A DNA stretch of 45,307 bases, from contig CAVYAN010000029.1 in assembly GCA_963766075.1 (NCBI GenBank), forward strand, positions 1-45,307. The letters are read 5' to 3'. How positions within the stretch are numbered: the stretch's first letter is position 1; each line of letters starts with the position of its first letter. Made by a program: the position numbers and the translations under genes. The stretch comes from an uncultured cyanobacterium (GTDB lineage Bacteria; Cyanobacteriota; Cyanobacteriia; Leptolyngbyales; Leptolyngbyaceae). Positions 1-45,307 of the stretch are shown here, piece by piece. The notes beneath the pieces are model-generated. The model was not told where the DNA came from. It saw only the letters and a program-made list of their open reading frames with translations, and made no database searches.

Positions 1-2243
1 GAGTACCACTGCGGGCATCAATATGGGCGTGGAAGATGACATTGACTTCCGGATAAAACATCATGGCCGCGCCGGGGCGAATTTGGCCATAGATGATTTC
101 CACCTCTTCTAATTGGCCAGCATCCCCCTGAACCGTGACGCGCTGATGTTCGACAAAACCAGCGGTGGCAGCATCACTGGCATTCATTAAAATGCAATTC
201 CGGTGGGGCATGCCGCGATAGCGATCGCCCGATTGATAGACGACGGTGTTGTGCTGAGCGTAGCTGCGCCCCGTACCCAGAGCCAGCACAATCCCTTGGT
301 GAAAGTCCACACCAAAGTCATGGGCCGATGGAAGCTGTAAATGGGGCAACGGCGTCACAAACATGTGGGCTTTGCCAGAGGGCGTGGCAAACTTAGGCTC
401 GGTGAAAATGCGTCCGGCGATGGTGAATTCGGCATGGGTTGTGTCAATCTCGGCGATCGCCGCGTAGCCCGGAATTGTCTGGGCAATCAGTTGCCGCACA
501 TAGGCGGTATCCTGTAATTTGCGCCAGTTAACGGGTGTATCACCCTGTAGGCGATGGGCCAGTTCCGCCAAAAATTCCACCTCTGAAACAAGATCCGCCT
601 CCTTCAGATGGGTTTCGCCCGGTTCATTCAGTCGGACAAAGTTATTGCCAGATTCAACGGTAGTTTTGTGGGGATTTTCAAATCGGGTGAATACAGGAAT
701 GATGATTGTGTTAGCCTTGGCAAGTCCGTGAAAGTGTCCAACATTAGGCTTAGTGGCTATGTAGATGATAGTCTCAATATTACCCAAAGCCCGTTTTGCT
801 TGATTTAAATCGGGATTGGCAGCATAGAGATTTCCCCCCAGACACAGCAGCGTATCCACCTGGTGCGCATTCGCCGCATCAATCAGGGCGCGGGTATCAT
901 AGCCCGGAACTCGGCTGAGGGGCCGATCCAATAATTTTTCTAGGGCCGCCTGAATGTCTTGCCGCAGGTTCACCGTCACGCCCATGGAGCCAAAGCCCTG
1001 AACATTCGAGTGGCCGCGAATCGGCATCGTCCCGGCACCGGGTTTGCCCGCATTCCCGCTGAGCAGAGCCGTATTAGCAATGCTAAAAATATTGTCTACA
1101 CCATTGGCTTGTTGGGTGACACCCATGGCCCAGGCAAAGACAACAGCATTGGCATGACCGATGACTTCTGCCGCGACGAAAATTTCGGCTTGCGATACGC
1201 CACAGGTTTGCACAATCGTGTCCCAGTCCGTAGATTGGACTTGGTCTAAAACCGATTGCCAATTTTCAGTGTGGTGTTTGAGAAAGTCGATTCGGGCGAG
1301 ATTCTGTTCGATCAGCGCTTTCTGAATCCCAACAAAGAGGGCAACATCACTCCCCGGAATCGGTTGTAAATAGAGCGAGGAAATCTCGGAGCCACCGCTC
1401 AGCATGGATTTAATCGGATAGGCGGGCGAGGCAAACTTAACGAGCCCCACTTCCACACAGGGATTGATCACAATCACCTTGCCCCCGCGATCGCGCAATT
1501 GAATCAGTTCATTCAGCAAGCGGGGATGATTGGCGGGCGCATTGGAACCAATCAGCACCACACAGTCCGCTTGCTTTAAACCCTCCAAGCTAACCATAGA
1601 TGTGCCAGAACCAAACATTTGCTTGAGGCCGACGGTAGAGGCCGCATGACAAAGATCAGAACAATCTGCCAAATTATTGGAGCCTAAAGCGCGCAGCAGG
1701 AGTTGCAGGAGAAAGGCGGCTTCGTTGGACGATCGCCCCGAACTGTAGGAGGCTACTCGGGTCGGGGATTTTTGCAATGCAGCGGTGGCCAAGGCATACA
1801 CCTCCTCCCAGCTAATCCGTTCGTAGCAGATCGCAACCAGCCCGCCGAATCACGGGAAAACTCAGACGACCCAGGTTATTGGCCTGCTCGGAGGTGAGCT
1901 GTTGCAGGTCAGCCAGCGGCGTGTGGTCAAAAAAGTGCGGACGCAAGCCGGGTTGCAGCTCCGAGGCGATCGCTTCGACACTTTTAGCACACCGTTGCAA
2001 CACCTCACCGTCTTCGTTGACAAAGCCGCCTCGCTGCCCACCCGTCCCCCAGGCACAGGAGAGACAAGCACTTTTGTGCAACAGGGTTTTCCAGATTTTG
2101 GGACCGTCAACTGAAAGGGTGTGATTGGCCCAGTATTGCAGGACGGGAAGGCCACCCCCCACGGTCGGCAGATTGGGAGTCGGTGGATTGGGAGTCGGCG
2201 GATTGGAGATCGGTGGATTAGCGGATTGGGGTTCTGCACTCAT
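1..2243 (-). CDS. FdhF/YdeP-family molybdopterin oxidoreductase; 3' end lies outside the window; +1 frameshift near 1829
   Basis: N-terminal ORF has SACLSCAW and RCAKS. After one extra base the frame continues YERISWEEVY...YSSGRSSNEAAFLLQ...NNLADCSDLCHAAS...GSNAPANHPR, and near position 1 reads MMFYPEVNV...DARSGT. ATG at 2243. Confidence 0.85.
2170..2230. repeat. 15-bp tandem repeat (GATTGGGAGTCGGTG-like) encoding PPTPN repeats in the oxidoreductase N-terminus
   Basis: gattgggagtcggtg gattgggagtcggcg gattggagatcggtg. Confidence 0.8.
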
Positions 2244-2319
2244 GGCAAATCTCCAGCTCAACGGCACTGTAGAATGAAGAAGCTCAGCAGGGCAATTCAC
2301 GCAGAGAGCGTTCAAAGCC

Positions 2320-2946
2320 ATGGCCTACAGTCAATTTACCATTGAAAAAGTGAAGTCAGACTTGGGGGTGACGATTGCGGAAACCTTCGGCACGTTCTCC
2401 CAAATCCCAGCGGTTCAACCGAGTGTGTTTCTCTCTGAATTGTTAGAGAAATTTGTCCCGCTAGCTTTAGCAATTGATACAGAGAAAGCCCGCTCAGAGC
2501 TGATTGTAGCACCCGTACTTGTGGAATTACGAGAACAATTGGGCGATCGCATTAGTTTATTCTCGGGAAGAGATTTTAATGTCGATAGTGAAAGGGGCTT
2601 AGTCGGGCGATGCGATTTCCTGGTGAGCCACTCGGCGGAGCAATTGTTTATCGAAGCCCCAATTGTAGTGCTCGTAGAAGCTAAAAATGACAATATTTCC
2701 TCAGGTCTGGGGCAATGCATTGCCGCAATGGTCGCAGCACAACTGTTCAATCATCGTCAAGGGACACTGATCAAAACCATTTATGGCGTGGTGACTACCG
2801 GTACGAATTGGAAGTTTTTAAAGTTAAGTCACTCCGAGATCAAACTCGATCTCAAAGAATATTCTCTCAACGATATTGGTCAGCTTCTCGGCATTCTCCG
2901 CGCCTGCATTGAACCTTTTCCTCCCCATCCGCACCCCCTGCCATGA
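2320..2946 (+). CDS. Conserved cyanobacterial restriction-endonuclease-like (PD-(D/E)XK) hypothetical protein
   Basis: 208 aa with CDF...VEAK...GQC and YGVVTTGTNWKF motifs. Confidence 0.7.
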   Translation: MAYSQFTIEKVKSDLGVTIAETFGTFSQIPAVQPSVFLSELLEKFVPLALAIDTEKARSELIVAPVLVELREQLGDRISLFSGRDFNVDSERGLVGRCDFLVSHSAEQLFIEAPIVVLVEAKNDNISSGLGQCIAAMVAAQLFNHRQGTLIKTIYGVVTTGTNWKFLKLSHSEIKLDLKEYSLNDIGQLLGILRACIEPFPPHPHPLP

Positions 2947-3791
2947 CAGATTCTTTTTCAACGCCAAACCGTGAATGGTGGGCCCAGCGCTGGATTGATG
3001 TGTTGGAATCCTTTGGCTGGATGCGCCGCTTGGCTCGGGCGCGCATCTATGCTCGTGAAGGGCATGTCTTGAGCATGGAATATAAAGGGCCGAAGGTGTC
3101 GGCCTTGGTACAGGGCACTGCCCCCGAACCCTACCGCGTGTCCCTATCGCTGGATCCGTTTACGGATGAGCAGTGGGGCTATGTGATTGAGTCCATGGCG
3201 GAGCGGGCAATTTTTTCGGCCAAGCTATTGGCGGGGGAAATGCCCCAGGCGATTGAGGAAGTGTTTACCGGGAATGGCCTCAGTCTCTTTCCGTTCACAA
3301 AGTTTGATATTCACAGTCGCTGCTCGTGCCCCGATCCGGCTAATCCCTGTAAACACATTGGGGCGGTATATTACGTGCTGGGCGATCGCTTCAGTGAAGA
3401 TCCCTTTGTCCTGTTCCAGTTGCGAGGACGTACCAAGGCCCAAATTATTGAGGCTCTGCGCCACATTCGTGGCACCCAAGGGGAAGGGGCGGCGATCGCC
3501 GCTCCCGATCCCAGTCAACCCGCTCCCGATCTCCAGCACCTCGATCTGCATCAGTTTTGGCAGTATTCAGACCAACTTGAGTCCTCCCTGGTGGTGATAT
3601 CGCCCGCTCCCAGTAGTGAAACCGTGCTGGATGTCCTGGGCGCAATTCCGTTTAAGCTGCCTGCTGGCAGCAGTCCCCTGGAAGCCCAGGCCATGACCCA
3701 AGCCACCATGGAATACTTGAAAACGATTTATCAACAGGCGAGCCAGCAGGCGATCGCCGCTGCCATGAACCTTCCCGCGCAGGAGTCCTAG
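2943..3791 (+). CDS. SWIM zinc-finger protein
   Basis: CSCPDPANPCKHIGAV SWIM motif; DPFVLFQLRG. Confidence 0.9.
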   Translation: MTDSFSTPNREWWAQRWIDVLESFGWMRRLARARIYAREGHVLSMEYKGPKVSALVQGTAPEPYRVSLSLDPFTDEQWGYVIESMAERAIFSAKLLAGEMPQAIEEVFTGNGLSLFPFTKFDIHSRCSCPDPANPCKHIGAVYYVLGDRFSEDPFVLFQLRGRTKAQIIEALRHIRGTQGEGAAIAAPDPSQPAPDLQHLDLHQFWQYSDQLESSLVVISPAPSSETVLDVLGAIPFKLPAGSSPLEAQAMTQATMEYLKTIYQQASQQAIAAAMNLPAQES

Positions 3792-3799
3792 CCCCACCC

Positions 3800-4462
3800 T
3801 CAAGCATCCACCCGTTGAAATCCCCGATAGGCGATCACCGCATAAAATGGATCCCCACCGCCCATACCCAGCATTTGCAGAAAGCTCGGCACCTGTGCCG
3901 TCCGGATCACCGTTTCCGGCTCCGTGAACCCGGGGACAGCCCGAAAATAGCCCTTCACCAATTCCACACGACTTAACTCCGTCCCCTCTCGCCAAACTTG
4001 AATCGCCTTGTGATAAAACATCCGATTAGAGAAGCTAAAAATCGCCACCCCACCGGGTCGCAAAATTCGATAGACCTCCGAAAAAATCGCTTCGGGATAT
4101 TCTAGATACTGCACCGATACCGTATTGAGCACAGCATCCACAGATTGATCAGCCAGCGGGAGCTTCGGATCTTCGTTGAGGTTTTGGACAATGTAGTGAT
4201 GCAAGCGGGGATTACGAGCCAGTTCTTCCCCATTCATGCCGTGGCCTTCGACATGGGCAAATTCCAGGTCTTCGGGCAAATGGGATACCCAACTGCTCAT
4301 CAGGTCAAAGATGCGAGTCTGGGGCCGCAGTCGCTGTCGGTATAAATCCGTGAGCTGCTGGATAAAGCCATCGTCCACATGGGTGACAAACCGGGGCGCT
4401 GCATAGAACAGCGTGTCACTGGTCGGATCCAGCTTGGTGCGTTGGTTGGGGCGAAGGAGCAT
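3800..4462 (-). CDS. Class I SAM-dependent methyltransferase (type 11-like)
   Basis: PRFVTHVDD, DLMSSWVSHLP, RILRPGG, FSNRMF; likely ATG at 4462. Confidence 0.85.
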   Translation of the reverse strand: MLLRPNQRTKLDPTSDTLFYAAPRFVTHVDDGFIQQLTDLYRQRLRPQTRIFDLMSSWVSHLPEDLEFAHVEGHGMNGEELARNPRLHHYIVQNLNEDPKLPLADQSVDAVLNTVSVQYLEYPEAIFSEVYRILRPGGVAIFSFSNRMFYHKAIQVWREGTELSRVELVKGYFRAVPGFTEPETVIRTAQVPSFLQMLGMGGGDPFYAVIAYRGFQRVDA

Positions 4463-4814
4463 AGAGAAACGGTGGAAAGAGGAAACTCGAGACGCTGCCA
4501 TCGCGAGCATGATGGCATCTGTGAGCCATAATGGCATTAATCAGGATTAAAGCCCAGTCAAATCGCAGCGATGGCGCTGCGGGATCTGATGGCCCCATCG
4601 GAACGATCCGGAACAAGACGGGGCCGGGGTGAATCTTAACGTAGGAAACTTGATGGGGACAGCGGGCAGACAAGAACCGAGTAGGCCCGCAAAATGGCGA
4701 TGGCCGTGCTCAGTGACCCCACTCAGTTTTCTCGGGTTTGAGTTTCCCCAGGCTTGAGTTGCCTTGGGCTGAATTCTGGCGATTTTCACGGGTTGTGTGT
4801 GGGTAGGATTGCTT

Positions 4815-5636
4815 ATGGTCATCAGGTTGAGGCAACGGCTGGGTTCGGCAGTAGGCATTGTGGGCTGTTTGAGTGCGGTGGGTATGGGTCTGTCAACTGC
4901 TATGCCCGTGGCGATCGCCGGGTCCGCCAGCGTGCCCCTCAGCCAAACGAACGCCGCCGCAGCACCAAGCGCGATCGCCCCACCCTTCACCGCCCTATCG
5001 CGATTGTCGGGCTTTTCTGCGGATGGCCGTCACTATATTCATTTAGAAAGTTCACGCGATACGGGAGCCGGAGTGCCCACATCACGCTTGCAAGTTGTGG
5101 ACATGACAAGCAATCGCTGTGCGCCACAGGGCTGCGACGAAACGCGCTATGGCGAAGCCCAGGCCGGGTTGAGTCTAGCCCAGACGGAGTTGGAACTGTT
5201 ACAGAAAACCTGGGCTTTACGCCAGTCCTTACAACTGGCGATTCCCCAGGCGGGCAAAACCCTGCCCGTGCTGTCGCGATCGCGGGATCCCCTGGGCACT
5301 GAGATTGTGACAGTGCAAAAGGCAGGACAGGCAAAACCCATGGAGTTGCGGCTGCATCAACTCCACCCAGCAGCCCCCGGCCCAGCAGCCCCCTCAGGGC
5401 CAAATGAAGCGGCAGTTTTGCAGGATGGGTCGGTGTTATCCCTAGAACTGTTGCATGATGGGCAGTGGCAACAGGTGAGTGTGATCCAGCGCTTTCAGCA
5501 GGACGGGCTAGAGTATTCAATTCGCGAGGTGAAACTGTCCCCTCAGGGCGATCGGCTGGCCGTGCTCCTGACTGTGACTCTGACAACCTTTGAAGGCACT
5601 CTCACCACCACTCTGGTGCAGGGGTTTCAACTGTAA
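4815..5636 (+). CDS. Secreted hypothetical protein (DUF2259-like)
   Basis: Signal-peptide-like N-terminus; GFSADGRHY...DTGAGVP motif; start uncertain (4797 or 4815). Confidence 0.6.
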   Translation: MVIRLRQRLGSAVGIVGCLSAVGMGLSTAMPVAIAGSASVPLSQTNAAAAPSAIAPPFTALSRLSGFSADGRHYIHLESSRDTGAGVPTSRLQVVDMTSNRCAPQGCDETRYGEAQAGLSLAQTELELLQKTWALRQSLQLAIPQAGKTLPVLSRSRDPLGTEIVTVQKAGQAKPMELRLHQLHPAAPGPAAPSGPNEAAVLQDGSVLSLELLHDGQWQQVSVIQRFQQDGLEYSIREVKLSPQGDRLAVLLTVTLTTFEGTLTTTLVQGFQL

Positions 5637-5748
5637 ATTCACCTGTAACACCTATAATTTCACCTCTCATAATTTCACCTCTCATAATCGTCCGGGCGGG
5701 TGTGAGACAAGACAACTGTTAAACGACTGTTAGACAACTGTTAGACAA
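5635..5748. repeat. Short intergenic tandem repeats (AATTTCACCTCTCAT; GACAACTGTTA)
   Basis: Imperfect direct repeats visible between two convergent genes. Confidence 0.65.
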
Positions 5749-5780
5749 AAAACTAGAGCCGTGAAACCTCACGCCTCTAG
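5747..5780 (-). terminator. Rho-independent terminator of the 5866-6240 gene
   Basis: Minus strand CTAGAGGCGTGA-GGTT-TCACGGCTCTAG followed by T6. Confidence 0.65.
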
Positions 5781-5865
5781 GTAGGACTCTTCCTATCGAC
5801 AATCGAACAGAAATTTAGACAGATTGGAGAGGGCAACGCCTCCCGACTAACACCTTTGTTGCCGA

Positions 5866-6240
5866 TTAATGCTGGACATCGCAGGTCAAGGGGCAGGACG
5901 CATAAACAGACGTGTGGTTAGGGTTGGCCTCTCCGTGCAGCCAGCGTAACCAATCAACCTCTTCGGGATGGATGCCATTCAAGGTGAGGGCCGCAGCCCC
6001 GATCATAATGGCCGCAATATTAATGCCAAACAGCCCCCCTGCTACCACCAAAACAGCACTCACAGGCATAATAGATTGCAGGCTAATCGCGAGCAAAGAT
6101 CCCACAGTAACCATTAGGATAACTAAGGGAAATCCAACGATTAATAGGCACACCGCTAAGGTAAATGTCCAAACCAGAAAACTCTTTAACATTAACCAGT
6201 AATACACCGTTCTGTAGCTTTCGCTGTGTGATAATGCCAT
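5866..6240 (-). CDS. Conserved cyanobacterial membrane protein
   Basis: 124 aa, hydrophobic helices, C-terminal VYASCPLTC; ATG at 6240 behind AGGAAAGG. Confidence 0.75.
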   Translation of the reverse strand: MALSHSESYRTVYYWLMLKSFLVWTFTLAVCLLIVGFPLVILMVTVGSLLAISLQSIMPVSAVLVVAGGLFGINIAAIMIGAAALTLNGIHPEEVDWLRWLHGEANPNHTSVYASCPLTCDVQH

Positions 6241-6787
6241 GCCCTTTCCTCCTGTAAAATTAAGAGAACTGTAGTGCGTTAACCGCTCAAACAATGGACG
6301 TTGGAGAAATACTTAATAGCGATCCCCAGCCTGGGATCATCTGTGAGTTCTTAGTATAGATAACCTCATCCCGGAAAATGAGAGTTTTCTAAAAAGTTTA
6401 TGTTTATAGTCATTTGTTCATCTAATCTCCGAACTTCTTATCTTGATTAAGGATTGAAAACACAGGAATCGAAGGCAAGCAGACTCCTATCCCTACGGGT
6501 GAAGCCCACAAAATCAATCGGTTCAGCCCATGGCAAAACATAAGGCTTCTTAAACCCATCAATTTCCCCACGGATCCTAGGGAACTGCCAATCCATTAAT
6601 TCCTAGTTCTAGAAATAGATTCGCTTAATATTTCTTGGTATTCAGCCGTGGCATTCTCATCCCAGTAGTACTGAGCTTCTAATCTGCGGAGTAGGCAATG
6701 TCTACGAGGCTCCAGCACGAAGCGATCAAACCGTGGAAGGATCACACCGTAGAAAGATTGTCGGCCTGCCGAACAGATGAAAAGTAA

Positions 6788-7336
6788 GGCCATTTCCAGA
6801 AAAAAGATTACCGAATTGAGTAGGATAGTTCAAACGTTTCAATCGGTCGGCGAGCCCAAACATGGAGAATTCAGCCCCACCATCACTCACCGCCTGTCAG
6901 ATCAACGATCTGCGTCTAGCAGCATCCAAAATGGATCTCGTGGCTCGCCGCCGCTTTCAAGCCGAAATGACACTGAAGTACTGTAATAGTCAGGCCCGCC
7001 TAGCCGAATCCCGCTTTGGCTGGGGCCGTGCCAGCGTGGAACTGGGCTTAGCCGAGCAGCGGAGTGGGATTCGTTGTATCGGTCGCCAATCGGGTTATTC
7101 CGGAGCAAAACGGTGGGAAGATAAGTACCCGGCTGCTTCGGCCACCTTAGGTCTTCTGGCCGAAGCTCAATCCCAACAAGATCCAACATTTCACAGTTCT
7201 ATTGCCCATACGCTATTGCCCATACGCGCTTGACCACGAAATTAGCCCTGCAGGCGCTGCGTGAGGCCGGGGTTGATGGAGCGATTCTGCCCTCAGAAAA
7301 TGGGATGGGCTTGATTTTGAATCGAATGGGCTACCG
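6788..7336 (+). pseudogene. ISAzo13-family transposase, 5' remnant (frameshifted, truncated by IS1)
   Basis: ORF from 6862 (AASKM...RRRFQAEMTLKYC...FGWGR...QQDPTF). A 14-bp tandem duplication TATTGCCCATACGC at 7200-7227 shifts the frame. The continuation TRLTTK...LNRMGYR stops at the IS1 end. Left boundary approximate. Confidence 0.75.
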
Positions 7337-7367
7337 GATAGTGTTCTAGACATGGGGATTGATGCAG

Positions 7368-7563
7368 TCAAACTGCTCGTCCAAACTCATAGCGATTGAT
7401 GAACAAACCAATCATGATGTCGTGCAGCCATTCAGATTTGGAGAAGCAGATCGTTTTGCGAGCTAATTGCTTAATTCGGGTTCGTAACGTTAAGTGTTTG
7501 CGCTCGATTTTTTGGGTATTCCACTTGCCAACGACGTGCTGGTCTTCATCCAACAAACGAGCC
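7368..7563 (-). pseudogene. insB: IS1 InsB C-terminal fragment
   Basis: NTQKIERKHLTLRTRIKQLARKTICFSKS motif. Confidence 0.9.
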
Positions 7564-7565
7564 TA

Positions 7566-8770
7566 TTGGCTTGACAGGACTAAAATTGTGGGTAAAGATG
7601 ATGCAGTTTAATTCGAGCGTCTGCGGTCGTAAATTGCCATTTAACTTTAGCGTGTTCTTGATTACGTTCTTTTTGCCAAGCGGCCAGCTCAGTTTTCAGC
7701 AGATCGGCTCGACTGATGCGGCGATCTAAGCATTGTTGTGACAGTACACTCAATTCAGTTTCAGCAATGTTGAGCCAACTGCCATTGCGAGGCGTATGAT
7801 GAATCGTTAATCTTCTCGCTAACCGGTGAGCGGTTTCTGCCGGAAAAGCATGATATAAGGAGCCGATATGATGGGTATTCAAGTTATCACAAACTAATTT
7901 AACCCTTGGAGCATCGGGATAATCTTCATCGAGTAATTGTTTGATTTCTTCTGCCCAATCTAAGCGAGTTCTCTGAGGACGACTACTCACTCTCCTCCAT
8001 CCTTTAATTGGATCGACAAACATAAATATTGCGGCGACACCGTTTCGCTCATAGTGATAATCTTCTTTCTTCGCCTGTCCCGGTTTAGCCGGAATGCTGG
8101 GATAGAGATCCCCGGTCAGTTCAATGGATGCTTCATCCATACAAATCAAGGGTATATTCGGCTCTGGTGGGGCACTATAGACATCTAGAACATTCTCCAT
8201 TTGTGCGATAAATCGCGGTAAATCTTCTTCAGGTATACAGAATCTTTCTGTTTTCCAAGGTTGCAATTCAATTTGATTTAAGGTGTTTCTTACCGTTTCT
8301 CTGCTGATCGATATGACGATCTTTCGCGACACCAACTCTTTCGCCAGGAGTTGAATTGTCCAGCGCACTCTTCCGAGTGGTGGGTCACTGCAACAAATTG
8401 CAATTAAATGAGCTTCTTGTTTACCATCCAGCTTGGGTGGGGTCGGTGAACCTTCTCTCGGCTTCCGTTGTAAGGCTGGCTGGATTCCTTCCAGGACGAA
8501 CTTTTTTCTGATCCCTGCAACAGTATTGATGTGCATATTCAATGCTTGGCTAATATTTTCATCCCTCCATCTTCCTTCTACAGCGTTATCATCCGACATT
8601 AACAAGACTTGAGCATGATTCACTTGTTTTGCGGCTTTTGTCCCATTTTTGCTGATTTCTATCAGTTCTTGGCGTTGCTCTTTGCTCAGGTTTATCCGAT
8701 ACTTCAAATGCGGATTACTCATTGTTTTAGTTGACAACTTTTACCCACAATTTTAGTCCTGTCAAGCCAC
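7566..8770 (-). mobile_element. IS630-family element, 1205 bp
   Basis: Perfect 30-bp IR at 7567-7596 and 8740-8769; flanking TA at 7564-7565 and 8771-8772. Confidence 0.92.
7580..8722 (-). CDS. IS630-family transposase (intact single ORF)
   Basis: HTH N-terminus; DDE motifs CMDEA, VCDNLNTH, SWLNIAE. Confidence 0.92.
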   Translation of the reverse strand: MSNPHLKYRINLSKEQRQELIEISKNGTKAAKQVNHAQVLLMSDDNAVEGRWRDENISQALNMHINTVAGIRKKFVLEGIQPALQRKPREGSPTPPKLDGKQEAHLIAICCSDPPLGRVRWTIQLLAKELVSRKIVISISRETVRNTLNQIELQPWKTERFCIPEEDLPRFIAQMENVLDVYSAPPEPNIPLICMDEASIELTGDLYPSIPAKPGQAKKEDYHYERNGVAAIFMFVDPIKGWRRVSSRPQRTRLDWAEEIKQLLDEDYPDAPRVKLVCDNLNTHHIGSLYHAFPAETAHRLARRLTIHHTPRNGSWLNIAETELSVLSQQCLDRRISRADLLKTELAAWQKERNQEHAKVKWQFTTADARIKLHHLYPQF

Positions 8771-8897
8771 TATGCTCCCCAGCCTAAGAGGATGTCTGAA
8801 AAGCCCAGGTATAGCGAAGGAAGGGAAAAAGAAGCCCTCATTCCGTAAACTGTCAGAAGAAAGAAACCTTGACAGAAGAATGAGAGCCATGAACCTA

Positions 8898-10116
8898 GGG
8901 AGCATCTCACCTTTGCAATGAGCATAAATGCTTAGTGATAATTTCATCGAAATACGACAAAATTGAGTCACTGATTTGAGGCTTTGCCGCCATGACGCCT
9001 GAAGAATTACAAAAAATAGAATACCATGCCAACCAAATTGCCCAAATTCTCTATTCTGATACGGATCCGAAAGTGATTCAGACCTTGGGGGATATTGAAA
9101 CTACCGTTCGTCAGCAAATCCTGCAGCATGTCAGCCCTCCTATCGGTGTTTTTTTGTCAAAAATGCCACCGAAATCGAAACGGGAAGAAAGCGAAACATC
9201 AAAACAACAATCGGGAATCTTGAAATCACGGAACGTCAAGCCCAACACCTCAATGTAAAACCCTATACTCAAATCAGTGAGCACTTAGAAAACTGCTGTC
9301 TACTCGTGAGTGCAAATAGCTCTTATGCACGTTCACAAGAAGATTTAGCAATTCTAATGGGAATAGATATTTCTCATAGTACTCATCATAGATTAGTGCA
9401 TCGTCAGGAATTTAAGGGAATCATTTCTGAAACCACTATTGAATCAATGAGTTTAGATGGCGGAAAAGCTAGAATCCGCACCCCCAAGGGTGAAGTGTCT
9501 ATTTACAAAGATTACAAAGCCGTGGTTTTAGAAGGTCAAGGGATCGGGGGATATTTCCAAAAAAATGAGGCGTTGATTGATTGGGTCAATAGCCAACCCT
9601 TAGCCACCACGGTTTCCTGTTTAGGCGATGGGCATGATGGGATTTGGAATGTATTTCGTGCGGTGGCGGTTCCAGAACAGCGGCGTGAAATTCTGGATTG
9701 GTACCATTTGGTCGAGAATTTGCAAAAAGTGGGTGGCTCGAACAATCGCTTAAATCAGGTGGAAGCCTTGTTATGGACTGGCAAAGTCGAGGCGGCGATG
9801 GCGCTGTTCTCCGATTGCACTCTTGATACCGTGCCCAATTTCATCACCTATCTGACCAAGCATCGGCATCGGATTCCGAATTATGACTATTTACAGTCAG
9901 AAGGATTCACCATTGGCTCGGGTGGCGTGGAATCTGGAATTAAACAAATTAGTCGCCGGGTGAAAATTTCAGGAGCACAATGGGAGGCGAAGAATGTCGA
10001 TCAAGTCGTAAAACATCGGTGTGCCTACCTAAATGGTCAATTTTCAACGCATTTTCAGCTTTCCAGGGCGATATAATCACAAGTATTTCTACTCATCGCA
10101 AAGGTGAGATGCTCCC
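8898..10116 (+). mobile_element. ISKra4-like element, 1219 bp
   Basis: IRs GGGAGCATCTCACCTTTGC(A/G)ATGAG; 8-bp duplication TGAACCTA at 8890-8897 and 10117-10124. Confidence 0.9.
8992..10076 (+). CDS. ISKra4-like transposase in two frames (probable programmed -1 frameshift at the T7 run near 9149-9155)
   Basis: ORFs 8992-9258 and 9306-10076; SLDGG, LGDG, LDWYH and GSGGVES motifs. Confidence 0.82.
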
Positions 10117-10126
10117 TGAACCTATC

Positions 10127-11826
10127 GGCTACCGATATAAAGCGGGACAAAATGGGATGTTGTCGTCAGCCCAGCGATGAAAAAAGCCCTCACGATGGTC
10201 GCAAGGGCCGTATCGTTTCCTCATAACCAAACGAGGGGACGATGAAATTTACTATAGGGGAACGCGTTCAAAAAGTCTTCCACACCCTATCGGGTCAGGG
10301 CCAGCAAACCCTGCGAGGGATGGCCGCGCGGATCGGCTTGTCGAAAAGTAGTGTGCATCGCCACCAACAAACGATGGCCCGTCGCAATCAGCATCCAGAA
10401 TCTGGGTTATGGGAAAGTGCCGCCGGTGCGCATTGGCTCCATCGATTGGTGATCGCAAGTATTTTTGTTTTCTGTTTCAAACGTGGCGTCGGCTGTGAAA
10501 GTCTGAGCGAATTTTTCCAGTTGCTTCGGTTAGAGCAACACATTGGCATTTCGGTTTCGTCATTACGTCAGATTCGGTCGCAGATGGCAACCCAAGTGTT
10601 GCACTATCAACAGGTGCAACACTTGGCATTAGCTAATTCGGATCAGCCTATTGAAGTCTGTGCCAGTGTCGATGAAACTTTTTTCGACCAAGTTATATTA
10701 GTGATGTTGGATGTCCCCAGTGGCTTTATTCTGGTGGAAGAACTCGCAGCAGATTATCGCTACACGACCTGGCAGCAGCACACCCAACGGGTCTGAACCC
10801 AGTTGGGCTTCACGGTGCGATACTGTGTCAGTGACCGCGCCAAAGGCTTAATCAAATTGGCCCTCCAGGATTTGGCGTGCCCCAGCATTGCCGATTTGTT
10901 TCATGCCTTACGCGACCTCTCCAAAGGCCTCGGACGAGAACTCGGGCAACGGTTATTTCGGGTCAACCGCCGACTCAATGATCTGGGCGACCAACCGGAA
11001 ACAGCGGCGTTAAAACAGCAACTGCAAACGGAGCAACAGACCTTACAGGCTGCACAATCTCAATACCACGATTGTTTACATCAACTGACGATGGCCGTAC
11101 ATCCCTTCGAGATTCGTCAGGGCATCAAACAAACGAGTGGCCAGGTTGCCGCCCAACTCACCGCCCAACTCCAAGTCCTGAAAACGCTCAAAAAAAGCCA
11201 TCAGTTGCCCGATACCATCGGTTGCTTGCCCAAGGTGGTGGGACAAATCCCGGACTTGAGTGCCAGCATCGATTGCTGGTGGAATTGGGTGCAACAGAGC
11301 TTAGAGGCGCATCCCGATCTGCCCACGCGCGCATGGGCGCAGAACGCTTTATTACCCGCCTTTTACTGGGAACAGCAAACGCAACGGACGAAAAACCCGG
11401 ACCTCAAAGCCGTCTATCAGCAGGCACTCCAATCGGCGCAAATCGCCTTGATGGCCCATCCCTTGACCACCGCTTTAGCACCCGCACAATTTGCCCAATG
11501 GCAAGCGTGGGCCACCGCAATGGTGACGAAATTTCAGCGGACTTCTTCGGCCGTCGAAGGCCGCAATGGCTATATCTCCCAGATTCATCACAATCGGCGC
11601 GGACTCTCGGCGCGGCGATTAGGTGTAATGACTACCATTCACAATTTTTACCTCAAACGCGCGGACGGCTCGACGGCGGCGGAACGACTCTTTGGCAAGT
11701 CCGCTCCGGACCTCTTTGAATCGCTCATTCAACAGATGCCGCCCCTCCCCCAAGCCCGACGACGGAAAATTACCGCCAAACCTAAAACTGTTGCACTGCA
11801 GACTGTCCCGGCTTAAAGTGGTAGCC
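10127..11826 (+). mobile_element. DUF6399-type insertion sequence, 1700 bp
   Basis: Ends GGCTACCGATATAAAGCGGGACA and TGTCCCGGCTTAAAGTGGTAGCC (18/23 inverted match); 7-bp duplication ACCTATC at 10120-10126 and 11827-11833. Confidence 0.85.
10242..11816 (+). pseudogene. DUF6399-like DDE transposase (524 codons) with in-frame TGA at 10794-10796
   Basis: ORFs 10242-10796 and 10803-11816 are in the same frame; N-terminal HTH; SVDETF, VSDRA, DLFH, SSAVEGRNG. Confidence 0.78.
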
Positions 11827-11833
11827 ACCTATC

Positions 11834-12613
11834 CTATCCGACTGACATGAGTGATGCACAATGGGAACTTTTGTTACCGTTGCTCCCTGCTGCCAAAACG
11901 GGCGGACGCCCCCGCAGTGTCGATCTCAGAGCCGTTATCAATGCCATCTTTTATAGAGTTGTCGCTGGTGGTGCATGGCGCATGTTGCCGCACGACTTTC
12001 CCAAGTGGCAAACGGTCTATCACTACTTCAGGGCATGGCGCTTAGAGGGTAGCTGGGAGAAGATTCATGCCCAATGTGTCGAGTGGGAGCGGGCGATTCA
12101 AGGGCATGAGGCCGTGCCGAGTGCTGCCAGTATGGATTCTCGATCGGTAAAAACCGGCCTTCCCACGGCGATCACCATCGGTTTTGATGGCGGCAAAAAA
12201 CGAAAGGACGCAAACGTCACCTCATGGTGGACACCTTGGGGTTGGTCATGATGGTTGTGGTCACAGCGGCCAATGTCAGCGACCAAGCGGGGGCGCGTCT
12301 CCTCTTCAATCGCCTTGCGGCGGTGCCGGAGCGGATAGCGCGGTTGGTGCGGATTTGGGTTGATGGCACCTATGAAGGCGTGGATTTTATGCGGTGGACG
12401 ATGGATACCTACCGCTGGATTCTCGAAACCATTAAACGTTTAGAGGCGGCCAAGGGCTTCGTCTTATTGCCGAAACGGTGGGTAGTCGAACGCACTTGGG
12501 GATGGCTCAATTGGTCACGCCGCTTATCGAAAGACTACGAAGTTTTGCCGGAAACCTCCGAAACCTTCATCTATGTTGCCATGATTCGACTCATGCTCAG
12601 ACGGCTAGCGTAG
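11834..12613 (+). pseudogene. IS5/IS1031 transposase body (start codons displaced to 8889; frame change at the A6 run near 12195)
   Basis: YPTDMSDAQW, WRMLPHDFPKWQTVY, DSRS, KGRKRH across the frame change, WVDGTY, RWVVERT. Confidence 0.9.
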
Positions 12614-12661
12614 CTGTTAACTTCTCAGACATCCTCTAAGCCTGCGGCACGCTCAGCGAAC

Positions 12662-12933
12662 GGTGTAAAAAGTTTGAACGCCAAATGGCTCTAACAATGC
12701 CTTTAACTCGACCAATGCCTGAACTTTATGATCTGCCAGCACATACGCCAACACTTGTCCGGTTTGATGATCAATTGCGTGCCATAACCAACGCTCCTGT
12801 TTTTTACACCGGACAAAACTCCACATCTCGTCTGCTTCAGCTTCCTCGACGTGTTTGGCAACGGTCACAGTCGTTGGCTTGAGTTGTTCCAACAAAGGAC
12901 GGTTGCCCTGTTCAAGCTGACGACCTTTTTTTT
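12662..12933 (-). pseudogene. insB: IS1 InsB N-terminal fragment
   Basis: EADEMWSFV...WLWHAIDH...FYT, reached by -1 shift at the A8 run (T8 at 12926-12933). Confidence 0.88.
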
Positions 12934-13190
12934 AATTCTTCAATCACGGTGGTGGGACTAATCTTGAGTACTCGTGCGGTATCGCGAACCCCGCTGCCGT
13001 TAAGCACCATCTCACGAATCTGTTGCTTCACCGCTGGCAAGTAGCCTCGGTAGGAATACTCTAGAACAAAGCTATGACGCGTGCATTCAGGATTGCGGCA
13101 TTTATATCGCTGCTTACCTTCGGCGGTTTTGCCATGCTTGACGATATTCGGGCTGTCACAGGTGGGGCAATGTACAGGTTCAAGTACCAT
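12912..13190 (-). CDS. insA: IS1 InsA (zinc ribbon plus HTH)
   Basis: CPTC...KHGK...GKQRYKC..C; NGSGVRDTARVL; ends in a slippery A run. Confidence 0.92.
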   Translation of the reverse strand: MVLEPVHCPTCDSPNIVKHGKTAEGKQRYKCRNPECTRHSFVLEYSYRGYLPAVKQQIREMVLNGSGVRDTARVLKISPTTVIEELKKRSSA

Positions 13191-13377
13191 CGCTGTCGTT
13201 TAGGAATGATCTAACTGATTCAAGTAGTCCTATTTTCCCTGATCCCTATCCCCATGTCTAGAACACTACCAGCCGCTGCTTGGTCGGTCAGCGCTAGCAA
13301 CTCCTCCCGCATCATGCCCATCCCCGCTCGATAGTGGTTTCATTTTGGCAGAGGGGGGGGAGAAATGGCGCGGGGGA

Positions 13378-13750
13378 TCAAATTGCGCTGACAGCCTCCA
13401 CCCAAAGCACATGAGCGGCAAAAGCTCCCGTCGCTAAAGCGTTGAAAAGTTTCAAATCCGCCGTCACGAGTTGACCCTGAGTTGAAATTGCTAGAGCCAA
13501 GTAAAGGCTATCGTAAACAGTGCGATCCCTCTGCATTGCAATATCTAGAGCCACAGTGGCCAATGCTTGGGATGCATAGACCTGCAAGGACACAACACTA
13601 AAAGCGGCTAAAGTTTCTCGAGCCTCGCTGGCTTCGATAGATCCGCTGGCTACCCTACGGGAAGCGAACTACGACTCCGCTCCGCCGGCTAGAGATTGCT
13701 CCCTGAGCAAAGTCGAAGGGACCAGAAGGACTTTCAGAAAATCGGGGGAG
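13378..13750 (-). pseudogene. PIN-domain (VapC-like) toxin remnant
   Basis: C-terminal VYDSLYLALA...LVTADLKL. The upstream part is broken by short palindromic repeats and has no intact N-terminus. Confidence 0.7.
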
Positions 13751-13794
13751 TGGCGATCGCCGACTGGACCACCTAACCCAACCGGGGCCAACCT

Positions 13795-14691
13795 TTATAG
13801 GGGAATTTCTGGAATGCTGGCCAGATCGACCATAGGCGTCAGGGGAGGCACAGCATTCCGCGATTCGTAGGCGACAGGATCAGCGTTGGGGGCCACCCCT
13901 CCATGGGCGCGATCGCAGCGAACGGCAAAGCTACAGTGCCCACATTCCGGCGAGTCTACATTCACCTGGGGAAAGGGTTCGCCCTTTTGATAGAGCGCTA
14001 ACCACCGACTCAACTGGCGCAGCAATTGGCTCAAATCCTGGCGGGTTTGCTCATGCTGTCGCCGATCATGGGCAATGCGAAGCTGCTGGACAATTCCAGC
14101 AGCAGCCGATCCCGGCGACTGAAAAAACCAATACACCAGATTCACCGCCTCTGGCTCATACCGACTGGTTTCCACCAGCACAAAGGGATAGAGGCGGGTT
14201 TGCCAATTTTGCCGCAGCCGCTGGGGGTGCTCCGGACGGGCATAGGTTTTCCAATCCAGAATTTGCCCGGACTGCGGCGTTAAAATCACAAAGTCATACA
14301 CTACCGTCAACAAATACCCCTCGAACGCCATCGTGCGAGACTGCTCACTGCATTGGACGGCAGCGGTATCAGTCCCCAAAATCTCGGGAGCCGCTTGCAC
14401 AAAGGCCGTAAACCACTGCTCCAGTTGGCGATCGCTACTCGCTAAGGGAGCCACAGGCAACCCCATCTGCCACTGCTGCAATAGCGCATGGAACTGGCTT
14501 CCCTCCGTCATTCGGGCCTGCTGATCGGGCAATGTATAGGAACCCAGTTGCTCTATATATAAGTGTTGAAATTTACGCGGACAGGTGGACAGTAAATTCA
14601 GCAACCCCTGGGAAAGGCGCAGCGGCAGAGTCGACAGCGGCGGACTAACAGGCGGACTAACAACGGCCTGAGGCTGAGATCCAGATTCCAT
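13795..14691 (-). CDS. PD-(D/E)XK nuclease, Cas4/AddB-like with four cysteines
   Basis: CPRKFQ, G..FH, YD...ILDWKT, QTRLY, C..C.....C. Confidence 0.85.
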   Translation of the reverse strand: MESGSQPQAVVSPPVSPPLSTLPLRLSQGLLNLLSTCPRKFQHLYIEQLGSYTLPDQQARMTEGSQFHALLQQWQMGLPVAPLASSDRQLEQWFTAFVQAAPEILGTDTAAVQCSEQSRTMAFEGYLLTVVYDFVILTPQSGQILDWKTYARPEHPQRLRQNWQTRLYPFVLVETSRYEPEAVNLVYWFFQSPGSAAAGIVQQLRIAHDRRQHEQTRQDLSQLLRQLSRWLALYQKGEPFPQVNVDSPECGHCSFAVRCDRAHGGVAPNADPVAYESRNAVPPLTPMVDLASIPEIPL

Positions 14692-14693
14692 AG

Positions 14694-15278
14694 TTACCCC
14701 TTAGTCAAGACAAAAACGCTACCCTCATTGCCCCGCCCAATCCGCAAATCCGCATCTAAATAGGTGATGTCCAACCAGCCCCGCTGCTCCCGGCGTGGAT
14801 CAATCTGCACGTCGATCGCCGCGAATTTTTTGCCCGCTTCGATATCCCGGATAAATTGCGAGGCCGATTGATAGCCCAGCCAACGCTGCCCCCCCACAAT
14901 CGAACGTTCAAACCGCACCTGCACCCGCCGTTCCGAACTGGGCGTGAAGCGGGCCGCAATGCTCACAATGCCCTCGAGGTAGGGCAGGCCCACAATTTCG
15001 GCAATATTGTATAGGCTGGCCTGCGCTGACCGAATGCACTGGTACACCGGCCCCAAGCGAAACAGGGGCAGACGATCAATCCCCAAAATACCTGTGCTGG
15101 TGGTGTACAGCAGTCGCCAGTCCCCCTCTAGCAAGGGACTGGCAAGGGGCTGGGGAGTGGGGTTGCGGTCTTCCAGTTGGGCGATCGCCGCCAGAATCGC
15201 TTGCTTCTGCACCGGAGTTGCCACCAGGCCCCGATTCGTGCCCGCGATCGCGTTCAATAATGCCGATTTGCCAATCAT
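14694..15278 (-). CDS. PAP/fibrillin family protein
   Basis: TNRGL, LEDRNPTP, LEGDWRLLYTT, WLDITYLD.DLRIGRGNEGSVFVL. Confidence 0.92.
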   Translation of the reverse strand: MIGKSALLNAIAGTNRGLVATPVQKQAILAAIAQLEDRNPTPQPLASPLLEGDWRLLYTTSTGILGIDRLPLFRLGPVYQCIRSAQASLYNIAEIVGLPYLEGIVSIAARFTPSSERRVQVRFERSIVGGQRWLGYQSASQFIRDIEAGKKFAAIDVQIDPRREQRGWLDITYLDADLRIGRGNEGSVFVLTKG

Positions 15279-15515
15279 TCCGGTGCCGTCCCAGGGTGAA
15301 GTGAAGTAGGTTGTATCCTAAAAAGTCTTGCATTTCCCTCGGAGAATGATAGACTCTGCTTGTTTAAGAAACTTAGCAAGAAATTTAGCGTAAACAGTTT
15401 AGCGATCGGTGTTATTGATCTAGGATCAGGATCCGTAAAAAAGGTTTGAAATATCCTTATTTTCGGGTATTCTTGGCTATCCAGAACTAGATTTCCTCCT
15501 CTCATTTGGAACCTT

Positions 15516-15755
15516 ATGGTCTATAATCCCTCCCTACGTGAAGAACCCCGCAAGCAGGTTGCTGCTGCCATTCCCTCTAAGCAGGAAAGCTCCATTCTGG
15601 ATTGGTTAGAAACCACAGGTCGCCTGTTGGCCCGCGACAGCAACGAACTGGAATACGCTACCGATGGTGACGAAGAAATCTCGGCCCTCATGGGATCCGA
15701 CGATAACTCCTTCGACGTTGATGATGATGACGACGACATGGATCTTGATGATTAG
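15516..15755 (+). CDS. Small acidic conserved protein (DUF3134-like)
   Basis: NPSLREEPR, SILDWLETTGRL; the usual neighbour of cyanobacterial mraY. Confidence 0.8.
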   Translation: MVYNPSLREEPRKQVAAAIPSKQESSILDWLETTGRLLARDSNELEYATDGDEEISALMGSDDNSFDVDDDDDDMDLDD

Positions 15756-15844
15756 TGTAAAGGATTAGTGTGAAGCCTGCGTAATTTCCCCAGGCTGTGA
15801 TGAAATCCCCTGGGGAGAGGTGTGGTAAATGTGTTGTGTGAAGA

Positions 15845-16951
15845 GTGAGTGAGATTCTTGTGGATGCAAAGTTTTTTAGCAGTCGAACGTTAAATCTGTC
15901 GGGCACCCTCTTATTTATCATCTTGGTTTTGGGTGTCTCGATCGCCGCCCTGTCCCTAGACTTTTCTGCAGGGCGCACTCTGGTTCAAGGATTTTCCCTA
16001 ACCCTGCCGCTTTGGGTTTGTGCCCTGGCCACCGCTGGCGTAGGCTGTTGGGCTGTCCCCGCGCTACAAGCCCTGAAGGCTGGACAAATTATTCGGGAAG
16101 ATGGCCCCCAAGCCCACCTCAAAAAAGCGGGAACGCCAACCATGGGGGGCATTTTTTTATTGCCTCCGGCAGTGCTGATTGCTCTGGTTTGGTCGGGGTT
16201 TGCTCCCGATGTGGTGGCTGTATCGATGTTGACGTTGGCCTACGGTGCGATCGGCTTTGCGGATGATTGGCAAATTATTCGGCGCAAGTCCAATAAAGGC
16301 ATTTCCCCCCGGATGAAGTTGGGTCTACAGATTGGCTTTGCGGCTCTGTTCTGCCTGTGGTTAATGGCAACACAACCCGCCAGTATTACAGTTGTGGCCT
16401 TGCCCTTAGGATTGATGCTGCCCTTGGGCATGCTGTTTTGGGGTCTGGCGGCCTTCGTGCTAGTGTCCGAAAGTAACGCCACCAACTTAACCGATGGTTT
16501 GGATGGTCTGGCCGGAGGTACCGTGGCGATCGCCCTTTTAGGATTGGGTGCCATCATTTCACCGACCCATCCTGACCTCGCCTTGTTCTGTGCCTGCGTC
16601 AGCGGTAGTTGCCTTGGCTTTCTGGCTCACAATCGCAATCCCGCTCGGGTTTTCATGGGCGACACTGGATCTCTGGGGCTAGGTGGCGCACTGGGCGCGG
16701 TTGCTTTACTCAGTAACAGCTTGTTTGCCCTGATGATTTTGAGTGCCCTGTTCATCTGGGAAACCGTATCGGTGATTATTCAAGTCACCTACTTTAAGGC
16801 AACAAAGGGGCCAGACGGCGTTGGCAAGCGCTTCTTCAAAATGTCCCCTTTTCACAATCATTTGGAACTCTCCGGGTGGAATGAAACTCGGATCGTTGCA
16901 TTTTTCTACCTGATTGCCGGGTCGCTGGCCTGGTTGGCGATCGCCCTCTAA
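15845..16951 (+). CDS. mraY: Phospho-N-acetylmuramoyl-pentapeptide transferase
   Basis: HLKKAGTPTMGG, NATNLTDGLDGL, VFMGDTGSL, PFHNHLE; start may be slightly later. Confidence 0.97.
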   Translation: MSEILVDAKFFSSRTLNLSGTLLFIILVLGVSIAALSLDFSAGRTLVQGFSLTLPLWVCALATAGVGCWAVPALQALKAGQIIREDGPQAHLKKAGTPTMGGIFLLPPAVLIALVWSGFAPDVVAVSMLTLAYGAIGFADDWQIIRRKSNKGISPRMKLGLQIGFAALFCLWLMATQPASITVVALPLGLMLPLGMLFWGLAAFVLVSESNATNLTDGLDGLAGGTVAIALLGLGAIISPTHPDLALFCACVSGSCLGFLAHNRNPARVFMGDTGSLGLGGALGAVALLSNSLFALMILSALFIWETVSVIIQVTYFKATKGPDGVGKRFFKMSPFHNHLELSGWNETRIVAFFYLIAGSLAWLAIAL

Positions 16952-17141
16952 AAGCAATCCACGTTCCCTTCTGATGCCTGCCTGTTTTCAGGACTGGCAC
17001 AATTTCAGAGAAGTTCCTGGGGCGTAGTCACTATGCCCCAGTTTTGATCTAAGGATAGAACCCGAACCCGTTTTTCTAAAAAGTCTGCTCCTTGAGCGTG
17101 CCTAGACAGAAAAGATCTGCTATCATTATTGTCCAGCGCTT

Positions 17142-17231
17142 GGAGAGGTGGCTGAGTGGTCGAAAGCGGCAGATTGCTAATCTGTTGTACGGTCTTGAAC
17201 CGTACCGAGGGTTCGAATCCCTCCCTCTCCG
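17142..17231 (+). tRNA. tRNA-Ser (GCT)
   Basis: GGAGAGG acceptor stem, anticodon arm GCAGA-TT-GCT-AA-TCTGT, long variable arm, GGTTCGAATCC. Confidence 0.97.
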
Positions 17232-17629
17232 TTTTGACAAATGGACTCATAGTCTCTGAATGCATAGTCTATAGCTATACAGCTCATAGCTGTGATTAGC
17301 AGAATGAGTCTACCGGGAATGCAGTGCGCCTCAAGTCTGAATTCCAGCTGAAGTGTGCAAACCTTCTATCGGTCAGTAAAGCCCATTTCGCTACCTGGCC
17401 GATTTGTTGTAGGGATTTTCCTGGAAATGCCCCTGCCGCGAACAAGTCGTTTCGGTGGGTAGTGTCACAATGCGCGTGGTGTCATGATGGGGAGCGCATT
17501 GATTCGCAAGCCCCGGATCAGCCCATTGGTTTCAGCAATTCGCCCGACTCCGTGAGAAGCCTGCCTAAATTCCCTGGATTTTCGGAATCAAAGCTATTCT
17601 GAATGCTGTTGCTTACTCGTTGACTTCCT

Positions 17630-18514
17630 ATGCCCCCCATTTCCCCCGAACGTGATCGGCAGATCCGCCAGATTATGCGTGACTGTGGACAACAGGCTGT
17701 ACAGATGGCAAAGCAAGGGTTTGAAGTCTTCCAGAAAGGCCCAGAGGATTACGTCACCACCATTGACCAAGCCCTCGATCAGCAACTGGCTGCTGCCTTT
17801 GCGCACCTGTTTCCCCAGGACAGCGTGATCACAGAAGAAAATGCGCAATCCCAGACCCAATTTACACAGCCCCAATTGGCCCATTCGCCCTGGGAAGGTG
17901 AACAGCACCGCCTGTGGTGCATTGATCCAATCGATGGAACCGAGGATTTTATCAACGGCAGGATTCACTATGCGGTGATGGCCGGGGCCTTACAAGGGGC
18001 CCGCCCCCAACAGGGCTGGATCTATGCGCCAGCCTATGATCAAATGTACTGTGGGGGAGCCGACTGGGGCGTATTTCAAGCAGCGGGCGATCGCGCCCTT
18101 CAACCCATTGCCCTACAGGCTCCCGATGCCCCCCGCCATGGGTTTTGTCCGATCCTGATTGGCTATCGCGATCGCAAGCACTACGGTGACGCGATTGCCC
18201 GTTACATCCCTAACGCACAGTTTTACTCCGTTGGTAGTTTTGGCCTCAAGGTAATGGAAGTGGTCCAAGGGCGAGCGGGACTTTACATATACTTCAATGG
18301 ACGGGTCAAGCTATGGGATACCGTGGGCCCCCTGGCGATCGCCCAAGCAGCCGGCCTTACCTGCTGTGATTTGGCCGGCAATCCGATTCGTTTTGATGCC
18401 GAGGCGATTGATCTAGCAACATTGGCACACAAACAGTCAATACTAATCGGGTGGGACTCTTACCTTGAGCCTCTGCTGCCCCAACTCCAAAAAGCTATTG
18501 CATCCGTTCCCTAA
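17630..18514 (+). CDS. Inositol monophosphatase / CysQ-family protein
   Basis: DYVT..D, ITEE, WCIDPIDGT, WDT. Confidence 0.9.
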   Translation: MPPISPERDRQIRQIMRDCGQQAVQMAKQGFEVFQKGPEDYVTTIDQALDQQLAAAFAHLFPQDSVITEENAQSQTQFTQPQLAHSPWEGEQHRLWCIDPIDGTEDFINGRIHYAVMAGALQGARPQQGWIYAPAYDQMYCGGADWGVFQAAGDRALQPIALQAPDAPRHGFCPILIGYRDRKHYGDAIARYIPNAQFYSVGSFGLKVMEVVQGRAGLYIYFNGRVKLWDTVGPLAIAQAAGLTCCDLAGNPIRFDAEAIDLATLAHKQSILIGWDSYLEPLLPQLQKAIASVP

Positions 18515-18896
18515 TCTTTCCTTGGCCCGAACTCAACCAACTGGCGGCTGATCCCGGAGGAGTCGCGACGTGCAGCCATTCTGTTAAAACAGTCATCCTG
18601 TCAAAACAGCCTTGTCAAAGCGAGGGGTTTGACAAGGAGATCTTTCAAAACAGGCCAATGCAGGATTGACGAGAGCCCATCATCAAAATCCTCTATCAGC
18701 CTAGGGGAAAGATTGATAGGATCTGGGATACAGATCTAGGGTACAGGGCGCTAAGGCCCAAAGACATCGCACAATTCCGTAATTTTTCCCTCTGAATCGC
18801 TTGTCTTTTCCTGGCATCCTGGTAGAAGTAGAAGCGAAACAGTTTGAAATTGCTGTCCCTTTCGTTACCGTTTACCTTCAAAATCTGATGTCCCGC

Positions 18897-19589
18897 ATGC
18901 AGACCGAAGTTTTTAGCGAGCTATTTCCGCTGTTATCCGCCGCGAATCCTGAAACCCTGGAATGGCTAATGTCTGTTGCAGTGGAGCACGAATATCCGGC
19001 CAATCGCGCTGTACTCATGGAAGATGCCTGGGGCAATGCCGTCTATTTTGTTGTCTCCGGCTGGGTTAAGGTACGGCGATTGTCCGCTTCTGGAGAGGAT
19101 GTGCTGACCCTGGCAGTCTTGGGGCGCGGCGATTTCTTTGGAGAAATGGCAATTTTGGACGAATCCCCGCGATCGACCGACGTGATTGCCCTATCCCCCG
19201 TAAAACTGCTCAGCATTTCGGCGCAGCGGTTTATCCAAACTCTTTTCAAAGATCCCCAACTGCACCACCGGATGCTGCAATTGATGGTGCGTCGCCTGCG
19301 GCAAACGAACATTCGCTTTCAACTCCGACATCAGCCCCCGGCAGTAAAACTGGCCCACACACTGGTGGCGCTGGGTGAAAGCTACGGCACAGATACACCC
19401 AGCGGTAAAGAAATTCTGAATATTCCCTACAAGGACTTGGCCAACGTGACGGACATCAGCCTAGAGGAAACGACAAAAATCATGGAAAAACTGGAATCCA
19501 GAGGTTGGGTCAGCCGTGATCAGGCTAACCAAATTCTGTATCTGAGCAATCTGAAACAGTTAATCCAGCTCGCAGGAAAAACGAATTAG
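18897..19589 (+). CDS. Crp/Fnr-family transcriptional regulator
   Basis: cNMP-binding GDFFGEMAILDESPRS plus C-terminal HTH; likely ATG at 18888 or 18897. Confidence 0.9.
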   Translation: MQTEVFSELFPLLSAANPETLEWLMSVAVEHEYPANRAVLMEDAWGNAVYFVVSGWVKVRRLSASGEDVLTLAVLGRGDFFGEMAILDESPRSTDVIALSPVKLLSISAQRFIQTLFKDPQLHHRMLQLMVRRLRQTNIRFQLRHQPPAVKLAHTLVALGESYGTDTPSGKEILNIPYKDLANVTDISLEETTKIMEKLESRGWVSRDQANQILYLSNLKQLIQLAGKTN

Positions 19590-19616
19590 ATCAGGCCCAG
19601 AACTGTAGGATGCAGG

Positions 19617-21454
19617 ATGAATCGAGAATTTGACTTTATGCCAGAGTTGCCGATGGAAGAGCCTCCCCAGGTTGGCACTATCCCGGGAAGCCCCAAGGCC
19701 GATCGCACCACGGCCCCCCAGTTTTTCTATCAGGTGGCGATGCCGGAGCCGGAGTCGCACCTGTTTGAGGTCACGCTGCGAGTGACGGGATGGCCCGAAA
19801 ACCTGTTAGATCTGAAAATGCCTGTGTGGACACCGGGTTCTTACTTAGTGCGGGAGTATGCGCGGCACCTCCAAGATTTTGCCGCCTTTGCTGGGACGAC
19901 AGCCTTGCCGTGGAGCAAAGTCAGTAAGCATCATTGGCAAATTCACACCCAAGGCAATACCGACCTGACCATTACCTACCGGATGTTTGCCAATGAGTTA
20001 ACCGTGCGGACCAACCATTTGGATAGCACCCACGGATACTTTAATGGCGCAGCAATTTTCTTTTTTGTTCCAGAATATGAAGATTGCCCGATCGATTTGG
20101 CGATCGCTCCCCCCGCCCCAACTGGCAGGTCGCCACAGCCCTCCCTGCTCTGCCGGGACAGGTAAACCACTTTCGAGCTGGAAACTTCGACACCTTAGTA
20201 GACAGTCCAGTAGAGATTGGCACGCATCAGCGCTACCCCTTTGACGTTTTGGGAAAGCACCACGAACTGGTCGTGTGGGGCACAGGCAATTACCAGGTGC
20301 AGCAGCTCATTCCCGACATTCAAAAAATCATTGCCGTGGAAGCGGACTTGTTTGGCGGACTGCCCTACGATCGCTACTTATTTCTGCTGCATTTGGCAGG
20401 GCAGGGCTTTGGTGGATTGGAACATAAGGATTCCTGCTCGTTAATTTACCAGCGGTTCAGTTTTCGCAGCCCAGACAAATACAATCGCTTTATGCAATTG
20501 GTCGCCCACGAGTTCTTTCACCTGTGGAATGTGAAACGAATTCGGCCTCAGGCCCTGGAAGTATTTGACTATGAGCAGGAAAATTACACGCCGTCACTGT
20601 GGTTTTGTGAGGGCACAACCAGCTATTACGATTTGGTGCTGCCGCTACGGGCTGGAATTTACAATGTGCCGATCTATCTAGCCGCCCTCAGCCAGGAAAT
20701 TTCTCGGTTCTTAACGACACCGGGGCGCAAGGTGCAGCCCTTAGGAGAATCCAGCTTTGATGCCTGGATCAAGCTCTATCGACCCGATGCCAACAGTCCT
20801 AATTCTCAAATGTCCTACTACCTCAAGGGCGAAATGGTGTCGCTGCTGCTGGACTTGTTAATTCGGGAGCGATCGGGAAATCGGCGATCGCTGGATGCCG
20901 CTATGCGCCAGATGTGGCACCAGTTCGGCAAGTCCGAAATTGGCTATACGCCAGAACAGTTACAGCAGGTGCTGGAATCCGTGGCAGAAATCGACCTGAC
21001 TGATTTTCTCAGCCGCTATCTGGAAACCACGGAGGAATTGCCTTTTGATGACTATCTCGCCCCCTTTGGCCTCCGTCTGAAGCCTGAAGGGGTGGAGAAT
21101 GGCGTGCCCACCCTAGGCATAACGGTCAAAACGGAATCTGGGCGAGAGATGATTAAGTTTGTAGAGCGGGGGTCTCCGGCACAGCGCGGTGGCCTGGATC
21201 CAGGGGACGAACTGCTGGCAATCAATGGCATTCGGGTCAGCACTGAGCAATTGTCAGAACGTCTGCGAGACTTCAAACCTGGAGACACGCTCCAGGTGAC
21301 TTTCTTTCACCAGGATGAGCTGCGATCGCGCGTCTTGACCCTCACGCCACCTCAGCCCACGCATTATCGCCTAGTGCCCGTGGCCTATCCAACTGGGGAT
21401 CAAGAGCGTAACTTTGTGGGTTGGCTTGGGACATCACTGTCCGAGTTGGCATAG
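19617..21454 (+). CDS. M61 metallopeptidase with PDZ domain; frameshift at C6 run 20109-20114
   Basis: PVWTPGSY in the first ORF; GGLEH, AHEFFHLWNVKR and a PDZ domain in the second; one extra C joins them. Confidence 0.88.
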
Positions 21455-21456
21455 CC

Positions 21457-21538
21457 GCAATCTGGCATCGCGGCCATCTGGCATCGCGGCCATCTGGCAT
21501 AACTGCAATTTGGCATCGCGGCCATCTGGCATCGCGGG
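21457..21538. repeat. 16-bp tandem repeat (CATCTGGCATCGCGGC-like), about 5 units
   Basis: Directly visible after the M61 stop codon. Confidence 0.85.
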
Positions 21539-21618
21539 GAATCGCGTTACAGGGGGGTGGGATTGGCCTTATGATGGAACTCAGAAACGTTACAAAACGT
21601 AAACAATTGGTTTCCGTT

Positions 21619-23163
21619 ATGCCTGCCTCTTTGCCTAGCTCTTTCCCTGTTCATTCGCCAAAGTCCCGCGTTGTCGTGATTGGGGCGGGCATTGGGGGAT
21701 TGACGGCGGGAGCGCTCCTGGCCCACCGAGGTTACTCCGTGCTGATGCTGGACCAAGCGTTGGTGCCGGGAGGCTGTGCCTCCACCTTTAAGCGCCAGGG
21801 CTTCACGTTTGACGTGGGGGCAACCCAAGTAGCGGGCCTAGAGCCAGGGGGCATTCACCAGCGGATTTTTGCGGAACTGGGGATTGATTTACCGGAGGCA
21901 ACGCCCTGTGACCCGGCCTGTGCAGTATTTCTACCCGGAGAAACTGAGCCAATTTCTGTATGGCGGGATCCGGAGCGCTGGCGAGCAGAGCGGCAACGCC
22001 AATTTCCCGGGAGTGAGCCATTTTGGCAGCTTTTGGCAAATCTGTTTCGCTATAGTTGGGCGTTTCAGGCGCGGGATCCGATCCTGCCGCCCCGCAATCT
22101 TTGGGATGTCATGCAGTTGATCAAGGCGGTACGAGCGGATACCCTACTGACGATGCCCCACACGTTTTCCACCGTGGGGACAGCCTTGCGGAGTTACGGA
22201 TTGGCGGACAATCAACGCCTACGCACGTTTCTGGATTTACAGCTTAAGCTCTATTCTCAAGTGAATGCGGAGGAAACAGCGCTGCTGTACGCGGCCACGG
22301 CGCTCGGGGTATCCCAGGAGCCCCAAGGGCTGTTTCACTTGCAGGGCAGTATGCAGGTGTTGAGCGATCGCCTAGTCACTGCCCTAAAAGCCAACGGGGG
22401 CACGCTGCACCTGCGCCATACGGTTGAGGCGATTCATACTGCACAAGGCCAGGTCACAGGCGTAACCATTCGCAATCAACGCACCGACGCCCAGTGGGTA
22501 GAAGCAGCAGACCACATTGTGGCCAACGTGACGGTGCAAAACTTGGTGCAGCTTTTAGGCGATGCGATGCCATCAGGCTATCAGCGCCGGGTGGAAAAAT
22601 TGCCCCCGGCCTCCGGGGCCTTTGTCCTTTATTTGGGCGTTGATCAGCGGGCGATTCCAGCGGACTGTCCGCCGCATTTGCAGTTTTTGTATGATTACGA
22701 GGGGCCGATCGCCGAAAATAACTCTCTCTTTGTTTCCGTAAGCCACGGGGGGGATGGGCGGGCTCCGGCGGGCAAAGCGACAATTATTGCCTCTTCGTTT
22801 ACGGATCCCAATGCTTGGTGGTCGTTGGATAATGAGCAGTATCAGGCCATGAAGCAGCGGTATACGCAGACCGCGATCGCCCGCCTCTCGGACTATTTCA
22901 CCCTAACCGATGCCACAATCCGGCATATTGAAGCAGGGACGCCGCGTACCTTTGCTCGGTTTACGGGGCGCGATCGTGGCATCGTTGGGGGCATTGGGCA
23001 GCGTGTGCCCACCTTTGGCCCCTTTGGCTTTGCCAACCGCACCCCGATTCGCCATCTTTGGCTAGTGGGCGACTCTACCCATCCCGGCGAAGGCACGGCT
23101 GGGGTCAGTTATTCGGCCCTCACCGTGGTCCGCCAGATTGATCGTGAGTCCTCAGTCCCATAG
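21619..23163 (+). CDS. crtD: Carotenoid C-3',4' desaturase (myxoxanthophyll pathway)
   Basis: GAGIGG FAD motif, FTFDVGATQVAGLEPGGIH, GDSTHPGEGTAGVSYSA; likely ATG at 21619. Confidence 0.85.
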   Translation: MPASLPSSFPVHSPKSRVVVIGAGIGGLTAGALLAHRGYSVLMLDQALVPGGCASTFKRQGFTFDVGATQVAGLEPGGIHQRIFAELGIDLPEATPCDPACAVFLPGETEPISVWRDPERWRAERQRQFPGSEPFWQLLANLFRYSWAFQARDPILPPRNLWDVMQLIKAVRADTLLTMPHTFSTVGTALRSYGLADNQRLRTFLDLQLKLYSQVNAEETALLYAATALGVSQEPQGLFHLQGSMQVLSDRLVTALKANGGTLHLRHTVEAIHTAQGQVTGVTIRNQRTDAQWVEAADHIVANVTVQNLVQLLGDAMPSGYQRRVEKLPPASGAFVLYLGVDQRAIPADCPPHLQFLYDYEGPIAENNSLFVSVSHGGDGRAPAGKATIIASSFTDPNAWWSLDNEQYQAMKQRYTQTAIARLSDYFTLTDATIRHIEAGTPRTFARFTGRDRGIVGGIGQRVPTFGPFGFANRTPIRHLWLVGDSTHPGEGTAGVSYSALTVVRQIDRESSVP

Positions 23164-23204
23164 GGCAGTCGATTTACTTCTGCATGCACCGGACGCCCCA
23201 TTTC

Positions 23205-23777
23205 CTAACCTGCGTTATCAATATTCTGCTTGAGCATATCCACGGTTTCCTTGACTGAATCTGCGGATTGTCTAACGCTATCCTTGGCATTTTCAGTTGC
23301 CTCTTTAACGATCTCAGGAATTTCTCTAGAGGCTTTATCTAGATTGCCGCTAAGATTCCGCATCCCATTCTTTGAGCCTTGCACAAAATCATTTTTTTGT
23401 TTCTCAGCACCTTCAGAAATATCATCTTTCAGATTTTCTGCCGATTTAAGCACTGTTTTAGGAATGTCTTTACGGTCTGCGGTCTTGCCTAGATTGCGCT
23501 TGGCGGTATCGACCAGCGCGCGCGTTTTCGCCTGAAGCTGTGGACTGCTCGCATTGATATCGTCATCGTAACCGTTCATGCCACCCTGTTTCGGTTGAAT
23601 GCCATCCTTTAAATCTGTCTTAGACCCAATTTTCTCATTATAGGCACCGGTTCCTGATGACATCGGCACGTTGGGGGAACTGCATGCCACAGTCAGCACC
23701 AGCAACATTCCTACCAAAGTTGCACCGATTCCCCGCTTTAATTGATGCGCGATCGCCCCTTGATTGAATCCATTCAT
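23205..23777 (-). CDS. Hypothetical lipoprotein-like protein with LEA-like helical C-terminus
   Basis: LLVLTVAC lipobox-like sequence; K/E/A-rich tail. Confidence 0.7.
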   Translation of the reverse strand: MNGFNQGAIAHQLKRGIGATLVGMLLVLTVACSSPNVPMSSGTGAYNEKIGSKTDLKDGIQPKQGGMNGYDDDINASSPQLQAKTRALVDTAKRNLGKTADRKDIPKTVLKSAENLKDDISEGAEKQKNDFVQGSKNGMRNLSGNLDKASREIPEIVKEATENAKDSVRQSADSVKETVDMLKQNIDNAG

Positions 23778-23802
23778 GGCTACTCGTCTCCAGAACTAAA
23801 AT

Positions 23803-24015
23803 TTACTTTTTCTTCCGAAAGTCCACATCAATCCAGCAGCGTGGCAAATCTTCTCCTGACAGAAACTTCAAAGCCATCTTTTCATAATCTGCCAAGTCTT
23901 GCTCTTCTTCACCGGATTGATTGCGGCCTGCAATCTTACTTTCATTTGGATCAGATAGCATTCTAATATCTTCGATTTCTATCAAAGAATCATCTTGCTT
24001 ATCCTGTAAAAACAT
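23803..24015 (-). CDS. Small conserved cyanobacterial protein
   Basis: 70 aa, QSGEEEQD...F.SGE.LPRCW; GGAGG RBS upstream. Confidence 0.75.
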   Translation of the reverse strand: MFLQDKQDDSLIEIEDIRMLSDPNESKIAGRNQSGEEEQDLADYEKMALKFLSGEDLPRCWIDVDFRKKK

Positions 24016-24580
24016 TTGCCCCTCCTGAATTAATGTGACAGAATTTTAGAATAGAAAACTTTCGCATTTCCTCTTTCCTCCCTTAGGCAGATTTGCTGTT
24101 CTCTTCTTAAGATGGCCTTAACGGGATCAGTTCAGGGATAATGGTATCGACTTAAATCTAGATCTTCCGTATGGCATCCATCCTTTGATAGATGCCATAC
24201 GAAAAGTCTATCTCTACAGTTAAAATGAAAACTCGCAAATAGCTTCAATCGTGCACCTATGCCTTTTATGCCCTTAGAAATTGCTCGTCTCTTTATTGCT
24301 GAGAAGCTAGTGAATAAATTGCTTTTTTCATTGACGGCTTCGATTATTTCACCTAGAATCATTGCGACTTGCATCAATAAATAGCAAAATGGCATAGCTG
24401 TAAAATTCATATTAGAGCACAAGGGTCAGCGAAAATCAGCAGACTAATTCATCAATGAAGCCTGGAAATATAGCCCCCATTGTCAAGGCAAATTTTACAC
24501 TCAAGCCATGAAAAACTGTTAAATCACGAAAATATAGGCACCCCAAAAAATGGGCCTTTAAATCAAAATGAGGGAGGAAA

Positions 24581-25561
24581 ATGAGAAGCGCCTATTTGAT
24601 TTTCAATCCGGTTGCAGGGCAAGGGAATGCTGAGCAAGATTTAGCCATAATCCAGTCAATCTTAGCCCCTAAAATTGACATTGATATCCACTTCACCACC
24701 CTGGACATTGATGCCGACCAATTGGCAATGGCCGCAGTTCGTCAAGGTGCAGAAGCAGTCATCGCCTGTGGTGGAGATGGCACGATTTCGGCTGCAACGA
24801 TCGCATTAATGGGTACGGGAATTCCCCTAGGGATTATTTCTAGAGGTACTGCCAATGCATTTGCGAATGCCCTGGATTTGCCCATTCCTTTAGAAGCAGC
24901 CTGTCGAACAATTTTAGCGGGTAAAACGCGAGTTATTGATGCAGCCACCTGTAATGGGAGACCGATGGTTTTACTAGCGGGAATTGGATTTGAGGCAGAA
25001 ACTGTAGAATTAGCCGATCGCACCTCTAAAAATCGCTTCGGGTTGATGGCCTATATTTTAGCTGGACTAGACCAATTACAGCGATTGGAACAATTTGAAT
25101 GTGAAATCGAAACAACCGACAAGATTGTTCATACTTTAGCATCCGCCATTACAATTGCGAATGCCGCCCCACCGACTTCAATTTTGGCTCAGGGTTCAAC
25201 GGGCGTCATTTTTGATGATGGATTGTTGGATGTGACGATTATTGCACCTGCCAATAAGACTGGGGCGATCGCTGCTTCCTATGAGTTACTCACTTCTGCT
25301 CTCCGAGGCGATGCCACCACCCGTCCAGACATTGGCTATTTACGCACCCGCAAGCTCACGATTACAACCGATCCGCCCCAAAAGGTGGTCATCGATGGTG
25401 AAATTGCCGGGGTGACTCCAGTAATCATTGAGTGTATTCCAGGCAGTTTGACAGTTTTTGCGTCGTCAAATGAGCCGTTGCAACCCCTCGAACGCTTAGA
25501 AGGCTTACCGAACCTCCATGTTGAGATCAAAGCCACTGCCGATGACGAGGCTGTAGGATAA
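24581..25561 (+). CDS. YegS/BmrU-family diacylglycerol/lipid kinase
   Basis: IFNPVAG, GGDGT, GTANAFA, DDGLLD, IDGE. Confidence 0.92.
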   Translation: MRSAYLIFNPVAGQGNAEQDLAIIQSILAPKIDIDIHFTTLDIDADQLAMAAVRQGAEAVIACGGDGTISAATIALMGTGIPLGIISRGTANAFANALDLPIPLEAACRTILAGKTRVIDAATCNGRPMVLLAGIGFEAETVELADRTSKNRFGLMAYILAGLDQLQRLEQFECEIETTDKIVHTLASAITIANAAPPTSILAQGSTGVIFDDGLLDVTIIAPANKTGAIAASYELLTSALRGDATTRPDIGYLRTRKLTITTDPPQKVVIDGEIAGVTPVIIECIPGSLTVFASSNEPLQPLERLEGLPNLHVEIKATADDEAVG

Positions 25562-25590
25562 CTCTGCTTGTGCAGTGGGAATGACTCTTC

Positions 25591-26457
25591 TCAGGCCGCT
25601 TGTGATTGTGGATGGTCTAAATTAACTGCCCGATCTTCATCAAAAAGGGGCTGACGCGTCTTTAAGTTAAATCGATATCCATGGGGAAGGATATGCAATT
25701 TGGCACCACACAGAGCTAGCGCTTCATCCGGTAGAAGCTGATGTAAGTTGCTGTGGGTAATGTCGGCAACATCAACAAGGGTGACCGCACCTTCCCCAAT
25801 TACTTCCATCACATCACCCTTCACTAAAATAGCCGTATTTTCATCAATCCCTAGCCCCAATACAACGGGTTGCTGTGCCAAAGCTGACAGCAAACGGCCT
25901 AAGCGGCCCCGCTGCGCAAAATGTTGATCCAGAACCACACCCGGTAAAAATCCCATGCCCCGATCCATATGAACGACTTCAACGCGGGGATTCGTTTCAG
26001 CATCTCCTTTGACAATCATCATTTCTGGCATCATGGCAGCACCGGCGCTGGTCCCTCCAATCACTAATCCTTCTGCATAGCGCTGATGAAGGCAGCGATC
26101 GCACGCGGTATCCTGCAAGCAACTTGTAATCCGAGCCTGATCGCCACCGGTAAAGTAGACGCCAGTAGCCCACTCCATCGCTGCCAACGTTTCTGGGCGA
26201 TCGGCAGCCTCCCGATTCGGAGTATCAATAATCCGAACGTCCTCAACGCCCAAACGCTCAAACACATCCCGGTAATCGGCACCCACTTCACCGGGTAAAT
26301 CGGTAGCCACAGTCATTACTACAATATGAGCCTGCCGTCCGCCGGACTGCCGAATAAACTCCCGCAGTACTTTACAGTCGTTTTTCTTATCTTCCGCACC
26401 CCCAATAATGATTAATTGACCCTGAATGGATTTGGGATCTGGATCAGTCGCTTGCAT
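25591..26457 (-). CDS. cphB: Cyanophycinase (peptidase S51)
   Basis: IIGGAEDK, FTGGDQ, GTSAGA, DQHFAQRGRLGRL, GIDENT; likely ATG at 26457. Confidence 0.9.
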   Translation of the reverse strand: MQATDPDPKSIQGQLIIIGGAEDKKNDCKVLREFIRQSGGRQAHIVVMTVATDLPGEVGADYRDVFERLGVEDVRIIDTPNREAADRPETLAAMEWATGVYFTGGDQARITSCLQDTACDRCLHQRYAEGLVIGGTSAGAAMMPEMMIVKGDAETNPRVEVVHMDRGMGFLPGVVLDQHFAQRGRLGRLLSALAQQPVVLGLGIDENTAILVKGDVMEVIGEGAVTLVDVADITHSNLHQLLPDEALALCGAKLHILPHGYRFNLKTRQPLFDEDRAVNLDHPQSQAA

Positions 26458-26640
26458 AGAAACTCCGAGAGCCTGTTTTTGTATTTGCAGATACACTCTA
26501 GAGTGAAGGGCAGTGGTGGCGCATGCCTAAAAAGAAAGAGCATCGGTCATCCAGGAGGTAGAGGTCGCCCCCCAGAGGAAAATTTCACAGCGTTGCCCGG
26601 ATCCACATCCAACTTGGATTCGGGCATGGTTCTAGCCTGT

Positions 26641-29600
26641 TCACAGGATCGCGAGTCGAGACACAGCGAGGAAGCCCGCGATCGCCGACGCTGCGAGGGA
26701 GAACAACGCCGAGCTAAATACCCACCACGCTGCCCCTGCTGCGACCTTACGGGTTTCACGCACCTGCTTCTGGGTCGCCTGTTTGATTGCCGCCAGTCGT
26801 CGTTGGGTTTCCTGCTGCACCCGTTCCACCTGGTGGAGAACGCCATCGCGGGCAGCCTCGACTTGATTAATAATCCGGTTAGCATCCGCTGCGGAGATGT
26901 CCTCCCGTGAGCTTAAAACCGCTACTAACGTATCGCGATCAAACTGCGTCAGGCGATCGCGGAGGGCTTCCAATCCCAGTTGCGGATCATTAAACAGTGT
27001 GCCAAAGTCCTGCTTGATGCCGTCATAGTTAAGCTCGGGACGTTCCAACTGATTCAGATACGTGCGGATACTGTCAAACCCCTTGTCGATCGTCGATTGC
27101 ACCGCTTGCTGCACCTGCTGAATTTGGTCCACTACCGCCTTAAAGCTAGATTCCAGTTGATCCGCAATGCGATTGGCTTCTGCCTCGGTCATATCATCCC
27201 GTTGTGCCAACAGCGCCACAAAGGTTGCGCGATCGAAGTGAGCGGCGCGATCGCCCAAACTACGCAGCCCCGCCCGCGGATCCTGCAATAAAAGCTGCAG
27301 ATCGCGCTTAATGCCCTCTGGATTCAGCTCTGCCTTATTCGTGTTTTTTAGATAGGTTTCTAGATTCGACTCAAAGTCTATAGCCTGCTTTTGCACGCGG
27401 TTTGCCAATCGTCGAGGGGCTTTGATCGCAGTGCGCAGTGCCGATTGAACTTGATCAATCGTCTGATTGACCTGCTCCTCCGTCAGATCATCGCGCTGAC
27501 TGAGCAGCTTGACCAGGGTTTCCCGATCAACATGCGCCCACCGTTCCTGCAATGCCTCAGTTCCGGCTTTAGGATCGCTCAGCAACGTTTTCAAATCCCG
27601 TTGAATGCCTTCCGGATTCAGTTCTTCGAGATGGGTGTTGCGGAGATAATCAGAAAGGGCTTGCGTCGTCTGTTCATATTGTGCTTTGGCCTTGCCCGCT
27701 AGCTTTTGCGGGGCGTGCAGGATCGTATCCCGCACCGCTTCAACTTGATCGAGCACCTGATTGATCTGTTCTTCGCTCAGATCCTGCCGCTGGCTCAAAA
27801 GTTGTACCAAGGTATCGCGATCAAACTGCGAGAGCCGAACCCGCAGGGCACTCAAGCCCGCTTCTGGATCCTCGAATAGCGTTTTCAAATCCCGTTGAAT
27901 CCCTTCTGGATTCAGTTCTTCTTTATGGGTATTCCGCAAATAGTCTGATACTTTCTGACGCAGTGCTTGCGCTTGCCCTTGAATTTGCTCCTGCAATGCT
28001 TGCGCTTGCGACAGGACGCGATCGCGGGTGCTCTCCAGTTGAACTACGATTTGCTCCACTTCGTTGCTACTCATGTCGCCACGTTGGCTAAGCAGTTGCG
28101 TGAGTGTATTGCGGTCAAACTGGTTCAGGCGATCGCCCAAGGCGTCTAGGCCCACCTCTGGATCTTCTAACAACGTTTGAAAGTCGCGCCCAATCGCCTC
28201 TGGATTCAACTCAGCCTTACCGGTAGAGCGCAGATATTGCTCTACCCGATGGCGCAGGTCCTGCGACTGCTGCTGGCTCTCGGCAGCCTGAACCGTGGCC
28301 AACACCTCAGCCCGAATGGGTTCTAAATAGCCCGCTAAATCCTGGATGGTTTCGGGTGTAAAATCATCCCGTAAACTGAGCACCTGCACAAAGTAGTTGC
28401 GATCGATGCTGGCCAATTCTTGTCGAATCATACCTGGATCAGCGGCGGCATCATAAATCACATCGCGAAATTCTTGCTTCACAGTTTCCCGATTAAGTTT
28501 CCAGGAGGGCGACAGCAGCAGATAATTTTCTAGATCTGCTTGAATAATACTAAATGGCTTAGGCGGAGCAACTGATTTTCCACTAGATTTTCCATTGGAC
28601 TCTTCATCGCTAGGCTTGCCGTTAGATTGGCCAGTAGATTGACTGCTAGGCTTGCCATTGGGCTGGCTGTTGGATCCGCCATTGCTCTGCAACAACTGGC
28701 TGCCAAATGTGCGCAGTTGCCCGCCAATTTTTTCAACATCCACATCGGATAAATCGACATTTTGCAGGACGCGACTTAGTAGTGCCGTCGTTCCAAACTG
28801 CAAGGCTCGACTGGTCAACGAAGTATCGCCCGCAGTCCCTTGATTGGCCGCTGTTTTCACCAGTTGACTTAACTGATCATTGAGCTTACCCGATTGTAGA
28901 TCCTGAGGTGCCGCAGACTTCAATTGTTGAATCAGCGCTTGTGGATCCAGCGGTTCCTTTGAATTTACAACTTGCTTCCAGGCGGCTTCGAGCTGGTCGG
29001 TGATGCGATTAACATCTCGTTTTGAGAGGTCCGTACGGCTACTCACCAACTGAACAAACGTGTCCCGGTTGACGTTTTTCAGTAAATCACTGTCGGCGAT
29101 CGCTCCCACATCGGCATCCTTCAACAACTTCTCAAACTGTCCCCCCAATTTATCCAAGTTCAACGATGGCAACTGCACTTTGTCTAAGGAACTTTGCAGC
29201 GTTGTCCGAATGCTATCCGGGTCAAAGCCAGCAGTCAATTCACGCCGCACTGCTGCCGTAATCTCTTCCGCAGTAGCAACAATCTGGCTCTTGGCAATAT
29301 TGGCTCCTAACATGGCACTACCGGTGCCCAATAACCCTTGAACTCCCGTGGTGGCCGTGCTGATAATCGAGCCCAGCAATGACCCGAGGGCTGTGGAACC
29401 GAACCAAGTCAACAAGGTAAAGAAAATCGCCCAGATAATTACACCAATAATGGCCCCCAGAGTCGGGCTGCCTACGAGACTCAGTTTGACTGCCAGGAAT
29501 GAAGCGACAAATAATGCAATGCTAACGCTCAACAATAGGCCCAGCCCAACCTTCGTTTCAATACCGCGAATCGTTTCCCCCAGGTTTTCTGAGTCGCTCT

Positions 29601-29901
29601 CTTTCGCAGGACGATCGGGCGTGGCAATAACGGCGATCGCCAGATTGGTAAAGAGCAGTTGAAAGGCAAAGGCCATCACCACACCGACCACCAGCGCCAG
29701 CAAAAACTTAGCCCCTGAAAATAGCATGGCCGGGTCAGCGATCGGCAATTGCCCCGCAACTGGGCTAGATATTATAGTTGCAGCCCCACTCTCCAAGGTG
29801 CCAAAGACAAAAGTTGTGGTGATTACAACCACTCCGGTTAAACTCATTGTGAGTATAAAATTACGAATCTTGCGAAGTGAAATCATCTTTATTGACTCCA
29901 A
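26641..29901 (-). CDS. 1086-aa membrane-anchored protein with about 7 helical repeats of roughly 100 aa
   Basis: N-terminal TM helices, repeated ELNPEGI.RD...DP...FDR.TLV.LLSQR.D, C-terminal TM helix. Confidence 0.85.
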   Translation of the reverse strand: MESIKMISLRKIRNFILTMSLTGVVVITTTFVFGTLESGAATIISSPVAGQLPIADPAMLFSGAKFLLALVVGVVMAFAFQLLFTNLAIAVIATPDRPAKESDSENLGETIRGIETKVGLGLLLSVSIALFVASFLAVKLSLVGSPTLGAIIGVIIWAIFFTLLTWFGSTALGSLLGSIISTATTGVQGLLGTGSAMLGANIAKSQIVATAEEITAAVRRELTAGFDPDSIRTTLQSSLDKVQLPSLNLDKLGGQFEKLLKDADVGAIADSDLLKNVNRDTFVQLVSSRTDLSKRDVNRITDQLEAAWKQVVNSKEPLDPQALIQQLKSAAPQDLQSGKLNDQLSQLVKTAANQGTAGDTSLTSRALQFGTTALLSRVLQNVDLSDVDVEKIGGQLRTFGSQLLQSNGGSNSQPNGKPSSQSTGQSNGKPSDEESNGKSSGKSVAPPKPFSIIQADLENYLLLSPSWKLNRETVKQEFRDVIYDAAADPGMIRQELASIDRNYFVQVLSLRDDFTPETIQDLAGYLEPIRAEVLATVQAAESQQQSQDLRHRVEQYLRSTGKAELNPEAIGRDFQTLLEDPEVGLDALGDRLNQFDRNTLTQLLSQRGDMSSNEVEQIVVQLESTRDRVLSQAQALQEQIQGQAQALRQKVSDYLRNTHKEELNPEGIQRDLKTLFEDPEAGLSALRVRLSQFDRDTLVQLLSQRQDLSEEQINQVLDQVEAVRDTILHAPQKLAGKAKAQYEQTTQALSDYLRNTHLEELNPEGIQRDLKTLLSDPKAGTEALQERWAHVDRETLVKLLSQRDDLTEEQVNQTIDQVQSALRTAIKAPRRLANRVQKQAIDFESNLETYLKNTNKAELNPEGIKRDLQLLLQDPRAGLRSLGDRAAHFDRATFVALLAQRDDMTEAEANRIADQLESSFKAVVDQIQQVQQAVQSTIDKGFDSIRTYLNQLERPELNYDGIKQDFGTLFNDPQLGLEALRDRLTQFDRDTLVAVLSSREDISAADANRIINQVEAARDGVLHQVERVQQETQRRLAAIKQATQKQVRETRKVAAGAAWWVFSSALFSLAASAIAGFLAVSRLAIL

Positions 29902-30117
29902 AAATAATACGAATTGTCTTTTTCTCTAGAGCATTTTCAAAAAATGTCACAGGTTACAGTTCATTGAGCGAAGTCGAAACAAACTGCCTACTCCTGCCTG
30001 GACAGCATCCAAGGGCACGGGATCAGGGTATTATTATTTGACAATGACTGGGGAAAAACTGTCTATGAAACTAGAACTAAACCTGTATGCCATTAATTAT
30101 CCAAAAGAAAGAAGATG

Positions 30118-30270
30118 TTAGCGGCTTAGCAGTTTAACCAAACAGACTAATGCCAATCCAATCATGGCAAAACGACCATTCCAAATCTCTGCTTGAGGCA
30201 TAAATCCTGTAATCCAAGCATTGCGTTTAGCTCTTGCTGCGGGGTTAGTTGGCAGTACTTGATTTTGCAT
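30118..30270 (-). CDS. High-light-inducible protein (HLIP/SCP)
   Basis: AEIWNGRFAMIG chlorophyll-binding motif; 50 aa from ATG at 30270. Confidence 0.9.
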   Translation of the reverse strand: MQNQVLPTNPAARAKRNAWITGFMPQAEIWNGRFAMIGLALVCLVKLLSR

Positions 30271-30432
30271 AGGGCTTAATCCAAAGTTCAGTATTTTACC
30301 CACTTTCTGACTCTGCAAGCTTAGATGCAGTCGAAAATGTCGGATATTCAGATTTGAAAAATAGCTTATGGAAGCGCCATTTTCAAACATCTCAACTCAT
30401 GCTTTGAGCATATTCTGGAAAAACCATATGCT

Positions 30433-30798
30433 TTACCACCAAATACGATTACCATTCTCATCTATGCGAGCCAACCTAATCAAATCAGAGATTTTTTTAG
30501 CCTCTTTAACATGATGAAACGCTTGTTGGGTACCATCCGGCATATTAAACACAAAGTAAGTGGGTACAACAATGTGTTCACCCGTAATATCCGGTGCATC
30601 GACGGCTACTTGCTTTGCTTTTTCTTCAAGTGTTTTTGAAGGATCAATGCGATCGCCCGGATTAATCGTAGGACTTGCGTCCAATCGATGCATTTCCTCT
30701 ATTTGAGCTTTTTTCTGAACCTGATCAACATCTTCAGGCTTCAAAGGCTGTCGGGTTTCTTTAAACTCAGGATTGGGAACTATGTTTTTGCGATTCAT
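30433..30798 (-). CDS. Hypothetical protein
   Basis: 121-aa ORF, co-oriented with neighbours, natural composition. Confidence 0.7.
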   Translation of the reverse strand: MNRKNIVPNPEFKETRQPLKPEDVDQVQKKAQIEEMHRLDASPTINPGDRIDPSKTLEEKAKQVAVDAPDITGEHIVVPTYFVFNMPDGTQQAFHHVKEAKKISDLIRLARIDENGNRIWW

Positions 30799-31120
30799 GC
30801 TTAATTCTTTGAATTCATTTTTCCCATCTTAGTAGTAACCCAATGATTAAGCATCCTCCAAAAGAGTTAATCATCAGGATGTAACTAGCGGGGTTGCCAC
30901 AGCGCTGTTTTATTCTAAATCTCCACATTTTGTGAATATACGAGAATAAGCCGTTCTAGGCTTCAGGAATTTGAGCCTTCGATGGCTGCAACCGCCTGAA
31001 CGGGTTGCCTAAAGCTAGAAAAAACCCTGACTAAACATGAGGTGTCTTGGGCGATCGCTTTTGATTAAATCCCTTTTTTATAAAAGAGATTTAAATCGAT
31101 AAAAAGCTTCCATCGTATTC

Positions 31121-31894
31121 TCATAGTGCAGTCAATGATTTAATCAGTTCCGCAGACAGATCGGGTTTTAGTTCATGGCGTTTTCTAAACAGAACGCCTG
31201 CCAGAATGTAAATATTTTGAGAGTAGAAAGCTTTTCCATGCTTGCGAAGTTGGGCGATTCTCCACTTCACCTTGGGTTCAGAACTGTAGTATCCAAAACT
31301 CATTGGAGATGTAATAAAATCATCCACTTGATAGCCTTGATTAATTGCATACTCAATGGTCCCAACTGGATCAGAATAGGCGGAAATCATTAGCATAGCG
31401 CTCTCGTAACCCACCGCTAGAAGCTGCTTTGTGATGGCCGAGCCATCAGTTCCCCCATGCAAGTCGGGGATGTACAGATCATTATTGATTGCTGGTAGAT
31501 AAGGTGGATTAGCAATCAAGTAAGTTTCCTTAGATTGGTCGCCTTGCTCAAAATCCCCTTGCTCAAAAAAGGACGTGTTGTGAATCACGTATTTATGGCT
31601 AAGGCGATGATATTCAATTCGCGATCGAGCAACTTCACATGCTTTAGAATTCAATTCATAGCCATTAATTAGGCCATTAAATTGATTCTTTAATAAGCTA
31701 TTGATCACCGGGCTGCCTTCACCTGAGCCAAACTCCACAATAGCAGTGGAATCTTTACAGATATTCAATACCATTCGGTCTAAGCATTGAGAGTAAAATA
31801 GGGATTCTTCAGGGCAAAAGAAAACTTCTTGACGACCCTGATCCGATGGATTGAGTCTAACAACGGGTTGAGGATGCGATAAAGATTGTGTCAT
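31121..31894 (-). CDS. SAM-dependent methyltransferase (left copy)
   Basis: VEFGSGEG motif I; ANPPY N-methyltransferase-type motif. Confidence 0.85.
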   Translation of the reverse strand: MTQSLSHPQPVVRLNPSDQGRQEVFFCPEESLFYSQCLDRMVLNICKDSTAIVEFGSGEGSPVINSLLKNQFNGLINGYELNSKACEVARSRIEYHRLSHKYVIHNTSFFEQGDFEQGDQSKETYLIANPPYLPAINNDLYIPDLHGGTDGSAITKQLLAVGYESAMLMISAYSDPVGTIEYAINQGYQVDDFITSPMSFGYYSSEPKVKWRIAQLRKHGKAFYSQNIYILAGVLFRKRHELKPDLSAELIKSLTAL

Positions 31895-31923
31895 GTCACG
31901 CTCATCGATTACGGGTTAGGCGA

Positions 31924-32671
31924 TTACTGTTTGGTAAATATCCATTCCACACTTTTAACTGGGGCTTGCTTAAAAGCCATTGTCAAGGCATCATCGCTTT
32001 CACATTTCAGTTGCGATAAATGGGCGGAATCGACATTCACTGGTACATTAATCTGTTTCAAAGGGTCAAGGATGGAGTTAAATGTCGATTTTCTACCTGA
32101 TGGATATTGTAGCGCTGCTGGTCGATAAGGGGCAATTTCCAAGACTCTGGCCATCTTCAGGGACTTGCTGCTGGGCCAGAATTAGGGATAGACGATGGCA
32201 TTAAGTGCATAACTAGTGCATAAACTGACAGCTGCGTTCGCATCATCCTGTGTCACACCCTATCCCTGTCGCCACTGCTCTTGATTCTGTACTTGAGTCT
32301 CTAAAAAAATGTGCGAATTTTGGAGAGATTTTTATTATTCTGACCCAGAAAAAGCATGCATAGAGGTCAATAAGGCACCCACCGACTACTGCGATAACGC
32401 GAATCCTCAATGTGCTTTTTGAGCGCGTTTAACGATTCGTCAGGCGACGATTTTGAGAGGGTAAAGTTGTTTAGGGGTGCGCCACTTTCAGTTAAGTGAC
32501 TCCCTTTCCATTCTTTCTCTAGATCATCATGATGCGAAATTGCAGCCAACGTTTCGTGAAGGAGATCGGGAGCATTCGTCCGGTGCCAGTGCCCGCCAAT
32601 TGGGCTGCAAGTAGTGCATGGGCGCGATGGTAGATCACATCGCATCCATCTTGAGTCAGATTGATGATCAT
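31924..32671 (-). pseudogene. DUF3891-like protein, degraded (left copy)
   Basis: HRAHALLAAQL, AISHHDD, GAPL.F fragments in several frames. Confidence 0.65.
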
Positions 32672-32684
32672 AGATTTTATCTGA

Positions 32685-33773
32685 TTAAGAGCGGGAACGT
32701 TGAATAAGTGCAATAACGGCAGCCGCAGCGCGATCGCCGATCAATTTTTCTTGGTCGTAGCCGAGGACTAATTCCCAAGCCTGATCGGGATACTGCTCGG
32801 CCAACGGGAAGGCAACCTCTGTGAGCATCCACTGCCCATGGCGTTCATCTTCCCGGATGTGCAATTCCCAATAGCCCATGGCAGCCTCGGAAAGGTGTAA
32901 GCGTTCTGCGGCCATTCGGTAGTCTGTGTAAATGGCTGGCCCAGCGATTTCAAAATACGTCAAGCCACCGTTGTAGCGCAGAAAATGGCGTCTGCGTTCA
33001 GTCAATAAGAAGTTGTGGTTGATGCTAGCCAAGACTTGCCAGGGTACCTGGTCGAAATAGGCTTCTGGCTCCGTCTTGAGACCTAATTCCGCCATCATCT
33101 GGGCAAAGAACGTGGAGTGCTTGCGCGCCAGCCGACCATTGCCATATTCTTCCAGCAATACCCGAATTAAGGTGGCTTGAATTTCGTTACTGGCACCGCC
33201 CAAAATGCGAGAAAGGCGACTCGCTTCAACGAGGCCATCCAAGGAGGCGATCGCTAAGAGCAATCGATAGCCCTCCAAGCTCATGTCTTCTCGTAGATAG
33301 CGTTTTGTCTTCGATATCGGCGGATTTAAGTCTAGATCAGCACGTTCCTGCAAAGCGGGTTTAACCCCTAAATTCTGGATTTTTTCAACCTCCAGTTGGG
33401 TCAATTCCCAAGCCTGCCAGACCGACTCAATGCGATCGCGGACCCCCGCCACGTAAAAAGATCGCTCATTGGTATATTCTTCTAGAGCGTCGTACCAAAA
33501 TAAATTCAGCCGATTAATCCGATACAGCAACCGCTGTAAAAATTGGTTGGCTGGCTCAATCTGTGGATTTTCAGTGTACGCCTCGCTTAAGGCCAAGGCG
33601 AGACAGGCTTCAAAACTACTGATTAGTTCAGGATATTTTTTGACCTGCATGTCTAAATCTTCCAACATGAGCAATGCATTGAATTGCTGTTCTGCCTCTT
33701 CATAGCTGTAGTGTGGATCACCAGAACGGATCACTCCAGGCAATGAAGTATCGAGTCGGGTCTGAATTAGCAT
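32685..33773 (-). CDS. Heme-oxygenase-like diiron (iron-containing redox) enzyme, intact left copy
   Basis: EEYGNG...KHS, YFE, HIREDERH metal-ligand pattern. Confidence 0.85.
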   Translation of the reverse strand: MLIQTRLDTSLPGVIRSGDPHYSYEEAEQQFNALLMLEDLDMQVKKYPELISSFEACLALALSEAYTENPQIEPANQFLQRLLYRINRLNLFWYDALEEYTNERSFYVAGVRDRIESVWQAWELTQLEVEKIQNLGVKPALQERADLDLNPPISKTKRYLREDMSLEGYRLLLAIASLDGLVEASRLSRILGGASNEIQATLIRVLLEEYGNGRLARKHSTFFAQMMAELGLKTEPEAYFDQVPWQVLASINHNFLLTERRRHFLRYNGGLTYFEIAGPAIYTDYRMAAERLHLSEAAMGYWELHIREDERHGQWMLTEVAFPLAEQYPDQAWELVLGYDQEKLIGDRAAAAVIALIQRSRS

Positions 33774-33832
33774 GGTCCATTACCAGGTTTTGGAGAACAG
33801 AGTTATGAATGGCACTTTGGTAATAAGCGCGT

Positions 33833-35380
33833 TTATAGGGCATGCACCGTCAAGTCTTTAACGGCTGGGCCATCCAGCACTGCACCATCGCAGTCGAAAC
33901 GGGAACCGTGACACGGGCAATCCCAACTTTTTTCAGCACTGTTCCAGGCCACAATGCAGCCCAAGTGAGGACACACCGCAGAAACAGCGTGAACTGCGCC
34001 CTGCTCATCCCGATAGGCCGCTAGCTTTTCTCCTTCTATCGTCACGAGCTTGCCTTCACCTACGCCCACATCGGAAAAGTCTGGCGTAGCCAATCCTTTC
34101 AGGCGATCGCCCACCCAATGCATCCCCACGCTCACCGTTTGCTGAACGCCGCCGGGAGTCATAAACGGGGTCGCCCGCGTTGCGTCATACAAAGCAGCCC
34201 AAGGATTCTCGATGCCCAAGATTGAATCTGAGAGTAGCATTCCAGACAAGGTTCCGTTCGTCATCCCCCACAGGCTAAACCCAGTAGCCACAAAAACATG
34301 ATGGCTAAACGGCGTAAGCTTACCAATGTAGGGCAGTTGGTCAAAGGACACCATATCCTGGGTTGACCAGCGATAGTCAAACGTATCTAAGCCAAAACGC
34401 GCCCGCGCAAAGTCCTCGACCTTTTGGTATTGGGCTTCAGTATCAGTAACCTCGCCCACCTTATGCCCGCCGCCCCCGACGAGCAACAGTAGCCCATCGC
34501 GATCAGGCGTTGTCCGAATCGAGAAATAGCCCTGGCCACTGCCAATAAACATGCCTTCGGGAGCGCGATCAGGATCAATACGTGCCCCAACCATATAAGA
34601 CCGCTTGGGATGGGTTTTAGCGAAAAACAGGCCACTGTCCAAAATAGGCAGATGGGTTGTGATCACAACATCCTGGGCAGTCACGGTATGGCTATCCGTG
34701 ATCACACGGGAAGCAGTTGCTTCTTCATGCACTTTTAAGACGCGGGTCTCTTCAAACACAGCACTGCCATCACCTTGAATACACTGGGCTAAATGCAGTA
34801 AGTATTTGCGAGGATGAAATTGGGCTTGATGATCGAACCGGACCGCTCCCGCAATCGCAAAGGGCAACGACGTCTCCTGCACAAAGCTAGCGGGCAATCC
34901 CAGTTCAAGAGCGGCAGCCACCTCCGCCTCGATTTTTTTCAACCCCGATTCCGACTCCGTAAACGTATAGGCACTGCGACGGCTAAAGTCACAGTCAATC
35001 TTCTCCTCCTGCACAAAGTTAGCGATCCGTTCTAGGGCAGCCTGATTGGATTCGGCATAGACTCGCGCTTTGTTGGAGCCCAGATTGTGGAGCAGATCCG
35101 CGTAAATCAATTGATGCAGAGAGGTAACTTTAGCGGTTGTATGACCGCTTGCGCCTGTGACGATTTTTCTGGATTCAAGCACAGCTACTGTTTTGCCTGC
35201 TCTTTTCAGCAGCATGGCAGCCGTAAGCCCCGCAATGCCACCACCAACAATGGCCACATCGACAACAACATCCTGCGTCAGGCGGGGAAACTTCGTTTCG
35301 GGAGTTGAGTCAATCCAAAAGGAAATGGGTTTCCCCGTTAAAGCATGCATGGGTATTTTCGAGGGATTGAGATAGGACAA
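33833..35380 (-). CDS. FAD-dependent oxidoreductase with C-terminal Rieske domain (YhfW-like), left copy
   Basis: GGGIAG; CPHLGC...WDCPCHGSRF. Confidence 0.92.
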   Translation of the reverse strand: MSYLNPSKIPMHALTGKPISFWIDSTPETKFPRLTQDVVVDVAIVGGGIAGLTAAMLLKRAGKTVAVLESRKIVTGASGHTTAKVTSLHQLIYADLLHNLGSNKARVYAESNQAALERIANFVQEEKIDCDFSRRSAYTFTESESGLKKIEAEVAAALELGLPASFVQETSLPFAIAGAVRFDHQAQFHPRKYLLHLAQCIQGDGSAVFEETRVLKVHEEATASRVITDSHTVTAQDVVITTHLPILDSGLFFAKTHPKRSYMVGARIDPDRAPEGMFIGSGQGYFSIRTTPDRDGLLLLVGGGGHKVGEVTDTEAQYQKVEDFARARFGLDTFDYRWSTQDMVSFDQLPYIGKLTPFSHHVFVATGFSLWGMTNGTLSGMLLSDSILGIENPWAALYDATRATPFMTPGGVQQTVSVGMHWVGDRLKGLATPDFSDVGVGEGKLVTIEGEKLAAYRDEQGAVHAVSAVCPHLGCIVAWNSAEKSWDCPCHGSRFDCDGAVLDGPAVKDLTVHAL

Positions 35381-35416
35381 CTAAGATGGGGTAATTGAGA
35401 TTCGGTTTAGCCTCAC

Positions 35417-36095
35417 TTAATCGCGATCGGCATAGCCAACTTTAGGATGACGAAAACCAGCAACCGATCCGATTAAAGCCGCACCCAAGCCAAAGAGAGA
35501 CCCCAGCACAAACGACCAACTGACTTTGGCAGCATTGCCTGCTAAATCGCGGGTTTGTTGGGCTGTGATACTAGGAACATTGCTGGGAATAGTTTGAGGC
35601 GTTGTGGTGCCGGGAACATTTCCTGGAGCCGCAGTCCCAGGGATGACTTGCGGGGCCTGATTGATCAAGCTGCCCGCGTTAGCCGCCGCCACACCAAAGG
35701 CTCCGGTCACACCACTGGACAGCAACCAAGCGCTCAGCGTCAACATGGATGCCCACAAAATCGCCCCATTCAATAGCGTTATATTCCGGCTGATGCGGCC
35801 AGAGGTCCGGGCGACGATCCAACCGCCTACAAACAGTGACACTAGTAAACTAATGATGGCCCGAATACCAATGTTGATGCCCACACCAAGGAGCTTCAGA
35901 ACGCGGGGCCTCCGAGCCGCCGATGCTGGACAGTCCGATCGCCGCACCCAAGGCACTCAAGACGAGCTGCGTGCTCAAGGCGACTACCAGTCCCGCCACA
36001 ATCGGTCCCCACCGGACTTGATCATGGTAGTTGGCTACGGTCACAGCCGTTGTGCGATTGCCCGTATAGTCAAGGGGTCTGTTCAAAGATGTCAT
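35417..36095 (-). pseudogene. Membrane protein, left copy frameshifted near 35888
   Basis: Mirror of 40092-40769 with one extra base. Confidence 0.75.
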
Positions 36096-36168
36096 GATAA
36101 TCCTCCAAAAATTGTAATGAGAACGTAATCTGTGATTGTGTAAGCCAACGCTAAACGCCAATGGATAG

Positions 36169-36549
36169 TCACTCTTTTGAGTCATTACCCAGCTTGGAAA
36201 ACTTCTTCTCGAGCTTCTTTAATTCCTGCTCGGAATCATCTTCCACATCGATAATTTCATAATGGGCAGAATCAATGGCTCGGATCAGTTCATCTAATTT
36301 GATTTGCACCGCTTTGGCATCCCGATTTTGCGAGTTCTGAATGAGGAAGACCATCAAAAATGTCACAATGGTTGTTCCAGTATTAATGACCAATTGCCAC
36401 GTATCAGAAAACTTAAAAATCGGACCTGTGATTGCCCAAATAATAATCACAGTGACAGCCAAAATCGACGCTAAGGGAGAGCCGACCGCTTCAGAAGTCC
36501 TGCGAGCTAGCTTGTAGAATAAGCCTTGGTGTGGGCGCTGGTTTCGCAC
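36169..36549 (-). CDS. Low-affinity iron permease (Fet4-like), left copy
   Basis: FSDTWQLVINTGTTIVTFLMVFLIQNSQNRD..A.Q.KLDELI. Confidence 0.9.
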   Translation of the reverse strand: MRNQRPHQGLFYKLARRTSEAVGSPLASILAVTVIIIWAITGPIFKFSDTWQLVINTGTTIVTFLMVFLIQNSQNRDAKAVQIKLDELIRAIDSAHYEIIDVEDDSEQELKKLEKKFSKLGNDSKE

Positions 36550-36582
36550 TAAATTAGATTTCCTTAGAAAAAATGAGCCTTT

Positions 36583-36780
36583 TTATTCACCCACGGGTAC
36601 AACCATTCCGGGCATGGGAGCCGTATCCGGTTCAAAGTCAGTCTTTTTAGCACCACAAGTGGGGCATACCCAATCATCAGGCAGTGCTTCAAAGGGCAGG
36701 CCAGGGGCAATGCCCGAATCTGGATCGCCAACCGTGGGATCGTAAACATGCCCACACACTTTGCAGATATACTTTTGCAT
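36583..36780 (-). CDS. Rubredoxin, left copy
   Basis: [12 protein letters not shown]...[11 protein letters not shown]. Confidence 0.95.
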
Positions 36781-36860
36781 TTTTGATTCCTAGAGGCTAT
36801 CGGGTAAGGGGCAGCCGTCAGAGCATGGACGTCCATGCTCTAACAGGCATGAATCGGTGA

Positions 36861-37205
36861 TTACTCGCTCTTCATTTTTTTGAGTGCCTTTTCAGCTTGC
36901 TTAACGACGGGCAGTTCCGCGTTGTTCAGAACGCTTCATTTTTTCACTGTCGGCGTTCCCTTGTACTTCATTCAATTTTCCCTTGGAGCGCTCTACGACG
37001 GCTTCCAGCGACATTGGTGGAGAATCAATGGCCTCCTGAGTCTTTTGTTCAATCTTGTCTAGCTGAAATAGTTCCTTTAGTGGGGCACTACTTAGCGCAA
37101 AAGCTGGAAAACCACTCGCAAAAAACAGCACCGTAGCGAGCACCTAAATAATAACAACTTTTTCAAAAACTCAAGCGAGAGAGCCACGCAGAAACATATT
37201 TTCAT
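36861..37205 (-). pseudogene. Secreted hypothetical protein, left copy with several indels
   Basis: Mirror of 38985-39326. Confidence 0.7.
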
Positions 37206-37299
37206 ATCAAAATCCTCTGAAATAATAAACTACAAAATTTACGCATGCACGGTTCACAGACTATGCTCACGCAGGAGGTTTATATTATGATTTAGAGAT

Positions 37300-37566
37300 T
37301 TAGGCGCTGCGACTAGACAGTAAGCCACAGAAAAATTGCGATGATCGCGCCCAAAACGGCGATAAACACACCGGGAATGCTCAAACCGGGTGCAGCCAAT
37401 CGCAATGTCCCTGTTTGCAGGAACGTGTGCAAAGAGCCGCCAATAAAAGCACCAACAACACCTAACACCATCGTTGAAAGCCAACCTCCGCCTTGATGGC
37501 CGGGGACAATGGCCTTGGCGATCGCCCAGTAGCAACCCCAAAAATTATCCAAGCAATGATGTTCAT
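37300..37566 (-). pseudogene. GlsB/YeaQ/YmgE-family membrane protein, left copy with indels
   Basis: Mirror of 38619-38888. Confidence 0.75.
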
Positions 37567-37814
37567 GGCCCGTTCCTCGTAATTTGATGACCTTAGTAAC
37601 CTATCAGTCACACACCCGAGTTCTCTTCTCTCAAAGGGATGAACTGTCGGTATCCAGTGGGGCATCAATAGAGGGAGGCTAAGCACAAAGCCGTTCTCTA
37701 TTCATGACATTCAGTCACACTCAATCTATTGATTTCTAGAAAATACTTAGGTCATCGTCCAGGTCATATTAACCCAGCAAGGGTTGTTCAGGTACCGGGT
37801 TATCCTGCGGGAGG

Positions 37815-37927
37815 CAGCTACGACTACGCTTAACCCTCATTGTCCCAGTGGGCTTAAGCGTAGTTCCGGCTGAGCGTAGTTCCGGCTGAGCGTAGTTCCA
37901 GTGGGCTGAGCGTAGCCGAAGCCCACG
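37815..37927. repeat. Cluster of short repeats (GGCTGAGCGTAGTTCC units), left copy
   Basis: Three or four tandem units ending in GGGCTGAGCGTAGCCGAAGCCC. Confidence 0.8.
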
Positions 37928-38261
37928 ACAGACTACCAATGCCAGATCTTTGTTTGCCAAGTGAATAGCCGGGGTGAAAATCCGCTTCACAAGTGAGATA
38001 ACGTTCTGAGTTGCCAATAAAAATTTTCCGCCATCAAGCCACCTGCCCCCTTGCAATCAGAGTGGCAGACACGGGGTTGATTTCGGGTATGAATTGATTA
38101 CCCGAAATCAACCCCGTGTCTGCCACTCTGATTGCAAGGGGGCAGGTGGCTTGATGGCGGAAAATTTTTATTGGCAACTCAGAACGTTATCTCGCTTGTG
38201 AAGCGGATTTTCACCCCGGCTATTCACTTGGCAAACAAAGATCTGGCATTGGTAGCCTGTC

Positions 38262-38372
38262 GTGGGCTTCGACTACGCTCAGCCCACTGGAACTAGCTCA
38301 CCGGAACTACGCTCAGCCGGAACTACGCTTAAGCCCACTGGGACAATGAGGGTTGAGCGTAGTCGTAGCTGC
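38262..38372. repeat. Cluster of short repeats, right copy
   Basis: GGGCTTCGACTACGCTCAGCCC and GGAACTACGCTCAGCC units. Confidence 0.8.
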
Positions 38373-38618
38373 CTCCCGCAGGATAACCCGGTACATGAAC
38401 AACCCTTGCTGGGTTAATATGACCTGGACGATGACCTAAGTATTTTCTAGAAATCAATAGATTTGGTGTGACTGAATGTCATGAATAGAGAACGGCTTTG
38501 TGCTTAGCCTCCCTCTATTGATGCCCACTGGATACCGACAGTTCATCCCTTTGAGAGAAGAGAACTCGGGTGTGTGACTGATAGGTTACTAAGGTCATCA
38601 AATTACGAGGAACGGGCC

Positions 38619-38888
38619 ATGAACATCATTGCTTGGATAATTTTGGGGTTGCTAGCTGGGGCGATCGCCAAGGCCATTGTCCCCGGCCATCAAGGCGGAG
38701 GTTGGCTTTCAACGATGGTGTTAGGTGTTGTGGGTGCTTTTATTGGCGGCTCTTTGCACACGTTATTGCAGACAGGGACGTTGCAATTAGCTGCACCCGG
38801 TTTGAGCATTCCCGGTGTGTTTATCGCCGTTTTGGGCGCGATCATCGCAATTTTTCTGTATGGCTTACTGTCTAGTCGCAGCGCCTAA
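38619..38888 (+). CDS. GlsB/YeaQ/YmgE-family stress-response membrane protein
   Basis: MNIIAWIILGLLAGAIAKAIVPG...LGVVGAFIGG. Confidence 0.9.
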   Translation: MNIIAWIILGLLAGAIAKAIVPGHQGGGWLSTMVLGVVGAFIGGSLHTLLQTGTLQLAAPGLSIPGVFIAVLGAIIAIFLYGLLSSRSA

Positions 38889-38984
38889 ATCTGCCTAAAT
38901 CGTAGTCTGTGAACCATGCATGAGCATAGTCTGTGAACCGTGCATGCGTAAATTTTGTAGTTTATTATTTCAGAGGATTTTGAT

Positions 38985-39326
38985 ATGAAATATGTTTCTG
39001 CGTGGCTCTCTCGCTTGAGTTTTGAAAAAGTACTTCTGTCTACGGTGCTCGCTACGGTGCTATTTTTTGCGAGTGGCTTTCCAGCCTTTGCCGCTAAGAG
39101 TGCTCCCACTAAAGGAACTGTTCAGCTAGACAAGATTGAACAAAAGACCCAGGAGGCAATTGATTCTCCACCGATGTCGCTGGAAGCCGTCGTAGAGCGC
39201 TCCAAGGGAAAATTGAATGAAGTGCAAGGGAACGCCGACAGTGAAAAAATGAAGCGTTCTGACAACGCGGAACTGCCCGTCGTTAAGCAAGCTGAAAAGG
39301 CACTCAAAAAAATGAAGAGCGAGTAA
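38985..39326 (+). CDS. Secreted hypothetical protein
   Basis: Signal peptide ending PAFA; LNEVQG.AD.EKM motif; GAGG RBS. Confidence 0.75.
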   Translation: MKYVSAWLSRLSFEKVLLSTVLATVLFFASGFPAFAAKSAPTKGTVQLDKIEQKTQEAIDSPPMSLEAVVERSKGKLNEVQGNADSEKMKRSDNAELPVVKQAEKALKKMKSE

Positions 39327-39406
39327 TCACCGATTCATGCCCGTTAGAGCATGGACGTCCATGCTCTAACGGCTGCCCCTTACCCGATAGCCTCTAGGAA
39401 TCAAAA

Positions 39407-39604
39407 ATGCAAAAGTATATCTGCAAAGTGTGTGGGCATGTTTACGATCCCACGGTTGGCGATCCAGATTCGGGCATTGCCCCTGGCCTGCCCTTTGAAG
39501 CACTGCCTGATGATTGGGTATGCCCCACTTGTGGTGCTAAAAAAACTGACTTTGAACCGGATACGGCTCCCATGCCCGGAATGGTTGTACCCGTGGGTGA
39601 ATAA
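39407..39604 (+). CDS. Rubredoxin, right copy
   Basis: Two CxxCG motifs. Confidence 0.95.
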
Positions 39605-39637
39605 AAAGGCTCATTTTTTCTAAGGAAATCTAATTTA

Positions 39638-40018
39638 GTGCGAAACCAGCGCCCACACCAAGGCTTATTCTACAAGCTAGCTCGCAGGACTTCTGAAGCG
39701 GTCGGCTCTCCCTTAGCGTCGATTTTGGCTGTCACTGTGATTATTATTTGGGCAATCACAGGTCCGATTTTTAAGTTTTCTGATACGTGGCAATTGGTCA
39801 TTAATACTGGAACAACCATTGTGACATTTTTGATGGTCTTCCTCATTCAGAATTCGCAAAATCGGGATGCCAAAGCGGTGCAAATCAAGTTAGATGAACT
39901 GATCCGAGCCATTGATTCTGCCCATGATGAAATTATCGATGTGGAAGATGATTCCGAGCAGGAATTAAAGAAGCTCGAGAAGAAGTTTTCCAAGCTGGGT
40001 AATAACTCAAGAGAGTGA
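39638..40018 (+). CDS. Low-affinity iron permease (Fet4-like), right copy
   Basis: Same motif as the left copy. Confidence 0.9.
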   Translation: MRNQRPHQGLFYKLARRTSEAVGSPLASILAVTVIIIWAITGPIFKFSDTWQLVINTGTTIVTFLMVFLIQNSQNRDAKAVQIKLDELIRAIDSAHDEIIDVEDDSEQELKKLEKKFSKLGNNSRE

Positions 40019-40091
40019 CTATCCATTTAGGTTTAGCGTTGGCTTACGCAATCACAGATTACGTTCTCATTACAATTTTTGGAGGATTATC

Positions 40092-40769
40092 ATGACATCT
40101 TTGAACAGACCCCTTGACTATACGGGCGATCGCACAACGGCTGTGACCGTAGCCAACTACCATGATCAAGTCCGGTGGGGACCGATTGTGGCGGGACTGG
40201 TAGTCGCCTTGAGCACGCAGCTCGTCTTGAGTGCCTTGGGTGCGGCGATCGGACTGTCCAGCATCGGCGGCTCGGAGGCCCCGCGTTCTGAAGCTCCTGG
40301 TGTGGGCATCAACATTGGTATTTGGGCCATCATTAGTTTACTAGTGTCACTGTTTGTAGGCGGTTGGATCGTCGCCCGGACCTCTGGCCGCATCAGCCGG
40401 AATATAACGCTATTGAATGGGGCGATTTTGTGGGCATCCATGTTGACGCTGAGCGCTTGGTTGCTGTCCAGTGGTGTGACCGGAGCCTTTGGTGTGGCGG
40501 CGGCTAACGCGGGCAGCTTGATCAATCAGGCCCCGCAAGTCATCCCTGGGACTGCGGCTCCAGGAAATGTTCCCGGCACCACAACGCCTCAAACTATTCC
40601 CAGCACTGTTCCTAGTATCACAGCCCAACAAACCCGCGATTTAGCAGGCAATGCTGCCAAAGTCAGTTGGTCGTTTGTGCTGGGGTCTCTCTTTGGCTTG
40701 GGTGCGGCTTTAATCGGATCGGTTGCTGGTTTTCGTCATCCTAAAGTTGGCTATGCCGATCGCGATTAA
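40092..40769 (+). CDS. Multi-pass membrane protein
   Basis: 225 aa, VRWGPIVAG, four or five hydrophobic helices; GGAGG RBS. Confidence 0.8.
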   Translation: MTSLNRPLDYTGDRTTAVTVANYHDQVRWGPIVAGLVVALSTQLVLSALGAAIGLSSIGGSEAPRSEAPGVGINIGIWAIISLLVSLFVGGWIVARTSGRISRNITLLNGAILWASMLTLSAWLLSSGVTGAFGVAAANAGSLINQAPQVIPGTAAPGNVPGTTTPQTIPSTVPSITAQQTRDLAGNAAKVSWSFVLGSLFGLGAALIGSVAGFRHPKVGYADRD

Positions 40770-40805
40770 GTGAGGCTAAACCGAATCTCAATTACCCCAT
40801 CTTAG

Positions 40806-42353
40806 TTGTCCTATCTCAATCCCTCGAAAATACCCATGCATGCTTTAACGGGGAAACCCATTTCCTTTTGGATTGACTCAACTCCCGAAACGAAGTTTCC
40901 CCGCCTGACGCAGGATGTTGTTGTCGATGTGGCCATTGTTGGTGGTGGCATTGCGGGGCTTACGGCTGCCATGCTGCTGAAAAGAGCAGGCAAAACAGTA
41001 GCTGTGCTTGAATCCAGAAAAATCGTCACAGGCGCAAGCGGTCATACAACCGCTAAAGTTACCTCTCTGCATCAATTGATTTACGCGGATCTGCTCCACA
41101 ATCTGGGCTCCAACAAAGCGCGAGTCTATGCCGAATCCAATCAGGCTGCCCTAGAACGGATCGCTAACTTTGTGCAGGAGGAGAAGATTGACTGTGACTT
41201 TAGCCGTCGCAGTGCCTATACGTTTACGGAGTCGGAATCGGGGTTGAAAAAAATTGAGGCGGAGGTGGCTGCCGCTCTTGAACTGGGATTGCCCGCTAGC
41301 TTTGTGCAGGAGACGTCGTTGCCCTTTGCGATCGCGGGAGCCGTCCGGTTCGATCATCAAGCCCAATTTCATCCCCGTAAATACTTACTGCATTTAGCCC
41401 AGTGTATTCAAGGCGATGGCAGTGCTGTGTTTGAAGAGACTCGCGTTTTAAAAGTGGATGAAGAAACAACTGCTTGCCGCGTGATCACGGATAGCCATAC
41501 AGTGACTGCCCAGGATGTTGTGATCACAACCCATCTGCCCATTTTGGACAGTGGCCTGTTTTTCGCCAAGACCCATCCCAAGCGGTCTTACCTGGTGGGG
41601 GCACGTATTGATCCCGATCGCGCCCCCGAAGGCATGTTTATTGGCAGTGGCCAGGGCTATTTCTCGATTCGGACAACGCCTGACCGCGATGGGCTACTGT
41701 TGCTCGTCGGGGGCGGCGGGCATAAGGTGGGCGAGGTTACTGATACCGAAGCACAATACCAAAAGGTCGAGGACTTTGCGCGGGCGCGTTTTGGCTTAGA
41801 TACGTTTGACTATCGCTGGTCAACCCAGGATATGGTGTCCTTTGACCAACTGCCCTACATTGGTAAGCTTACGCCGTTTAGCCATCATGTTTTTGTGGCT
41901 ACTGGGTTTAGCCTGTGGGGGATGACGAACGGAACCTTGTCTGGAATGCTACTTTCAGATTCAATCTTGGGCATCGAGAATCCTTGGGCTGCTTTGTATG
42001 ACGCAACGCGGGCGACCCCGTTTATGACTCCCGGCGGCGTTCAGCAAACGGTGAGCGTGGGGATGCATTGGGTGGGCGATCGCCTGAAAGGATTGGCTAC
42101 GCCAGACTTTTCCGATGTGGGCGTAGGTGAAGGCAAGCTCGTGACGATAGAAGGAGAAAAGCTAGCGGCCTATCGGGATGAGCAGGGCGCAGTTCACGCT
42201 GTTTCTGCGGTGTGTCCTCACTTGGGCTGCATTGTGGCCTGGAACAGTGCTGAAAAAAGTTGGGATTGCCCGTGTCACGGTTCCCGTTTCGACTGCGATG
42301 GTGCAGTGCTGGATGGCCCAGCCGTTAAAGACTTGACGGTGCATGCCCTATAA
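40806..42353 (+). CDS. FAD-dependent oxidoreductase with Rieske domain, right copy
   Basis: Same motifs; four amino-acid differences from the left copy. Confidence 0.92.
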   Translation: MSYLNPSKIPMHALTGKPISFWIDSTPETKFPRLTQDVVVDVAIVGGGIAGLTAAMLLKRAGKTVAVLESRKIVTGASGHTTAKVTSLHQLIYADLLHNLGSNKARVYAESNQAALERIANFVQEEKIDCDFSRRSAYTFTESESGLKKIEAEVAAALELGLPASFVQETSLPFAIAGAVRFDHQAQFHPRKYLLHLAQCIQGDGSAVFEETRVLKVDEETTACRVITDSHTVTAQDVVITTHLPILDSGLFFAKTHPKRSYLVGARIDPDRAPEGMFIGSGQGYFSIRTTPDRDGLLLLVGGGGHKVGEVTDTEAQYQKVEDFARARFGLDTFDYRWSTQDMVSFDQLPYIGKLTPFSHHVFVATGFSLWGMTNGTLSGMLLSDSILGIENPWAALYDATRATPFMTPGGVQQTVSVGMHWVGDRLKGLATPDFSDVGVGEGKLVTIEGEKLAAYRDEQGAVHAVSAVCPHLGCIVAWNSAEKSWDCPCHGSRFDCDGAVLDGPAVKDLTVHAL

Positions 42354-42412
42354 ACGCGCTTATTACCAAAGTGCCATTCATAACTCTGTTCTCCAAAACC
42401 TGGTAATGGACC

Positions 42413-43500
42413 ATGCTAATTCAGACCCGACTGAGACTTCATTGCCTGGAGTGATCCGTTCTGGTGATCCACACTACAGCTATGAAGAGGCAGAACAGCA
42501 ATTCAATGCATTGCTCATGTTGGAAGATTTAGACATGCAGGTCAAAAAATATCCTGAACTAATCAGTAGTTTTGAAGCCTGTCTCGCCTTGGCCTTAAGC
42601 GAGGCGTACACTGAAAATCCACAGATTGAGCCAGCCAACCAATTTTTACAGCGGTTGCTGTATCGGATTAATCGGCTGAATTTATTTTGGTACGACGCTC
42701 TAGAAGAATATACCAATGAGCGATCTTTTTACGTGGCGGGGGTCCGCGATCGGCATTGAGTCGGTCTGGCAGGCTTGGGAATTGACCCAACTGGAGGTTG
42801 AAAAAATCCGAATTTAGGGGTTAAACCCGCTTTGCAGGAACGTGCTGATCTAGACTTAAATCCGCCGATATTGAAGACAAAACGCTATCTACGAGAAGAC
42901 ATGAGCTTGGAGGGCTATCGATTGCTCTTAGCGATCGCCTCCTTGGATGGCCTCGTTGAAGCGAGTCGCCTTTCTCGCATTTTGGGCGGTGCCAGTAACG
43001 AAATTCAAGCCACTTTAATTCGGGTATTGCTGGAAGAATATGGCAATGGTCGGCTGGCGCGCAAGCACTCCACATTCTTTGCCCAAATGATGGCGGAATT
43101 AGGTCTCAAGACGGAGCCAGAAGCCTATTTCGACCAGGTACCCTGGCAAGTCTTGGCTAGCATCAACCACAACTTCTTATTGACTGAACGCAGACGCCAT
43201 TTTCTGCGCTACAACGGTGGCTTGACGTATTTTGAAATCGCTGGGCCAGCCATTTACACAGACTACCGAATGGCCGCAGAACGCTTACACCTTTCCGAGG
43301 CTGCCATGGGCTATTGGGAATTGCACATCCGGGAAGATGAACGCCATGGGCAGTGGATGCTCACAGAGGTTGCCTTCCCGTTGGCCGAGCAGTATCCCGA
43401 TCAGGCTTGGGAATTAGTCCTCGGCTACGACCAAGAAAAATTGATCGGCGATCGTGCTGCGGCTGCCGTTATTGCGCTTATTCAACGTTCCCGCTCTTAA
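42413..43500 (+). pseudogene. Heme-oxygenase-like diiron enzyme, right copy with frameshifts
   Basis: Single-base indels near 42433, 42752 and 42810 relative to the left copy. Confidence 0.8.
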
Positions 43501-43513
43501 TCAGATAAAATCT

Positions 43514-44262
43514 ATGATCATCAATCTGACTCAAGATGGATGCGATGTGATCTACCATCGCGCCCCTGCATTACTTGCAGCCCAGTTGGGTGGGCACTGG
43601 CAGCGCACTAATGCTCCCGATCTCCTTCACGAAACGTTGGCTGCAATTTCTCATCATGATGATCTAGAGAAAGAATGGAAAGGGAGTCACTTAAGTAAAA
43701 GTGGCGCACCCTAAACAACTTTACCCTCTCAAAATCGTCGCCTGACGAATCGTTAAACGCGCTCAAAAAGCACATTGAGGATTCGCGTTATCGCAGTAGT
43801 CGGTGGGGTGCCTTATTGACCTCTATGCATGCTTTTTCTGGGTCAGAATAATAAAAATCTCTCCGAAGATTGGCGGATTTTTTTAGAGACTCAAGTACAG
43901 AATCAAGAGCAGTGGCGACTGAATAGGGTGTGACACAGGATGATGCGGAACGCAGCTGTCAGTTTATGCACTAGTTATGCACTAGTGCGATCGCCTATCC
44001 CTAATTCTGGCCCAGCAGCAAGTCCCTGAAGATGGCCGAGTCTTGGAAATTGCCCCTTCGATCGACCAGCAGCGCTACGATCTGCGTCAGGTAGAAAATG
44101 GACGTTTAACTCCATCCTTGACCCTTTGAAACAGATGAATTTACCGTGAATGTCGATTCCGCCCATTTATCGCAACTGAAATGTGAAAGCGATGATGCCT
44201 TAACAATAGCTCTTAAGCAAGCCTCAGTTAAAAGTGTGGAATGGACATTCACCAAACAATAA
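43514..44262 (+). pseudogene. DUF3891-like protein, degraded (right copy)
   Basis: Stop at 43712-43714; 11-bp duplication TTATGCACTAG at 43964-43985. Confidence 0.65.
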
Positions 44263-44291
44263 TCGCCTAACCCGTAATCGATGAGCGTGAC

Positions 44292-45065
44292 ATGAAACAA
44301 TCTTTATCGCATCTTCAACCCGTCGTTAGACTCAATCCATCGGATCAGGGTCGTCAAGAAGTTTTCTTTTGCCCTGAAAAATCCCTATTTTACTCTCAAT
44401 GCTTAGACCGAATGGTATTGAATATCTGTAAAGATTCCACTGCTATTGTGGAGTTTGGCTCAGGTGAAGGCAGCCCGGTGATCAATAGCTTATTAAAGAA
44501 TCAATTTAATGGCCTAATTAATGGCTATGAATTGAATTCTAAAGCATGTGAAGTTGCTCGATCGCGAATTGAATATCATCGCCTTAGCCATAAATACGTG
44601 ATTCACAACACGTCCTTTTTTGAGCAAGGGGATTTTGAGCAAGGCGACCAATCTAAGGAAACTTACTTGATTGCTAATCCACCTTATCTACCAGCAATCA
44701 ATAATGATCTGTACATCCCCGACTTGCATGGGGGAACTGATGGCTCGGCCATCACAAAGCAGCTTCTAGCGGTGGGTTACGAGAGCGCTATGCTAATGAT
44801 TTCCGCCTATTCTGATCCAGTTGGGACCATTGAGTATGCAATTAATCAAGGCTATCAAGTGGATGATTTTATTACATCTCCAATGAGTTTTGGATACTAC
44901 AGTTCTGAACCCAAGGTGAAGTGGAGAATCGCCCAACTTCGCAAGCATGGAAAAGCTTTCTACTCTCAAAATATTTACATTCTGGCAGGCGTTCTGTTTA
45001 GAAAACGCCATGAACTAAAACCCGATCTGTCTGCGGAACTGATTAAATCATTGACTGCACTATGA
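44292..45065 (+). CDS. SAM-dependent methyltransferase (right copy)
   Basis: EFGSGEG, ANPPY; three amino-acid differences from the left copy. Confidence 0.85.
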   Translation: MKQSLSHLQPVVRLNPSDQGRQEVFFCPEKSLFYSQCLDRMVLNICKDSTAIVEFGSGEGSPVINSLLKNQFNGLINGYELNSKACEVARSRIEYHRLSHKYVIHNTSFFEQGDFEQGDQSKETYLIANPPYLPAINNDLYIPDLHGGTDGSAITKQLLAVGYESAMLMISAYSDPVGTIEYAINQGYQVDDFITSPMSFGYYSSEPKVKWRIAQLRKHGKAFYSQNIYILAGVLFRKRHELKPDLSAELIKSLTAL

Positions 45066-45307
45066 GAATACGATGGAAGCTTTTTATCGATTTAAATCTC
45101 TTTTATAAAAAAGGGATTTAATCAAAAGCGATCTCCCAAGACACCTCATGTTTAGTCAGGGGGTTTTTTAGCTTTAGGCAACCCGTTCAGGCGGTTGCAG
45201 CCATCGAGGGTTCAAATTCTGAAGCCTAGAACGGCTTATTCTCGTATATTCACAAAATGTCGAGATTTAGAATAAAACAGCGCTGTAAACCCCGCTAGTT
45301 ACATCCT

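Follow-up and report, generated by a model that had tools for sequence, protein, structure and literature searches.

In a 45,307-nucleotide stretch of DNA from an uncultured cyanobacterium (the window), a gene for a protein with the Pfam domain DUF6399 lies inside another transposable element. The question raised by this locus is whether the gene belongs to an insertion sequence (IS) with definable ends and, if so, what kind of IS it is. The analysis confirmed an IS whose ends are inverted repeats and whose insertion duplicated 7 bp of target sequence. Taken as a whole, it is very probable that positions 10127-11826 are an IS copy disabled by a nonsense codon, that DUF6399 is its predicted DDE transposase, with movement by copy-out/paste-in likely, and that the family is likely distinct from those already named.

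The element is 1700 bp long, starts with GGCTACC at 10127 and ends with GGTAGCC at 11826 as read from the sequence, and has ACCTATC on both flanks (10120-10126 and 11827-11833, features without strand), as the initial annotation had described. The left terminal inverted repeat (IRL, GGCTACC...GGGACA, forward strand) occupies 10127-10149 and the right one (IRR, reverse strand) 11804-11826. An inverted-repeat search returned these as imperfect 23-nt arms with 18 of 23 positions matched (78% complementary), in agreement with the direct reading. Since 78 inverted pairs are present in the region searched around the element, the inverted repeat by itself is little proof. The decisive evidence for the boundaries is the empty site. 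It had been claimed as known, and it is, because four other copies of the host element in this genome (L005-L008), all of them uninterrupted, read ...CCATGAACCTATCCTATCCGACTGACATGAG... with a single ACCTATC each. The bases adjoining the duplication differ at both sides, so its 7-bp length carries no boundary ambiguity. When the two nested insertions are deleted, each along with one of its duplication copies, the remaining host sequence is colinear with these four copies at 96-99% identity. Metagenome contigs of near relatives provide independent support for the ends; they start at 10127 or stop at 11826, and one runs into an unrelated flank. The end pattern was matched at only two places in the whole genome.

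The host is an IS5-family element (8788-12636, forward strand, ends approximate) with TAA at both sides, defined by an inverted-repeat pair, Pfam and its other genome copies. It contains orfA (11847-12251) and orfB (12224-12613). The DUF6399 element had been placed within another transposase gene. It does interrupt another IS, but the insertion is 13 nt upstream of the host ATG at 11847, where the Pfam DUF4096 alignment begins, and so is not clearly in coding sequence; only with an alternative in-frame ATG 24 nt further upstream would it be intragenic. A second nested IS of 1219 bp (8898-10116, forward strand) belongs to the ISKra4 family by NCBIfam match and alignment to the host copies. It is bounded by an 8-bp duplication, TGAACCTA, at 8890-8897 and 10117-10124, and adjoins the DUF6399 element 10 bp to its left inside the same host IS.

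The DUF6399 reading frame is the sole long ORF of the element and takes up 1575 of its 1700 bp. It is interrupted at codon 185 by a premature in-frame TGA (10794-10796, forward strand). ORF translation, Pfam and the homologue alignment place a winged helix-turn-helix (HTH) and the predicted first catalytic aspartate, D144, in the first part (10242-10796, forward strand; 184 codons and the TGA). The second part (10797-11816, forward strand) continues in the same frame with D198, D218xxH221, a helical insertion, E439 and the Pfam DUF6399 region, as located by ORF, Pfam, alignment and model, and finishes at a TAA stop. The last codons (TVPA and the stop) lie in IRR, and a C-terminal TVPA or TVPS is conserved in the homologues. 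Metagenome contigs of runs X1 and X2, from relatives ~96% identical, carry T in place of the G at 10795 and read TTA (Leu) at codon 185; the same column in the homologues is mostly L, with S, C and others. The T in the relatives marks the TGA as a mutation, and since these relatives read TTA, the window copy is a dead one, inactivated by the nonsense codon. Runs X21 and X22 had no read on the stretch and so carry no weight here, and joints were not reported. A 319-aa protein that is 91% identical (P0035) is apparently truncated too.

The DUF6399 label, originally given from recall, proved correct. PF19936 matches residues 368-509 with 199.6 bits (E 3.2e-59), passing its gathering threshold of 35.4 bits, and also matches 76 of 76 aligned homologues. 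Besides DUF6399, Pfam reported only HTH, with HTH_IclR at residues 8-48 (E 2.4e-5). The HTH and the D, D, DxxH and E motifs noted earlier are present and conserved; in sets of 35 and 76 homologues there is little or no variation at D144-E145, D198, R199-A200, D218, F220-H221 and E439-R441-N442, with D198 and D218 each conserved in at least 90%. Upstream of the start codon, in the leader that follows IRL, a consensus scan alone places a G+C-rich hairpin followed by a T run (10185-10209, reverse strand), and a promoter scan of this interval found no sigma-70-like site. If the two ends were to abut, TTAAAG and TATAAA separated by 17 nt would form a candidate junction promoter, picked out by eye only.

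An AF2 model was made for an intact relative that is 86% identical to the window protein (pLDDT 83.8, pTM 0.76). The RNase H fold that had been proposed for checking is present in this model as a predicted core with the order b1-b2-b3-a1-b4-a2-b5. It places D144 on strand 1, D198 just past strand 4 and D218-x-x-H221 right after strand 5 (predicted strand 215-217). A winged HTH at about residues 5-48, followed by helices, forms the N-terminus. A helical insertion of ~210 residues precedes E439, which sits at the start of the next helix in a segment (residues 435-439) with pLDDT <50. The best VIA-align match is ISCth4 (6xg8_A; Z 13.7, with an rmsd of 4.2 over 263 residues), retroviral integrase cores follow with Z 12-13 over model residues 133-486, and Hermes (8edg_A; Z 11.8) gives the longest alignment, 302 residues, among the matches with Z>=10. 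Foldseek has Hermes (E 5e-5) and ISCth4 (E 3.5e-4) as best matches. A 76-sequence profile run by hmmsearch against PDB sequences left the core unmatched and hit only the winged helix (residues 7-54, E 0.0016). Fold and conserved residues together lead to the prediction that DUF6399 acts as the DDE transposase of its element. The Mutator-like reading of the motifs fits this model, the IS256-family transposase ISCth4 being its nearest solved structure.

DUF6399 proteins are numerous. A search of 1.84 billion proteins gave 2911 cluster representatives (50% identity) with E<=0.001 and 685 under the stricter limit of E<=1e-30, and 1374 homologues, mostly 520-530 aa and many on 1.7-2.5-kb contigs, were found among 7997 candidates scored. 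For a survey of ends and duplications, 79 loci were kept from 315 places confirmed by tblastn. Both ends with at least 8 nt of flank were available at 49 of the 79; five further contigs are exactly the element, 24 loci have one end only and one has no end. The expectation that homologues would share the ends and the duplications was borne out. The end sequence is conserved across relatives in many genomes, and perfect duplications flank 25 of the 49 assessable loci, 10 of 7 bp and 15 of 8 bp, where a perfect 7-mer match by chance has a probability of ~6e-5 per locus. The length follows the clades, 7 bp in that of the window and 8 bp in more distant ones. At two-ended loci the end scores are >=20.7 bits, and 40 shuffled flanks scored no higher than 7.3. 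Ends were located by copy-to-copy comparison and by a position matrix. Because 28 of the elements scanned with the matrix had also gone into making it, the end location is partly circular; the duplications are unaffected. The other 24 assessable loci have no duplication, and flanks common to several copies at some of them suggest recombination.

Copy number differs among genomes and points to activity in relatives. One genome carries at least nine copies that are 0-4 nt apart over 2134 bp, with Glu replacing D198, and several copies are also present in another Waterburya MAG, a Leptolyngbya genome and a proteobacterial MAG. The window's own genome yielded no second copy, solo end or miniature derivative, and holds one frameshifted, decayed relative on contig 13 besides the window copy; with this single copy and decayed relative there is no sign of recent movement. 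Among 401 genomes of the class no copy was >69% identical in DNA. Members occur in cultured Acaryochloris, Nodosilinea, Leptolyngbya and Crinalium. A published element of Acaryochloris marina CCMEE 5410, ISAm1, is described in the available portion of its source as "unclassified", 1513 bp long and absent from other Acaryochloris strains (PMC8763236). It was set aside as a DUF6399 member by this description, being shorter than a DUF6399 gene, and such genes occur in two other Acaryochloris strains.

Is this a family that already has a name? A strong match to a defined IS family did not occur among the NCBIfam IS-family models or in Pfam. At E<=0.1 no NCBIfam IS-family model matched the window protein save for a 13-bit N-terminal HTH. 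With the IS256 models, PF00872 (Transposase_mut) gave no Pfam match at E<=0.01, and NF048019 matched only an HTH stretch of 13-18 bits against a cut-off of 150. The ISKra4/ISLre2/ISH6 models (NF033572, NF033529 and NF041731) left the window protein unmatched at E<=0.1, while the neighbouring IS matches all three (E 3.5e-63). Profile comparisons by hhalign of DUF6399 with the neighbouring ISKra4-family ORF (E 0.1 over 24 N-terminal columns) and with IS256 (E 0.39) were not significant. ISL3, Mutator and IS66 families turn up among the protein-language-model neighbours, which is a lead only. In the literature collection searched, neither "DUF6399" nor "PF19936" occurs in any paper.

The available passages of the 2014 survey by Guerillot et al. 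(PMC3942029) describe five families of prokaryotic Mutator-like elements. According to these, the transposases have a C/D(2)H signature after strand 5, 11-19 aa past D2 (the second Asp), and their D2 and E are separated by a helical insert 99-138 aa long, and the elements have 18-39-bp inverted repeats with a terminal cytosine and 8-9-bp direct repeats. In the window protein, D218-L-F-H221 has this signature 20 residues past D198, at the edge of the spacing given there. The inverted repeats of 23 nt with a 3' C agree as well; the duplications are 7 bp in the window clade and 8 bp in distant clades, against the 8-9 bp of those passages. The helical insert is outside the described range, with 241 residues from D198 to E439.

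Judged by NCBIfam, Pfam, PGAP names and the literature, DUF6399 elements are a large IS family that is apparently unnamed. The initial annotation had called it poorly classified, and the same sources agree, although all of them are proxies. The family is likely separate from the named IS families and only distantly related to ISL3, IS256 and the remaining prokaryotic Mutator-like groups. A fuller version of this reading, for and against which the balance is even, makes it a sixth, unnamed family of prokaryotic Mutator-like IS. Such a family would be widespread in cyanobacteria and present in proteobacterial and other MAGs, with a helical insertion twice the bacterial norm, between IS256/ISL3 and the eukaryotic hAT/Mutator enzymes. 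Its target stagger would switch between 7 and 8 bp along the tree, and one lineage would have multiplied with Glu as the second catalytic residue.

Two alternatives bear on this placement. ISfinder may already list the family with an IS name, perhaps within its ISNCY set, in which case only the Pfam/NCBI label is uninformative. The cultured cyanobacteria listed above carry members, and some of their ISs are already curated. This is possible but doubtful, for NCBIfam, with models named for IS families, has no match, the plasmid copies are named "DUF6399 domain-containing protein" in RefSeq, and the literature search drew a blank on both labels. The NCBIfam models for four of the five families in the available passages of the 2014 survey also fail to match (PMC3942029).

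Alternatively, DUF6399 could be a very divergent member of the ISL3 family with no family of its own, which is unlikely. The comparison by hhalign of the 76 DUF6399 proteins with six cyanobacterial ISL3 transposases (ORFs under Pfam hits, 387-415 aa) superposes the D1, D2, D-x-F-H and E-G-x-N motifs over 219 columns. One distant member, P0143, the only one of 12 distant representatives scanned, reaches 23.6 bits with PF01610 (DDE_Tnp_ISL3) against a cut-off of 23 and E 2e-6 with NF033550; weak HTH_Tnp_ISL3 matches occur in 26 of the 76 members (best E 0.0011), and the nearest named language-model clusters carry DDE_Tnp_ISL3. ISL3 elements also make 8-bp duplications and have ends that begin with GG. 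However, the hhalign result (E 0.02, probability 2%) is not significant and is weaker than that of ISL3 with IS256 in the same test (E 1.5e-4). Neither the window protein nor P0002 matches PF01610 or NF033550, and PF01610 is not one of the 25 families that most of the 76 members match. The DUF6399 proteins are ~100 residues longer than the ISL3 ORFs, with an extra-long helical insert and a winged HTH start.

For the DDE transposase reading, a mechanism can be proposed. The HTH region would bind the inverted ends, and the D-D-E site would cleave the 3' ends, where the terminal base is C. The cleaved ends would then be joined to target DNA whose two strands are cut 7 bp apart (8 bp in the more distant clades), and repair of this staggered cut would leave the target duplication. 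The element likely moves by copy-out/paste-in via a circular intermediate, since ISCth4 is the closest solved structure and near-identical copies accumulate in some genomes. Hermes, a cut-and-paste enzyme, fits the model nearly as well. The D198-to-Glu change seen in the genome with at least nine copies counts against the transposase reading, since a catalytic Asp should not tolerate it unless Glu works there or these copies moved in trans.

Cut-and-paste as in hAT elements, with double-strand excision and hairpins on the flanks, is an improbable alternative. Hermes is the best Foldseek match and has the longest of the stronger VIA-align stretches. The insertion of hAT transposases is longer than that of the DUF6399 protein, and their duplications are 8 bp, a length found in part of the DUF6399 family. 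With ~240 residues from D2 to E, the DUF6399 insertion is between that of hAT and the 99-138 residues of prokaryotic Mutator-like enzymes in the available survey passages (PMC3942029). Against this, the first VIA-align match is ISCth4, a copy-out/paste-in enzyme, and nine or more near-identical elements in one genome are an easier fit with a copying mechanism. We know of no hAT-like cut-and-paste IS from prokaryotes. That the DUF6399 protein is a passenger or regulator mobilised by a transposase encoded elsewhere is highly improbable: its sequence matches no transposase family significantly, the copy in the window is interrupted by a stop and copies with Glu at D198 have multiplied, but its gene is the only long ORF, the protein co-varies with the ends across clades and its final codons form part of the right end, and in the predicted DDE transposase/integrase fold the conserved D, D and E fall where they would be expected.

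On the preferred reading, that of a DDE transposase in a family likely of its own, a Pfam domain of unknown function with 2911 cluster representatives would gain a function. Annotators and IS-detection tools could then spot these 1.7-2.1-kb repeats, which break assemblies, many members being alone on 1.7-2.5-kb contigs. The family would add a deep branch to the IS256/ISL3/Mutator/hAT transposase group. The clade-specific 7- or 8-bp duplication offers a handle on how target stagger is set, and the multi-copy lineage with Glu at the second Asp one on active-site tolerance. The element is no new kind of mobile element.

Among known systems, hAT Hermes (PDB 8edg/4d1q/2bw3) resembles the DUF6399 protein in the long all-helical insertion in its RNase H fold and in x-x-H past the second Asp. 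However, Hermes comes from a eukaryote, shares 10-12% sequence identity and gives TM-scores of only ~0.3; it moves by hairpin cut-and-paste, which no relative of the DUF6399 element is known to do. ISL3 transposases align at D-E, D, D-x-F-H and E-G-x-N, with weak ISL3 HTH and DDE matches in some DUF6399 members, whereas the window protein lacks an ISL3 model match, exceeds them in length and carries a winged HTH at its N-terminus. ISKra4, ISLre2 and ISH6 (p-MULT 2-4 in the available passages of Guerillot et al. 2014, PMC3942029) have in common with DUF6399 the C/D(2)H signature, a helical insert, the terminal C and short duplications; their NCBIfam models match the neighbouring element and not the DUF6399 protein.

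The best structural match is the IS256 family (p-MULT 1; ISCth4, PDB 6xg8/6xgx/6xgw). IS256 elements are ~1.3 kb long, against 1.7 kb for the DUF6399 element. The DUF6399 duplications, 7 bp for the window element and 8 bp for other clades, compare with 8-9 bp in the IS256 group, PF00872 is absent, and the NCBIfam IS256 models reach only a weak HTH stretch. The D2-E distance of ~240 residues also differs from the 99-138 in the available survey passages (PMC3942029). Common to both are the RNase H-like core, the helical insertion after strand 5, the D/C-x-x-H past the second Asp, the E with N and basic residues after it, the presence of just one ORF, inverted ends with a 3' C, and short duplications.

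The 1700-bp unit occupies positions 10127-11826. Sequence reading of 9800-12200 showed that it starts with GGCTACC at 10127, runs up to GGTAGCC at 11826, and is flanked by ACCTATC at 10120-10126 and again at 11827-11833. The terminal inverted pair found by a repeat search (10127-10149 and 11804-11826) is 23 nt long and 78% complementary; since the search returned 78 inverted pairs within the 4.7 kb around the unit, this repeat by itself is weak evidence. The stronger evidence comes from the host, an IS5-family element (~8788-12636) bounded by longer inverted arms at 8777-8803 and 12621-12647. Four further copies of the host are present in the same genome, and all four read GAGAGCCATGAACCTATCCTATCCGACTGACATGAG at the insertion place, with ACCTATC once. 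Removal of the 1700-bp unit, the second nested element and one copy per duplication left 937 bases that match the four copies colinearly and are 96-99% identical to them. This identifies the unit as an insertion whose ends are exact and whose target duplication is 7 bp, as the initial annotation had claimed; the duplication length is unambiguous because the neighbouring bases differ on either side.

The host has TAA at both sides and two overlapping ORFs in an orfA/orfB frameshift arrangement, at 11847-12251 and 12224-12613, with Pfam matches to DUF4096 and DDE_Tnp_1. The insertion point is 13 nt 5' of an ATG (11847) at which alignment to the DUF4096 profile starts, and intact host copies have an additional in-frame ATG 24 nt further upstream. 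This puts the insertion in the leader; less likely, it falls in an extended N terminus of the IS5 transposase. Its earlier placement inside another transposase gene holds for the element, less likely for the coding sequence. The host carries two nested insertions no more than 10 bp apart, just 5' of the start codon; its other four copies are uninterrupted. Were the ends of the 1700-bp unit abutted in a circle, TTAAAG of the right end (11813-11818) and TATAAA of the left end (10136-10141) would stand 17 nt apart, by eye resembling a junction promoter. A promoter scan of the part of the element 5' of the gene found no sigma-70-like site.

That gene is a single frame that starts at 10242, ends in TAA (11814-11816) and is broken by a TGA at codon 185. 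With the stop read as X, the 524-residue product matched Pfam DUF6399 at residues 368-509 (E 3.2e-59), in agreement with the label first given, and HTH_IclR at residues 8-48 (E 2.4e-5). In full-length homologues the codon 185 column is mostly Leu; some have Ser, Cys or another residue there. Contigs of ~96%-identical relatives from two metagenome runs have T at position 10795, giving TTA, so the window copy carries a nonsense mutation. The assembly, 85% complete, has no other DUF6399 copy except a distant relative with frameshifts on contig 13 (locus L002, ~144-1746, minus strand), a gene of another clade that has decayed and is split into four frames. A 91%-identical protein from an NCBI genome (P0035) is likewise called as a 319-aa fragment, and its first residue coincides with that of the second ORF of the window copy; a related genome may therefore have a similarly broken copy.

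The second nested element (8898-10116, 1219 bp) is an ISKra4-family IS (NCBIfam NF033572, E 3.5e-63). Copy comparison set its ends as GGGAGC...GCTCCC with an 8-bp duplication, TGAACCTA, and at least five identical copies are present in the genome. Its two ORFs (8992-9258 and 9306-10076) have a layout like that described for the ISMich2 group with frameshift. On contig 8 the flanks of two copies are exchanged (TACAGAAA), suggesting that these copies underwent an inversion with each other. The sequence is compatible with either order of the two insertions. The window DUF6399 copy is an inactivated, single-copy relic inside an IS5-family element, adjoining a young ISKra4-family insertion.

Homologues of the DUF6399 protein are numerous. 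Among 7997 candidates scored, 1374 had E<=0.001, most of them 520-530 residues long and many located on 1.7-2.5-kb contigs. When the profile was searched exhaustively, 2911 representatives passed E<=0.001, and 685 of these also passed E<=1e-30. Their source names are 'hypothetical protein' or 'DUF6399 domain-containing protein', and a search of the literature library for 'DUF6399' or 'PF19936' found no paper. Scanning a single genome for each species gave 315 places coding for a relative, from which 79 loci were retained. Ends were located by inverted-repeat search and within-genome copy comparison, and a position matrix from 56 ends taken by coordinates was then applied to all 79 loci. Both ends with at least 8 nt of flank were found at 49 loci; at five the contig is exactly the element, 24 have a single end (truncated copy or contig end) and one has none. 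Two-ended loci scored 20.7-39.7 bits, and 40 shuffled flanks at most 7.3; because the matrix was built from elements it later scanned, the location of ends is partly circular. The duplications are independent of the matrix: 25 of the 49 loci have a perfect one (10 of 7 bp, 15 of 8 bp), each with a chance probability of ~6e-5 or less, and 24 have none. The ends are conserved throughout the family, with GGCTACCAACTTAAGCCGGGACAGA as the maximum-letter line. The C-terminal TVPA/TVPS is conserved because the right end overlaps the last codons. Duplication length tracks relatedness. It is 7 bp both in the clade of the window copy (element length 1708-1711 bp, protein identity 63-68%) and in the Waterburya clade (2134-2135 bp, 45-46%), and 8 bp in clades at 36-41% identity, namely cyanobacterial GGGTAYC-ended elements, a proteobacterial group and a Methylovulum MAG.

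The Waterburya clade accounts for 11 of the 24 loci without duplication. Several flanks reappear at other copies, inverted or swapped, which fits recombination between copies. In one of these genomes at least nine copies are within 0-4 nt of each other along 2134 bp, suggestive of recent multiplication. Left and right ends in this clade start with GGCAACC or GACAACC. The elements (L046 455-2588; also L043-L054 and L085-L088) have in addition a divergent ORF of 134 aa, at 513-917 on the minus strand in L046, for which Pfam gave nothing significant. Several insertions share short repeated targets in both orientations, e.g. duplications GTTCGAC and GTCGAAC (L043, L045, L047, L054, L085; L050, L051, L053, L080, L087), pointing either to a target preference or to insertion within some other repeat.

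The fold was predicted for P0002, an intact 86%-identical relative, from a 76-sequence alignment (mean pLDDT 83.8, pTM 0.76). N-terminal helices are followed by strands 137-147, 150-157 and 163-169, helix 174-188, strand 190-197, helix 201-210, strand 215-217, long helices to ~430 and helix 437-449. In this model the putative catalytic residues D144 and D198 lie on the first strand and right after the fourth, D218-x-x-H221 follows the fifth, and E439 opens the helix after the insertion, with pLDDT <50 at residues 435-439. The best Foldseek matches were Hermes (E 5.3e-5) and ISCth4 (E 3.5e-4), with TM-scores of ~0.3, as expected for multi-domain proteins. An independent structure search placed ISCth4 first (6xg8_A, Z 13.7, rmsd 4.2, 263 residues, model 63-483), then retroviral integrase cores (Z 12-13, ~130-148 residues spanning 133-486), Hermes (Z 11.8, 302 residues) and P-element transposase (Z 9.0), Z values that helical models may attain by chance. 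The top matches here, however, are all RNase H-fold recombinases and cover both the strands and the last helix; the predicted fold is RNase H-like. Glu replaces D198 (VSERA) in 9/9 complete copies examined from one Waterburya MAG (L046-L053, L087, L088), and copies of a sister genome have Asp; Glu in this multi-copy lineage fits a strict DDE reading badly.

In the mechanism we propose, the N-terminal winged HTH and subsequent helices would bind the 23-nt ends, and the DDE site would cleave the 3'-C ends and transfer them into target DNA cleaved with a stagger of 7 bp. By analogy with the IS256 family the element may move by copy-out/paste-in via a circle; hAT-like cut-and-paste is about equally probable.

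Sequence links to named families are faint. Sub-threshold rve matches occur in 58 of 76 members and weak HTH_Tnp_ISL3 matches in 26, and one of 12 distant representatives passed the ISL3 Pfam threshold, by 0.6 bits. With hhalign, DUF6399 aligned to six cyanobacterial ISL3 transposases at E 0.02 with all four motifs, and to nine IS256 transposases at E 0.39 with the E motif alone. ISL3 against IS256 gave E 1.5e-4 in the same set-up, so DUF6399 is at least as distant from ISL3 as ISL3 is from IS256. NCBIfam IS-family models gave only noise with the DUF6399 protein, such as 13 bits to the HTH stretch of a variant IS256 model; three models of the same set match the adjoining ISKra4-family element. 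The protein failed the Pfam and NCBIfam tests for IS256, ISL3, ISKra4, ISLre2 and ISH6 membership, and we therefore file it as an apparently unnamed DDE IS family whose transposase is now labelled DUF6399. That a curated ISfinder entry already exists for it is rather improbable.

The element appears to work in the same manner as IS256/ISL3-type IS. According to Guerillot et al. 2014 (PMC3942029), five prokaryotic Mutator-like families have in common a C/D(2)H signature located 11-19 residues beyond the second Asp, a helical insert 99-138 residues long, inverted repeats of 18-39 bp that carry a terminal cytosine, and direct repeats of 8-9 bp. Against that description, DUF6399 has the terminal C, a helical insert and, as initially noted, the Mutator-like signature (D218-x-x-H221, 20 residues after D198); it differs in an insert about twice as long, with 241 residues from D198 to E439, and in a duplication of 7 or 8 bp.

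Follow-up and report, generated by a model that had tools for sequence, protein, structure and literature searches.

The window analysed here, the whole stretch of 45,307 nucleotides, is contig C29 in its entirety, so that a repeat arm running to its last base also runs to the contig end. It belongs to G000, a draft cyanobacterial assembly of 126 contigs and 5.05 Mb that is 84.9% complete. Its features are collected in Table 1. The left arm of the long mirror repeat is likely a real chromosomal copy, part of a general-stress gene cluster, the 9 nt at the turn are likely native sequence prolonging that arm, and the right arm is likely the fold-back half. The recognisable gene closest to the apex encodes the transglycosylase-associated protein, and the dispersed repeat that precedes the apex is not restricted to contig ends. 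For comparison we used 40 relatives, none of the same genus, and one public short-read run, X1 (word share 0.05, 7 of 30 bins covered). Nine X1 records aligned to the window; six were less than 90% alike and were disregarded, so that the X1 evidence comes from the other three, at 95-99%.

Table 1. Features of the 45,307-nt window, with the position and state of mirrored copies where both arms carry the gene.
Feature	Position	Strand	Remarks
mraY, chromosomal core gene	15845..16951	+	PF00953, PF10555
tRNA-Ser(GCT)	17141..17232	+	ARAGORN
Left arm	30876..38089		Joined to unique DNA on its left; homologues in relatives; arm genes on minus strand
DUF3891 gene	31950..32690	-	PF13030 fragment; frame shifts break the copies in both arms (three-frame translation)
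Iron-containing redox enzyme (heme-oxygenase-like), 362 aa	32685..33773	-	PF14518; left intact, right (42343-43500, +) split into 138 + 222 aa
FAD-dependent oxidoreductase with Rieske domain, 515 aa	33833..35380; mirror 40806-42353 (+)	-	PF01266, PF00355; both copies intact
Two-strain-like block	34433..34933; mirror 41255-41753	-	Synonymous-rich codon changes
Low-affinity iron permease family gene	36169..36549; mirror 39638-40018 (+)	-	PF04120
Dispersed short repeat	37767..37966		About 120 bp before the apex; also inside C5, C40, C59 and C72
Spacer at turn	38090..38098	+	9 nt
Right arm	38099..45307		Repeats the left arm as its reverse complement, up to the contig end
Transglycosylase-associated small membrane protein	38574..38888	+	PF04226; right aligns over residues 1-89 of 89 (intact), left over 15-80 (broken)
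Conserved 113-aa protein	38985..39326	+	Right aligns over residues 1-112 of 115 (intact), left over 21-93 (broken)
Conserved 225-aa protein	40092..40769	+	blastx to relatives; right intact, left (35417-36185, -) in two frames

Self-BLAST recovered the palindrome described in the original prediction as a single reverse match of 30876-45307 against 45307-30876 (97.665% identity), with the arms and the 9-nt spacer as described. A global alignment of the two arms gave 7065 of 7232 columns identical (97.69%), 126 substitutions and 35 indel events. The flanks of the apex are exact over 95 bp on each side of the spacer, TGAATTGAT at 38090-38098. The next longest exact inverted arm with a loop of at most 12 nt in the 5.05-Mb assembly measures just 26 bp, so the palindrome is not a product of chance. 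The apex lies between genes and is no more than two edits away from a perfect palindrome. The mirror breaks off only where the contig does, and no unique DNA follows the right arm. Further elements of that prediction held: the scanned arm ORFs yielded no transposase or recombinase family, and mraY (by its MraY signature) and the tRNA-Ser lie where they had been placed, about 21 kb from the apex. Its description of the mirror as near-perfect needs one correction: the arms are 2.3% divergent, in blocks, and both carry frameshifts.

The differences between the arms are clustered in sharp blocks separated by identical runs of 478-754 bp; no match of these blocks to fixed 500-bp polishing windows was established. 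Twenty-nine of the 35 indels are single-base and 16 lie inside homopolymers. The frame breaks are reciprocal, each arm disrupting genes that the other keeps whole, and X1 record 8 aligns without gaps on the right-arm copy of the 225-aa gene. Sequencing error alone, considered as the source of all arm differences, was ruled out by an excess of synonymous changes: 35 of the 55 changed codons across seven arm ORFs are synonymous. The FAD/Rieske gene has 25 changed codons, 21 of them synonymous against a share of 0.24-0.35 expected from random error (P <= 5e-7), and 24 of the 25 fall within 34433..34933; as this 500-bp block is mostly synonymous, the arms likely mix strain alleles as well. Differing columns are also enriched near CGATCG (12 of 167 vs. 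3.9 expected), a clustered, weak hint of methylation-linked miscalls in native DNA that we do not use against amplification.

Self-mirrors of at least 300 bp that touch a contig end occur on three of the 126 contigs, namely C29, C70 (88.2%) and C110 (91.8%). The unpaired junctions of C70 and C110 are about 23 and 30 nt long and unrelated in sequence to that of C29, and the turn of C110 falls within a frame that we take to be kinase-like from a glycine-loop motif in its translation. In the C70 arms, substitutions increase towards the turn. The C29 apex, intergenic and with 95 exact bp per side, differs from both. Two further candidates were not counted: C62, whose 4.2-kb spacer is entered via a repeat common to C9, and C77, whose arms are rich in synonymous changes and enclose a spacer. 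The assembly thus holds two fold-backs unrelated to C29, as would be looked for if such structures were artefacts.

X1 record 6 (151 nt, depth 3) fits 38010-38099 with its letters 62-151, spacer included, with one mismatch and no gap, whereas letters 1-61 depart from the mirror, with no joint listed for them. It is a single record of another run and may come from another strain. Since it fits the spacer gap-free, a perfect palindrome miscalled at this point is an unlikely account of the spacer, and we set that idea aside. Adapter read-through was judged an unlikely source of the 61 loose letters, since shared adapter should break a graph contig within about 30 letters and the record has full read length.

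Synteny supplies a candidate for the continuation. In 8 of the 31 cluster loci of relatives (7 of 25 genomes), genes that neighbour the arm genes there and are missing here have their best hits at the free 5' end of C22; the runner-up among 250 contig ends scores 3. The first element of C22 is a repeat, followed by genes for CsbD, a YflT/ChaB protein, a Dps-like ferritin, an amylase and a hemerythrin-domain protein, all oriented towards the contig start and therefore co-oriented with the left arm. In G026 and G036 about 0.6 kb separates the Dps gene from the transglycosylase-associated gene downstream of it. A narrower test of upstream genes found no homologue of the C22 start upstream at 15 of 23 loci; several of the eight positives depend on CsbD, which is multicopy, and when only best hits are counted an internal region of C96 scores 4 vs. 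3 for C22. The C22 start contains neither mirror nor apex sequence, and a comparison of the apex with all contigs and contig ends of the assembly gave no sequence overlap; judged by gene order, and with no overlap between C22 and the apex, C29 likely joins C22. None of 12 cluster loci in relatives has a long inverted repeat. The exact apex pattern had no match in metagenome, genome or viral contigs, in scans that possibly excluded near-identical genomes, so that the lack of a match weighs on neither side.

The original prediction had named two observations that would tell against it. One, sequence running past the apex, is borne out in part, by the single X1 record. The other, relatives that hold the cluster once and internally, was borne out in part: the cluster genes stand unmirrored in 12 of 12 loci.

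A hairpin end of a linear replicon was the first of the three readings offered. C29 resembles protelomerase telomeres (TelN, TelA, ResT; for TelT and PAST see 10.1101/2024.11.13.623437) in ending in an inverted repeat and in coming from a resolvase-bearing cyanobacterial family. Telomeres of this type are real in cyanobacteria, as PF16684 matches in 10 of 36 genomes of the same family, two mirrored resolvase ends in relatives and the activity of TelT (10.1101/2024.11.13.623437) indicate. These two ends, in relatives with resolvase-bearing palindromes, served as our controls; they were drawn from 20 stretches around resolvase matches, 18 of which hold no long mirror. A resolvase search of G000, proposed at the outset, found none by three methods: PF16684 gave 0 matches (control positive), tblastn with 11 resolvase frames reached a best E of 0.075, and a profile search a best E of 0.43. 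No resolvase was found among the arm ORFs either, nor any Tn7-like gene, nor the TnsB/TnsC/TniQ operon with transposon end that marks PAST; TniQ had no match genome-wide, and none in the control. The control resolvase genes sit 0.3-1.1 kb from the apex. Such proximity of resolvase and telomere is not universal in the family, Agrobacterium TelA being a case. The control centres measure 0 and 1 nt vs. 9 nt in C29, their arms are at least 99.95% identical vs. 97.7%, and A+T over the 30 nt before the turn is 80% in each vs. 43%.

We therefore regard as highly improbable a real covalently closed hairpin at the end of a linear chromosome, whether resolved by a protelomerase that the assembly has missed or closed as an incompletely paired loop without such an enzyme. 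The intergenic, nearly perfect apex would suit such an end, as would the lack of any contig overlapping it; the resolvase could be missing because the genome is incomplete, and strain-mixed polishing would introduce arm differences into a true hairpin too. Against this stand the negative resolvase searches, the contrast with the controls, X1 record 6, which holds the imperfect spacer gap-free and does not return along the mirror, and a cluster that appears to continue on C22, whose start is free of mirror and apex sequence.

A recent fold-back in vivo, in which a hairpin-capped break or a template switch produced an inverted duplication in some cells while most of the population stayed unrearranged, is given a similarly small chance. 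It would leave the same junction anatomy, and X1 record 6 would then be the unrearranged allele. Against it, microhomology would amount to at most 1 bp if the native sequence departs from the mirror after 38099, the fold of the native end is not unusual (z = +0.53 and +0.33), the genome encodes SbcD, and the assembly retains reads of this kind anyway, as its two other terminal cases attest. More doubtful still is a fresh, resolvase-independent hairpin telomere, that is, a linear chromosome cut in the stress-gene cluster and closed by a loop of 9 unpaired nt of ordinary genomic sequence, with the conspecific X1 strain still uncut at that site. If real, such an end, formed 21 kb from mraY without a resolvase, would represent a novel way for cyanobacterial chromosomes to become linear, but the evidence leans strongly against it.

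Long palindromes with a tiny spacer are not expected to persist in SbcCD-positive cells. An old, fixed inverted duplication with diverged arms, patchy gene conversion and reciprocal gene loss would explain the synonymous excess, which is biological rather than sequencing noise, and why genes broken in one arm are mostly whole in the other, but it is the least probable reading of all, given the sharp divergence blocks between long identical runs, the mostly single-base and often homopolymeric indels, a mirror that stops only at the contig end, the presence of SbcD in a genome with a 14-kb palindrome and so short a spacer, and the 12 cluster loci of relatives, all without a long inverted repeat.

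The evidence supports another of the readings in the original prediction: the 14.4-kb mirror at the end of this contig is very probably a fold-back artefact of the usual long-read kind. In nanopore genomic libraries about 0.55-0.6% of reads are fold-backs (Heinz, Meyerson and Li, PMC12870357); such reads are able to tangle assemblies, and the unaligned stretch at their turn exceeds 11 bases in typically under half of them. As in that artefact, where the second segment returns on the opposite strand no more than 200 bp from the first and little or nothing at the turn is left unaligned, the sequence here folds back after 9 nt, an anatomy that a real hairpin would also have. The published reads are from human and mouse, whereas C29 is a consensus contig whose sequencing platform we infer from its error pattern. 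C29 also resembles the false duplications and haplotyping errors of long-read metagenomes (10.1101/2025.04.22.649783) in its duplicated sequence on a short contig, its frame-breaking indels and its subpopulation variants within one contig; the part of that report drawn on here stresses direct repeats, does not single out terminal palindromes and uses read clipping as its test. The garbled arm stretches with missed bases, and the rise of substitutions towards the turn in C70, recall the loss of nanopore accuracy in inverted duplicates (PMC7229812); the duplications there are real, and the effect cannot separate a real from an artefactual junction.

Under the fold-back artefact, one or a few long reads from a DNA end broken at about 38099 would have written the 7.2-kb mirror copy, and the chromosome would continue from the apex into the gene cluster at the start of C22. 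A fragment ending near 38099, its strands joined or read in tandem, may have been read out and then back on the opposite strand; the roughly 10 native bases present once as the spacer are what a short 3' overhang closing onto the recessed strand would yield. Thin coverage and a nearby 1.1-kb dispersed repeat may then have led the assembler to take the fold-back read over the true exit. Finally, polishing may have split a few strain-mixed reads between the two copies, leaving different indel errors and alleles in each arm. This last step, itself a proposal, is needed because both arms contain errors, whereas a single fold-back read predicts them in the right arm only.

As an artefact, the mirror is of consequence for curation alone: C29 needs trimming near 38099, about ten genes are present in duplicate, and for several the intact version must be taken from the other arm. 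Usable criteria for telling such contig ends from true hairpin telomeres are how alike the arms are, how A+T-rich and how perfect the axis is, whether a resolvase lies close by, whether the assembly contains further fold-backs, and whether gene order leads to a free end of another contig.

The DNA is a complete contig (C29) in a 5.05-Mb assembly of 126 contigs. The HIP1 word is in excess (6932 observed vs. 100 expected), and this, together with the presence of a PAP-fibrillin gene, indicates a cyanobacterial source. Self-BLAST gave a single long reverse match (30876–45307, 97.665%), and in alignment the two arms agree at 7065 of 7232 columns, differing by 126 substitutions and 35 indel events. 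These results bear out the palindrome coordinates of the original prediction. The 9-nt spacer is flanked by the exact inner 95 bp of the arms; the runner-up exact inverted arm across the assembly is 26 bp. The arm genes are stress-type (a heme-oxygenase-like enzyme, an FAD/Rieske oxidoreductase, a low-affinity iron permease, a transglycosylase-associated protein, and DUF3891), and no transposase or recombinase was found among them, nor any resolvase.

Both arms represent the same locus, each imperfectly. Judged against relatives' proteins, the 225-aa, 113-aa, and transglycosylase-associated genes are broken in the left arm and whole in the right, the heme-oxygenase-like gene is split in the right arm, and DUF3891 is broken in both. 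Most indels between the arms are single-base (29/35), and 16 of the 35 lie within homopolymers. In the FAD/Rieske gene, 21 of the 25 changed codons are synonymous, compared to a share of 0.24–0.35 expected from random error (P at most 5e-7), which argues that part of the arm differences is not error. All but one of these 25 codons fall within one patch (see table), and between the blocks of divergence lie identical stretches as long as 754 bp. The patch probably represents a recombined allele that segregates in the population sampled. We infer this population to have been thinly covered and strain-mixed, with polishing dividing its reads between both copies; such a division is compatible with an artefact and a true hairpin alike. 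Outside the palindrome, the frame break in the M61 peptidase is likely another indel error. The 1086-aa protein matched no family above cut-off, apart from a whole-protein Bac_DNA_binding score without a significant single stretch, and its homologue in a related genome (G026) is 71% identical and adjoins the same cluster.

Coordinates of features in C29 and of mirrors in other contigs
Feature	Location	Strand	Description
Left arm	C29: 30876–38089		
Spacer	C29: 38090–38098		Apex of the palindrome
Right arm	C29: 38099–45307		
Divergent patch	C29: 34433–34933 / 41255–41753		500 bp; ~4.6% mostly synonymous divergence within one gene; identical flanks
1086-aa protein	C29: 26641–29901	-	N-terminal hydrophobic segments; long array of ~98-aa repeats
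Nested insertion sequences	C29: 6787–13270		DDE_3, DUF6399, IS4/5-type, IS1-type; 97–99.8% identical copies on other contigs
M61 peptidase	C29: 19617–21454	+	Two overlapping frames
Mirror in relative, G003:C54	L023:1–17482		17,482 bp, 100%, zero spacer
Mirror in relative, G060:C1	L024:7106–13276 (~2,113,190)		~6.2 kb, 99.95%; 3.08-kb arms, 1-nt centre
Mirror in C62	L058:6641–20000		5.4 kb, 98.2%, 4.2-kb spacer
Mirror in C77	L059:1–3097		Terminal, 88–91%, short spacer

The C29 mirror is very probably a fold-back artefact and not a real feature. A DNA fragment would have broken near 38099 and its strands been linked or read in tandem, leaving ~10 native bases single as the spacer; the assembler may then have followed the fold-back read at a thinly covered spot adjoining a repeat, and polishing could have made the two copies diverge. 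One line of evidence on the DNA beyond the turn comes from a public short-read run, X1 (word share 0.05), from which nine records were placed, three at 95–99% identity. One 151-nt record (record 6, depth 3) aligns without gaps over 38010–38099, including the spacer, and differs there at a single letter; its other 61 letters mismatch the contig's mirror, and no joint is listed. This single record thus suggests that in a near-identical genome the spacer is native and the DNA runs on elsewhere, into non-mirror sequence. If it marks the true divergence point, microhomology at the turn is at most 1 bp; this, and the finding of no unusual fold in the native end at the apex, favors short-overhang end-joining or an unsplit template-complement read over repeat-primed template switching. 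The apex did not recur in pattern scans of metagenome, genome, and viral contigs, a result that would be uninformative if near-identical genomes were left out.

The assembly retains fold-backs. Self-mirrors of at least 300 bp touch a contig end in 3 of the 126 contigs: C29, C70 (88.2%), and C110 (91.8%), their junctions having no evident common sequence. The C110 turn falls inside a frame that resembles the glycine loop of a Ser/Thr kinase. At the C110 junction, which is 30 nt long, several further native codons precede the mirror, the same layout as inferred for C29. In C70, substitutions increase toward the turn, without synonymous bias (34 vs. 73). Spaced mirrors (C62, C77) were excluded from this count. 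An inverted repeat with a further match on C9 (87–88%) leads into the C62 mirror, which is either a misjoin via this repeat or an invertible segment; one frame in C77 differs mostly at synonymous sites (52 vs. 21), so that paralogues or strains appear to be involved. As described in PMC12870357, fold-backs make up ~0.55–0.6% of nanopore genomic reads, with >11 unaligned junction bases in typically under half of artefact reads. False duplications and frame-breaking indels are among the errors reported for long-read metagenome assemblers (10.1101/2025.04.22.649783).

That the turn is a real hairpin end is a reasonable hypothesis, since cyanobacterial hairpin ends and their protelomerases have been described (10.1101/2024.11.13.623437), but it is highly unlikely here. 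No match to the telomere resolvase family PF16684 was found in the assembly, in a search whose control was detected, although at 84.9% completeness (contamination 1.7%) a resolvase could be missing; tblastn with 11 resolvase frames from relatives gave a best E of 0.075, and a profile a best E of 0.43. PF16684 matches occur in 16 of the 61 genomes searched (10/36 in the same family). Two of 20 stretches around such matches contain long mirrors (G003:C54 and G060:C1), with the resolvase 0.3–1.1 kb from the axis. The C29 apex is unlike both: the 30 nt preceding the axis are 80% A+T in each control vs. 43% in C29. SbcD is present in the assembly, and a TniQ search of it was uninformative.

Gene order in relatives also points to DNA continuing past the turn, with contig C22 as a candidate continuation. 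In 8 of 31 loci in relatives (7/25 genomes; loci picked by C29 matches, one overlapping locus removed), genes neighboring the arm genes had their best match in the assembly at the C22 5′ end; the runner-up among 250 contig ends had three loci. At the start of C22, a dispersed repeat of 1.1 kb (91% to C17) precedes CsbD, a YflT/ChaB protein, a Dps-like ferritin, an amylase, and a hemerythrin-domain gene. Each of these genes has the orientation that would extend the minus-strand cluster of the left arm. The three loci most similar to the C29 transglycosylase-associated gene (73–81% identity) each have a same-strand Dps gene upstream, at a distance of ~0.6 kb in two of them. Against a continuation into C22, no C22-start homologue was found upstream in 15 of 23 such loci, an internal C96 region scored four by best hit vs. 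three for C22, and no sequence overlap between C29 and C22 was found. A recent fold-back in vivo, present in some cells, is highly unlikely too. An old fixed duplication is exceedingly unlikely: no long inverted repeat was found at any of 12 cluster loci in relatives. Cluster genes show the internal position that the original prediction would have counted against a hairpin, deep within 7.3-Mb (G004) and 5.5-Mb (G039) contigs, but both belong to other genera.

In G003:C54, the resolvase lies ~1 kb from an AT-rich axis and the perfect palindrome reaches the contig start. In G060:C1, an 876-aa telomere-resolvase-family gene is mirrored around an axis of 80–85% A+T, with unique DNA on both sides in a single 4.68-Mb contig; this is likely either an assembly fusion, at the hairpin, of the two resolvase-bearing ends of a linear chromosome or a telomere junction left unresolved. 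Several other PF16684 matches lie at or within ~8 kb of a contig end (G058:C1, G026:C34, G024:C103, G013:C423, G014:C110, and G013:C452), as expected for telomere-linked genes, and the G003:C54 palindrome is likely a real cyanobacterial hairpin telomere.
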